Shown in pieces: positions 1 through 64,000 of a DNA stretch of 64,000 bases; positions within the stretch are counted from its first letter, which is position 1; the number at the start of each line of letters is the position of its first letter. The DNA is from Podarcis vaucheri (taxonomy: Eukaryota). The translations under genes were made by a program, and so were the position numbers. The stretch is from the NCBI GenBank assembly GCA_965113315.1, contig OZ220368.1, one strand, 5' to 3'. The notes beneath the pieces were generated by a model. That model worked only from the letters and a program-made list of their open reading frames with translations, was not told the origin of the DNA and ran no database searches.

Positions 1-123
1 ATGAATGCTGTCCACCCTTGTGAAAAGGTATGTTGAGAGCAGTTATAAAATGTCACACAGAGTTATTATCCTGGATTTATTAATAAGCCTATATATAATA
101 GCCTATATATATTATTCTACACT

Positions 124-323
124 TCCTCTCTGCCCAGAACGTTGGAGGCTATACACCACACCCCTCAACAGTATTTATAGAAACTCAAACACCAGACTCT
201 GCTCTGTTCCAGTAACAAGAAGCCGAAAGCACCAGCCTGAAGATGACGAGTGAGACCTCGTCGAAACGTCGCCCAGACACCCCGACTCTTACACGGGAAG
301 ACACCCGAAGACACCAAAACCTG
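124..323 (+). mobile_element. Short Penelope-like element (PLE) terminal fragment containing a minimal hammerhead ribozyme
   Basis: Flanked by the 11-bp direct repeat TATTCTACACT (113-123 and 324-334). CpG-rich relative to its flanks. Contains the hammerhead core CTGAAGA...GAAA typical of PLE pseudo-LTRs. Confidence 0.7.
235..272 (+). ncRNA. Minimal type I hammerhead ribozyme motif
   Basis: CTGAAGA (237-243) plus an extra T; helix II GACGAG/CTCGTC (245-250/257-262); GAAA (263-266); palindromic ACGT as helix III; cleavage triplet GTC (268-270). Helix I is only about 2 bp. Confidence 0.65.
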
Positions 324-886
324 TATTCTACACTGTGTGTATAGCTCATGGCATCCTTTTCTTTGTCTTGGGCTATTGGCTAAATAGCCATTTTCCAATT
401 ATGAAGTATTATATATGCTTTTGTGTGCATGGCTTCAATTATAGCCACTTCACTTTAATTTGTCTTGCTGTGGAACCTTAGACAAAACGACTGCACTGGG
501 GGCTTTACGTCAGAGGCATGGTTTTCTGTGAGATGGCTATCACACATCTGCATTCTTCTAAGCCTTGAAACACAGGACACACCATTTACTAGGCATGGAG
601 ATAGAAATCAGTTGTTGCTAAATAGCATAGAGTTGCAAAACCAAAACCAAACCAAAATGTAATTGTTTGGTATTTTTTTAAGGGATTATCCATGAATAAT
701 ATAAATCCTTGGGAGAGAGGGACTGCCCAAAGTCCCTGTCCACATCTATGCAGTTTCTGCTCAGATCAAAGCAGACACTGTTGACATGCATAAGCATCTC
801 TCTGTTAACACACAGCTGAAAAAAAAATGTGTGATAGGATGTCACTATGCTTACATTTTATTGCCCCTTCTCCACTACATTATAAG

Positions 887-888
<2 letters not shown>

Positions 889-916
<28 letters not shown>
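889..916. repeat. (GT)14 microsatellite
   Basis: Read directly. Confidence 0.95.
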
Positions 917-918
<2 letters not shown>

Positions 919-3900
919 ACGCAAGCACAGGAGGAGGGAAGGATGTGGAAATGCTAACACAATTATGCCACATCACTTTTTATATAATAAACATTGCCAG
1001 GGAAGCGTGGGTATATAGGTGTGGGCAGTTCAGATGTGGTTTAGCAGCACACAAAATTCTTCCTGGAGCATGGAATCTGGAAATTAGACACTTCCCATGG
1101 ATGAATTTTTCTTTCAGGAATTAGCCTTGCTATTAGAATACGTGGAAAAATAAAACCACCAGAATTCGGTTCAAGCCATCTCTGGATTTAAAAAAATTCC
1201 AGCAACCATTCAAAATATACTCTGCTTTGGCATAACCCACTTAAGAAATATGCGCAAACAAGCACCACATATTCTGGAGGCTATTCCTGCATTATTTCAA
1301 CTTTTGCACACCAAGCCTTCTTCAGTTTTGCATTAATTAAAAATTTAGAACAGTGGTGAGTATTACAGACTAGGCCTATGCAATCCACCACTCAGAATCC
1401 AGAAACTGAATGGGAAGATAGAGAATTCAGTACATTTTTCACTTGTGCAGTAGGAAACTGTGACCATTTCTCAGTTGTACAGAGTTGCCCTAATATTTAA
1501 GGTAAGTATACTTTATTCAAGTTGGTTTTGTTGGCCTCTTTCCTATTCCTCTGTAACAATGGAAAGGGGAAACTTTTTAATTGTAATAGAAGGCTGTAAA
1601 GTATGTGAAAATGTTAACTTGTCTGCACTTGATCGTCTGTTCTCAAGGCTAGCCTTTTCCATTTCCTTCAAGCTTTCCTCCTATGTACTGCCCAAGTGGA
1701 ACACGAGACATTTTTAAGGATGTTATCAGTCAACCCATCTGCCAAATGCCTGTCTGGTAATAATGTCCCTGTCTGCTGAATGAAGGCTAAATAATGCATC
1801 ATTAAATCAATTGTTAATAGGGATACAGGTCAACAAGTTCATGATTGTTGCAAACGAACCTGATCCAAGTGAAAGCTTACCTTTTGATTGGCAGCCCCAC
1901 TGAGACAGAAGCTTTGTACTGTAATGGGGACAAAACTCCAATGAAGAAGGCACAATGAAGTTAAGTCCATGTTGTGCCACAATTATTCACAGAGGGTGCA
2001 AGCCACCAAGGGCTTCCTGCTCGTATTTAATGAGGATTATGGGGTAGGAGGGCTTGGCTAACTGTGCCCAAGGGCAATCTATTAAAACAACAAATCACAG
2101 GTTTTGGAATTGTACTGCTTTGAGACACCCTTCTATAATAGGCACTAAATGAGAGGTGGCCACTATCTGGTTCTAAGGGAAGTCATCTGTTCTATTTCTG
2201 TCTGGAGCATTTAATGTGGGATGGCTTATGCACAAACAAATGATCGCCTGATATTGAAATGCAAGGATGTGCAAATAAAGAATATGCTCTGTCTTGGGAG
2301 CATTTAACATGCCGCTTTGAGGCATATTAGTGAGAATTCTGTACCCATTGCCAGTACAGCATCATCAGGAGCCACACTGGTTCTATAAAATAAGTCTGTT
2401 GCATCTCTGCTTTTTCCACCTCAGTAAAGCTAAGCATACCTTCACACATAGCCCCATAGAGCTCCATAGGGTCCAAAAAGACCCAAGAGATACATCACAA
2501 ATTGTTGACAGGCTAAAGCAGGGCACTGCAAGAGCATGAAGCCAAGGGCAAATAGGTCTACTCAGCCCATTGTTTTTGGAATTCAGTCTCGTTATACCTT
2601 TTAGTCTCCAGGAACCGCTTTTACAAATGGGGTGAGCAATCCTTTTTAGAATTAAAGCCCAAAGGTGAAACTGTAATAATCAAACTGGGCAAGACACAGG
2701 TGAAATCGCATGGCTGTACTGTAACTGGAGTTGACAGGTCTGCATTCCTTAAGTACTAAATTTCATTGCTAAATCTGCAGACTGAACCTTAGACTAAATG
2801 TAAGGAATTTAGTACCATCAGAATCTGATTGCTGGATCAGAGCATCAGCTTATGAAAACAAAAGCACAATCCTATTGTGTGGACTCTGCTGCTTCTTCCC
2901 CATGTTTTGTTTCCTTTTATGTTTGAAACTAATTACAGAGGCATCCTTGTAAAAGAACTATGTGTGAGCAATAAGGTATAGATTGTTTTATATGGCCCAA
3001 GTATGTTTATATATAATTTGGCATCTGCTCAATCCATCATGTCGAGTCCAATTATCTTTGTAACATAAACATAACCCTATCTACTGAAGAGGAGCTATCT
3101 AACCCACAAGAGAAACTTAAAACTGAAAGTGAAAAAGAAACAGTGGGTTTTGATTATTATTTTTTAAATTGCAGCATAGGTTTGGGGCACAGTCTCTACT
3201 CAGGTTCAGAGGAAGACTAGCTGTATTGGTGGGAATTGAGGTATGAAAGACATGCTGATGGAACTCTTCAGAAGTGCTGAGAAGGAGTTTATTGTGCTTC
3301 TCATGCATGTAGGTTTTTTGTAGCATCTACACAATGTTGCTGGCATCAAGATGTCAATCTATCTCTCACCCATCCTCACCCCTCCAGTTTTATCTTGACA
3401 TACCCTGCCTGAGGGGAAATCAGATAAGTTGAAAAAACAAACCATGTTGCAGATGATCTATTTGTGGTAGTTCGATGACCTGTTTGCAAATTAAGTCCCT
3501 ATCTGGAAGCACCCTTGGTTTTTATATTCTATTCTGGACACAATCCAGCAAATGTTAGCCATAACTACCTTCCATTGCAATTCATGGGCCATTTAAGTTA
3601 GTCATTATGACTAAGTCCCATTCTGTTTCTTTCAGTAGAGGCTTCCAGATGACCTGTTTATTGAGCATTCATCTTGATCTGTTAGCAGGGAGGTTGGCGA
3701 ACACTGGCTATTTAAATCATTCTGATTTGTTTGCAGGGAGGTCAGACAATGTAGGGTCAAAGCAAGTGCTATCCCACATCCCCCCCCCTTTTCCTGTATC
3801 TCAAAAAGTCTGATCTTTTGGGGGAAGCAGGTTTGTTGCACAAGACCTCCCAGTATTAGTTATGCTGAAAACCAACAAGCAAAAATTTCAAGAAAAGACC

Positions 3901-5444
3901 TCTTATGCCATTTATACCTTCCAGTTGGAGTTATGCTTGATTGCTTTGTTTCTCGCCCCCCCCATCTAAAATTCTACCACCATTACAGTGATTCTGCTGA
4001 AAATATAGATAATATATCCTAAGACATATCACCCACAAAGGCTCTATATTTCTCCAACAGATGCTGGAAAGAGCGGGGAATAAAATAGTTCACTCTGGTC
4101 TCTTTTTTTGCACGTGCTGCCATTTGAGCTGGACTCCTTTGTTATCTACCCATATGTTAGCTGGGATTATTCTTCTCTATTCATGCCTCACAATCTTTTA
4201 ATGGATTTAGGGCACAGCCCTTAAAAATGCATAAGTGGGACAGGCATCGCATGATTTTGCTATGGATATTTTATGAGCAAGTCTGGGTGCATGCTGTGTT
4301 CTCGAAACAAAAGACCAGATGATCCACTGCTGGACCAGAATGCATATTAGCATGGACTGTATGCAAGGTTTATGAAAGCTTCGGGCTACACATGGAAAAA
4401 CACAACAGCCAAGGGCATGAGAAAGACTCCCTGTTCCAGCAAGTGGGTCAGCAGGCACCAGTCTGCCATATGTGCTGCCCCAAGGAGCTGTAATTCAATC
4501 GCTCAGAGAAAACAGAGATGGAAAGAAATAAAAAAGCAGAATTCGGAAATCACAGCTTCCTCCTTACCCTCTTATTGTGTTTCAGACGGGGCTTGAATAG
4601 CACTGAACAGACTTAAATCCTTAACTTGCACTACCAGCATGGAAGATCAGATGCTGGCTTCCATCAAACTGACATCTTTCTCTGGCTGAGAGTGTTTCCC
4701 TGCTGCAAAGCTGCTGATTCAGTAACCAAATGGAGAGCAGTTGAGTAGATAGCCCTGACCCTTGCATTTGAGGAGGGACAGGGTATGGGATAAACAACAT
4801 GCTTAAGTCCAATTGATGCATGAAGGGGTTAATGCCATAGAGTAAGCTGCCCTGCCAGGTTTAGCTAGGGCTTTCCTTCTCATTTTGGCTGGAAGTCTCC
4901 CAGAGCAGCTCAACGGGTGAAGAGGGTTTGAGTTAGTTGCTGAAGCTCAGACCGCATGGCTCTTACAAGCCATTATTGTGTTCCTAGAACAATAATTTAG
5001 GAACTTTCACCACTGTAACTAAGCCAAGTTTTACTGCTTGCAGCTCTGTTCATGGAAGTATTTAATGGTCTATGTTTTATTGTGCTTAAATACTTTGTGG
5101 AAGCTACTCAGAGTGGCTGGGCCAATGCAGTCAGATGGATAATGATGATGATGATAATCATTATTATTATTTTTGAATGCTGTATGGAAAAGCACATGAA
5201 TCTGACCTTTGGAGAGTTTGTAAGTAAACAATGATTAACTTCCCAAACATGTGGTATTTTTCTATGCTATGGGTTGACCATTCCCTGAGAATGTGAGCCC
5301 ATTAAGTATATTCTGAAAGTACTGAATGTTGCCTTGTCCCTGCTTCCTACATTTCTGAGATACAGGGAGTTACTATGTGTTGTCCAAGGTGATTAAGTTG
5401 TACTGCATTTGCATCCTGCTTTTTTAAGAGCTACTGTATCTGGG

Positions 5445-5620
5445 GATAAGAAGAGCTTGCTGGGTCAGGCCAGTGGCCCATCTAGTCCAGCTTCATGTTC
5501 TCACAGAGGCCAACCAGGTGCCTGTGGGGAAACCTACAAGCAAGACCCGAGCCCAAGAGCGTTCTCCCTTCCTGCAGTTTCCAGCAACAGGTTTCCAGAG
5601 GCATTGTTGCCTCCAGCCTG
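5445..5620 (-). mobile_element. Degraded CR1-related 3' fragment
   Basis: GCTGGGTCAGGCCAGTGGCCCATCTAGTCCAGC motif; the reverse complement resembles 58690-58745. Family assignment is from recognition only. Confidence 0.45.
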
Positions 5621-6254
5621 CCTTGGGAACACTGTTAAGTCTGGTCTGCAGACCACAATAATGAAAATCAATCAGTATACAGAGCTCTGTAGTACTAAGT
5701 GAGGATATGTAGCTTGATTCCATTAACAGTGATTGGCAGAAGTCCTCTAGGATTTTAGACAGATGTCATTCCATGTGCAGCTGGCTGAGGTCCTTTTCAA
5801 ACTTGATAGGCCACAGACTGAACCCTGAAGCTCATCCATACGAAGGATGTGCTTTAGTGCTAAGCTTTGCCACTCTTCTGCTTCTCTCCTACATCCCCAC
5901 TGCTATCTTCAACTGCTTATCTGTGCATCGATAAGGACAGAGCCAGAGCTGATGCTAATAAATCCACAGATCTCACATACACATGAAACTCAAAGCACCT
6001 CTAGGCTGTCAGCCCAAATTAATCTCTAAATTCAAACGCTTTTGGAGATAATGAGATCCATTTCTGCTTATTGGTAATAAAGAACATCTGCAGTTTGTGT
6101 TTATGTGGGGCCTTTCAGACGTACAAAGGTCAGTAATAATAAATATCTAAATGCTAATGTGCAACTCATGTTGTAAGAGGAAACATATGAATTGGGAAAA
6201 TCACAAGCAAGTCCGCAATCTTTTATATGTTAGAACAGAGCCCCAAGAGAGCCT

Positions 6255-6432
6255 CTCAGCACTGTCTGCTGCCTTATATTAGCAGACTGTATGTCCACTT
6301 GGCCCAGTATTTGCCTGGTAGCAGGGTTTCAGGCAGAGGGCTTTCTCAGTCACCGGCCATCAGATCACCCTTTAACTGGAAACACCAGAGCTGGAATCTG
6401 GGACCCTTCAGCATGCAGATCATGCACCCTAC
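6255..6432 (-). mobile_element. Degraded tRNA-derived SINE (Squam3-like)
   Basis: Reverse complement resembles the copies at 34926 and 51347 (CTGAAACCCTG core, AAGGTCCC box, AATATAAGGCAGC tail). Confidence 0.5.
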
Positions 6433-9078
6433 CACATATTTTGTACATTTTCTTTTCCATTTGTTGGTCACAATCCACACCTCTTCCTTCAAAGTGTAGC
6501 AGAGAACAGATAAATGTTTCATGCCCACCACCCCACAGCTGCTGCAACCCATTGTTTCTAACAAAATACAGTACGTAGTCCTTTTCCAAATGGTTCATTC
6601 ATTGCTATTGTGATACTGGGTTGAGGAAGCACATCACAAGTTCTTGTTGGATACTGTGTATCAGATCATTAGGACCCCTCCAGACTGGTGAGGTTTTTTG
6701 CAGGTGAATTCTGCAACGTCTCACTGATGGAATATTAGTACATTGGTAGTGGCTTTAAAGCAACATGATTAAGCAGTAAATACAGTGGTTGTTGTTGTTT
6801 AGTCGTTTAGTCGTGTCCGACTCTTCGTGACCCCATGGACCAGAGCACGCCAGGCACTTCTGTCCTCCACTGCCTCCCGCAGTTTGATCAAACTCATGCT
6901 GGTAGCTTCAAGAACACCATCCAACCATCTCATTCTCTGTCGTCCCCTTCTCCTTGTGCCCTCCACCTTTCCCAACATCAGGGTCTTTTCCAGGGAGTCT
7001 TCTCTTCTCATGAGGTGGCCAAAGTATTGGAGCCTCAGCTTCACGATCTGTCCTTCCAGTGAGCGCTCAGGGCTGATTTCCTTCAGAATGGAGAGGTTTG
7101 ATCTTCTTGCAGTCCATGGGACTCTCAAGAGTCTCCTCCAGCACCATAATTCAAAAGCATCAATTCTTCGGCGATCAGCCTTCTTTATGGTCCAGCTCTC
7201 ACTTCCATACATCACTACTGGGAAAACCATGGCTTTTACTATACGGACCTTTGTTGGCAAGGTGATGTCTCTGCTTTTTAAGATGTTGTCTAGGTTTGCC
7301 ATCGCCTTTCTCCCAAGGAGCAGGCGTCTTTTAATTTCGTGACTGCTGTCACCATCTGCACTGATCATGGAGCCCAAGAAAGTAAAATCTCTCACTGCCT
7401 CCATTTCTTCCCCATCTATTTGCCAGGAGGTGATGGGCCCAGTGGCCATGATCTTCGTTTTTTTGATGTTGAGCTTCAGACCATATTTTGCGCTCTCCTC
7501 TTTCACCCTCATTAAAAGGTTCTTTAATTCCTCTTCACTTTCTGCCATCAAGGTTGTGTCATCTGCATATCTGAGGTTGTTGATATTTCTTCCGGCAATC
7601 TTAATTCCGGCTTGGGATTCATCCAGCCCAGCCTTTCGCATGATGAATTCTGCATATAAGTTAAATAAGCAGGGAGACAATATACAGCCTTGCCGTACTC
7701 CTTTCCCAATTTGGAACCAATCAGTTGTTCCATATCCAGTTCTAACTGTAGCTTCTTGTCCCACATAGAGATTTCTCAGGAGACAGATGAGGTGATCAGG
7801 CACTCCCATTTCTTTAAGAACTTGCCATAGTTTGCTGTGGTCAACACAGTCAAAGGCTTTTGCATAGTCCATGAAGAAGAAGTAGATGTCTTTCTGGAAC
7901 TCTCTAGCTTTCTCCATAATCCAGCGCGTGTTTGCAATTTGGTCTCTGGTTCCTCTGCCTCTTCTAAATCCAGCTTGCACTTCTGGGAGTTCTCGGTCCA
8001 CATACTGCTTGAGCCTTCCTTGTAGAATTTTAAGCATAACCTTGCTAGTGTGTGAAATGAGTGCAATTGTGCGGTAGTTGGAGCATTCTTTGGCACTGCC
8101 TTTCTTTGGGATTGGGATGTAGACTGATCTTCTCCAATCCTCTGGCCACTGCTGAGTTTTCCAAACTTGCTGGCATATTGAGTGTAGCACCTTAACAGCA
8201 TCATCTTTTAAAATTTTAAACAGTTCAGCTGGAATACCATCACTTCCACTGGCCTTGTTATTTGCAGTGCTTTCTAAGGCCCATTTGACTTCACTCTCCA
8301 GGATGTCTGGCTCAAGGTCAGCAACCACACTACTTGGGGTGTACGAGACATCCATATCTTTCTGGTATAATTCCTCTGTGTATTCTTGCCACCTCTTCTT
8401 GATGTCTTCTGCTTCAGTTAGGTCTTTACCACTTTTGTCCTTTATTATGGTAATCTTTGTGCGAAATGTTCCTTTCATATTTCCGATTTTCTTGAACAGA
8501 TCTCTGGTTCTTCCCATTCTGTTGCTTTCCTCTATTTCTTTGCATTGCTCGTTTAAGAAGGCCTTCTTGTCTCTCCTTGCTATTCTTTGGAAATCTGCAT
8601 TCAATTTCTTGTATCTTTCATTATCTCCCTCGCATTTTGCTTGCCTTCTCTCCCCCGCTATTTGTAAGGCCTCGTTGGACAGTCACTTTGCTTTCTTGCA
8701 TTTCTTTTTCATTGGGATGGTTTTAGTTGCTGCCTCCTGTATAATGTTGCGAGCCTCCACCCATAGTTCTTCAGGCACTCTGTCCAGCAAATCTAAATCC
8801 TTAAACCTGTTCCTCACTTCCACTGTGTATTCATAAGGGATTTGGTTTAGATTGTATCTTACCTGTCCAGTGGTTTTTCCTACTTTCTTCAGTTTAAGCT
8901 TGAATTTTGCTATAAGAAGCTGATGATCTGAGCCACAGTCAGCTCCAGGTCTTGTTTTTGCAGACTGTATAGAGCTTCTCCATCTTTGGCTGCAGAGAAT
9001 ATAATCAATCTGATTTCGATGTTGCCCATCTGGGGATGTCCATGTGTAGAGTCGTCTCTTGTGTTGTTGGAAAAGCGT

Positions 9079-9116
9079 GTATCTGAAGAAGTGTGCATGC
9101 ACATGAAAGCTCATAC
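9079..9116 (+). ncRNA. Minimal type I hammerhead ribozyme motif
   Basis: Helix I GTAT/ATAC (9079-9082/9113-9116); CTGAAGA (9083-9089) plus an extra A; helix II GTGTG-CATG-CACAT (9091-9104); GAAA (9105-9108); palindromic AGCT as helix III; predicted cut after C9112. Confidence 0.8.
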
Positions 9117-9168
9117 CAAGAACTAACTTAGTTGGTCTTTAAGGTGCTACTGGAAGGAATTTTTTTAT
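9081..9168 (+). mobile_element. 88-nt Penelope-like insert nested in the BovB ORF
   Basis: 14-bp TSD TTGGAAAAGCGTGT (9067-9080 and 9169-9182). Hammerhead motif followed by TTGGTCTTTAAGGTGCTACTGG and a T-rich end, as recognised from reptile PLE termini. Confidence 0.85.
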
Positions 9169-10117
9169 TTGGAAAAGCGTGTTTGTGATGACCAGCTTGT
9201 TCTCTTGGCAGAACTCTATTAGCCTTTGCCCTGCTTCGTTTTGATCTCCAAGGCCAAACTTGCCAGCTGTTCCTTTTATCTCTTGACTCCCTACTTTAGC
9301 ATTCCAATCCCCTATAATGAGCAGAACATCCTTCTTTGGTGTCACTTCTATAAGGTCTTGTAAGTCTTCATAGAATTGGTCAATTTCAGTTTCTTCAGCA
9401 CCAGTAGTTGGTGCATAAACTTGGATTATTGTGATGTTAAAAGGTCTGCCTTGGATTCGTATCGAGATCATTCTATCATTTTTGAGACTGCATCCCAGTA
9501 CAGCTTTCGCCACTCTTTTGTTGACTATGAGGGCCACTCCATTTCTTTTACGGGTTTCTTGCCCACAGTAGTAGATATGATAGTCATCCGAACTGAATTC
9601 GCCCATTCCCGTCCATTTTAGCTCACTGATGCCCAGGATGTCAATATTTATTCTCGCCATCTCATTTTTGACCACCTCCAACTTACCCAGGTTCATGGTT
9701 CTTACATTCCAGGTTCCTATGCAATATTTTTCTTTACAGCATTGGACTTTCCTTTCGCTTCCATGCATATCCGCAACTGAGCGTCCTTTCGGCTTTGGCC
9801 CAGCCACTTCATCAGCTCTGGATCTACTTGTACTTGTCCTCCGCTCTTCCCCAGTAGCATGTTGGACGCCTTCCGACCTGAGGGGCTCATCTTCCAGCGT
9901 CATAACTTTTATATGCCTGTTGTCTTTGTCCATGGAGTTTTCTTGGCAGGGATACTGGAGTGGCTTGCCGGTTCCTGCTCCAGGTGGATCACGTTTGGTC
10001 AAAACTCTCCACTATGACCTTTCCATCTTGGGTTCCCTGCTCGGCATAGTTCATAGCTTCTCTGAGTTCTTCAAGCCCCTTCGCCACAGCAAGGCAGTGA
10101 TCCATGAAGGGGAAATA

Positions 10118-10347
10118 CAGTGGTACCTTGGGTTAAGAACTTAATTTGTTCCGGAGGTCCGTTCTTAACCTGAAACTGTTCTTAACCTGAGGTACCACTT
10201 TAGCTAATGGGGTCTCCCGCTGCCACTGCGCGATTTCTGTTCTCATCCTGAAGCAAAGTTCTTAACCTGAGGTACTATTCTGGGTTAGCAGAGTCTGTAA
10301 CTTGAAGCGTCTGTAACCTCAAGCATCTGTAACCCGAGGTACCACTG
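10118..10347. mobile_element. Tc1/mariner (pogo/Tigger-type) MITE, family A copy 1
   Basis: TIRs CAGTGGTACCTTGGGTTA and TAACCCGAGGTACCACTG, TA TSD, internal TAACCTGA repeats. Three more copies are in the window. Confidence 0.9.
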
Positions 10348-12780
10348 TATCTAAACAAGGAACATACATAAAATGAAAAACAAAAGCGAAATATACACAC
10401 AACAAAAATATAGCAGCAGAATTAAGCTATATATCTATAGAAAATCACATGACTATTACAGAAAAAGCATCATCACATGGAATAATTAAAAAACCAAATA
10501 GCCATGCCCACTCATTCAACTCACTGAACCCATCACATCACTCCATCCACTCAATTCTTACTTCAGCAAAGTACTCAAAAATTTAACAACCTATAACCAT
10601 GTATAAATCCAACAGGCAGAAAGCCAAAACATCAACCAGTCCCTTCTCATCTCTCACCCTCTTCCCAACTCTCACCTAGGGAGATGAAGCACAGGAGTTC
10701 AAGCACAGCCACCAACAAATGTGACCCTCAAAATTTTGCAGGGAGTATTTCAGTCAATCAAATCCAAACAAAACACTTCTCTCTTATAAGAGCAATAATG
10801 CTCCAAGAACAGCAAACTGAAAACAGGACAAATCCTAGTAGGACTAATATTACACACCCTTTGGCTAAACACCTTATTAGATATCAGTTGCAATAGAAAC
10901 TTTATTATTTTTTTTACTTTTGCTGACTTTCACCAATGCTGTCCATGGGCTGAACTAGATGTATGAACACCACCCCTTGCCAAATTCTGAGTTGAGTGAT
11001 AAGGAGGATCATTTTGTCTGTAGGTGTAGGCGTTATGGCGTGGTTGGCAGAAGAAATTGCCTAGCTCAGTGATTATCTACAGGAGAGGCCTTTGGCTCAT
11101 GCCTTTGTGCAAGCAGATCCCAGGTAAGTATCTGCAAATGGGCGACAGCAGCCCCCCAGGTGTTTCCCATCGAACTCCAGCCCCCCCCCCAATGCTCCTG
11201 ATTATGCTTCCCCCAGGACTTTGCCCCCAGAGTCCTATGAAGAACATTTTCTTCTTCTGTTCAGGCGCCAGGCTAAGACAGGGCTTTGGATCCTAATACA
11301 AGGTCTCTGAATTAGCCCAACTGTTCCCCCCCACACACACTTCAGCCCTCAGATCCCATTAAAAGCTGCAGTCTTCTGAAATCTCTCTCTCTCACCCCAT
11401 TATCTAAGTGCCAGATCTCAGTTTTGCTAATATTTTCACACATTTTTATCACTGTCATTCCTGATTCTGCACAGATGCTGCATATTAGCATTGAGATTAG
11501 GAATGTAGGAGTCCTTCCTCCTCCACACTCCATATGTCTTGCTTGTTTTGGTGTGTGTGGTTTTTCCCCCCAAGGAGTTGTTATCTGATTACTGGTGTCC
11601 CTTTTACAAACTCTAGTGTTTATCTGAAGACACAGGAGACTTTCCCAAAAATTAACAGAAAGACTACCAAGAGGTTGGAAACAAAGCCCATAAATACCTA
11701 CTTAAGTTCTCAGGCAGGACAATTAAAAACTCAACAGCTGGGAATAAAAATGCTCAGACATGTTAGGTTTGTCAGCTCTTAACATAAGCTTGCAACTCCC
11801 TCTTAGAGCCTCAGCTGGAGCCCAACTGCAGCAACAAGCAAGCAGCCTCCAAGCAGAGGCCTTTTAATAAAATCTTATTACAAAATTGGCTACCTTCCAG
11901 TTTTGTTGCATATATGTTCAAAAAAAGCAGCTATGCTCCTTTCTTAAAGGCTTCCATCCTCTCTGTTTACTTAAAATATCACACATTAATTCAGGAATGT
12001 TTACCCATCAGAAGTTGAATTATGATTTGATGGGTGCCCTTTCCCCTTTAAGGTGGCCCCTTCTTGCAAAAGGATGTCCTGTGTTTCAGGACACAGAGCC
12101 TCCCCATGCGAAATAACCATCTCTGCTATTGTATTTAATTTTACGACGCACATGGATTCACAGTTTCCCTTACCTTTGAACTTCTCTAAATTGATTTAGG
12201 TCTTGTTACACTGACCTCTGCCATGTATGCCTCACAGCATCCAATCAAAAAGTATTTAATGTTATTCTGCACAGCAGCCTTTATCGCATAGGATGGGGCA
12301 GGTGGGATTTCTTCTACCGATTGTCTTTGTGACATTGGGATATAGACAGAGCCACAACAAAAATTTCCTTCCTTGATGGCTCCCACAGGACCAGTCAAAT
12401 GCCATCTTGCCTTGAGGGGAAGAGAGAGAGGAGGCAAATCAGCCTGCTCAGTTGCCCTCCCTTCCATTTAGATATATGGCATTAGATGCAGGGCATGTGG
12501 GCGTGGCTTGGCCAAAATGGCCTCATGAGCCTATCGGGGAGGCCCACAGCCTGGAGGTTACCCCACTGTTGCTCCAGCTTCTAGTGTTCCAGCTGAGGTG
12601 ACCCTGCTTTTTCCCAACTGCCACCACAGGGCCACTTAAGGACCATCTTGCCCTGAGGGGGAAAGATTGGACTTTCATAGTACTTCTTTACTATTTTATT
12701 ATATGGCTTTATTAATGTTCAGTTGTATTTATTTATTTATTCATTCATACATACATACACCTACTTACCTACCTACCTAC

Positions 12781-12925
12781 TTGTTCGACAGTGGAACAGA
12801 CTCCCTTGGGAGGATGTGGAGTTCCCCTCATTGGAGGTTTTTAAGCAGAGGTTGGATGGCCATCTGTCATGGATTCCTGCATTGCAGGGGGTTGGACTAG
12901 ATGACCCTACAATTATATGATTCTA
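12781..12925 (+). mobile_element. CR1 LINE 3' end fragment
   Basis: GGAGGTTTTTAAGCAGAGGTTGGATGGCCATCTGTC...GGGGGTTGGACTAGATGACC...ATGATTCTA; homologous to the CR1 3' end at about 56550-56727. Confidence 0.85.
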
Positions 12926-15728
12926 ATATTTTAACTAAGTTCTACTCAGAGAGGATCTATTGCAATTAATAGGCCTCAGTTACATCAATTATTTTCAGTG
13001 GGTCTATACTGAGTATGCCTTACATTGGATACAGTCCTCAGTGTTGCTACCCAATAATCCAAGTTTCTAAACCGACAATTAAAGCATTACATAAATTTTC
13101 CAGTGGTGAGATTTACCAGACCACCATTTTAATAATGAAGACTTCTCTGGAACGCGTGTATTGAAATAAGAGAGATTGTATTCAGCTGCAGCAGTCTAAG
13201 ATATAAAACATTCCTTACGTTCTGTCAGTGGCCTGGCTGAACTTGTCTCTGCCTGCTTTTGGAAAACACGGCATGACATTCCTTTTTCAATACCTTTTCT
13301 TTTTTACTTTAATTTTAAACAAGTGATGGTTTGGATAATAAGAATGTGGCTAGTATGTAGTTGATCATAAGTAGATGTAGTGGAATGGTTTTTCTTTTCT
13401 GCCCTCTATTTTTTATGTTAGCACTTTAATTTCATAAGCCAGTTGGAATCCTGAGGGGAAAATTATAAAAGAAGAAGAAGAAGAATCACCCCTAAGGCCA
13501 TCCCACGGACAAGCTCAGAATGTTGTGTCAAAAGTGCCATTGTGTGAAATACCACTATATTATAGAATATGTCTGCTCTTTGTACATTATAAGCTAAAAC
13601 AAGCAATATCATAGTGCTGAGTTCAGAGGGATCTGTGGGCCCCATTGAGATGAGTCCACAGGATGCCAGTTTTGTGCTGTAGGCATAACAACATGAAAGG
13701 ATCCGAGGGTGAACAATGTCTCGATTAGGTGGCATGATGTTTCAAAGGGAGGATGTTTCAATAGCTATGCTTCAGAGAGAATTCCTTTGATGGGTCCTCT
13801 TCAACAATAGTTTGGGAACCAAAGAAACAGAGAGTGTGAGAGAGAACACGTAACATTTAGTTTCATTAATTTGCTCTGCAGATCCTTGTTCTGGCTCATC
13901 CATCATCAGCTGTTGTTTAGGAGTGCAGAGTATTATTTACATGAGTAAATTCTGCCCTTGGTCAAGCCTATTCAGCTCTGATAGCTGGTGTTCATTTTTT
14001 TACCTGGACTGCTGTCATTTATTCTCACTGCACCCTATTCTTACTGACACCAGTTCTACATGAGTCACACTTTGATCCTGCCCAAGAAACCCTCGCAGCT
14101 TGAAAGTTTTTCGGTAAGGTTTAAGCACCTGCATAAACCGAACGGGAAAGTCATGCTATTACTCTCTTTGCAGCACATCAATCACACATCAAATGGCACA
14201 TTGTTGCTTTTGTGCAGAACTCCCACGTGCTTATTTTCATAGCACTCATTCTTGTAGCACTCATTACTTTTTAAATGAGGAGAATTAGTTGCTCATTCAC
14301 TTTAAACCCCCATCCGACCCTGAACAAAAAGCAGTTTTATTAGTTCCGAGAAAGAGACACCATGGCAGATTCGGTATACTCCATTTTAGAAAATTCTCAT
14401 TGTTCGGAAGTACGCTTCATGGAATTATTTTAACATTTCGTCTTTCACACAAAAACCCGTAAGTCATCTTTGAAGAGGGAATTGATCATCAGATGCCTGA
14501 AATCTGCCCCCCTCCCTTCCCATTTTTTGACCGATCTCCATCAATTAATGAGAAAAGAATTTGCATTTGAGGATTTGCAAAGGGCTGAGAAAATGTTGGT
14601 GGAATTCTTAAGGTCAGGGTGCAGTGTTACTGTTGAGCTTTCCTTACTTTTGAGGTGGTCATGGGGTGTTTGTATTTCCTCTTTCAATCCTACAAATCAT
14701 CTCTCATGGTCAACACTGTGCAGCCTTCCTGGATGCCCACATTTCAATGAAAGCCTCAGGAGGTAACTCCTCCCAGGGAGATTTTTCAGATCAGGAAGTG
14801 TGGGTAGCTGGGGAGGTTGCAGAGAGCTGGGTAAATGTTTACTGGAAGGAAAAATACACCGCTACCCTCAGCCACATTGCAATGGTAAGGAAACCTCCAA
14901 AGCCCACACCCAATGAAATTCTAAAAAGCAGAAAAATAGAAGCTTCCTTCAGAGGAAAAAAGACGTTTGAAAATTGGAGGACAGGGTTCAGCTCAGCACT
15001 GTTGAAAATCTCAGGTAAGATGTTACTTTGCAGGATTAAGGAGGAAAGTAAGTGAGGGATCAAATTGCCTGGATCCTTACTTCTAGAAATGTGAGGCTAC
15101 CCATGTTTCCTGGCCTCTGACTGCCTATCAAGTTGCAGACACAGAGGGTGAAGTGTGTGTGAGAGTCCAAGTTGAACTGCTATGGCCTGAACATGAGGCA
15201 TTTAACTCTCTCAGAATGGAACCCAAGCCTTTTCTGGTGGGGTCAGGGCCTGCTATTGTGGGTTTGACAGGTTTCATCGCTGTGACTCAGTAGTGAGGGC
15301 ATTCAGAAAATAATGTGAATATTTCTTCATGAATGTGGCTGTTCTGCTGAGCAGAAACCTGCTGGGATGGCATCAGACTAGTATGATGGAGAGTAAAGTT
15401 TGGCGTTGGAAAGGAAGAAAGAGGGAGCAGAGAATTTCCAGCTGGAATTGGGGTTGCTGCACAAGTTACCTCTGGTGCTAAGGTATCTCCTGAAGGAGAG
15501 TATTCTTACCTCTGTCATGCTCTGCTTGTATATTTGTAAATGAAGTTAATATTGCAAAGAAACAGTACTGAGGAACGTGCAACGTAGGGGAGGTTCAGGT
15601 GACCCTGCCCCCAAGGCAGTCAGAAAACACTGGAGGGGGTCTGTGTGTGCTAGCTCCTGGCCTTGCCCACAAGTGCCAGTGTATGCATGCAGAGCTCCTC
15701 AGTGCAAAGAGGATCCTCTCTTTGTGTA

Positions 15729-15943
15729 CAGTGTTACCTCAGGTTAAGTACTTAATTCGTTTCGGAGGTCTGTTCTTAACCTGAAACTGTTCTTAACCTG
15801 AAGTACCACTTTAGCTAATAGGGCCTCCCACTGCCGCCGCACGATTTCTGTTCTCATCCTGAAGCAAAGTTCTTAACCTGAAGCATTATTTCTGGGTTAG
15901 CAGAGTCTGTAACCTGAAGCGTATGTAACCCGAGGTACCGCTG
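15729..15943. mobile_element. Tc1/mariner MITE, family A copy 2
   Basis: TA|CAGTGTTACCTCAGGTTA...TAACCCGAGGTACCGCTG|TA; near-identical to 10118-10347. Confidence 0.9.
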
Positions 15944-17003
15944 TACTTCAGTAAGTGAATAGAGCACCTTCTATGCCTAAAAAGTGGGTGGGAAGAGGGC
16001 TTAGCATGCCCACAGTGTGGGGACTAGTCTGTGCCCCCTGTGGTGCTCTGGCATCTACTTTGAGTACATAAAAGGGGTCAGCCATTTGTAGCTTCCCATT
16101 GTATTATGCTTAACTGTAACAGGTTCAGTGAGAGGGGTTGAGGCCGACATTGCCAGAGATTTCACATTTTGACTGCTCAAGCCTTTACGCATTCCTTTCG
16201 GCAGCCCTGTTATCATTTACAAGTTACCGTAGCTTCCGCTTGTTCAGTGAAATAGTTATGGACAACACATCATTCCCTGTTTTGTACTGCCATGTCTGAA
16301 TGCTTTAACGATGACAGATCTCATGCATGTTTACCTGACAGCAGGTACTTGCTTCTGAGTGAACTTGCCGAAAACTGAGCTGCAAGCCACATCTGAAGTG
16401 GTTGGTAGCTCTTCATACAAGGATACGGCTTGAAAGAGCTATGCGCCATCTGTTCTTGAATGTTCTTTCTTACCCAAGCCGATACATGTGATTCAGATAT
16501 GAGCAGCACAAAACAAGAATTGCTAAGCACTGCTGTCACAGTGATAAAGGCACGCACACAAAAATATATGTGGGGGAGTTATGCATAAAACACCAGTCAT
16601 GGTATTTGTCATGTCCATTTATGTTTGTACAAACTACACCTGTGACCTTGCCATTGAAGATTTCAAAAATGTTCAAAGCATTGCTAGAAATGCTTTAACT
16701 GCAGTCATTTTAATTTATTCTTTTTCTAGCCCAAATTAGTGACTCAGCGTCAAAGGAAAAACCTGATTTAAACAATACTTTAGTATTACAAAAATCCATG
16801 GAAAGATTAATTAAAATGGTTCTATACTCCCTCAGAATGACCACTCCTAGGACTATTCTAGGACTTCTTGCTGCCTGGAGATGGACTGGTAGTGGCAGTG
16901 GCCAGAAACTATGTGAAATGTCTATGTGAAATGACAGGAATGGGCCTTGGACATGCCTGCTCTAGTTACCTCCAAATATGTCATGTTTAGGTGTGATGTT
17001 GTA

Positions 17004-17005
<2 letters not shown>

Positions 17006-17076
<71 letters not shown>
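17006..17076. repeat. Compound (GT)n(AG)n microsatellite
   Basis: Read directly. Confidence 0.95.
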
Positions 17077-17082
<6 letters not shown>

Positions 17083-17539
17083 CAGGACCATGGATAGCTC
17101 CAAATGAACAACTTCCTCAGACAAAGGTTGAGAAAAGAGGACCTTTTTAAAGCCCTTGCCCTCCAACTGTCTCTTCCAAGGTCAGCCCTATTGTAGACAA
17201 CTTTAGGATCTTAAAGGGCCAGACTTCTGGCTTGAGGACACTTCTCCCCCTCTGTTCCATTGTCTGCTTCTAGGTGCACTCCCTGTGTCGCTGGACTGGT
17301 GAGGAGCTGTAAGAAGCAGTAGGTTCCTCAACAGAAGATTTCCATGAGGGTCCTGGCTATGGTCCTGCAGACCTTGGTGATCTGGGAAGTTGCTCAGTGG
17401 GCCCCCATCTATCAGCTCCAGATCTAGTGACCCCTAAATCTCCATAGGCAGATTCCGAGCCCCAAACTTGGTCTGATGATTTAGCAGGAGACTTTGCAGC
17501 TTCTAACTCTGAACCTTGATGGCTAGACTCTGACGTCAT

Positions 17540-17900
17540 GACAAAACTGGACTGCTAATGACACTTTGTGTGGGGCCTCCTTTGAAGACTGTTTGGGAAT
17601 GTTTACTGGTGAAACATGAAGCTGACAGGATGCTGATGGGGTCCAGAAGGTTGGAGCATGTGATGCCATTTTTGTGTCACTTGCACTGGCTACCAATGCA
17701 CTTCCAGGCCCAATTCAAAGGACTGGTGCTAACCTTTAAGACCCTAACCACTTGGCACCTGGGTGACCCTGTCTGTAATTTAATTTCTGCATTTGAAGTT
17801 CTACTTGTGTGCCTGATAGTGAAATTGGTTCAGGTGGTGAGCACATAAGCCAGAGGCTTCTCAGTGAAGGCCTTGCAGCTGTAGAACTCTTCCAGCTAAC
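17540..17900 (+). mobile_element. L2 LINE 3' ORF fragment (degraded)
   Basis: Translation EHVMPFLCHLHWLPMHFQAQFKGLVLTFKTL matches the L2 C-terminal LHWLP...FK.L motif. Confidence 0.75.
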
Positions 17901-20214
17901 ATTAATTCGGATTCTTTAGTTTTGCAATTAGAGAAGGCCTCCAAAAGTTATCTTTTTTTTTTTTACTTTTGCCTTTGCTTAAGAGAATTCTGAAAAGCTG
18001 ATTCAGTGTCTTTCATGTGTCTCAGTATCTATTCAGTGCTTCACGCTCTGCCTGATGTTCTGTCTTGACAAGGCCTGGGCCCCTTCTGATATGGTGAAAT
18101 GCTCCTCACAGAATTCGTGAATCTATGATGGATTCATGGATCGAGTCTGCAAGCATTCACAGGCCTACCAGCAACACAAAATGTTTCAGTCAGATATTTC
18201 TAACTGTGCTTTCCCTCCTCGTAGGCAGTGATCATTGTGAAAATGCAGGGCTGGGGTTGCTTTTAATGGGTTCCTGTTGAGTTTCACAGGTTTTCAGACT
18301 TCTCAGTCCTTGAGAGGCTCGAGGAGTAGAAGACCCACGATTGATCTTTGGCCTGCCAGTGGAATCCAGGGCAACAAGAAACACATTGCCGTTACTCCTT
18401 CTATGATAAAGGTACATAGATGAATGAGGGACGCTGAGCAGTAGGAAGAAAGGGACTGTAAATTAATTCAAAGGCCAAAAATGAGGGTCAAGTCATATCA
18501 CCCTAAGACTTGACACTAGAATTTCTACCCCTGACCCGGACACCCATTTCTTTAACCCTGGTTGTTACTCCCCATGTAGAAAACCAAGCCAGGGAAAAAA
18601 GAAGCAGTTGCCTGAACGATACATTTATATACATAAACAAAGTAGCTAACTGCTTAAAACAACATATTTCATTTAAAGCGGGTTGATTTGAAATAGTTGA
18701 TTTATTATTATTTTTTAAAAAAACAAAGATTAACAAAGAACATCTGTTAATTTAAGGATCTATCTTCTCCTGTTATTTCATTTTCAACCCCTGTTTTTTA
18801 CCCATAATATTTTCCATCCTTATTGTGATGCATTCTTGTTTTGCTTTCTTATTTGAAATCTTAAAAAATAAAAGAACAAAGAACAAGTTTGTTTTTTGAG
18901 AAACAAATCAAATTAAGCAGCTTGGGCCAAGACACAAATCTGCAACATCGGTAGTAATAAATTCATAAAATGAGATGTGTGGGCAATTAGATTTCCTTGA
19001 AAGCAACATTCTCTGCCTTGCTTTTTCATTCCTGGTGTGTGAAGGCAGACTATAGCTACTCATTGATGCAGGAACTTTACTGCATTCAAAGGTAGGTTCC
19101 TTTACAATTCTATCCAATCCTTCAAATCTGAATGCTGGAAATTAAAGTTATGTGACTTAGCTGTGGTGAATCTTCACTCAGAATCAAAAGTTGCAGGAAA
19201 CACATGACATAAAAATAGCTAACTGGCTGCAAAAAAATAATACCAGTCTTGTAGTTAAATTGTATAGCATTATGCATAGCAACGACCGCTATTTGCCACC
19301 ATGCACAGAAGTCCCACTTGCATGTTATAAACTTGTTTGTAAGTGCTGCCAGGTGAGTTTGAGCTTTGCAATTATTTCTAGCAGAAACATCCCCCCCCCC
19401 CGAAATCTGTGGGTAGTATATTAGGTGCTGAAAATAGTCTACTGAGTGTGTACTTCAACTGGAAGAGGTGAGTGCACCTTCTAAATTTCAAGGGTTGCCA
19501 TTTTCTTCAGCCTAATCAGCCACAGTATATGATGCTATAGAAGCCATTATAGAGGCAGTAGGTGATTATCAGAGGGACCTGGCTTTCATTTTATTTGTAC
19601 AGGTGTATTGTAATGTAGCCTGTGGTGTGAACATTTTCCACTTCGTTACTCCTGGCACATGCTCAAAACTCTTCACATGTTTCACCAAATCGCTCAATTT
19701 GTTTAGTTTCAGTGTTCCATTTTTGGTGTTTGTTTAAGCATGAATCAAGTCGTAAATTAGAAAGTTGTTTGACCCTTCATAATTAAATGAGAGGTCTACT
19801 AAATACACCTTTTGTCTGGGAATTCAAAGTTTAGTCGTCTGGCTCCCTTTGCCTTAACACCTCCTTTGCTCGAAATAAACAGGCTCCACACCACCTGACA
19901 AGCAGGGCAGTGTCTCCTCAGAGTCCTGCCCATGAAGCTCAAGGGGACTTGCTCCCACCATGGCTGGGTTGCCAGCTGCAGCCATTCTGAACTAGGATAG
20001 ATCTGCCACAGTGATCCAGGTGCTGGCATTCTTACTGCAAAGTACTCTACGGAAGCCTGCGTCTGAAGATGGTGCAGAGGCTGCAGGCAGCTGAGAATTC
20101 TGCTGCTCAGTTGCTGAGTGGTGTATAAAGTCAAAATCATGCGGCACCAATTCCCTGTGACCCGCACTGTCTGCCTGTTCAGTTCCAAGCCTACTTAAAG
20201 ATATTGATATTGGC

Positions 20215-20440
20215 TTTGGGCCCAGGTTTATTGATATAAATAGCTCAGGGCCCAAGTACTTTATGAAATGCCTCTCCTGATTTGCACCAGCCCAGCTTTT
20301 GAGATCTGTGGAGGGGGTCCTCCTTGTGGTCCTACCCTTGGGAACCCTCCGTATGGAATTCCTTGCCTCTGTTGGTGCATCAGGAACCTCCTTCATTTCA
20401 GTCTTACATCCTGCTTAAGATGAACCTTTCAAAATCTTGA
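20215..20440 (+). mobile_element. L2 LINE 3' fragment (degraded)
   Basis: GGGCCCAAGTACTT...GAGATC...GAGGGGGTCCTCCTTGTGGTCC; similar to 26330-26560. Confidence 0.45.
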
Positions 20441-21131
20441 GAGCTTTGTGATGGTGTGGCAGGAGGCCTTCGAGACAGCTGATTTAATAGGCGGTGTCGT
20501 CTGTTGGATGCTGTTATTTCAGCTGTGTGTGTGTGGCATATTTTGTTTGTGAACCGCTCTGTATTTTTAAAAATGAAGCGTGGGGTAAAAATGGAACAAT
20601 AAATGCATAAATAGATAAGCCCTTCCCTATATTCTTGTTATTGGATTTTGTAGTTACAAGACATTTTAAGCCTGATTGTGAGCAACGCAGGAGTAGCTTG
20701 GGAACAACAGGATGATGATAAATAAAGGCCAGTCTCAAGCTGGAAGAGGAAGGAGAGAGATGAAACTCAGGAATAAGTGTGAGATCACTTGTGAAATAAT
20801 GATGGAATAGGCAGAAGAAGTTCACTTCAGTTTATTAGCATTATTGAGAGTCACAGGGGAGTTGAAAATAGGAGGGCATATCTCCAGATACTTGAGTATT
20901 CAGTGGTTGTGCTGACATGGTTAAAATCACCATGGGGAGCTGCTCACAGCAATGGTTCACGACACAGATATTTGGTAGAAGCAGCTACCTATATGTGTGG
21001 GTGCAAACGAGAGAGTCTACAGTACAGTGAGGAAAACCGTATGTCACCATATGCACACCATTAGAGCATAGCCAAAAGAGAAAGAAATGAAAATACTAGT
21101 GTATCTGAAAAGTGATGCTGAATTTTGTGTT

Positions 21132-21465
21132 TAAAAAGGTAAAGGGACCCCTGATCATTAGGTCCAGTCGTGACCGACTCTGGGGTTGCGGCGCTCATTT
21201 CGCTTTATTGGCCGAGGGAGCTGGCGTACAGCTTCCGGGTCATGTGGCCAGCATGACTAAGCCGCTTCTGGTGAACCAGAGCAGCGCACGGAAATGGCGT
21301 TTACCTTCCCGCCAGAGCGGTACCTATTTATCTACTTGCACTTTGACGTGCTTTCGAACTGCTAGGTTGGCAGGAGCTGAGACCGAGCAACGGGAGCTCA
21401 CCCCATTGCAGGGATTCGAACCACCGACCTTCTGATCAGCAAGTCCTAGGCTCTGTGGTTTAACC
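21132..21465 (-). mobile_element. Sauria SINE, near full length
   Basis: (ACCTTT)n tail (AAAGGTAAAGG on +), tRNA B-box GGTTCGAATCC on the minus strand near 21412-21422, BovB-like 3' segment, TSD TTTGTGTT (21124-21131 and 21466-21473). Confidence 0.92.
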
Positions 21466-23402
21466 TTTGTGTTACCAAAGATTAAATGCCCAGCTCACTG
21501 CTTCTCCTCAGTGCCAGAGACAGGCAGTCAGAACCAGGAAACATGTAGAAAGCAAGGAAATACTATTATTGCAGGTAAAACTCCAGCCTAAGAAGAAAGC
21601 CTTTATAGCCACTGGCCAGCTTGAATGGATAGAGTTATTCCAGCACCTTGGAGGGGTGGTCACTTCCAGCCTGCAGCTCCTCATGCAGAACAGCTTTACA
21701 GGGTTTCCAAATCTAATCTAGGCAACTCAACCAAGAAGCACCCGGTCAACTATTTTCTCCGCCCTTGTTCTTCTAGCTGGGGCAAGAATGTAATTCTGAG
21801 ACAGTGCTGTATCTGTGCATTTGTTTCAGTTGCTTTAGAGTGGTCTTACCTTGTGCAAGATGTTGCCACTGAAGAATAATCACTCTAGCAAACTTGTGTG
21901 CAGGAGATAGGAATGGTGCCATCTTGGAAGTAATTCCGAACATGTATGTTCTTATGGTTCCTTTGTATGACGCAGGGGATAACTTGTTTGAAAAGCATAC
22001 AAAATCTATCATTTGTGGTGAAGCTACCTCCACAATGATGAGCAGGAGAAGACTACAGTTTATTCTCATGAATGAAGTCCTAGTCAAAGAGTCAGGCATT
22101 GGAATGCACCCGTAGACATTCTACTACTTACTAACTTTCATTTGTAATGGGTGTGCATTTTCCTTTTAATATTAAAAGATACCTACAGCTTGATTGGAAA
22201 GGAGGACTAAAAAGATAGGTAGAAGAGGAGCCCAATGGAGAAGTTAAAAAAGCTCAAAACCTCACCAAAATGTTCCAAACCCTGCGTATTCACGTAGCCT
22301 CAGCATTAAGCCGCCCCACTGTGGCTTGTTACCACAGAAACAGAGCAACAAATATTTGGAACTATGTAACACCTTCCACCAAAATTCCAGACAAGAATAT
22401 TTTGGAAAGCACTGCTGTCAATCAGATCACTCCTGTTCATTGAATGGAAGCTTTGTGGGGCTGTTGTCTGCTCATGCCATGGCTTAAAAATGGAGAGCTC
22501 CCTCCCTACAGAACTCTTTGTTATTGCTAGGCAATCTATTTGTTCTGCGGCTATTTCCCAAACTGACAAGGCAATGTGAACGAACCTCTTGGAATGCCCA
22601 AAGTAAAGAATAAAACATGTTTGTATAGTTCATATTTTCCCCATAGCTGATTTGCTCCGCACTGGCAGTTTCTCAAACCATTTCACTTCAGGTGCCATGT
22701 GATCAATCTGGCTGCCTTCCAATGTTTTCTTTTCATCTCAAAAGTCATGGCCAAAGGTTATTTTTAATCTTACTGCGATAACCTGATCAGTCTCTTTATT
22801 ATACCATCAGGGAGGGGTTGCTGTACGCTGCCAGGTATTTTTTTACCTGAGGCTCCCCATCTGTCTAAATTTATAGTCCTGGGTGGGAGGCTGGAACCTA
22901 TAACAGGTGCTGCTTTTGTCAAAATTGAAATTGCATCCTCTGATCTGTCCCTTCTCCTGCAGGCCACCTTAGCTGCACTCACCCTAAATGGGAAAAGGAT
23001 GCCGAAGCATTTCTCTTCATTTTGATGCTGAACTGGATCCAGGGTCCCAATAAAACTATGTTTTATTACTCACATGATCCTAGCCATTATGATATCACTA
23101 CAGTTAGCCATGCCTTAGTAACAGGTCAGCTTGGTCACTATAATGTGTTATAAAAGGGACTGCCTCCAAATAGTCTTCAGAAACTTCAACTTTTTCTAGC
23201 ACTTTGCAGCCAGATTGTGCGCTTGGTCCTGCTTTAATGAGCATGTTTCACCTGACTGTAAATAACTTCCTTGACATCCACTTTATTTCCAGACAGTCTG
23301 AAGGGTTGGTTTCCCCCAATAAAACCCTACATCCTCTGGCACCAAAGAATCTTAAGGACCCTACAGATGAACTTGCCACTGAGCTGAGACCTTCATTTAG
23401 AG

Positions 23403-23538
23403 CAGTGTTTCCCAAACTTGGGTCTCCTGCTGTTGTTGGACTACAACTCCCATGAACCCTAGCTAGAAAAGCCAGTGCTCATGGATGATGGAAATTGTAG
23501 TCCAAAAACAGCTGGAGACCCAAGTTTGAGAAACACTG
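23403..23538. mobile_element. hAT-type palindromic MITE
   Basis: TIRs CAGTGTTTCCCAAACTTGGGTCTCC and GGAGACCCAAGTTTGAGAAACACTG; perfect 8-bp TSD ATTTAGAG (23395-23402 and 23539-23546). Confidence 0.92.
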
Positions 23539-24934
23539 ATTTAGAGGCCATTATCTGAATGGTCTTGTTTTTAAAGTTAAACGAGTGGCTACTGGAGAAA
23601 ATAGCATTTTCTGAGGTTGTACCCTATTGTGGAACCTTCTCACTACAAATAATGTTGTTCGGATATCATCTTTGCTATCTTTCAGCCGTCGGGTGAAGTC
23701 TTTTCAGTTAGCTTGTGCTTTTGGTGGTTCATCAAGTTCTTTAATATAAATGGTTTTTATGTTTTCTTTTGAACTGGGTTATATTTGGGGCTGTATGTTT
23801 ACTTTCATGTGTTGGATCTCTCTCTAATATTCTCTGCAGTCGAGTGCAATTAGCAGTAGTCGGTATGAAGAAATGATGAAATAAACCAGGGGTAGACAGT
23901 GTGGTACACTCCAAATGTTGTTGACTTGCAGCTACTTTCATCCCTGACTCTTGGCCATGCTGGCTGGATCTGAGGGGAATGTGAATAATATCTGGAGGAC
24001 ATCATATTGGCTACGCATGAATCACCAACATAGTGTCTCTCCCTGCCACTTATGCTTTTAGCAGAGATGGATAGATTTGCACATAGTTCTTCCATCTCAG
24101 TTGCAACAATTAATCTCAGATACATAAGAAAAACCTGGCTAACCTGGCTGTCTGCTTTTAATATCCTACCCACCAGCTAGCTTCTCACTGTTGCAGAGGC
24201 ACTGCCCTATGCCCTGTGAAGGAAGAGCAGAATACTACTAAAACTACTAGTAGTATTAGTACCAATAATAATAGGAGCTGGACTTTTTTTGTGGCACAGC
24301 TTTCCTGCTAAAAATATGACAGGCACCCACTACCTGCATTTTCTGGAAACAACTGAAGACGTTTCTGTTCTAACAAGCTTTCCCAGTTGGGTGAATAGGT
24401 CGGTCTCTACTTCTGTTTTTAAATTTATCTGATGCTATTTTCTGTGTTGTTTTAAACTGTTTAAACTGCTGTTTTTATTGTATTTTGTACATTGTTTTGA
24501 GACAGGTGTGTGGAAGGCTATTAAATGATAATGATAATGATAACGATGATGATCTGTTTTGTTCTGTTAAGGAGTGTGTAACCTTCTCAAAATTATTGCT
24601 TCAACAGCAGAAAAAGACAACCCTGACAGCCATTATTAAGTTCACTGGCCTATTCCTTGGGAGTAAGCCCCATTGAATCATTTCGGAGAAAGCATGCATT
24701 TTTTGAGCTGGGACTCCTTGCAGAGTCCCTTAGAGCAAGTGAAGAGAGATCTGTCTTTGCCGGGTGTTATGATACATACACTGCAGAGGGAGAGAGCCAT
24801 TTCTTGAGAACTAGGAGGAAACTGAGCCAGGTCTCTGGCCTTGGAGTGGCAGGAGGAATTCCAGTGACTGATGCAGGGCCCCATGGTTGAAAACCACTCT
24901 GCTAAACTAATCCACTCCTGGCAGTTGTTTCTCC

Positions 24935-25030
24935 AGACTCCCCTTTAAAAGTGCCAGTGAAAGAGATTCCACAACTTCCATAGGCAACTTGTTCCGTTGG
25001 CCAGGTGTTCTTACTGCTAGGAAGTTCCTT
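24935..25030 (-). mobile_element. CR1 fragment
   Basis: Reverse complement AGGAACTTCCTAGCAGTAAGAAC... resembles CR1 56525-56600. Confidence 0.55.
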
Positions 25031-26057
25031 TCATAAATCTACACTGTAGCTATTCACATTCACTGTCTCCCGTCCACAGTTTCTGCATCAGTGCCCAAAC
25101 CTCTGCCAACATCTAGATTAAAATGCTGCATTTGCACTATATTTTGATAACCGTTTGTACTTGCAAGTGCCAGCTGAAGCATTAGTTTAATGGTGCTCCA
25201 AGGTTTTTTGGGGAGAGATAATCTTATCTGCTGACCACAAAAATCAGCTGCACATATTGTACCAGGGCAATCTTTAGTAATGGAGAGGAAATAATACAGC
25301 ACATGTGCGCTCCAGAAATAAAATTGCTGTATTTTGTGCTTAGCCGGTGGCGGAGCTATTGTGCAATATTTAGACATCTCCAAAAACATTGGACAATCTG
25401 TCATTGTAACTCCTCAAACCATAAAGCTCTAATTAAAACCTCATAAAATGTTTTTCAGCAATGTTTGAAAATGTAAAGTAAAACTGCTTTTATGGCTTCA
25501 CTTTATGAGCCTGTATAGTTTCTAAGGCTTCTCAAAAACATGGAGTATTTCCCACCCCCACAAAAAAAAATAAAAATGCAACTCATGAACTTTGGAGATA
25601 TTTAGTAGATTTTGTCACTTTTTTTTCTCCATAGGTTTTCACCAATTGCTACAACCCAAACCACAAATAAAGCATTAAAATTATTGATGTGAGCTAAGCA
25701 GTCAGGCCAGTGCCAAGAAAAGCACTATTCACTTTGGCTTTTTCTATGTAGCTTTGGAAAATTATTCCCAAGGCTGTAGCAAAGATCACATTTTTCCCTT
25801 TCTTCGCTAATAGCAAAAAATATTACCTTTCATGTGCTCTGCTATTTCTGCAGCTGCAGGGGGTGGGGGACTTTGGATGGAGCTGAAGGCAGCTTGCTAT
25901 GTAGCCAAGACTTGCCAGTCATCTTCATAATTCATTAACTAGCTCCTCCCGCCTCATTTCTTGGATTTGGTAATCAGACTTTTCATTGAAGAAGAAAATC
26001 ATCAGGTGAACAAAAGGCATCATTTTATTTATTTTTATTTATTTCCTAAAACTGATA

Positions 26058-26220
26058 CCCACACCATACGTTTAAAGCACTTTTAAAGCTTCCCACAAAG
26101 AATTCTGGAACCTGCAGTTCACCCTTTACAGAGCTACAATTCCCAGCACCCTTAACAAACTACAGTTCCCATAATTCTTGGAGGGAAGCTGTGCGCTTTA
26201 CATGTGTGGTGTAGATGTGA
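26058..26220. mobile_element. Palindromic MITE, family C (possibly PIF/Harbinger-derived)
   Basis: CACACCATACGTTTAAAGCAC...GCGCTTTACATGTGTGGTGT inverted ends; related copies near 32998, 34709 and 43880. Confidence 0.55.
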
Positions 26221-26329
26221 CCTTGTTCTCTGCTGCTACAGGGTGAAAAAACAGCTCTAATGGGCTTCAGTTAGAAGGGGGTAAATTTCAGCTGAGCATC
26301 AGAAGAAACGTTCTAATGGTAAGGATTGC

Positions 26330-26697
26330 CTCTCTCCATATGAACCTACCCTGACCCTTTGGGCATCATCTGAGGCCCTTCTTTGTGTGCCTCCTCAACG
26401 AGAGGTCTGGAGGGTGGCAACAGGAGAATGGGCCTTTTCTGTGGTGGCTCCCCATTTGTGGAATGGTCTCCCCAGGGAGGTTCAGCTGACACCTTCATTA
26501 TATACCTTTAGGTGCCAAGCGAAAACATTGCTTGTTAACCAGGCCTTTGGCTGATTGACATCCGATGCCCTTTTAAAATGTGTTGTGGAAGTGGGGGGGA
26601 TTATTGGGTTGTCTTTGTTTTTGTTTTAATTATGTATTTTGTGGTGTTTATACTGTGATTTTATGTTGTGAACTGCCCTGAGATCAACGGGCATAGG

Positions 26698-26752
<55 letters not shown>
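26330..26752 (+). mobile_element. L2 LINE 3' end with (AAT)n tail
   Basis: GGGCCTTTTCTGTGGTGGCTCCCCATTTGTGGAATGGTCTCCC...TGTGAACTGCCCTGAGATC followed by about 18 AAT units (26699-26752). Confidence 0.75.
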
Positions 26753-26753
<1 letters not shown>

Positions 26754-27052
26754 TCAGTTTGATGATGGAACTCACTGGTGATCTTCAAGCAGAAGTTGGG
26801 CAGCCATTTCTTGGGGATGCCCTTGCTCTGAAATGCCTACCCACAACAGGCGGTTGGGCTTGGTGGCCTACAAAGTCCCTCCCCCCTCCATGTGCCTATG
26901 AAATCTTGGAAAGGAACAAAATGCCAAATCAAAAACAAAACTCCATGACAGCTTAAAGAGGACTATTCCAAAGATCTGGTGAGCAGCAATTGCTTCTTGG
27001 CTCCTGCACCAACAGCATAAAAAGAAACACATGCCCTTCATTATTGTGGGCG

Positions 27053-27054
<2 letters not shown>

Positions 27055-27094
<40 letters not shown>
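27055..27094. repeat. (TC)20 microsatellite
   Basis: Read directly. Confidence 0.95.
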
Positions 27095-27098
<4 letters not shown>

Positions 27099-28568
27099 TA
27101 TCAAAAGGACAGCAACCCCAGCAATCTGGCATTTGTGGCAAGGGCACAGCTGTTGAGAGTGGGAGGCTATCCAGTTGGGCAGCAACAAACCTTTGGGGAA
27201 AGGAGGAAGGGAATAGCCTGGGAGAAGGCTTAATGAAGAGTGGCTGTTAAGGGCAATAAAAAAGTAAGCACTGGTTCCATTGGGGCTATAGGGAGCAAGC
27301 TTTGCATACCCACTAGAAGCAGGAGAGTAAGTTATGGAGAGCAACGTGTCCTGCAAGGTTACAACATGTCTTGCAACAACAGACGTGTTGCTGAGGGATG
27401 TGGCCGTCAGTTACATTCTGAATGGCCAAGGGGAGTGGCTGATTTTTAAAGAAATGTTGCAGTTCTCAAGGACAGCTAGCTGAAGAAACTTAAGTCATGG
27501 GGTTGGAAACTGGAAGTAAGCTCAGTACTGCCTGACAGCCCATTGACAAGTGACTTTTGAAGGAACCCCTAATTTGGGGTGTATGGGAGCTGGCTAATAA
27601 CTCAGCGGAGCGGAATAGGCACTCTGCACATGACCATTTTATTTCACACCTTCCGAGACCTCTGGCAAAATAGGTTTTCGGACTGAGCCCTAGCTGGGCT
27701 GCCATTTGGCAACCATGGCTAAATTTGACTTCAGTGGGAGCTGATGTTTGGCATTTGCAAGAGGAGACTGCTTCCATCAAGATCCAGCTGCTCAGTCCCA
27801 GTCCCTTGCCTCAGAGGGAGCTGTTGTCTGGCAGCTACTAGCAAGGAAGACTTGACTCCATCATGGGCAAAGCCAAGTGCCAACTGCTCCGTCACAACCT
27901 TTTGCTGAAAATGCTGCCTGAATGATCCTGGTTCCATATGCTTACTGTGCAATTGCTGTCCCTTTACTAGAAGTGAGTCACAGTGTTTCTTACTTTTCAT
28001 AATGTTGCGTAAGCCACTTCAAGAGCCTCTCAATGCTACAAGGTGGAATAGAAGTATCAACAAATAAACACATCTCTTAGAGAGGAAGAGCCCACTAAAC
28101 CACAGCCAGGCACGGTAGTATTCTATAGGTCCAATAACACTGAAGAATGAAAACGAAATAATTGAACTTCAGGTAAAATAAATGAATCCTTAATAACCTT
28201 CCAGCACAAAATATCTCATCTGCCAGGGCTAATAGTTATTTGTCTGCAGCTTGAAAACAAATGTAAAACTATTTGCTTTATCTGTTTCATTAGTGACAAA
28301 TCTCTGTCTAAGGTTTCGTTTGTCGTCTTCTCCTTTGCCAGTGCTGAGCAGATAAAACTACTACATAGTAAAATTCCACCCAACCTTCCAATGCTTTCAA
28401 TCACAGCAGTAAATGTTACTGTGTTTCAGCTACTGGCTTTCGCTAAATGGTCTTTCTCAGCACCTTAATTATAGCGTACACATCCTGATGGACTAGAAGG
28501 AAGGTTGACTCTCAAAGAACATAGATGTTGCAACTGTGGAATGCAGGGTTTTGTTTTTTTGTTTTGCG

Positions 28569-28611
<43 letters not shown>

Positions 28612-28614
28612 TGT
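28569..28614. repeat. Compound (CT)n(GT)n microsatellite
   Basis: Read directly. Confidence 0.95.
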
Positions 28615-28868
28615 ATGAAGAGAGGACTTTGTAGAACAGAAGCAAAATAGTAAACAATATTGATCTAAAAATATCCAGGACACAAGACATTACGTTGTAT
28701 TTGCCCCATCATTTTTGACATTAGCAAATTAACTCCTGGAGTTGCTAGTAGGATTCCTTTGCCTAAGAGCATTGGTGGAATGTGACAGAATTTCTTTGAA
28801 GCTGCAATGGGTTTCGTGTGCTAATGTGCAACCTGTTTTCAGGGTCATCAGAAGGGAGGTCTGTGTAA

Positions 28869-28869
<1 letters not shown>

Positions 28870-28914
<45 letters not shown>
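28870..28914. repeat. (TG)n microsatellite
   Basis: Read directly. Confidence 0.95.
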
Positions 28915-28917
<3 letters not shown>

Positions 28918-31019
28918 GCTTCAGGACATGTACAGATGGCTCCCCCTGCTCCGCGGAAGAAATAATAAGCAGTCCCAATATAAAGAACAGAAAGGGTTTG
29001 TTTGTTTTTATTTAAAAGCAAGGTTGAGAGACCCAGATTTATTTATTTTTTTAAAAGGCCCCTCAAAATTGTTTTTTTTAAAAAGTTGCTGTTGTTGTTT
29101 GGTAATCAAATTATGCCCCTGTGTGTCTATTTGGCCTACAAAATCACAGGCTGTTCCTGGAATGATTTTTATGGAGTAACTTAGTTTCCAAACGACTTAT
29201 TCCAAATCATATACACTATGACCACTGTGAGCTGATGACAACTCCTCACCTTGCACCAGCTTAGGCAGGGAAGCTTCAGCAAATCCTAAACATGCTGGGA
29301 AGCTGAAAATGATCCACCTGCCTCTCAACAAGAAGCCCTGAAGCCATTGCTATTTGTCTGTGACGGTTCCTGTGAAGAATGGAGTGCCATGGACCTGCAC
29401 TTCCTAACCAGGCATTGTTGAAATAGCAGCGATCATGGGACATGGGGTATGATATAAGCCAAACCTGTTTGGAGGACCCCAGTGACTGACTGATTCTGCC
29501 AGAACAGAAACTTGTTCTTTCTCCTCCAGGACATTATGGCTTGGAATTATGGCCTTTGAGGACAGCAGATATTTTGGAGTACAACTTCCATCAGCCACAG
29601 GGAGCTGTAGTTCAAAAATATGTGGATGGCAACAGGTTGACAGAGGCAGCCTTGTGATGGTTTAACTCATACAATTAACAAAACTGTTTGTAGTTTCATG
29701 TAAACGTATGATATATATATGCCTCAATTTCTAGTTTTCCCAATGTTTTGATTATCCGCCTGTGCCATTGAGTCAAGTGGCCGGATCCAGTAGTCCCAGG
29801 GTGAATTCAAGTACAGATATTTACCGTAACTGCTGAGGTCAAAACACCAGCTGACTTTGTGTTGTTTGCACATGTCGTCCTGTTCTGGCAGATGGCTTAA
29901 GATGTGCCCGGAAAGCATCTCAAAAACATTTCAACAATTGCCCATGGAAACTCATTTCCTAAGGATTTTTCCTGGCCTGTGGATCTGTATGTCAAGGCTT
30001 TCACAAGACGAGTGAAACTGCTAGCTTTGCCTGATGCAAAATGGCCATTGTGAATGACATGCCATGTGAATGACAAGTTCCACAAGCCAGAGCAGATGGT
30101 TTCAGCATTACAGACTTGTTGCATCAAAGACCCATCGGAAACGAGCGTGGAAACCTCCACTTCATTTAGCTGCTATCTGATCGGGTCCTCTCTGTCTGTG
30201 GAAAAAGACATTCCTTGCACCGTTAACCGGCATGACGCTGCAGCTGACGAAAACCAAACGGACTAACCAGCCAAACTAGGGCATTATTGCTTTGGGACCT
30301 TGAAGCTGTGGCTGAATGCCCCCCAACCTCTTTCCATTCTCCCCTACGGAATTTTAGTAGGTCAGATCTAATATAAGAGCAGAGAGCATTTATTGGAAAG
30401 CTGTGTTCAACCTAACTCTGAAAACCGCAAGGCCCGGCAGTTCCAATAGTTGGACTCTTTTTCTCATGCTTAATGGCAGGGGCTTTGGGTAGCAAGCCCA
30501 AGCTATCCTTGTCTCCTTGGCAGCCTGCCAGCTCCAAATAATAATCCATTAATGTCTGCCCCACTGGCATCCTTGCCAAATGCGAAGGATATCTTTTAAA
30601 TAAACACTGGCAGTTCCCAGTCAGACGAAAGCAAGGGAGGAGAGGAAAAACAACCCTTGACATTTCAGTGACTTTGCAGGGCTAGCTGACACCTGGTACT
30701 ACCCTGATCTGGTGGTGTTTATGCTGAGCTTCTCCTCTTGGCTCCTACGCGGACTTTAAATAGAACTGGAAAGGCATAATGATAGCAGTATCTTTCTTGG
30801 ACATCCACCGCAACTCTCTCTCCCTCTCTCTCTTTTCCCCCCAAGCAAAAGGGAGAGCCTGATGTTAACATCAACATCTGCGTTGCTGTCTTCCTCTGAA
30901 ATTCAGAAAAACAGCTTAGCTGGCCAGCATGCCCCACGCCCTTTGTCAACAATTTTCCTTTTTTTCCCACACTTAGCAGCTTGGATGGAGTCTGTTTTCA
31001 CATGTTTTCACATGCCTTC

Positions 31020-31070
31020 TGTTGGACTAGATGACCCTCGAGATCCCTTCTGACTTACAATTCTGTGATT
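31020..31070 (+). mobile_element. CR1 3' terminal fragment
   Basis: GTTGGACTAGATGACCCTCGAGATCCCTTC...ATTCTGTGATT, the CR1 terminal motif. Confidence 0.7.
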
Positions 31071-31208
31071 GATTCCTGCCTGATGGTTCTCTTAGCCTAC
31101 CTAGCTTAAACAGCCACACAGACCGTTCTCAGAAGACCGATTAGTATCTCTGCACATCTTCAGGGGTTCCCCAAACATATCACCCCTCCCCTTTCAGTCT
31201 GTTTTATT

Positions 31209-31211
<3 letters not shown>

Positions 31212-31245
<34 letters not shown>
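31212..31245. repeat. (AC)n microsatellite
   Basis: Read directly. Confidence 0.95.
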
Positions 31246-31247
<2 letters not shown>

Positions 31248-32997
31248 CTCATTTCGCCCTTGGTGACCTTTTAGAACGGTTTGACACATAATGCTCAATA
31301 CTGGGTTTTTGCTTGAATTGGTTTGTAGCACAAGTCTTAAAATGGCTAAGAATGTACATTTGACTTAAAACGTCTCTTTTCTTCTTGCACAAATGCTGTA
31401 TTGGATACAATCCCATCTAATTCATATGTTACACCCTAGGAAGGTGTGTGTGTATTAGCTACTGAGAAATTAAAATTATATTTACAAACCAAAGACACGT
31501 GTTCTCATACAATTTTAATCCAGCTGAACATAAATAAATAAATGCAGCTTTCTATCTTCTATTAACATCATTCACAACAGCACAAATGCTTTTCATTTAA
31601 TGTGTGAAAAAATGCCACATTATCCTAGCTCTTTATGCCCTTCAGTAACAACAAAATGAATTTTTAACAATGCTTGTCATTATAATGGGTGGAATGGGAC
31701 AAAAGAAAGAGCTTGCATTTTACCAGGATTTGAGGTGGGAGGGAGGTGCAATCCATCTATGATCACCCTCTAAATGGAAGTATCCTGCTCCAGAGTCCTT
31801 GAACACAGAGTAGAAAAGGATAGTTGCGTGGTAAATAGCTACACTGAACACCAAAATGGGTAAATCCTGATAGCAGATTTATCACTATTTTCGGTGTGTC
31901 GCCATCCCAATTACTCCCCCATATGACTCCTATTTAGAGCTTTTTATAAAGATTCCTGCAGCTTGACTGACACATTGAGCATCCCATGTAACTTAGTGCT
32001 TAGAATCCCATTTGATTTTTCTTTTAAAGTTACCAGGTCTTTTCTCTAACATCAATGATTTCACTTCACTAAACAGGGTTAAATTTATGCCAAGGCTCAA
32101 TTGGGCTTAAAACTTGTTTTGAATCCTATGGCTCAGTTGCAGAAATATAGTTGCTCTAAGCATGAGTGGCGTATCTCTCTTTCACAACCAGGTTAACAGC
32201 CTTGAGGGATCAGAGAGAAGAGATGGGGAGAAGATTAACAGCAGAAGGAGGCAGTGCATTGAAAGCTACTGGTCCTCTCACCTCCAAAAATACTAGAATA
32301 GGCAACTGCTAATCCCCCTCTCCTTCCATTCTCTTCGTGCAATTCTAGTTAATGACCACAGACCCGCAACTCCAGGTCCTGCAAACACAGAAAACCTCCC
32401 AAGACAGAGGCAGAAGGAAAACCCAGAGTTTGTTGATATGCTACTCCGGTTTTGCCAAGTGCTTTTTGGACAAATGAGCCTGCTCAGCCCCACCTATCTC
32501 CTTTCTGAAATGCAGCACCGCTCACTACATGGGAGGAAAGTGTCAGCAGCATTTGTATGAGCAAGTTCTATCATTGCCCCTCACTTGAAGCTCAGCTTCT
32601 GCCTGGCAGCCTGGCAGCGACTGTAGTTCTGTAGTTCTGCAAGGACCACAGGCATTGGGCAAAGCTTCTAGGGCATGCGCTAAGGCGACATAAAATTTGT
32701 GGGCGTGTGAAGCTGCCTACATGAAGCAAGGTCATAATAGTACAACTCTCTCTGCAAATATGGCATACCTTTGTGTGCAAGCTGAGAGGCCAGCATTTTA
32801 TTTTTATTTTTTTAATGACACAACTGCTGGAGTTAGAAAAGGAAAAACAAGACAGCAGTGGCTGTTAGCAAAAGATGATTTAATGACATTCTGCCTTTGT
32901 TGTCAGGTTGGGTGTAGCCCCTCAGTCTATAATACAGGAACCTCCCTGTTGATGAGAAGAAGAAAAAGTATAATCAGTTCTGTTGACCCACAATCAA

Positions 32998-33130
32998 CAC
33001 CATGTAGTTAAAGCACATTCGGTGCACGTTTAAAGCATATTGTTTCCTCCCGCAAAGATTCCTGGGAATTGTAGTTTCCTTCTCACAGACCCACAATTCC
33101 CATAATAAATTACAGTTCCAGGAGAAGCAG
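32998..33130. mobile_element. MITE family C fragment
   Basis: TTTAAAGCA...CTGGGAATTGTAGTT...CACAATTCCC, shared with the 26058 and 34709 copies. Confidence 0.5.
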
Positions 33131-34708
33131 ATGATCCTTAAGGGTTTGTGAGACAATGCAGGACCAGGGCAACATCGGGCATTTTTGCTGGTCTCAGGCA
33201 CTCCATCATCCCCATCTGGATTTGGGCCTGAAAGGCCAAGGGAAAGTGGGGGGTGCTTGTAGAGTAAGCTGTAAGCAAGCACAATCTGTGACATTGCACA
33301 GCATCATTGCTCAGCATGGTGCATGTCTATTAAGGCAGCAGCCTTAGCTTACAATCCCCAGACTTTCAGAGCTTGAGCCAATATGAGATAGCTAGTTAAC
33401 TCCCAGTTAACCCTGGCAGGGTTTTTATAACTGGATTTGGTTTTTTGGTTTTGAAAAAAAAGAAATGTATCAAAATACTATATTCTGTTAAGCATGAAAG
33501 ATGTTGCTGGACTCCCATCAGCAAGGCCCACAGGTTCCATAGTCCTGGATTACTTGCATGCAAGCTTTCAGGTTTCACAAAACCCTGCATCAAGCCAGAG
33601 ATAGCAAAATTTCAGGAATAAGGGGACGAGGAATGAGACAGGCTTTTATTTCTTGTGTTGCCTTTCCATTGTCCCTGTCTAAAGCTTGCACCAATCTAAA
33701 CTGAAGTAAAATGCATTATTTTACTAACTTCGTAGCCACAGTTATGCAAGTTTTCAATGAGAGGAAACAAAATGCTTCCTTGCTGAATGCCAAGAATGAG
33801 AGATTATATTTAATGCCATCGAAGTGTAGAAAGTAGGAATTGAGCCAAACTGAAAATAGAAGGCAGCTACATATCGCTGTATTTTTAGTCTGAACATGTT
33901 ACTCCACACCCTGTGTGGCCCATATATGGCAATCTGTGTTAACTTCCTGTTTTGGTTTCTCAATACTGGTGTCACGTTAGTTTCAGTTTCTGAGGTAACA
34001 CAAAACAGAGCCAGTGTGGGCAGAACGGAGCAGCTGGAAACATTCCCAAAAGATAACAGATTAGTCCCCTCTGTGCACTTGAGAGATCTCTGGTGGAAAA
34101 GAGAGAGAATTTGCAGGGTGAAAACCGATGTGCTGAAGTGAATTGGAAGTGGTCTGGACAAAGTTTTGCTGTATTCCGAAAGATCTGCTTTCAAGGCAGA
34201 GAAACATCGCTCTTGGTCTGCCTACAGATGCACATGCTTTGTGTGGTGAGATCTCAGTGCATCTACACTCCCAACCTGCTTTGAGTCAGCTATACAACCT
34301 GAACTGAGTTCAGGAGGAATCACTTAGCCAAGTAGAAGCAAGCAGAAGCTTTCAGCTAAGTCATCTCAGTCGTCTGAATTTCTGCTAAGGAAGCCAGGCA
34401 GTCAAAAGCTGTTGCCTGCAGCTGATGCACATTGTTCTGTGATGGTTTGGTTTATGGTCACCTCAGGATAGCAGTTCTCCAGGAATCTAGTTATCTCTAA
34501 TCTAGTAGTTCTAATCTTCCAGTTCCTGGAGGGCCAGTACTAGCTAACTGATGTCTGTCCATGGTCAAAGAGTACATTCTGTGCCATGCCTGTCATCAAC
34601 TCACATTCACATGGGATCCGTTCAAATGTTTTCCTCTTTTTTTTTGCAGATGTGAGATTCAGTGCAGGAAAGCGTACCATGCAAAGTGTCTGTCAGAGCT
34701 GCCTCACT

Positions 34709-34860
34709 GGCTGTGCACAAATCATACATTTAAAGCACATCCTTCCTTCACAAAGAATGCTGGGAACTGTAGTTTACCCCTCACAGAGTACACCTTCAAC
34801 AAGCCACACTTCCCAGGATTCTTGGGGTGTGTTCTTTAAAAGCATGGTGTGTACACAGCC
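34709..34860. mobile_element. MITE family C copy
   Basis: Inverted ends GGCTGTGCACA and GTGTACACAGCC; internal TTTAAAGCAC...CTGGGAACTGTAGTTT. Confidence 0.6.
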
Positions 34861-34925
34861 ATTGTCTCCTCAACTGGTTTCTTCATTGTACATGTGGAGC
34901 ATTTTCCCATTCAAAGAAGGGAGAC

Positions 34926-35105
34926 TTGGGAAAGCTCAGTGGTAGTGGGCAAGTACTGCATGCAAAAGGTCCCTGGATCAATCCCTGACTTCTCCATGTA
35001 GAACTGGGAATACCTCCTGCCTGAAACCCTGCTAGTAGTCACTGTCAACACTACTGAGCTTGATGGACCAAGGATGTGACTCAATATGAGGCAACTTCCT
35101 ATGTT
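34926..35105 (+). mobile_element. tRNA-derived SINE (Squam3-like)
   Basis: A-box-like AGCTCAGTGGTAG, B-box-like GGATCAATCCC, 3' CAACTTCCTATGTT; paralogue at 51347. Confidence 0.7.
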
Positions 35106-35274
35106 GCTGTGAAATGTTCTTGTATACCAGAGCACAGCTCTGTTCATCAATTCTAGAGTTGTTGGGTGAGCTTTGCTTATTACACAGAATAACAACTGGG
35201 ACCTTCCACAAAACGTTGTAGTATGAACTACTCTTGTTCTGGCTTCCAGCCAGCAAGCCACGCCCCATTTCAGG

Positions 35275-35495
35275 ATATTTATTTATTACATTAATATGCC
35301 ACCTTTTCTTCCAAAGAGCTCAAAGTGCTGTCCCTGGTTCTCCCCCACCCCCTGCCATTTCATCCTCATGACAACCCTGTGGGGTAGAAAAGGCTGAGAA
35401 ATGGTGACTGGCCCAAGGTCACCTAGTGAGCGTCATAGCTGAGTGGGGATTTGAACCCTGGTTTCTCAGGGCCTAGTCCAACACTCTAACCATTA
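35275..35495 (-). mobile_element. MIR/CORE-like tRNA-derived SINE with L2-type tail
   Basis: GACTGGCCCAAGGTCAC core, GGGATTTGAACCC (reverse B-box), ATTTATTTATT tail. Confidence 0.7.
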
Positions 35496-36594
35496 TTCCA
35501 TCAATCTCCTTGCAATATTTACTCGGCATTCCAATGCCAGCACTGAGCATGCTTAGTCCTCATTGGGTCATTTTGAGGCTTACCATAAGATTTTCTATTT
35601 TCTATTTCTGCAAACCTTGGAGTTTCCCCAAGCCTACTGACACCTCCGTCTTTTGTGCGGGTGTCGCTGCTTTGGCTGCCGAAAGAGAATAAGTTTGCTG
35701 TTAGAACAGGCTGAAGGATTATTGGTTCTCTATTTGTTCCAGGGCTAGGCTTTGGCATTGAGAATAAATCCTGAGCCTTGCTAAATCCCGGTTAAAATAC
35801 GACACTGGTCAGTGTTTCAAGAACACTACTAGTGTTTTTTCTTCTTCAGAAGGGTAAGTTTCCAGTTCAGCAGAACTTACTGACCTTCCAGATTACAGCA
35901 ACAACAGCCTTGGTGATGAAGTGGCCAGTGCGATAATCGGAGGAAGATAAAGAGAAGTGTTTGACTGGAACAGCAATACCAGGAAGCGACTGAGACACCA
36001 CATGACAAAGGATGCTCGCTCTGCAGGGAAGGGAAGTGTTTACTTAAGGGCTAGACTTTTACTAGTCTTCTCCAAGGGTGGTTTGAGTTACCTGACCCAC
36101 TTGCATTAGCAAATTGTAATGCAGGCACTGTAAATAGCCACCACACCCTTGAGCGGGCAGACAGGTTGTTTGTCAAATGGATCCAGCCCAGCACCTTTCA
36201 GTTTCACTCTAAATATACAGCAGCTCCAGTGCTAAGTGACGCTGCAAAGTGAGGAGAAGCAGCTTGTTTTCCAATCAGCTGCTCCAACTGCTGCCAAACA
36301 AACCAGAATGGAAAAAAACACTGAAGAGATGGCACCCAGTTAGCCTAAAGTTCAATGCTTGAACCCTATTTTCACCAGAGAAATGTTGGATGATATGCTA
36401 TTGAGCATTACTGCACAACTGACCCCCAGAAAAAAACACCAGTCTGGAGGGGCCTTTCCCCACAGGACTTCTATGCTTATCCATCCCGACTCCTGTTCCT
36501 TTGGACCTTTGAGCATCATACCTTTTGTTTATTGGGAACCAGATATCGTAGGCCTGAGTCAGATCAATGTATTTTGCCTCCCCGCGTCTACATA

Positions 36595-36974
36595 CCGTAT
36601 TTTTCGCTCTATAAGACACACATTTTCCCCTCCAAAAATTAAGGGGAAATGTGTGTGCATCTTATGGAGCGAATGCAGGCTCCTTGGCTTCAGCGATAGC
36701 AATGTGAAGCCTCCGAAGCGCAGTGGGAGCGCTCCTGCCGCGCTCCGGAGGCTTTGGATTGCCTTCACTGAAGGCGAAGGCAATGTGGGAGAGGGAGAGG
36801 TGTGCAGCGCCCCTTCAGCTAAGCGGGATGAGAAATGGAAGGGGCTCTGTTTCTCCTGCCGCTTCGCTGAAGGGGCGCTGCGCAGAGAGGGGGAGATTTT
36901 TTTTTTCTTGTTCTCCCCCTCTAAAACAAGGTGCATCCTATGGTCGGGTGCGTCCTATAGAGTGAAAAATACGG
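36595..36974. mobile_element. Tc1/mariner MITE, family B copy 1
   Basis: TA|CCGTATTTTTCGCTCTATAAGAC...GTCCTATAGAGTGAAAAATACGG|TA; CpG-rich interior. Confidence 0.9.
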
Positions 36975-39900
36975 TAGATTTCATGATTTGTGTAGACTGC
37001 CGTGCCCCCTCCCGCAGTCACAAGCTGGCTTGGCACAATTATTCTTGCATAAACACGATTTGCAGGTCTTGACAACTAGAAGCCCTGTTTACTTGTAGTT
37101 CATGTGGGTCCCCCCACCCTTCCCTAAATGTACCTCATCAACCAATCATTACCAGGCATGGTATTTGGTTTGATGGCTAAATTCCAAAATATTCTTCTGT
37201 TTCTACTTAGTCCATCCCTTTACTTAAGTGATTACTTCTCCACTCCAACACTATTAAAAATATTCCTTTCTTACGCAAAACAAAAGCGCATTGTTGGCTT
37301 TTTAAAAAAAACGATAAAACAAAAGGTTATTATTCTCTTCTAATCTATGCAGAACTCTTTGCTAGGAGACAGGTTGTTTGTTCCATTTTTGTTTTACTCC
37401 TTTGCAACTACAAAATGCATGCATGTATGTGTGTGTTTGCACTTTCTATCCACCCCTCCACACAATAGGGAGTGAAGTTTCAAGGAACAAAAGCGGAATG
37501 TAATTTGACTTCAGTGAATGCTCAAGGCCTTTGGTAGGTAGGCTTCCTTTAAGAACTTAATCTGAGGACAACAAATCAACCTATGAAACACTACTTGTGA
37601 ATAGCAGCTGTAAGCAGCAAGAAAACAAGAGAGACCCTCTCAAAGCACACACCTTTCCTTGCATCAGGCCCTTGAATCATTGAAGAAGGGATGTAGCAAT
37701 CTCACAATCCTCAGATTATTTGATCCAATTCTCTGCAAGGGCAAGGAGGTGAAAGGGGAGGGTTTTTGCATCTATTTCCACTCACTCTGTAGGCAGAACC
37801 ACAATTTTTCTTGTTCCTTTGAGCACTCACAGCCCATTCATGGTGGGAAGATTTTCAAAAGACACTGTTTATTGAATGACACAAGGTGTGGATCATGAGT
37901 CATACTGCCTAAGTTACATTTTTAGAAATATACTATCGGCAGCCCATCTTTATTCTCCTCGCTCCCACATGAATGAATAAGATGATTGAAAGTGCCACTG
38001 TAACTCTTTACCAGGTAACACTTATGCACACTATATGCAAAAGTTACCATGAATTTGATTGCATCTATAAGTTACAAGAGGTAGGGACTATGAGAAGTGC
38101 AAGTGTGCATAAGACAAACTCCAGCCTAATTGTGGTTATTGCCATCACCAAGATTTTGGTCAAGAACGTATGTCAAAGGAGGTACTGCCATTGTGGTATC
38201 AAATGACAATGGACAAGGTGAAGGGGAAAGTTTGGGACATGAGGGACTCTTGGGAAGTATATTTTTGAACAGGGGATTTAGAAAAGAATTTTTCAAGGTC
38301 AGACTTAAAGCGACCCAAACATCTGGTTCTAAATACCACCTCCAAGTTCTTAAACTGCATACAGCCCCAAGAGTGGCAGGCTTTGAAATTCATCTCTGGC
38401 ATATGACAGCGCCTTTGACATGGTTTATCCAGATGGACTTAATCTTATGTTCCAATGTGATCACAGTATAAATATCTCCATCTTTCCCGACCTCCCCAGT
38501 GGTATGGTAGATTTCACTATAGAGCATGTTTTCTGTTTAGGGATTATATCCAGGTCTCTTAATGCATTGGGTTGGCTTTCCAGCCCCCCTCTTGTTGAAC
38601 ACTATAGGAGTAGTGTCACTTACAAGGGAGTAAGCCTTATTGGAGACCATGGGACTTAATTGTAATAAACATGTCTTGGATTGCATTGCTGCTGCTGTAC
38701 AGCTTCCAGACAGGTAAACTGTAATTAGACCTTACCTATGAGATCTGATAGTATTGGCAAGAGAGCGATAGCTCAGCTTGTTTGGCCTCAGATGTATTTG
38801 CTTTGCAAAAGGTTTAATCCATCATCAGGATTCGCTCCTGGAAGGCTTAAGAACATAGTGTAAAAGTAGACCATAACAAACGTCTCCTGCTGGTTCTGAG
38901 ATTGCAGTGAATTCTAAAGAAGGGCACGAAGCTTTGCATCCTATGCATTCTAACTTAGAAGTAGTTCTTAATTTCTAGAAGAAATATATGCCAGGGCTCA
39001 AGACTCATCATCTGATAGACCTTTGTGTTGTGTGGAGACTTGTAGTGAAGGAAATGTCAAACACATATAGCTGTATCTGTTTCATGGGTTCCAAGGTTAA
39101 GGCTGAGCACAGAAAAGAGATGCTGGAACAGAGCCATGGCAGAAATAAAGCTCTACTTAATTAGTTCATCAGAACTACCCAGTGCTGTGCAACATCTGTC
39201 TGTTCACTTCAGAACTTGTCTCATTGGCTTAGCTAGTGGGTTGCCTGGGAGGCTAGAACAGTAGGGCTGACTTCATGCTTCACCTTAGAAATGAAATGGA
39301 GTCTCATCTTGTTTTCTGAATTCTCATTTGTTATTCCCACTTACTAAGATGAGACATCAACAAACACCTGCATCTTTTTAATTGTTTGGCAGAACTGGCT
39401 GAAATTTGCAGGCATGGTAGCCCCTTGCGGGTGGATGAATCCTGTTAGCCACCCACTGAACAGTGGGACACCATGTCCCAAGTAGTGGTGGCTTCAAAGC
39501 CATTTCTTTGGGAGCCTTGAGCATCGCGCTGCTGCTGCTTCCAGAGAGATTCAATCACCTCAGACTACTTCAGACCCAAGTTGCTTCAGAAGCAGTCCAA
39601 ATACCTCCAAAGTGAGGTAATCTGTCTCGCATTCTTGCCTCGTCCAAGGCTTTTGCATATGGTATGCATAAGTGTGCATATGGCTGCAACTTTAATTTCA
39701 GTTACTCTTGCCATGACTCTCTATTCTCCTTTCTTTAGCCACTGAGCATACTTTTTAATATTAAGATCTGGAGATTTCTAACAGCTTTTCCCCTCTCCCC
39801 ACATCTGGAACAAGCTAATCGAAGCTTACTCTTAGGTTATGAGCATACTTTTATGTTCAGAGACGTTATAGGTCCTTCTACAAAAACAAAATTTGTTTAA

Positions 39901-40980
39901 GGGGGGGAGAGAATGAACAGTTCACTATATGTACAGTAAAGCTGTTTAAAATGCCTGCAGGTTGTTACATAAATAGGTGCTTGGTTCACAGAGGTTGCAA
40001 GCAAAGCTACTGGGGCTTGGCATGTAAAATACCAATTTCAAAACATGGCAGGCATGTTTAGGCATTGTTATAGGGCACCATAAATACTCAGAAGATGACA
40101 AAAGATTCTCATGTGCTCCAAGGCTTTCTTGCTGTGCCACATGATACACCCACAATCAGAGGCAGAATGACTCTCAATACCAGTGGCTGAATTCACAGGT
40201 GGGGAGAGTACAGCTGTTGTTCTCAGATCCTGCCTCTGGCCTCCCAAAAGGCCACTGTGTGACTAAAGTGCAGGTCTGCTGCCTTGATCCTGCAGTCTCT
40301 TTTTATGTTCTTAAATAATATGTGCGGTATGTATTTATTTGTGACATATTAGAATGCTGCTATTATTGGTTGGTTGGTTTTGGTTGGTTGGTTTTTGTTA
40401 TGCTATTGTATGCTGCTTTGTGAAGGCTTGCCTGAAAAAGCAGGGAATAATTATGTAAGATGAATAATGTCAATAAATACCCATGGTCTGTTGAGTAAAT
40501 ACTTGGGAGTTGTTTTGTACAGTGTACACTGATGATCCTCTGATCTATTCAGGGTGGATGGTGGTAGATGATCTGATTTACTGGGTGAAAGCCATTTGTT
40601 TAGAGCACTAAAACTTCCACCCTAGACTCACTTACCTGAAAGGAAGTGCTTTGAACATAATGGGACTTATTTGTGAATATTAATTATTATTAATAATATT
40701 AGACATGCATAGGATTTTGCTCTCATTTATAAATATGCGAGCCTTTTTCAAGCCTTGATAATGAACCTCAGAGTCTTTCACCTTCTACAAAGCCCACTAA
40801 AAACCACAGCATAGGGGCCCTGAAGCTTCCACCAACTGCACCCCAGGGCTCCAAATATTCAAGATTTCTTCTCATATCACATCAGTGGTTGTACTTCCTA
40901 TTAAGTCATTCTCTAACAATTATTACATGTTTGATGTTAAGGAAGTGGCTTTCCAATAAGAATGTGCTTTCAAATTAAGA

Positions 40981-40981
<1 letters not shown>

Positions 40982-41011
<30 letters not shown>
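40982..41011. repeat. (TG)n microsatellite
   Basis: Read directly. Confidence 0.95.
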
Positions 41012-41012
<1 letters not shown>

Positions 41013-42571
41013 TCAAGTAGTAAATTCTAAAGGAATAAAGGTGCCCTTGCAGCTAGGCTGTAGCCAAGGCACTGGGTGGGAGTCCTGTGACAGCACTCCA
41101 CAACCGACAACATTAACACAGAACAATGTATCCTTTCCGCACTTCAGTTTTCCTGTTTGATAAATGGAGCTGACTCTTGTGATGAAAACGGGACATAATG
41201 AGGCTTCAGGTGCCTTTTGATTCCCACATTAAGAGGTGATGTTCCAGTTCAAAGTGTGCGGCATTTGTAGTGGTTTCCAATTTCCTGAAAACATGTTATT
41301 CGTAATAACATGTGGTTAGTGGAAAGCGAGGAAGTATTAAATCTTGGACTCATATCAATTTGGCTGAAAATACCAGCTAAAGACATCCTCTTTGAGTATT
41401 TAGTCCAATTTCCCACATCCAGGTAGCCCCAGCAGAGCAATAAAACTGAAGATCTAGGGAAACGTGCCTGACAACAACAGGCCGTTCTCCAGCCTGCAAG
41501 CAGCTGGCCAACTGAAGACACCCTGGACTTTGCTTTTCTTTTAAAAAATGAGTGAAAGACAGGAACATTCCCCTATGTATCAATCCCATGTGCAATTTCA
41601 TGCCTCCTATTTACCAGAAATGGTTGCTATTTTTTCCCCTTTTTATATCCCTAATCTCAGACTGGGGTGGTGGTGGATGCATTGGGGCTCTAGTGCATAT
41701 GGATATAAAATTCAGCCTGGGCAAAGAACTATGGAGCAATATATTGAGCAAGTCATAACATTTGCTTATCTTGAATAAGAAAATAAAACACATTCTTTGC
41801 TCTTAATTTTTAAAAAATCCTTATGGAAATTAATCAGAATTTTAGTGTGAAGTTCTAATAAACTCAGTTTTAGATGCAGTTTTGACTATTAGTCTTTTTC
41901 TTTCATCTGAGAGGGTAAATTTCAGCAAGCAATTTTCCTTACCATAATGCACGTTTGTATGTCATATTCAGTATTCTCTCTATTATTATTTATTAATTAT
42001 TATTAATTATTATTATTATTATTTGCACACTTTCCAAAATATATGCATTTTTGTAAATGTCGGCTGGAGAGCCACACTGCAAAATTAAGTGCGGCTATCA
42101 AAGATTAGCTGTGTTTTGAGTGAGTACATTGTTTTGGAAAGTGCGAATTTGATAAATTCAACTTTAAATGTGTACTGAATTGCATTTCTCCTCCACCCCT
42201 AGAAGATGACCAGAAAAGAAGTGTGCAAGTCAGTGGCTGGCAAACTGAAGGGGCAGGTGCTAGGTGCTAGGTGTGTCAGACAAGGTGCTAACAACTCTGG
42301 TAGTCAGCAGCCAAACTGAGGGGACAGACGACATTCATGTGTGTTTCTGGGAACTGCGTGTCCTTTCAGTAGTCCTGGCTGGCACACTTTGTACTACAAA
42401 GCCAATGTCTGCCCTGAAGCACAGTGAAGAGGAGAAGCAGACAGCTATGAGTGGTTGAAAACAAGCCACTTTTACATTCCTACACTGTGTTTTTCCTCCC
42501 AGAAGTCCTTAAGGTGAGAGAACATTCCAAAGCGTGTTCATGATGCTTGAGCAAAGCACAGCAACAAAATA

Positions 42572-42797
42572 CAGTGGTACCTCGGGTTACATACGCTTCA
42601 GGTTACAGACTCTGCTAACCCAGGAATATTACCTCGGGTTAAGAACTTTGCTTCAGGGTGATAACAGAAATCGTGCTCCGGTGGCGCAGCGGCAGCAGGA
42701 GGCCCCATAAGCTAAAGTGGTACTTCAGGTTAAGAACAGTTTCAGGTTAACAACGGACCTCCAGAATGAATTAAGTATGTAACCAGAGGTACCACTG
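42572..42797. mobile_element. Tc1/mariner MITE, family A copy 3 (opposite orientation to copies 1 and 2)
   Basis: TA|CAGTGGTACCTCGGGTTA...TAACCAGAGGTACCACTG|TA. Confidence 0.9.
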
Positions 42798-43879
42798 TAG
42801 TTGTTAACAGTTGTGGCATAGTGTAATTAAGGAATTCCAAACCCCCTTCTCTTTAACTTGTTGGTTTTCTTTTTCATCTGAGGGGGTAGGTTTACATATC
42901 TGTATCCCTATGAGTTGGAAACACCAATTGAAAAAAGGACTGTGTCATTCAAAGGTCGGGGGAACACTCCCCACCTGAAAACAATGTGAAGTCAGGACCT
43001 TGGAAACCCACAAAGCCTCTTTTCATGTGTGAATTTGCTGGGGGGGGGGGGAATACCAATGAAAAAATATAAGGGGTCCTTATCTTCCTGCCAAGATCCC
43101 TAAAGTTCATTGGTGACTAACATGACTAGGGACTTGCATGCTAAAATCACCCCTAGATAAAATTTTCCCTCCTGCCCCAAATCGTAATGAAAATGTATAA
43201 GCTTCTACTAAGCCACAGGTTGCTTATACTGGTCAGAATGTGAATTAAATGAATGTGATAATTTTCTGATTTCTGGTATTTCCCCCCCCCCCACCAACAA
43301 TCTTGGATTAATGCTGTAAGTTGTATTTTAAAAACTAAACTGTCACCATTTTTAAAAGAGAGTGTTAAGAAACAATATTTATTATTTTTCCATGTACAGC
43401 AGATCCCAAACTGCCTTTTCATCCTATGTCAACACTTTTCTTGCTTTCCCATAAACATATACAGATGAAGGCACAGGAAAATGTTGATGGAGAAGGAAAA
43501 TATCATTACAGAAGCACATTAAGTCATAGCAAAGTAATGTGGCTACCAGCTGGTTTCTGTTAATGCCTGTGGTTTATCTCACTCATATAGGGGGTAGGTG
43601 CAAATCAATGTCTGCACCTCATTAATAATGCCACTTGAAATCTAATTGCTTACATTAAGTGGAAGTGAGCTTATGATGCAATGAGAGCCAAACTAGTTTT
43701 AATAGCAGACTTGGGGATGGGGAGGAGGGAATTCATATCAGAATCACAGCACTAGGGGATGAAGGAGTTTAACCCAGTAGTGGATGGAGTAGTGTGGTGA
43801 CAGCGCTCAGCTGACCTCCTCACAGCTGAGTCGTTGCTGTTTACTGGGAGGGGGGCAAGGCGTCAGGGAAGTCAATGTG

Positions 43880-44138
43880 GTGCTTCCTCCCAAGAATCAT
43901 GGGATAACCATAGCTTGCTAAGGCTGCTGAGAGCTGTTCGGAGATCCCAGTTCCACTCACAGAGCTATAGTTCCCAGTGTGGTTTAGCCATCAATCCCCG
44001 TCTCCAGGGAACCTTGGAAATTGTAACTGTGAGAAGAATAGGCGGCTCCTAATAACTCTCAGCATCCTAAACAAACGACTATTCCCCGGATTTATTTGGG
44101 GGGAAAGCCATGACTCTTTAAATCTATAATGTGGACAT
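43880..44138. mobile_element. MITE family C-related, degraded
   Basis: CACAGAGCTATAGTTCCCAG...AACAAACGACTATTCCCCGGATTT, similar to the 26058 copy. Confidence 0.45.
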
Positions 44139-45339
44139 AGGCCTTGTATTATGTGCTGAAAATAGCAACTTTTTCCTCCTTTAAAGGACAGATCAGGACA
44201 GGACTATGTTTGAGAAGTATTCCCTTATCTGGCTGATATCCGATGAGGCCAGCATAAATCTATGTGAATTTCCACCCAGATGGAATCTTATTTGGCCTAA
44301 TCCTGTATATTTGGTTTCTATCGCAAACCAAATATTTGCTATGCTGGGAGCAACCAGCACACTAATATCCTTTGGAGCTGTTTTGCAATCCTAAAGATTT
44401 CCATATGTACTTTCCAAACTGATTGGCTAAGCAGTATTCACTTTATTGTTCTCCAGGAACAAAAAACACACTGTCGATAAAATTTCTAACAAAGACCATT
44501 AGTGGCGGAGAAGATAGCAAGAGATAAGACAATAGAAGGAAGCCATTAAACCATTCCCTTCAGCCTCAGAGATGGGGGGGGGGACTCCATTGTGCAAGCC
44601 AAACCTCACTGTTGCTATTACAAAGGGATACGGTTCAAGGATGGCCACAAAATATCATAAATAATACAGGCTTCAGTTCAGGCAGTTTAAAAGAAGCAGA
44701 AAACACTGAAATTTGCTTCTACTTTCCACTTTGCTTTGCATTATGTCTTGCAGGAGAAATAGCCACCTGGGGAAATGTTCTAGATTCAGATCCACAGACT
44801 TGGGGCACATGTGGGCGTTGTGGATGTGTTCAAGAGGGAAAGGACTATTCCATTTTTGTTATAGCCACATGGGAACTGCTTTTCTGTTTTGCACTCCTAC
44901 ATGGTTTTCTTTCTCCTTGGCACCAATGGTTTGAGTAGAAAGAACCTTCCAATCTGCCCTGTCTGTATTTAGTGGGGCATGGGCAATTACCCTGCACAGG
45001 GCACCAAGCCAAGGGGTGCAACACAACAATAACACCAATATTTATAGAGGTACCTATTGAGAAAGTGCATAAAAAGGAACTGTACCAAAAGGAAATATTG
45101 TGAAAATAAGATTGGGGGGGGGCAATTTTGTCCTCACTCAGGGCACTATATTACCAAAGTCAGCCCCTACATATGGCTATGTCATACACAGATAAGCTCC
45201 AGTCATATGGGATTGAATCTCAGCAAAAGTGGCTCCTGTACACCATTGTCATGGCCAGTCACATAACAAAATCTATTTGCATATAAATGATCCTTAAATG
45301 TCCATTCCTCTAATGTTGATGCTAACCTTGCCCTCTATA

Positions 45340-46128
45340 TTGTTGTGAGTTTGCGGGTTTGTGTGTGGTTTGAGTCCTTTGTAATTCCTGCATTCAGCAA
45401 GGATTCAATTGCTGGAATAGCCAGGACAGCTTCTTGGTAATGGCCTCCTAAGTATGGGTCCTTAGGGTAACGAAGGAAGTGGCTGTGTGCCAGAGGACAA
45501 ATGGATGAGGTCCCCTCCTCCAACTGGTCCCCACCCCACTCAGCTCTAATCTGTGGCTCCTAGAAGCTGTCCACACAGCAGCCACACCCCAGGAACAGCT
45601 TCGATTGGCTAGCTAAACCAGGTGAGGATAGCTGATGGATCTCAAGCCCTCAGTAAGTTTGGGACTTCCCCTGCATACAGACACAGCTTCCAGTGGATTG
45701 ACTGGATGAGACCAATAGTGGGTCTAATGGTCAAGAAGGTGGTTTCTGCATGTGCTTTAGAGGGAAGTGATGGGCAGATGGGGCTCATCAACCTGGGAAG
45801 GTAGCCTATCTAGGAGAAGGAAAACTCTGATCCTAAACATCTGCTGCCTTGTGAGATATCTTTGGGAGAAGAAAAGGCGAAGGAGTAAACCCTACACAAA
45901 TATGGACTCCCTAAGATGGCTCGATGATGCCTTGTATGCCTCCTTCCAGCAAATCCTGCAGCCAAGCTAATGCCAAATGTATTGTTCTCCTTTCCTTTAG
46001 ACCACATCAGTGAGACCATGAGGAGGCTTGTGCCCCAGGCAGGTCACTTCCGTACTGCTAACACAGTGGTTTGACTTCACCCCTAGAAGTGCACTCCATT
46101 GTCTCTCGAGACAGAAAGATGCCAACAA
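45340..46128 (+). mobile_element. Probable non-autonomous RTE-clade retroelement remnant (boundaries uncertain)
   Basis: CTAGGAGAAGGAAAACTCTGA motif resembles RTE-type 5' UTR sequence; ends in GCCAACAA. No ORF or TSD was found, and the call rests on recognition only. Confidence 0.35.
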
Positions 46129-46262
46129 AAATAATATCTGACTTTCTGACATTCAGTGTACCTTAGGAACATGGGAAGGGAGTTGTATTATACTGACAGG
46201 CAGGAGGTATCCTGCTCGCTTTGACAGCATATATACTGAAATGGGAATGATACAGAGGAGGT

Positions 46263-46375
46263 ATCCAGGGTTTCAGGCAGAGTTCTCTCCCAGCCCTCCC
46301 TAGAAATGCCAGAGAGTGAAACCGGGACCTTCTGCATACAAAGCAGATGGGCCTACATGCTGAGTGACAGCCTTT
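46263..46375 (-). mobile_element. Squam3-like SINE 5' fragment
   Basis: TCCAGGGTTTCAGGCAG...GGGACCTTCTGCAT...CTGAG; reverse complement of the 34926 family. Confidence 0.65.
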
Positions 46376-46424
46376 TCCACACTTAGAGCACATCTGTAGC
46401 AATTTCCTGTCTGTCACAGAAGTA

Positions 46425-46852
46425 CAGTGGTACCTCGGGTTACAGACACTTCAGGTTACAGACTCCACTAATGCAGAAATAGTACCTCAGGTTAAGAACT
46501 TTGCTTCAGGATGAGAACAGAAATCGCACGGCAGTGGTGCGGTTAAGAACAGTTTCAGGTTAAGAACGGACCTCCAGAATGAATTAAGTTCTTAACCCGA
46601 GGTAAAGGTCAAGGTACCCCCGCCCATACAGGCCAGTCTTGCCAGACTCTAGGGTTGTGCGCTCATCTCACTCTAGAAGCTGGGAGCCAGCGCTGTCCGC
46701 AGACACTTCCGGGTCACGTGGCCAGCGTGACAAAGCTGCATCTGGCGAGCCAGCGCAGCACACGGAACGCCGTTTACCTTCCCGCTAGTAAGCGGTCCCT
46801 ATTTATCTACTTGCACCCGAAGGTGCTTTCGAACTAACCCGAGGTACCACTG
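46425..46852. mobile_element. Tc1/mariner MITE, family A copy 4, interrupted by a Sauria SINE
   Basis: TA|CAGTGGTACCTCGGGTTA...TAACCCGAGGTACCACTG|TA, with an internal deletion relative to copy 3. Confidence 0.9.
46605..46834 (-). mobile_element. 5'-truncated Sauria SINE (different subfamily from 21132)
   Basis: TSD TAACCCGAGGTA (46593-46604 and 46835-46846); core CTTCCGGGTCACGTGGCCAGC...CCTATTTATCTACTTGCAC...TGCTTTCGAACT shared with 21132. Confidence 0.9.
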
Positions 46853-47850
46853 TATTATTCCAGTTTTAATTACCCCTGCCTGCCTCCCAAGACACATATC
46901 TGGAACTGATAAACCCACCTTTATTCCCTGAGCACCGAAAGATTGGGTTTTAGGCCCCTCAGTCTGTAAAGATGTGTACAGCAATCTGACTTCAAAACAA
47001 AGAGAACTTCGTGAAGTTGGAGGCAGCGGAAGCCTTTGAAGGATCACGTCGTGCGTGTGTGTTTGAACACTAACACAAATTTCAGATTACTCTGGAAACA
47101 AATTCCATTGCAAGTGACCAGGAGCCGCAGCAACCCATGATGAATGAAACAAGCACTTCAGAGGTTAACCGAGCTTTCTAAAGAGGAAGCAGGTTTTGTC
47201 TCCCAGCCCCACCACTGGAAAATATTAAAACAATAAAAATAAGAAGCAGAGGAGTATGTTTTTGTAAAAGAAGCAAATTTCCTGCCTGCTGCGGCTCTGA
47301 TAAATTTCAGTCAGGGATGACAAGAGAAGGGGGCTGGGGGAGACAAACGGACTTCCTGGAAAACCAGACAGGCTAGAATTAATTGAGGACATCTTCATCA
47401 GCAGAACAGCTGGTTCTGGGGCCTAATCATCAGCAAAAACAGAGCCATAAATTGAACAGGAAACAGAAAAGTCTGAATCAAACTTTCAGGATCCAAATGT
47501 GCAAAAGAAAAAGTAAAACACAGCCGAAGAACCAAGCCTTCCGGCAGGAAGGCAACCACCAAAAGGAAGTGCCAGTGGCCTGAGCAATGAAACAGCCTCT
47601 CAGGGCTCCCAGTCCTCATGCCAACTGCTGGCACACGTTCAGCAGTGAGTGGATGCCTGGCCCACTAAACAGAGGCTGCTGCTGGATGATCTTGACAGTT
47701 CAGCGTGAGTCACAAAAGATGCCTTCAATCTCCACAGCACCAAGTATAAGGCTCTAGGGGCTTTTTCTAGTAGAGGAACAAGAGCAGCACTTCCCAGCCA
47801 AAATATTTCACACAGCAGTCGGAGAGACAGTAGAAAGTGAATTGTTTCAA

Positions 47851-48261
47851 AAAGGAATGGCAAGATAAAATGTTAAGAGTATATTGAACTGGCTAGATTA
47901 ACAGAGGCAATTAGAGATCACACTAGACAAGAGTTTCAAAAAGCGTGGGGAAAATGCAGAGAATACTTCACAAAACAGCGCCCTAAGATACATACCTGGA
48001 CTTGTTTCGATTAATGACTGCAGGAGACTTTGTGTATATTTAAGTTATAATTAGAAAGATCTAATTATTCATAAAGGACACAGTTTATAAGAAGTAAATA
48101 AGGAGGCCAGATACAGGATAAAGGAAGTATTTTATTTCGTTGTTTGTATTGTTGTATGTTATGTTCACTGTATGTTATGTTCATGTTTAATGTGTATTGG
48201 AGGGTGGGAGAGTTGTGTTATGTTGTAAATAAAATTCCAATAAAAATGTAAAATTAAAAAA
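47851..48261 (+). mobile_element. L1/Tx1-type LINE 3' end (5'-truncated)
   Basis: 19-bp TSD AGAAAGTGAATTGTTTCAA (47832-47850 and 48262-48280). Residual ORF2 C-terminus KEWQDKML/EYIELARLTEAIRDHTRQEFQKAWGKCREYF...*. AATAAA signals and an A-rich tail. Confidence 0.8.
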
Positions 48262-50907
48262 AGAAAGTGAATTGTTTCAACTTTTGTTTATTTTATTTCT
48301 TCAATTAAGTGTCTCTCCCGCCTTTCCTCCCAAAGGAGCCCAGGCAAGGCGTCAGAGTAGTAAAACAATACAACTGAAGATAAAATAAAAACTTATTTAA
48401 AACATTTAAGAACAATTAAGAACATCTAAAAACGATCACATCTGCCCCACAGCTAATAATTTCAGGTTGCCGGGAATATCATTCAGTCAAAAAAAATGAC
48501 TGGGTAAATGAAAATGTTTTTCATGGGGTATGGGACCTTAGCTAGAATCATGCACACTTCCATGGAAGTAGATCCCATTGAACTCAATGGGCCTTGCTTC
48601 TGGAAAAACAGGTTAGTGGCCCCTTATCTCATCTGGATGCCCCCCCTCCCCTTATCCTTTAGGGAAATGCTACGGTTGTTGGTTTTAAAGAACCATTTGA
48701 TTTGACTGTTTCTTTAGAATATATTGTAGTAGAACTTATTCAAAAAAAGAAATCAGCTAAAAGAGTGTAGTCTTGCCTTGTCACAAGGATTCAGGAGCCT
48801 CTTAGCATATCAGGAGCAAAGCTATTATATTAGCGTGGCTGGCATACCAAGGGAGAATTCACATGCACCATGTATCCTGTTTCAACCAGGCTGCCATCCC
48901 ACAGGGGACTGAGCTGGAAGTCACACAACAACAATTAGCTAGTACAGGCTCCAGAAACCAAGGGCAGGTCCTTCAGGACCTAGGATAACTCCCAAGGAAG
49001 ACAGGTGCTGCTTTGACTCTGGCCTGAGCTTTGAAGTGCCTGAAGAAGAAGAAGAAAGGGGGGGAGCAGTCCTGCTCAGAGCCTGAGCCCTGTCCCTCAT
49101 CTGAGTGCTAGCAAGAAAGCTTTGGCTTGGAGCTATGCGTTTCCAATGTCACTGGCTGACCTTCAGGTACTCTGCTTCTCTGCTGGAGAGTTGACATGCC
49201 TTTGGGTAGTCATGGCGGTGCCAGGGATGGGTAGGGGGCAAGTGCCACCCCAGGCAAGCAACACTTAAAATTTTATGATATGTGTTTTCTCTTGACAAAA
49301 CATGTATATATATTTTTGTTCCTGTACTTAGGTCTTCTAAAAAGTGAGCTTGCATTTAAACAAATGACTTGAATACTGTCTTTTGTCACACAAGAGAAGG
49401 TATGCATCACTGCCTATTAAAACCAGGCAGACACCTTTTTTGTACTATGTTTAGTACAAAAACCTTTCTGTTTAGGCAAGCCTACCCAGATATGAAATAT
49501 ATATATTTGTAATGTATTTGTTGATCGTATCTATATTTTGATAATTTTATTATGACTTCTTTTCTCAGTAAGGTTTTCTTGGTCTTTTCTGATGACTATT
49601 TTTATATTATTTTATGTAAACTGCTTGGAGCTTGTAGTATGCTTTTTAATCAAGCAGCATATAAATTGGGATAAATAAATAAATCACGGCCTGAGGTCTC
49701 TATTCAGATTTTCTGCCTTAGGCATCAAAAACCTATTAGGACAGGCCCCGATGGTCTGAAGGTGCTGCCAGTTATTACAACTCAGTGCTAGGGGTGGGGA
49801 ACCCTACCTTTAAGTTGTCCAGTTGTACACTGTGAATAGTAATACGTTCCTGAACTGAGCTATTCCGCCAAGATAAACTCAGGAAACAATTGATGACGGA
49901 TCAGAAGTGAAAGCGGGGCAGAGAGTGGAGTACCTTTGGCATTAGTCACTGAAAGCTGTTTGTGCAAGAGCTAATTTATTTCCAAGGATTATATTTCCAA
50001 GGAAATTCTGTCTCCAGTGCCTGCAGAACTGAATCACTTTGTTGTGTTGGGCCCAACAGGTGTTTAGTCTTCGCTCCTCGTCTCTGGTTTTGGTGGCATG
50101 CGGTTAAACCACATCCTTTTGAGCCATCAGACATTTCACTCCTCTTCAGAGTGATGTGACAGAAGTTGATCCTGCGCACAGATTAGTCATTCCTAAATAG
50201 AAGAGAAGCTTACAAGAAAGCCCCGATTTTTACGAGGTCTCTGCAAACAAACAAAGCAAAAGTTTTGCTCCGATATTTCATGGTGTTCTGGTCACCCACG
50301 TGAGTACTTTCTCATGAGATGTGAGATTGCAGAGGATCATGAGAAACAATAACCTCCTTTTGTAGTTGTGGTTTTGACCAAACCAAGACTCATTTCCTTT
50401 TTTTAGAATAATAATAATAATCACAGAACATTATCTCTGCATCCTAAAACAATACTTCTGAAAAAGGAAAAAGAAAGTTTACTCAGAGTCCATTTGGTGT
50501 TTCAAAATTCCAGACACACTATGAACAAAACCACAGAGATGTAGTACAGCACACACACACCCTCCATCCCAAGCACTCCTTTTTTCCCTGCTGCAGCTTT
50601 GATGGACCACCACTTCAAACCTTAGCATTACTGACTGGCTTAGCAATTTGTTCCTCGTATCATATGGAAAGTTTCTGAAGCTTCAGATGTGTAGTGGCAT
50701 TTGCTTCTTGTCTTAAAAGAGGAAGGGGGGGGAAGGAACACAGGGGTTGAACATGAGGATCCAATTGTCTGATAAACAGAAACATCTGTTGGAATCATGA
50801 ACAGTTGATTAGTGGAGTTCATTTCCAGGGTACAGCTTTCAGTGAAACTCTCTCGTTTCTGAACGTTGCATGTGTCAGCGATCCCCAAATGGTGGGTCAA
50901 GACTCAC

Positions 50908-51177
50908 AGCCGGCTCATGGGAGCCTTGTGGTCAAATCGCCAGGTTGTTGGCGGTGTAGGGCCAGTGGAAAGGGCTTCAGCAAGGTAACTGTAGCTGTGT
51001 GTTGTGCACTGTGGGAGATCCCCTTCTGCTCTCTTGGAGCGGGACTTCCACTTCTCAACAACGAGTTGGTGAGACTTCGGGCCTGTGATAGCCTCAGTCC
51101 AGATTATGGGCCCCTGTGGGACTTTCATCTGGAATTTTCTAGACTTGAAGGCCTTACTGACAGCTACTGTAGAAAGC
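50908..51177 (-). CDS. Candidate internal coding exon of an unidentified gene (270 nt, phase 2/2)
   Basis: Acceptor TCTTCCTACTTGCCAG|G and donor CT|GTGAGT. Open in only one frame (LSTVAVSKAFKSRKFQMKVPQG...WRFDHKAPMSR), and that frame stops immediately past the donor. No homologue recognised. Confidence 0.3.
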
Positions 51178-51346
51178 CTGGCAAGTAGGAAGATCATCAT
51201 ACTCAGCATTCGTATGGCTCATTTCAAGCGTTCAAAGTTCTACGCAAATTTATCTGGGTCGTCCTTATGACTCAGTTCCTTTTTGACTCCTGATTGGCCA
51301 GCAGCCATGTATAGCCCAGTGTAGGATAGATCAAATTCCAGTCAGG

Positions 51347-51546
51347 GAAGGGCCACAGCTTTGTAGCAGTTCAACACGAGCTTTGTAGGCAAAAGGTCCC
51401 TGATTCAATCTCTGGCATCTCTACATAGGGCTGGAAAATACTTCTGTTTGAAACCCTGGAGAGCTACTGCTAATCAGTGCAGGCAGTAGTGAACTAGATG
51501 CAGGAAAAGATGATCCAACTCAATATAAGGCAGCTTCCTATGTTCC
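51347..51546 (+). mobile_element. Squam3-like tRNA SINE
   Basis: AAAAGGTCCCTGATTCAATCTCTGGCATCTC...GAAACCCTGGAGAGC...CAGCTTCCTATGTTCC. Confidence 0.7.
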
Positions 51547-54500
51547 AGTACTGCACATTTTAAAAATATATACTTTTGGTGACGTAGGCAAGCAAGTCGG
51601 GATGGCTCTGCTGCTTAAACTACCTTTCTCACCCCCAGACTCCCCTACTCCCTCACCTGTTCCTCAAGCTCCAAATGGATCCTGACTCCAGCTCTTAGCA
51701 CCATGGGCTACCATTGCTTCTAGCTTTCCACTCCAATTCTGCCTGTGGGAAGACAGGCCTGATACATAAACAGCCTGCCTATTACCCCATACCCCACAAG
51801 TATCCCGGAAAACCATGGGACATCCCATTATTTCCTGTGAGAGCATGGCAGCCATTTTTGGCACCCTTATCTTGTGCAATTTTGCGCCGGGATCTTGCCC
51901 AAGAAAAAACACTTTGGGGGGGTGCAATCTCACACACTGCCCCAAAAATGTGTGTTTTGGGGTGCCATGAGAGCACTGCCCTAAAAAGCATGTCTTTTGG
52001 GCTCTGTGGTCTTGTGTGGGTCACATGATTTGTGTGGGAGCTCAGACAGGAAGACATGCACCCCAGTTTTGGGGCCCAACATGCAGGAGGGTATGCTACC
52101 CAGTAACGGAGATTAACTTCATTATCACAACTGCAAGAAACCAAGCAAAACTTACTAATCAAGGTTACTTTTTTCTGATTTGGAAACAACCCTTGGAGAA
52201 GCAGGCCACAACTCTACCTTGGTATTGTGGATCAGAGTTCATTACCATGCAATCATCCATATTTTTCAGTGTTTTGTATTGTAGTAGTTGCTTTTAATAA
52301 TTAGCATTTCTATTCCACCTGGTACAAAGCCAAAACAAATGCTAACACAAACCTAAAAAGCATAAAAAAGCAATAAAATTATTTAAAGCAACGAGCAGCA
52401 GCAGACACCGCAAATACAGTGGCAGCCAGTACTGTGCTTCCAAGTGTCATTTGGAAGAATGATTTTCAAACATCCTTTAACATCAGTACAGCAGGAAGAC
52501 GACAAACAGGCTTCCCAGGGGAAAGAATTCCAAATTCTGAGGAGGCTGTTTCCTGTGTGGTCAGGAAAACATGGAGCAACAATCAGTGTGACTGGGCAGG
52601 CTTAGATTGGACGAGAGAGCCCTTCAGTGATTCTGGGACCAGGCTATTGTATAGTTAATTTATTGTTCTCTAAATTCAAAAGTGGTTCTAGTTTAGAAAA
52701 TGCACAACAGGTTAGTCCCCTTGTGTGCATACTAATCCTGCAGTGAAGAAATGAACTTACACGTCTTAGTATTTTAGATTACAATGATTACAGTGATAAC
52801 AAACAAACAAAAATCTTTGAGGCTGCAGATTTAAGAATCTGAAGCAGCAAAGAGACAAACTGTTCTTAATATCAGTTAGTTATTTGACCAATTTCCTTTT
52901 GACTTCCAGAAATAAAGAATGGAAAGGAAAGAAATTATAAATGCTGAATATTTTATACATCGAAGTGACCCAACTCATCTATTATCCCAAAGAGACCAGA
53001 TTTTTAACACAGTTCTGTAAATAATAATCAGATATTGTTCGGATTGTGGTCTGAGCAGAGCATATAATGGCTTATTATATTGTTTGTGTCATTTATTGTT
53101 TTCTCCAGAATGTTGTCTGCATCTCTTTTTATTTGTGAAATGTTGAATTGCAACAAGCAGCACTGATCTGTTGTTTAAAAACTTAATTTGTGAGATTGCA
53201 AAAGATAGTCCCTCACCCGCCAAAAGTGTAGTGATGGTTGGCAGCAATCCAGAGGCCTGTGTATTATAGCATAATACTAGAGAAGACGTTTCAGAAACAT
53301 GGGGTCCCAATGATTGTGGAGATATGCTGGCATGTGTGATGGTGGGGTCAGGCGGTGCTCCCAGAATGGAGACCTCTAGTGCCACCTTGTCGTTGCTCTT
53401 TCACTGGAAGCAGTGTGCAAAATTCCAGTGGATATATTGCTTTGTGTGTTTGTCTAGCCTGCCAAGTAGTCCTCACTACTATTCAGGGTATTATTGTGAT
53501 GCGTGAGAGAGGCAATGCACCTGATCATGTCCCTTGAGCAGTTGGTATCAGCAGTTGCCGATTCTGGTCAGCATTTTTAATTTGCTAAAACTAAATTGTC
53601 ACCTACAATTCTCACCAGGTTTAATTAAAAAAAAAAAGACAAAAAGGTAAGTTGAAACTGAATCTTTAGTAACTGATTTGGAACAGATGCTACATGTTGA
53701 CTCCAAACAGTCCCTCCCCCCTCCAAGGTGTGAAAGGAGAATAAAAAACTAGAATCTTGACTGCCTTACATTTTTAACTAACTTCACTCCTAGGAAAGCT
53801 TGCACCTTTGAGGTGTTACATTCCACTATGATGGTACCATGAAAAGGAAGAACATGCAAAGAAACGTTTTGTGGGCCTCTGCCAGTAATACTGACATTTT
53901 CTGCTTCGTACCAAGATTTCCTAAGCATCTCTTGGCACTACAATAACATCTTCAACACAAGATTCATTCATTTCCTCCTCATACAACCAGCAGGAAGCAA
54001 CAGGCAGCTCTTGGGAGAAATCCAATCTGTGGGTGACTGATTTCTGTCTTGCCAGATTTGTCTGCTGCTGTTTCGTACCTGGAAGTGACAGAGAATCTGC
54101 CATTTCACAAACAGCCTCATTCCCGCCCCCCAGCTTCCTCTCACTCGCTTGGAATGGTTTTTGAGCCAACTTTTGGGATTCTAGCTTTAGAGAAAACTAA
54201 GGCTTTGGAGTGTGTGTGTGTGTCCTGTGTATGTAGATTGGGATGATAAAATAATGTAGTGGAAAAATGAAGGGAGGCAACCGTTCACAACTGCTTGTCC
54301 TTGGGAAGTACATTTTTCTAAGTATTCATTAGTTCAAACTATGCCTTTCGTTAGGACAACCACCTCATTTAATTGGCTGGATTGTAAGAATGAACTTCAG
54401 TGTGGATCCTCAAACTACCATTATGACCTTATAGGAGGAAGGAAGCTGTTCAAGAAGACAAGGACTGCTGTGTTGAGTCAGACCGGTTCTTGCTCAATGT

Positions 54501-55931
54501 TAGCTTTCTATCAACAATGAGGATGAGATGGAGGAATTCTAGGAAGCAACAGTCAAAGATAGCCTATCTCTGCAAATGAAGACTGCATTTTTGGCAGTCA
54601 TGTATTATAACCATATATGTTAGGTGGGCAGAATACATCCTAGGGCAGTTCCACAGATGAAACCATGCATGTGTCTAATAAGCATTTCCTTTTGCTGGGT
54701 TTTAGTTGACCTTGTGCAACCTCAAGAGTTTTGTTCTGGATGACAGTAGTGGGGAGAAGTCATGCTCTACATTCTGGTAAAATGCATGGAACTTTGCCTT
54801 GCTATTTCTTTTAAGCCTTTCCAAGAGCCCATTTGTTTAAAACAGGTCAGGGCAGTATAAATGAAATTTTCAAAAGCAAACAGATCTGAAGGCATGACAC
54901 ACTGGTAATGGTGGTCAAAGGTGAATACACAAAACCATTTCTCAAACGGAAAGCACTACCATATATGTAACACAAATGTGCATCTTATCTTCATGCTACG
55001 CAACCAATAGACCATGTAGATATCTTGGAATCTGACTGTGTTATCTTAAGTGCACACCCTTTGAGGCGGTGACCCAGAACGTGTCCCTCACCTATTGACT
55101 TAATGCAAATGAGTATCATGATGGAAGTCATGTTGAGTTTCACCCAATGCCTTCCTCCTTTCTTCTTCTAACATTAGGGTATTCCTTGTGATGTGGATAT
55201 TAACCTGTGGCATGGTTCTATTGGCTGATATGTTCCATGACTGTGGAACTGCTCCACACAGGGCCAGAGGCAGGGGGCGGGGTGGTATGTGACTGCTCCA
55301 CTTGGGACATATTAACTGGGCCATTGCCACAAGCTGTCTACCCAGAGGACAGTGCTCACTCATACCAAACATGGTCCTTGAGGTGGGTTAGGATGAAAAA
55401 AGACAGTAGGTCAGGGTTGTGCTTTTGCTTCTGGTAAGCAACAAGGAAATGAGATCAATCCAAAAAGATGAGTGAATGTAGACATGACAGTTATGATGCC
55501 ATCACATTAGAGTTTTACTCATGAATATATAGTCACATTAAAATGAATTTGCAGTAATTATATTGGGAAGCTTATTGCACTCAGAGCATCCTTCTAGAAA
55601 CCCTGACATCCCAGCATCTTCCATTTCACTTCCCCACAACTGCTGCCCTAAACACTTCCTGTGTTGTCAAAAATAGGTGGCTTCTATTTTTGGTTGTCAT
55701 TGACACTTGACAGGGCCTTTTCAGTGGTGGTTCCCCATTTGTGGCATGCCCTCCCTGGTGAGTTGTGTCTGTCTCTGTCATTATTGACTTTAGGAGGAAG
55801 TTGAGCAGGACATTTTGCTTCGGGCAGCAAAATGTCTAGGGCTGCCCCTGCAATTCAGTATAAGGCAGCTTCCAACCTCTGTAACCGAGATAAAATTTAC
55901 CACGTAGCTATCTTCACGTAGTTCTTCACGT

Positions 55932-56727
55932 AGAGAACTGGGCAAAAACAAACAAGATGAATTTTAACAGGGAGAAATGTAAAGTATTGCACTTGGGCAA
56001 AAAAAATGAGAGGCACAAATATGGGTGACACCTGGCTTGAGAACAGTACTTGTGAAAAGGATCTAGGAGTCTTGGTTGACCACAAACTTGACATGAGCCA
56101 ACAGTGTGACGCGGCAGCTAAAAAAAACAATGCAATTCTGGGCTGCATCAATAGGAGTTTAGCATCTAGATCAAGGGAAGTAATAGTGCCACTGTATTCT
56201 GCTCTGGTCAGACTTCACCTGGAGTACTGTGTCCAGTTCTGGGCACCACAGTTCAAGAAGGACACTGACAAACTGGAACGTGTCCAGAGGAGGGCAACCA
56301 AAATGGTCAAAGGCCTGGAAACGATGCCTTATGAGGAACGGCTAAGGGAGCTGGGCATGTTTAGCCTGCAGAAGAGGAGGTTAAGGGGTGATATGATAGC
56401 CATGTTCAAATATATAAAAGGATGTCACATGGAGGAGGGAGAAAGGTTGTTTTCTGCTGCTCCAGAGAAGCGGACACGGAGCAATGGATCCAAACTACAA
56501 GAAAGAAGATTCCACCTAAACATTAGGAAGAACTTCCTGACAGTAAGAGCTGTTCGACAGTGGAATTTGCTGCCAAGGAGTGTGGTGGAGTCTCCTACTT
56601 TGGAGGTCTTTAAGCAGAGGCTTGACAACCATATGTCAGGAGTGCTCTGATGGTGTTTCCTGCTTGGCAGGGGGTTGGACTCGATGGCCCTTGTGGTCTC
56701 TTCCAACTCTATGATTCTACGATTCTA
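55932..56727 (+). mobile_element. Young 5'-truncated CR1 LINE (end of ORF2 plus 3' UTR)
   Basis: ORF 56006-56650 has the canonical CR1 C-terminus ([46 protein letters not shown]). Terminal ATGATTCT-type repeats at 56711-56727. Confidence 0.96.
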
Positions 56728-57033
56728 TCAAAAAGGGGAAGTTGAACAACTAATGGGGGGGGGGAGATGCCAATAACCAAGTTCCACCCAGTAAACAAGA
56801 CTTTGTTGGAGATTGCTCTCTGTCATGGCCCTTAGCTACTGGGGCTGGGAAAGATGTTCCAGGCTACTGAGTATTTGATGCCTTATACACACTTACCTGG
56901 GAGTAAGCCTCACTGAACAGCAAGGGACTTATTTCTGAGCAGACATACATTGGGATTCAGGTGCCTTTGACTCACTCTTGTGACTCAGCAACAGTCTTGT
57001 GTTATTACTGTGGAACCAATATTGGGAGAAATA

Positions 57034-57292
57034 CCGTATTTTTTGCTCTATAAGACTCACTTTTTCCCTCCTAAAAAGTAAGGGGAAATGTGTGTGCGTC
57101 TTATGGAGCGAATGCAGGCTGCGCAGCTATCCCAGAAGCCAGAACAGCAAGAGGGATTGCTGCTTTCACTGCGCAGCGATCCCTCTTGCTGCTCTGGCTT
57201 CTGAGATTCAGAATATTTTTTTTCTTGTTTTCCTCCTCCAAAAACTAGGTGCGCCTTGTGGTCTGGTGCGTCTTATAGAGCGAAAAATGCGG
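57034..57292. mobile_element. Tc1/mariner MITE, family B copy 2
   Basis: TA|CCGTATTTTTTGCTCTATAAGAC...GTCTTATAGAGCGAAAAATGCGG|TA; ends match 36595-36974. Confidence 0.9.
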
Positions 57293-58479
57293 TATTTAAA
57301 AATTATTATGTTGAATTTTACCATGCACGGCAGAGGCAGGAAATGCAAACTAAATAAGGAAGTGACAAGCCAGGGCTGCATCTGATAAACCACTCAGGTA
57401 GGTTGTCCTCTTTCTCGAACTTGAGCAAACTCCACAAATCCTTAAGAGTACAATGAGCAGGGGAAGGAATTCTTCCAGTGAAAACCAGGCTGCTATCAGA
57501 GCTCGGAAACCATTGTGAGAATCCCTGCCTCGTGTCTTCTCTCGAAGTTAGCACTGCAGACACATCCGTACTACGTGCAGTGGCTCAGCTAGGCTGGGCT
57601 GTTGCAATCCTGTTGCAATCGCCACTGGGGAGAAGGAAAAGCTGTTAAGCCCGGCACGCTTACTCACACACCCTCGTCTTTGGAGGGAGCCTCTTCTCTT
57701 CTAAACTTCAATCTGTGGCACCTCTGAATGCAACACCCGATTTATTGACACAGCACCAAAGTCTTGAGAAGGGCTTTTGTTTAGCTAACACATTGACAGA
57801 ATGCTGCTGCTGCTGCTGCTATTAGTCAAGATGCTGAACAAACAATGAAAGGGCAGAGCAGGTGGTAAGAAGGAGGGATGAAGATGATCACAAGCCCGGT
57901 GATGCCACAGCAGTTTGGTGGGGAATGGGTGGTGGCCCAGGAAGCTGGGACCTCGGGGCTTGTACTGCAGACAGTTATTTCTGTGGGGGAATGGAAGAGA
58001 CTGTCGCCTAGACTGCTGTAGTGGCACTGGCAGGATGCAAGTTACTCAAACATTATGGGGGATGCAGAGGAGAGAACTGCTGCTGTGGGAGAAGGAACCT
58101 GGCTCCTCTGGATTCCCTCTCCTCTTCCCAATAACAGGCACTATTAGCCTGCTTCATCAATTTCACATGCAAGGGATGGTTTGCATGGTTTCCTACTCCC
58201 CTTTTCTTTTAAAAATGAATACCTGGGTGAATATTTATTTATTTAAAAATGTATCAGATGCAGGAGTGCCAACTTGAATAAAATATGGGGGGGCAGGTAA
58301 GATGGGGAGCAGGTAAGCCCCCCCATAATCGATCACATGACACAATACATGCACACCAGTTGAATGGCAATGCCATTTTTATGGGGGGGGGCTGCTAAAG
58401 ACCCCTTGCCCCCTTGGAGTTGGCTCCTATGAATTACTCTGGACGTTGCAGGGAGAATGGGTTATTGTCAGTCCTCACC

Positions 58480-58746
58480 AAGTGGAGGTAGTGATGGCTA
58501 CCAACTTGGATGGCTTTAAAAGACAAGTTCATGGAGGATAAGACTGTGAGGAGGTACTAGCCACTATGGCTATGCCGTATCTCCACTACTGTAGGCAGTA
58601 AGCCTCCAAATACCATTTTCTGATCATGTCTGTTGCACTGAGGTTCTGCTTGCATCTTTCTCATAGGCATGTGGCTGGCCGATGTGCAAACGGGACCTTA
58701 GGGCTAGATGGGTCTTTGGTTTCATCCAGCTGGGCTCTTCTTATGC
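58480..58746 (+). mobile_element. CR1-related 3' fragment
   Basis: GTGATGGCTACCAACTTGGATGGCTTTAAAAGACAAGTTCATGGAGGATAAG...GGGCTAGATGGG...TCTTCTTATG. Confidence 0.65.
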
Positions 58747-59153
58747 TCTGGCCATGGTTTTCAGGAGAGTCGTCTGTGTTGCAGGGGAAACAGTAACAAC
58801 GAATTTGTTGCTCGCATCATCACAGGCATGGAGTGACATCCTCAGCTGCAAGTACCAAGCAACGAGGTCAGAGGAAAATGAAATGTGACAATCCCAATGT
58901 ATAGAAGGAATGCATGCAAAGAAAGTATATAGTGTTCCACCGCAGTTGTTCTATTAACTCCGCATTAATAAGTTGAGTGTTTTTATCACCTTTCGCTTCT
59001 TTAGGAAAGGGTTGCTATACTTATTTTGCATGCATTCTGGTCCTAATTGAATTGTCACCATCTGTACTTTTTACATTTCATTTTCCCATCGCACTGCTTC
59101 CACACACACCACGGTCTATATACACCGACAACCAAGGATTACAATTCCTGCCT

Positions 59154-59225
59154 CATTCAGACGAAATGGACATTAGACCATGAAAGTTTATGCCATAGTA
59201 AAGGTACTTGTAAGGTGCTGCAAAC
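59154..59225 (+). mobile_element. Degenerate Penelope-like terminus with a decayed hammerhead
   Basis: CAT-T-CAGACGA-A-ATGG...CCAT-GAAA-GTTT-ATG, then TAAGGTGCTGC (compare TAAGGTGCTAC in the 9081 insert). Confidence 0.5.
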
Positions 59226-59524
59226 CTTGCTCTTGCTTTACTGGTCATGGGCATTATTCCAATAAGTGTCTGCTACTGTCACTCCAACCCAAACTGCAGC
59301 GCCAGCCGTGTTTATGGGGGCAATTTCAGATTCTCCAGCATCCAGTTTAAAAACCCTGCAAAACTGGTTTGTCTAGAGACACAACAGCCTCTAGCCAAAT
59401 AATGGAGCATGGCAACAATTCAGTTTCCAGCATGAACCTGTCGACACTGCTGCTCCCAGACACAACAACATTACAACAAGGAGCACAAAAGCAGTCCCTG
59501 ACAACATCTGGTTCCCAGAAATTT

Positions 59525-59525
59525 T

Positions 59526-59556
<31 letters not shown>

Positions 59557-59560
59557 CGCG
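59525..59560. repeat. (TG)12(CG)6 alternating purine-pyrimidine tract
   Basis: Read directly. Confidence 0.95.
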
Positions 59561-59659
59561 TTTCTCTCCGAAGGCTAGAGGAGAGGGCTGAAATCTGTAT
59601 ACGGCTCTGCGGGGCAACAGTAGATAGCAAATATGGGGCTCAATCTCTTCATTGATTAA

Positions 59660-59890
59660 AGGTAAAGGGACCCCTGACTATTAGGTCCAGTCGTGACCGA
59701 CTCTGGGGTTGCGGCACTCATCTCGTTTTATTGCCTGAGGGAGCCGGCGTACAGCTTCCAGGTCATGTGGCCAGCATGACTAAGCTGCTTCTGCTGAACC
59801 AGAGCAGCGCATGGAAATGCTGTTTACCTTCCCGCCGGAAGGTTATCTACTTGCACTTTGACGTGCTTTCGAACTGCTAGGTTGGCAGGA
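59660..59890 (-). mobile_element. 5'-truncated Sauria SINE
   Basis: Near-identical to 21136-21376; possible TSD GATTAA (59654-59659 and 59891-59896). Confidence 0.92.
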
Positions 59891-60029
59891 GATTAATAAC
59901 CTACAAATCACCATTTCCAGCCCTAGAGCTCAGTGGCTGCCAATCTAAGCTAACATGCAAGGATAACATAGTCTTATTAAAAATAATAAACAATCAAAAT
60001 CTTTTGAGCAATGAGAGACACATGCTTCT

Positions 60030-60130
60030 TTCCCTCATTTTATCCTCACTGTGACCCTGCAAGGTAGGCCTATTTGACAGTAACAGGACAAAGGTCACCT
60101 AGTAAGCTTCATGATTGACTGGAGGTTTGA
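60030..60130 (-). mobile_element. MIR/CORE-like SINE fragment
   Basis: CATTTTATCCTCAC...AAGGTCACCTAGTAAGCTTCATG...TTTGAAC; similar to the 35275 copy. Confidence 0.55.
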
Positions 60131-60229
60131 ACAGTAGCATCTACCAAAACTTGCTCAGTAGCATCCATCATCACACCTGCAGCCCACAAGGCAATTCTTG
60201 GTTACTTGCAATTGGCTTGTAGCTTAATT

Positions 60230-60722
60230 TAAATCAGCTTCCTTGTTTTATAGAAGCTTGGTTGTAAGACTGACTTCAAGGATGTTGTACCATGCAACAA
60301 AGGATACCACAAACTTGAACTTATAATCTGCATCAGCAAGGGCCTTAGCTTCAGTTCAGGAAGTATTTCCAGATAAATCGTTTAGGCTTGTGTCATCAAG
60401 CATCTCTATTAAAGCATCATATATACTTCCAAGATGATAGCTCAGTGGTTTCAAAGCATCAATGTGACTCTCCCAACTTGTTTCAATCAATGGCTTAACA
60501 GTGATGCCTAAGTCTGATACATGGCCAGTGCAAAGAAATAATTATAGACCTGTTGAACCAAACTGAAGAAACCATTTGCTTCCAGACAACATTTAACAGG
60601 CATCATTGACTACCAAGTTTAAAAGGTGTGCATTACAGGGCACAAAAAGTCCTGTGGACTCTCTTTTGCACACTATTTTCTTTGCCTTTCATGTTACTTC
60701 CATTATCCTAACCTTGAACATG
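60230..60722 (-). pseudogene. Fossil hAT (Tip100/ZMYM1-like) transposase fragment
   Basis: Minus-strand pieces in the expected order, with stops and frameshifts: QG*DNGSNMKGKENSVQKR, FVPCNAH/LNLVVNDA, FFSLVQQVYNYF, ITVKPLIETSWESHIDALKPL..LGSIYDAL, EAKALAD..KFKFVVSFVAWYNIL. Confidence 0.8.
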
Positions 60723-60924
60723 CAGGTTCTCAATTGGTAATCCCATTTGCTCAAGCCGTTCAAGAAGTTTGTGTTACTGACTGCATTCAGGATGGGAAAA
60801 CTTTGGCCCTCCCTATGTTCTTCAATGACAGTTCCCATCATCCCTGACCATTGGGCCATGCTGGCAGGGTCTAATAAGAGTTGGAATCCAGCATTTGGAG
60901 GTCCACAGGTTTATTTCCTGCAGG

Positions 60925-61287
60925 CAGGGCAGGGCTGCAGGCAGGGCTGGATTTAGGTTTGATGAGGCCCTAAGCTACTGAAGGTAATAGGGCCCTTTAT
61001 ATGTCTAGCTGTCCTTTGTCAACAACAAATTGTTGCTGTTTTTTGTGTCGAGTATATGCTATATGGTAATTTATGGACCTAATAGGTATCTAAAGCCATT
61101 TGTACATAAATAGGAGCCTACACAACACAAAACACTGTTGCTGTATGTAGGTTTTATTTTATTTGTTTTTTATCTTATACTTTGAAAATGTACATCCAGT
61201 GGTTTTTTTCTTTAATTCCTCCCCCCCCCCCCCGAGAGTGGGGCCCTAAGCTATAGCTTGTTTAGCTTATACGTAAACCCGGCACTG
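60925..61287. mobile_element. hAT-type non-autonomous element
   Basis: 8-bp TSD CCTGCAGG (60917-60924 and 61288-61295); imperfect TIRs CAGGGCTGGATTTA and TAAACCCGGCACTG; subterminal GGCCCTAAGCTA repeats. Confidence 0.8.
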
Positions 61288-62308
61288 CCTGCAGGCTTTT
61301 ATTATGGACATTTATGCTGGATTGGCTATCTAAACATCACCCCCACACCATGCTTAATGTAAGGGATTAGGAAAAGAGAAAACAAAAACTGAACGTGTCT
61401 TAAAATGGAACAAAGATGAGCCCAGCTATTATTTTCCCAGACATTTATCCTTCTCTGTGGTTTAGCTAGCTTAGGCCAGCCTAAAGCTGAATTAAAGAAC
61501 CAATGAAGGGTGGCACCTTGCAAATGATTCCCAGATCTCTGAATGTTGTACTTTGTTCCTTTTTCAGAATGTCGTCTCCAAGTCACTGTCCTTCAAAATT
61601 AGACCATTTGGGGGTGTCCCTTCTTGTACTGCTTAGTTCCACCTTAAATATAGGCAGAGATTTAGGCTGTTTCCAGATGCAGAAAGGCAAGTGAAATGGC
61701 AATCGTCTTCCCACATTATCAAGAGTATTATGCTTTTTCCTATAAGCTGGCTCGCACATAACACAAAGCCAAACCATGACTTAGTGTAAACACATTAAGT
61801 GTGAAGGCTCCTGGAAGAGATGGAGGCTCCTGCGCCCCTCCCCAGATTCTCCTGCTGCGAAGCCATGGTTTGACTTAGCTTGTCTCCTCCATCAAGTTGT
61901 AAACTCAAGAACAAAACTTTGCTGCAAGTGGAGCAAAGGAAGAAGACAAACCTTGAGCCCAGGTTGAGCTAAGTCAAGCCAATGGTTTCGCTGACAGCAG
62001 CAGCAGGACCAGAGCAGGAGCAAAGCTGCCACAATGTCGTCTTTAGGTCAGCATCAGGGCTTTTATTCAGGGGAGACTCACCAGAACGCAGTTCCAGAAC
62101 CTCTCAGTTGGGTGTCATTGCTATTCTAAGAGAAAGAGGGAGGCATTCATGGTGAGAAAAATAGCACTGCAAAAAGGGCTCCTTATGTACATCCCACTGT
62201 TTTTCCTGGATGGAATGCTTGAACTCTGATGGTGACTCTTACTTGCTTGAATGGAAGACAGGAGGGCTGTGTGAGTGAGTGTTGAGTGCTGTGCGCAGGT
62301 AAAGTTTA

Positions 62309-62572
62309 TGTTATGTACTGAAGTTCTCACCCTGGGCCAGCAGGGGGATACTGTAGATAGTTTTCACTCAGGTCCACATATGCAAATAAGGAATTGAAAG
62401 TGACCCTCAGTGATTGGATAGTTACAGAAAGTGGTTACTGTTGCGTTGTAGTGGAGCTCTATATAAGCAGGCTGGCTGAACCCTTCAGTTCAGTTCTGTT
62501 CTGGCCTGTGAATAAACAAGAGCTGTTTGAAGAATCGCTGTGTCGTCTGATATGCTCACCCACAACTTAACA
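62309..62572 (+). mobile_element. Solo LTR (264 bp)
   Basis: TGTTA...TAACA termini; 5-bp TSD GTTTA/GCTTA with one mismatch; TATATAA (62460-62466) followed by AATAAA (62511-62516). Confidence 0.8.
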
Positions 62573-63876
62573 GCTTACATTCATTACTTCACTCATGTTT
62601 GCCTCTGCCCTTGCCCAACACTGTCATGTTGCCCTCAGAAGGTTGTGCAGCCCTCAGGCCACCCCTACTTTAGACCACACCTGGGCTTATAAACATTCCT
62701 GCTTAGTGAAATTACAATATACCCAAAGGGTAGGAAGAAATGTTATCTGCCATTTTCACAATCTTTTGTCGCCAGGTGTAGGGCAGGCTACTGAAACTGT
62801 TTTGGCAGGTAACTATAATCCATGTGAGGTGATCCTGAGTACCCACCTCGAGAACGTGCGTGCTTTTCAGGGTCCTTGTGTCAGGTAACGAAGGTATAAT
62901 CAAGAGATCAGCCAAGTGCAGCGCATGATTATAGGTTTCCTGAAGAGCCAGCCAAGTGCAAGTAGGTGGAGAAACCCACTCTGCGGAGGCCCCACCACAT
63001 TGCCAAGTGCACAATGGCTTTTTAACAATTATATGAGCCCACATTTGAACCTGAAGCTCAGGTGTCAAGCTTCATCTATGTGTGAAGGAGGTGGAAGATT
63101 CAGTCACTGCAGGTTTTTCCAGAAAGAGCTGGGGAAACCCTCTATAGACCCAGCTGAACTAGATGACTGAGAGCAAGGTTAACTTCCTTTGTTCAGTGAA
63201 GTCAAAAGGTTCACAACAATGACAGACAGTTTTGCTTAGGAATCCCTCAGGCTGCAATCTACAACTGCATCCTCTGATCTCACAGAGATTTACTTCCTTC
63301 CCTGTTTTTGGCTAGGCACAGTGCTTCCTTCCTGGTTGTCAAGAGTCCTATTGCTCTGACAGCTGCTGCAACAGTATGAGGTGTCAATCTGGACAGGATG
63401 CCAAATTCTGTTGAAAAAAAGAATTTAAGCATTTGGGAATCTTTCTGGGCCGCTGGCTAACTAATCTGAAAACTGACAGGATCTTTCACTATTGAACTTT
63501 ATTGGTTGGTAACCAGATAAACTTAAAACTTTGCAAGAGGTAAAGCTGATTCTCCATTAGGGAGCACACTAATAAATACAAAATAAAAATCACGATAATA
63601 GACAGCATAATGATAAAATAACAGCTCCCCCCCAGCTTTAACAAGCCTTATATCATTTAATGGCTAAAGACCAGGGTAAAGAGGAATGTTTTTGCCTGGT
63701 GCCATTTTTTTGTTGATGATTATTGAATTTTACTGTGTCTGGTTTATTTAAACCTACAGTCTTATTGCAATTTTAACGGTATACTTTAATGCTTTTTATA
63801 TGTTTGCTATTAATGTAAGTCACATTGGGAACACTATGGTCTTCACATACTTGGAAAATAATAATATTTATAAAAT

Positions 63877-63904
63877 TATTATTATTATTATTATTATTAT
63901 TATT
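63877..63904. repeat. (TTA)n microsatellite
   Basis: Read directly. Confidence 0.9.
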
Positions 63905-64000
63905 TAACTTTTACTTTCCATCTTAAGTAGCATAGAAACTCTTTAGTTTGCTGCAACAAAAACAGAAAGAAAAGCAAAAAAGACAACAGAAAAACAAAAC

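Follow-up and report, generated by a model that had tools for sequence, protein, structure and literature searches.

The window analyzed here is a stretch of 64,000 nt from Podarcis vaucheri (contig OZ220368.1, assembly GCA_965113315.1). Its minus strand carries a near-full-length LINE with a single ORF (6799..10011), which encodes an APE endonuclease and an RT in ORFs 9139-10011 and 6799-8682 and which we take to belong to the RTE/BovB group. The endonuclease of this LINE (PF03372, E 6.5e-10) was found upstream of an 88-nt insert at 9081-9168, framed by a 14-nt target site duplication (TSD), TTGGAAAAGCGTGT. The left copy of the TSD occupies 9067..9080 and the right copy 9169..9182; they are 102 nt apart, and this 14-mer is present just twice in the window.

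The insert belongs to a plus-strand copy of the pLTR/5' leader of a Penelope-like element (PLE), located at 9077..9170 and corresponding to element positions +2..+95. Herein, +1 is the A of TTTCAGTG at L116:4282 in the parent element described below, and the window position equals 9075 + n. Only 9081-9168 can be assigned to the element unambiguously. The last 4 nt of the left TSD, GTGT (9077-9080), are identical to element positions +2..+5, and TT at the right junction (9169-9170) is common to the target and the element. The preliminary description of this DNA had interpreted target bases GT as completing helix I of a ribozyme. This interpretation was abandoned because GTGT at 9077-9080 is the parent's own sequence, TTTCAGTGTATC, and hence represents junction microhomology. 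Two other features named there, an AACTAA-C-TTAGTT palindrome (9121..9133) and a T-rich end (9160..9170), were both found on the plus strand and are both pLTR-derived. The T-rich stretch lies just 5' of the element ATG (+101), at the upstream cluster of 3' ends (about +90..+98), and is a putative priming site.

A minimal type-I hammerhead motif occupies 9079..9116 on the plus strand, with the predicted cut after C9112 (+37). Helix I is formed by GTAT (9079-9082) and ATAC (9113-9116). The core CTGAAGA (9083-9089) is followed by a bulged A (9090), a 5-bp helix II of GTGTG (9091-9095) and CACAT (9100-9104), and GAAA-GC-TC (9105-9112). There is no real helix III, and a palindromic AGCU is found in its place. 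At 9079 a minimal hammerhead is thus complete, with the core CUGANGA / GAAA / UH, both helices (I and II), and the bulged base. The published descriptor for such motifs (PMC4209133) matched a single site in the 64-kb window, 9079-9116, against a background of 0.01 matches per random window (100 order-1 Markov sequences of matched composition). Together with the TSD spacing, this match bears out the initial report of an 88-nt insert with a TSD and a minimal hammerhead in a LINE endonuclease domain. An Rfam scan of the insert gave no hammerhead match, which is uninformative because the motif has no helix III.

In the window copy, a C to T change at 9104 replaces G10.1-C11.1, the first pair of helix II, with G-U; this is the sole difference between the window copy and the pLTR of L118. 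The hammerhead is nearly invariant among copies (identical in 55 of 74), and no compensatory change was seen. Unconstrained folding of the whole insert did not form the hammerhead, and the stability was within that of shuffled sequences (z -1.3 to +1.1); when the 38-nt motif was folded by itself, helices I and II formed at about -5 kcal/mol. One minimal hammerhead of a similar kind is described as inactive in vitro (PMC4209133). The hammerhead of the window copy is likely inactive as a monomer, and in this copy it is a passenger.

The frame of the host ORF is retained across the insert, with a new TAA at 9139-9141. Both observations had been made before; as another stop (TGA 8683-8685) interrupts the host ORF, the retained frame is of no consequence. 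Frame retention is also expected for one in three insertions by chance, and it was therefore rejected as meaningful. The host LINE is itself young, being nearly intact, with one stop besides that of the insert. Elsewhere in the window, a 229-aa open stretch (55961-56650) resembles the 3' end of ORF2 from a CR1-type LINE.

The insert is 95.7% identical to both pLTRs of an intact PLE in the same genome, herein referred to as L116. It corresponds to the last ~94 nt of the pLTR and ends 5 nt 5' of the ATG. Six of the first 30 loci matching the insert run upstream into a shared sequence that ends a GIY-YIG ORF, and L116 was located by a search with the GIY-YIG domain from such upstream-running copies. 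It has the structure of a pLTR-ORF-pLTR partial tandem, seen as a direct repeat with a period of 3019. The open 910-aa ORF (L116:4382-7111) encodes RVT_1 (PF00078, E 3e-12) and GIY-YIG (PF01541, E 3e-5) domains. Around the leader, TATATAG lies at -30 and the ATG at +101, with the hammerhead between them at +4..+41. The features of EN+ PLEs that were examined are all found here: an RT with GIY-YIG at the C terminus in a single ORF, a pLTR tandem, and the optional tail and inverted 5' copy. The intact tandem (L116:2833-7400; G000:C25:3430832-3435399) has repeats that are 99.8% identical and is located inside an L1/Tx1-like LINE. Judged by its sequence, L116 is a candidate recently active element. 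A second open frame, of 880 aa, was found at C33:28929379.

The L116 protein, inspected by eye, contains a CNKPRCQLC linker before the EN domain and a CQQC ... H ... H motif within it. According to PMC8557442, the Neptune clade is characterized by a CX2-5CxxC linker before EN together with a CCHH motif, the linker being described as absent in Penelope/Poseidon. On these domain motifs the parent PLE appears Neptune-like. Its leader is abundant in the genome: the insert matches many copies at 97-100%, and one internal 25-mer (+59..+83) has 12,519 exact matches genome-wide. Loci L172, L180, L143, and L156 represent older or sister subfamilies that have the same hammerhead and are diverged upstream of +4 and downstream of +42. 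The window insert is the leader stub of a young PLE, a known element class with a known ribozyme.

The ends of copies were analyzed for the first 100 listed matches of the 25-mer (contig C1, 0-5.67 Mb), mapped on L116. This sample includes 101 anchor-bearing copies in 70 insertions; it represents one chromosome region and is conditioned on the exact +59..+83 25-mer. Copies from the initial similarity search, which favoured those matching the query flanks, were kept out of the end statistics, and the 'inverted' flag of one listing, confounded by the helix-II palindrome, was kept out of the counts. The 70 insertions comprise 26 inverted leader-only pairs, 14 single leader-only copies (6 without a tail, like the window copy, and 8 with one), 1 tandem array, and 29 insertions that extend upstream. 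Of 74 clusters, 57 have TSDs, which measure 8-16 nt with a mode of 12-13.

Nearly all 3' ends fall into two clusters, near +95 and near +133: of the 101 copies, 52 end at +81..+102 and 47 at +127..+140, with 2 in the interval. Of the 40 inverted insertions (40 of the 70), 39 have one arm per 3' cluster, which suggests that both target ends are primed, one per site. At the 5' side, 39 of the 76 copies reaching +10 stop at +1..+10 (0.051 per nt), a rate about 17-fold higher than the upstream rate of 0.0025-0.003 per nt; 14 copies stop at +2 and 10 at +4. The preliminary description had proposed plotting the ends of genomic copies as a check for a discrete unit, with a continuous random distribution speaking against one. 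The ends are sharp and shared among the 101 copies, and the 5' peak and the two 3' clusters are unlike such a distribution. Around the cut site (+37), none of the 101 copies has a 5' end at +33..+46. Starts at +38 in 4 inverted arms were considered and rejected, as the reference differs at +37; 3 of these arms pass +38, and the fourth reflects helix-I microhomology.

Exact matches were also counted genome-wide. The sequence +2..+21 was found in 8,628 copies; 6,112 reach +1, 4,599 reach -6, and 3,632 reach -13. Retention is thus 53% from +2..+21 to -6, against 79% over the next 7-nt step. At face value 51% of copies stop at +1..+4, against ~13% expected from divergence and background; such exact-match counts overstate stops, since older subfamilies differ here and 4 of 30 loci with A or C before +4 run upstream. 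At loci L146, L019, L010, and L067 the first 10-50 nt of the element are reiterated at the 5' junction, which fits repeated template jumps at the RNA end.

The 5' edge lies 30-33 nt downstream of the TATA box. A further 2,797 copies have a non-element base before +4, which is G in 1,839 (66%) and A or C in 958. Before +2 it is G in just 160 of 2,516 (6%), and before +1 no G excess was found among 537 copies, most of which have A, though +1 is the best initiator match; a transcript start at +1 was rejected on this ground. The +2 class as a whole (about 3,050 copies stopping at +1/+2) likewise has no G excess and is unexplained by a single capped start. A G before +4 was also found in 10 of 21 tandem junctions, and of the 8 joints into +4 listed for DNA contigs from two other runs, 6 have a lone G from neither side. 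Inspected by eye, roughly a third to half of 30 loci with G before +4 could borrow this G from the adjacent element or target. Other reverse transcriptases are known to copy the cap as an extra G. The TATA spacing and the extra G at +4 thus suggest a capped RNA start.

The 5' edge is not set by hammerhead cleavage. The coincidence of the unit's start with the ribozyme edge most likely reflects the start of the RNA at this point rather than ribozyme cleavage. In four RNA runs, 83-90% of aligned reads run into unlike sequence, coming mostly from copies embedded in host transcripts, and no transcript start was seen directly. Beyond +180 the ORF was covered to a depth under about 10, and element expression in these runs was low. 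A description of a fixed 5' stop or of cap run-off was not found in the literature searched, in which subscription journals and repeat-database notes are thinly covered; supplementary figure 2 of PMC11167929 may bear on this point.

Taken together, the parent, the identity, the TSD, the 3' clusters, the 5' peak, the extra G at +4, and the TATA box make it probable that the insert is a run-off copy of the PLE RNA leader, bounded by a likely capped RNA 5' end and an internal priming site. The pLTR promoter would place the transcript start on the first helix-I base of the hammerhead, and the GIY-YIG/RT protein would cut the target with a 12-14 nt stagger. Reverse transcription would be primed inside the RNA at about +95 or +133 and would run off the likely capped RNA 5' end at +2 to +4. 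The complete cDNA would be short because the template begins just about 95-133 nt upstream. An RNA from about +4 primed at +95 would give a ~92-nt complete cDNA, the window insert, which would be joined to the other target end through 2-4 nt of microhomology (GT/GTGT in the window copy). Priming of both target ends, one per site, would give a head-to-head pair, and longer copies would reflect read-through RNAs in which upstream parts of the element are included. A stub like the window insert is likely a dead end because it has neither the TATA box nor the ORF start.

Related steps are described for the anole element PAc, in which two internal RT start sites bound the tail in vitro, cutting and extension take place on both target strands, and insertion can do without hammerhead cleavage (PMC11167929). 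A back-joint from +193 to +1 (L116:4474 to 4282) was observed in the single-cell RNA runs X21 and X22, with 7 and 12 reads. Its interpretation as an RNA circle was rejected, as similar joints (+189..+191) are present in DNA contigs. Joints near +190 may mark a third, minor priming site.

Several findings could also be read as random 5' truncation of a PLE, with the match to the ribozyme edge being a coincidence or a microhomology hotspot at GT repeats and the GTGTGCATGCACAC palindrome. The 29 upstream-extending insertions have ends scattered from -6 to beyond -1400, ends at +11..+32 are also raised (0.010 per nt), and many junctions contain microhomology. Random truncation is nevertheless unlikely in view of the roughly 17-fold rise in stop rate at +1..+10 and the G excess that is specific to +4; a stalled RT would, moreover, be expected to halt 3' of the helix, not past it. 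Alternatively, the 5' edge might be set by RNA processing, for example by a 3' splice site TTTCAG|TG (+2/+3), instead of by a transcription start. TTTCAG upstream of helix I resembles a splice acceptor, its pyrimidine tract and CAG ending at helix I like the intron of D. virilis Penelope (PMC4209133), an element for which a TATA-less internal promoter and an intron are described (PMC2377424), and the +2 class reads G|TGTATC. No common upstream exon precedes the +2 starts, however, and no intron-type skip was found among those listed in the four RNA runs, in which element expression is low, so that we give this origin of the edge little credence.

The short copies might instead constitute a self-propagating non-autonomous family, SINE-like or retrozyme-like, with an internal promoter or dimeric-hammerhead circles, mobilized by the PLE protein. 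The preliminary description had left the choice between a truncated PLE and a discrete retrozyme-like unit. The PLE origin and sharp common ends hold, and the retrozyme part is not supported: no 5' end among the 101 copies lies at the cut site, the copies match the autonomous pLTR, and 29 of the 70 insertions run upstream. A self-propagating family would fit the 41 leader-only insertions among the 70, the proposed derivation of animal retrozymes from pLTRs (bioRxiv 10.64898/2026.07.22.740005), and two arrays, one with 4.5 head-to-tail units of 101-104 nt and the other with 3 of 88 nt. The former (L102:7940-8404; G000:C1:5631940-5632403) has an intact hammerhead in each unit; the latter is at L134. 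Tandem arrays, previously suggested as a sign of a discrete unit, amount genome-wide to 21 head-to-tail junctions at 16 loci, mostly unlike each other, against 12,519 copies. In addition, the inversion junctions vary by locus, a single base separates the window copy from a long copy of the element, and tailless copies have no ORF start, the part that held the sequence required by PAc in vitro (PMC11167929). Such a family is accordingly very improbable.

Non-LTR retrozymes are recognized by at least 2 consecutive units with a complete hammerhead. The window copy is single, and the L102 array alone fits this formal tandem definition. Amplification independent of the autonomous element was also looked for; the single difference from a long copy and the locus-to-locus variation of junctions speak against it. 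The four RNA runs contain no recurrent unit-length back-joint, in libraries ill-suited to 100-nt circles. The window copy is not classed as a retrozyme, and the tandem arrays in this genome look like one-off template jumps. Retrozymes have been proposed to arise from such tandem structure (bioRxiv 10.64898/2026.07.22.740005). Extending the run-off copying of a capped leader, we tentatively suggest, as a possibility less likely than the reading itself, that the first base of helix I is where the capped transcript begins, so that cleavage would strip off the cap together with ~34 nt of leader and act as a decapping or translation switch. The ~95- and ~133-nt run-offs would then be the main transposition product, and rare template jumps would yield tandems that could found retrozymes, such as the L102 array.

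The stub itself is ordinary, and its usefulness is statistical: across thousands of young copies, two putative priming sites and a likely RNA start are marked within a few bases. The insert is no new ribozyme element and offers a modest, testable mechanistic clue. Two PLE questions become testable in the intact L116: the role of the pLTR hammerhead, and how head-to-head insertions form.

Among known systems, the non-LTR retrozymes described in bioRxiv 10.64898/2026.07.22.740005 are likewise pLTR-derived and small, with a type-I hammerhead. They differ in being, by definition, tandem units each with a hammerhead, whereas the window copy stands alone, with arrays being rare in this genome. The minimal hammerheads of metazoan PLEs (PMC4209133) share the 4-bp helix I, the bulge before helix II, the family G10.1-C11.1 pair, and the palindromic rudiment of helix III, and are described as mostly dispersed single motifs from truncated PLEs, reptiles included. 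Nothing essential distinguishes the motif here, which has a 5-bp helix II and, in the window copy, G-U at 10.1-11.1. PAc (Poseidon_Ac of Anolis carolinensis) is similar in its pLTR hammerhead, in two internal RT starts about 35-40 nt apart that bound the tail, and in insertion ends that, as reported, show no sign of hammerhead cleavage (PMC11167929). It is a member of the Penelope/Poseidon clade; its ATG is within the hammerhead, and its RT start sites lie 111-118 nt into the ORF (PMC11167929). In the parent element here, by contrast, about 60 nt separate the hammerhead from the ATG, which has an end cluster on either side (about -5 and +33). The closest likeness in architecture is to EN+ PLEs, described with a pLTR-ORF-pLTR tandem, an RT plus, at the C terminus, GIY-YIG with CCHH, a CX2-5CxxC linker, a one-sided 30-40 nt tail, an inverted 5' copy, a TSD, and solo pLTR pieces, and, in Adineta Pen2a, a TATA box and an initiator in the pLTR (PMC8557442; PMC3846280). 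The 5' truncation of EN+ PLEs is described without a fixed stop, while the element analyzed here has a stop at +1..+4 in about 40-50% of its copies, frequently accompanied by an extra G.

Follow-up and report, generated by a model that had tools for sequence, protein, structure and literature searches.

The terminal inverted repeat (TIR) of a MITE family in Podarcis vaucheri is used repeatedly, at one and the same position, by the Bov-B LINE and by the Sauria SINE, and most probably this MITE end is no dedicated landing pad, serving instead as a passive, high-copy match to the known target rule of Bov-B. At the GGTACC of the TIR, the insertion rate follows an A/T run, be this run part of the MITE or of the host flank. 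The MITE end that reads TTAAG has a partial run built in and exists in about 40,000 copies, which are thus used again and again at the same position. Target-primed reverse transcription, an established mechanism, underlies the steps proposed here: the Bov-B protein would recognise the A/T run and, about one helical turn from it, nick the DNA at a TA, and the reverse transcription of Bov-B RNA, or of Sauria SINE RNA if the SINE indeed uses the Bov-B enzyme, would then be primed at the exposed end. Pairing of one to four bases with the tail, (ACCUUU)n for the SINE, would add a gain of about two-fold at most.

The rule, known as Tn-TA, has already been published (PMC13295347, PMC6007223); the MITE hotspot is a new instance and a quantification of it and does not amount to a novel system of targeting. 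Among the titles and abstract openings listed in literature searches, none described Bov-B or Sauria SINEs inserted in the TIRs of MITEs, and a word search of the available main texts of PMC13295347 and PMC6007223 gave no mention of MITEs. The interpretation given in the initial annotation of this DNA, in which the Bov-B machinery was thought to favour the GGT^ACC of these TIRs, is partly supported.

Two insertions at one end of a MITE family

The window, i.e., the whole stretch of 64,000 nucleotides that was analysed, contains four MITE copies that align as one family (family A) with asymmetric ends, the TIR being joined to TTAAG at one end and to TTACA at the other. Like Tc1/mariner-type MITEs, the element is about 230 bp long, non-coding and flanked by TA, with a TIR beginning with CAGT; both the TA duplication and the terminal inverted repeats are present, and the family is probably of the Tc1/mariner type (pogo/Tigger-like). 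A name for it was not found in the accessible part of PMC10058329. The terminal 12 bases of this TIR recur in several further MITE families (L302, L305, L318, L321, L325-L327) whose interiors differ, and among 136 unselected exact TIR ends, 23 fell outside family A in the scoring.

MITE copy 1 (10118–10347, plus strand), with TA on both sides and the TIRs CAGTGGTACCTYRGGTTA, carries the first insertion, a near full-length Bov-B LINE of the RTE clade (6790–10112, minus strand; 3,323 bp). Its open reading frame is broken by stops and by one nested insertion, and the domains of an APE-type endonuclease (Pfam Exo_endo_phos, E 9e-10) and of a reverse transcriptase (RVT_1, E 2e-40) lie on separate broken frames. 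The (CAA)n tail (6790–6799) and the length agree with Table 4 of PMC13295347, where Bov-B is described by a (CAA)n tail and about 3.5 kb. A 15-nt motif from the 5' end of the LINE occurs 192 times in the supplement to PMC13295347, the two occurrences inspected being lacertid Bov-B sequences, and it is over this single motif that the element resembles published squamate Bov-B. An 88-bp repeat is nested in the LINE at 9081–9168, with a 14-bp duplication at 9067–9080 and 9169–9182.

The target site duplication (TSD) of the LINE is 12 bp long, with plus-strand copies at 6778–6789 (3' junction) and 10113–10124 (5' junction), and is made up of host AAA, the TA of the MITE and the first seven TIR bases; it ends with CAGTGGT and continues into the ACC of the MITE, the T^A cut falling at 10124/10125. 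The 3' junction had been placed at 10113–10127, a span that does hold a TSD copy, namely that at the 5' end of the LINE, together with the remaining TIR bases; strictly speaking, the LINE has its 3' junction at 6789/6790. TAAGA (10134–10138, plus strand) occupies positions +10 to +14 relative to the target TA; it is an A run native to the MITE and represents a partial Tn-TA run.

MITE copy 4 (46425–46852, minus strand) is inverted and internally deleted, and its TTAAG end is split by a 5'-truncated Sauria SINE (46605–46834, minus strand) with an (ACCTTT)n-type tail at its low end. This tail and a 3' segment common to Bov-B (13/16 identical; 22/26 columns for the other two SINEs of the window) assign it to the Sauria SINEs (Squam1). 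Its 12-bp TSD, with plus-strand copies at 46593–46604 (3' junction) and 46835–46846 (5' junction), ends with GAGGTA ahead of CC; the target TA is at 46845–46846, and the run, full at this site, is TTATT in the host flank (46855–46859, plus strand), again at +10 to +14. The observation that two of the four family A MITEs carry an insertion of the Bov-B system is therefore confirmed, with 12-bp TSDs at GGT^ACC and GGTA^CC. Its division into a left and a right TIR has to be corrected: copy 4 is inverted relative to copy 1, and it is the TTAAG end that received both insertions, each on a different strand of the TIR.

The other two copies are free of insertions. Copy 2 (15729–15943, plus strand) has a substitution in both GGTACC-bearing TIR ends, and copy 3 (42572–42797, minus strand) shows TTACA instead of TTAAG at both ends. 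Outside MITEs, one Sauria SINE (21135–21465, minus strand) has an 8-bp TSD and a target TA (21473) with TAAAT at +10 to +14. For a truncated one (59658–59891, minus strand), no TSD of 7 bp or more was found, and a 5-bp repeat recognised by eye tentatively gives a likely target TA (59894) with CAAAT at +10 to +14. An A run at +11 to +13 is present at both of these SINEs, the second as placed by the 5-bp repeat. A second short repeat family has two copies in the window (36592–36681 and 57031–57120), and its end is the SINE target at locus L393. Two insertions among four MITEs make this a lucky window: assuming 0.5–2% per MITE and four MITEs each, 4–59 such windows are expected among 25,233.

The target rule and the rates at single sites

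According to the accessible parts of PMC13295347 and PMC6007223, the Tn-TA signature comprises a T stretch about 10 nt upstream, with LINE TSDs that begin with A and SINE TSDs that begin with T. The genome was sampled without selection for the target, mostly in the first 4.3 Mb of one contig, and 182 SINE and 160 Bov-B 3' ends yielded 82 and 42 strict duplications, respectively, window sites and SINE-in-SINE tails being excluded. In 72/82 SINEs and 33/42 Bov-B copies, the cut coincides with a TA or has one a few bases away (strictly at the cut in 50 and 32), LINE TSDs starting with A and SINE TSDs with T. When positions are counted from the T of the target TA on the primer strand and one MITE-linked locus is removed (n = 104), [AT]3 is found at +11 to +13 in 84/104 targets, compared with 20.9% of 113,286 background TAs, which in the orientation of the element is the T stretch about 10 nt upstream. 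Bov-B and SINE thus have one target preference in common, as had been supposed, namely TA plus an A/T run, and this common signature is consistent with the SINE being mobilised in trans by the Bov-B protein.

Some further features of these targets deserve mention. Of the 72 SINE targets, 49% have T at -11 and 42% have A at -10, a hint of a TA preference for the second-strand cut that is weak after multiple testing and absent from the 33 Bov-B targets. At the junctions themselves, 27 of 81 SINEs read T followed by exactly AAAGGT, two show T^A unambiguously and the rest are ambiguous. On the primer strand, the first base of the SINE tail is A, so that one T^A nick common to both elements would make SINE TSDs look one base longer, and the published difference between SINE TSDs in T and LINE TSDs in A may partly reflect how duplications are called. 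Other repeats are hit in like manner: three of 124 unselected targets (L203, L253, L254) fall at one site of the repeat family of 9081–9168, a site that is present 43 times in 1.2 Mb and may surpass the MITE as a passive hotspot, and two further repeats each give the same target site twice among these 124 insertions (L073/L246, L080/L236).

Rates at single sites were obtained with the first 17 TIR bases fixed, SINE matches at each site being counted by pattern among whole-genome full-length SINEs with one SINE anchor (56,481 copies). The TAAW variant of the MITE end carries a SINE in 35/1,431 cases (2.45%), the TAAG end, which is the usual left end, in 114/40,163 (0.28%), and the TACA or right end in 6/46,412 (0.013%), where about 10.6 would be expected from random placement nearby. 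The rate thus spans about 190-fold with GGTACC fixed, and the view that GGT^ACC, or an end resembling the tails, is the main determinant is not supported. Non-MITE sites with a YAAW run take SINEs at 1.37% with GG (15/1,098) and at 0.72% without G (218/30,306), so that sites with a full A run and no GG exceed the usual MITE end. An average TA is used at about 0.03% (0.028–0.032%), and the TAAG end (0.284%) at about 9–10 times that rate; the matched non-MITE controls are of the YAAW class, and it is with the average TA that the TAAG end is compared.

The same dependence emerges end by end, in 77 TSD-resolved matches of which 16 are Bov-B and the remainder SINE. Where the element enters inside-out and the run would lie in the host flank, [AT]3 is present in 32/35 matches against 33/136 unselected ends (p 2e-13); where it enters outside-in and the run lies inside the MITE, AA occupies +11/+12 in 41/42 matches against 45/113 unselected ends. 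A position matrix built from the 104 targets puts the classes roughly in order and, with the average TA as reference, gives 1.1–1.4 for used sites (1.2–1.4 for the outside-in site) and 0.14 for an unused inner TA. It under-predicts the TAAG end about seven-fold and seems too flat, as non-MITE classes are under-predicted too; matched genome counts were therefore relied on instead.

Nesting also occurs in the other direction, MITE copies sitting in a TA that belongs to the tail or the junction of a Sauria SINE, and insertion of the MITE into a SINE tail is clear in five of 30 loci (L308, L310, L314, L322, L323). The terminal TA of the MITE (136 matches) was for its part unusable as a control, the 30 matches read comprising 12 non-SINE cases, two SINE-into-MITE, seven MITE-into-SINE-tail (five convincing by eye) and nine ambiguous ones. 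Since nesting goes both ways, the MITE and SINE families overlapped in time; since some SINEs predate the MITE, the true rates at MITE sites are somewhat above those computed. The internal GGTACC copy of the MITE is a SINE target as well (L395, L398, L406, L426, L339).

It could nevertheless be argued that the MITE ends themselves are the target and that, for instance, bound transposase, a TIR hairpin or open chromatin raises the rate beyond what the sequence rule gives. The genome has 416,375 GGTACC sites, 32.9% of them exact TIR ends. Among 23,462 full-length SINEs, 372 are followed by GGTACC, and the first 100 of these (98 distinct) comprise 72 with a duplication ending mid-GGTACC, 14 with one elsewhere and 12 with none. 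These 72 targets consist of 40 exact TIR ends, nine other MITE sites, two SINE sites and 21 others, one of which resembles a mutated MITE end. The enrichment expected by the initial annotation is therefore real for TIR ends (40/72 vs 32.9%, p 8e-5; about 2.5-fold in odds for MITE sites) and does not extend to GGTACC as a preferred target in itself, which accounts for 1/104 unselected targets against a background of 0.64%. Most of this over-representation of MITEs is due to the A run. What is left is a borderline, MITE-specific residue of about 1.8-fold for the TAAW end over matched non-MITE GGTACC sites (p 0.06, or p 0.03 without two doubtful control matches), the control being matched at some positions only; the overlap in activity noted above means that transposase could have been present. 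On the other side, the TACA end, with the same first 17 bases, is not above background for insertions from outside, the second TA, 10 bp inside the same TIR, had no SINE junction, and less than 1% of insertions are at the site, which also speaks against the targeted landing pad proposed earlier. Targeting of MITE ends as such is accordingly quite improbable, and it is unlikely that they draw the Bov-B machinery about two-fold or more beyond Tn-TA through a cause other than primary sequence, be it transposase, TIR structure or chromatin; if they did, a DNA transposon family would have acted as a weak sink that took up a LINE and its SINE while their activities overlapped.

The second explanation to be weighed is a choice of site by primer annealing, in which the RNA is captured by target ends similar to the tails (GGTA vs AAAGGTA; TGGT vs TGT) and GGT^ACC becomes the preferred site. 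At otherwise matched sites, GG before the TA raises the SINE rate about 1.9-fold (15/1,098 vs 218/30,306, p 0.03), the 27 junctions with exactly AAAGGT after T are in register with the tail, and Bov-B tails start with G in 10/15 targets ending with TT against 6/17 others (p 0.16). However, G at -1 shows no enrichment (SINE 13/71, Bov-B 2/33, together 15/104; background 18%), GG before the TA has little or no excess (7/104 vs 4.7%), and 58/71 SINE targets lack an in-register match beyond TA, as does the background (82%). Moreover, the TAAG and TACA ends, whose tail-like ends are identical, differ 22-fold, and Bov-B copies are rarely flanked by tail-like targets in the accessible part of PMC13295347. 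Annealing as the main cause is refuted, there being very little chance that it drives the choice, and it may have a minor effect. The alternative raised in the initial annotation, an endonuclease or an annealing preference, is thereby split: an endonuclease-type preference matches published Tn-TA, and annealing contributes perhaps 1.9-fold for the SINE.

Recurrence across the genome

Exact-pattern counts over the 1.61-Gb genome gave 55,791 SINE and 17,040 Bov-B 3' ends, as well as 136,818 outside-in and 99,025 inside-out TIR ends, internal copies counted. SINE-tail junctions at the TIR site number 105 and 169 (274 together), and Bov-B-tail junctions 44 and 17 (61 together). The site is used 31–69 times as frequently as uniform placement would predict, and the MITE TIR is thus, as proposed, a recurrent insertion site for both elements. 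Only a small share of all copies lies there, about 0.5% for the SINE and 0.4% for Bov-B; these figures are approximate, because numerator and denominator patterns differ and one Bov-B tail phase was counted.

Reading of individual loci (30/105 and 30/169 for SINEs, 30/44 and 17/17 for Bov-B) showed that the expected element continues past the junction in 30/30 and 28/30 SINE loci and in 25/30 and 17/17 Bov-B loci. Exact duplications of at least 8 bp that end with GGTA at the site are present in 16 and 20 of the SINE loci read, and those ending at GGT^ACC in 10 and three Bov-B loci, long copies exceeding the 1.5-kb flank. That the two cases in the window are a coincidence and nothing recurs, a reading favoured by the absence of TIR targets among the 42 unselected Bov-B duplications and by a single one among the 82 SINE duplications (itself from a MITE-picked locus), is refuted by these counts and next to impossible, since 335 junctions stand against 11 matches of the reversed-pattern controls (2 and 7 for SINE, 1 and 1 for Bov-B) and the expected element follows in 58/60 SINE-pattern and 42/47 Bov-B-pattern loci read.

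Comparison with known systems

Tens of thousands of near-identical MITE ends, with single-base differences 12–13 nt from the cut and rates about 190-fold apart, constitute a natural experiment. It supports the view that the distal A/T run acts causally when RTE elements choose a target, a view for which averaged logos had been the previous basis. Given that the mechanism was published, this causes little surprise. MITE ends also offer defined substrates for a nicking assay. About 2.4% of the best MITE ends carry a full-length SINE at the same base, a warning that SINE presence/absence markers located in such repeats can have parallel origins.

As far as the accessible parts of PMC13295347 and PMC6007223 go, published Tn-TA has the same TA, the same start of the TSDs (A for LINEs, T for SINEs) and the same T stretch about 10 nt upstream, the tails (CAA)n and (ACCTTT)n are as published, and both window sites and the genome sample fit. 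In contrast, the run reads A/T here instead of strictly T, and rates per site in a fixed sequence context take the place of averaged motifs. Two other groups of non-LTR elements resemble this case in part. For elements of the R1 and Tx1 clades, the targets lie in repeats, and L1 and Alu cluster in older A-rich repeats. The former are site-specific (PMC13295347, accessible part), and the latter follow the L1 consensus TT^AAAA (PMC13295347, accessible part). R1/Tx1 and the MITE end have in common that a single position in a multicopy target receives insertions repeatedly; however, only about 0.4–0.5% of Bov-B and SINE copies (SINE 3' ends, about 0.5%; Bov-B 3' ends, about 0.4%) are at the TIR site, and the others are dispersed under a weak rule, so that most copies do not lie at one target as they would in a site-specific element. 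The likeness to L1/Alu consists in a weak endonuclease consensus that occurs in a high-copy repeat and leads to recurrent nested insertions, with the difference that the RTE signature consists of two separate parts, a TA and an A/T run, at a distance of one helical turn.
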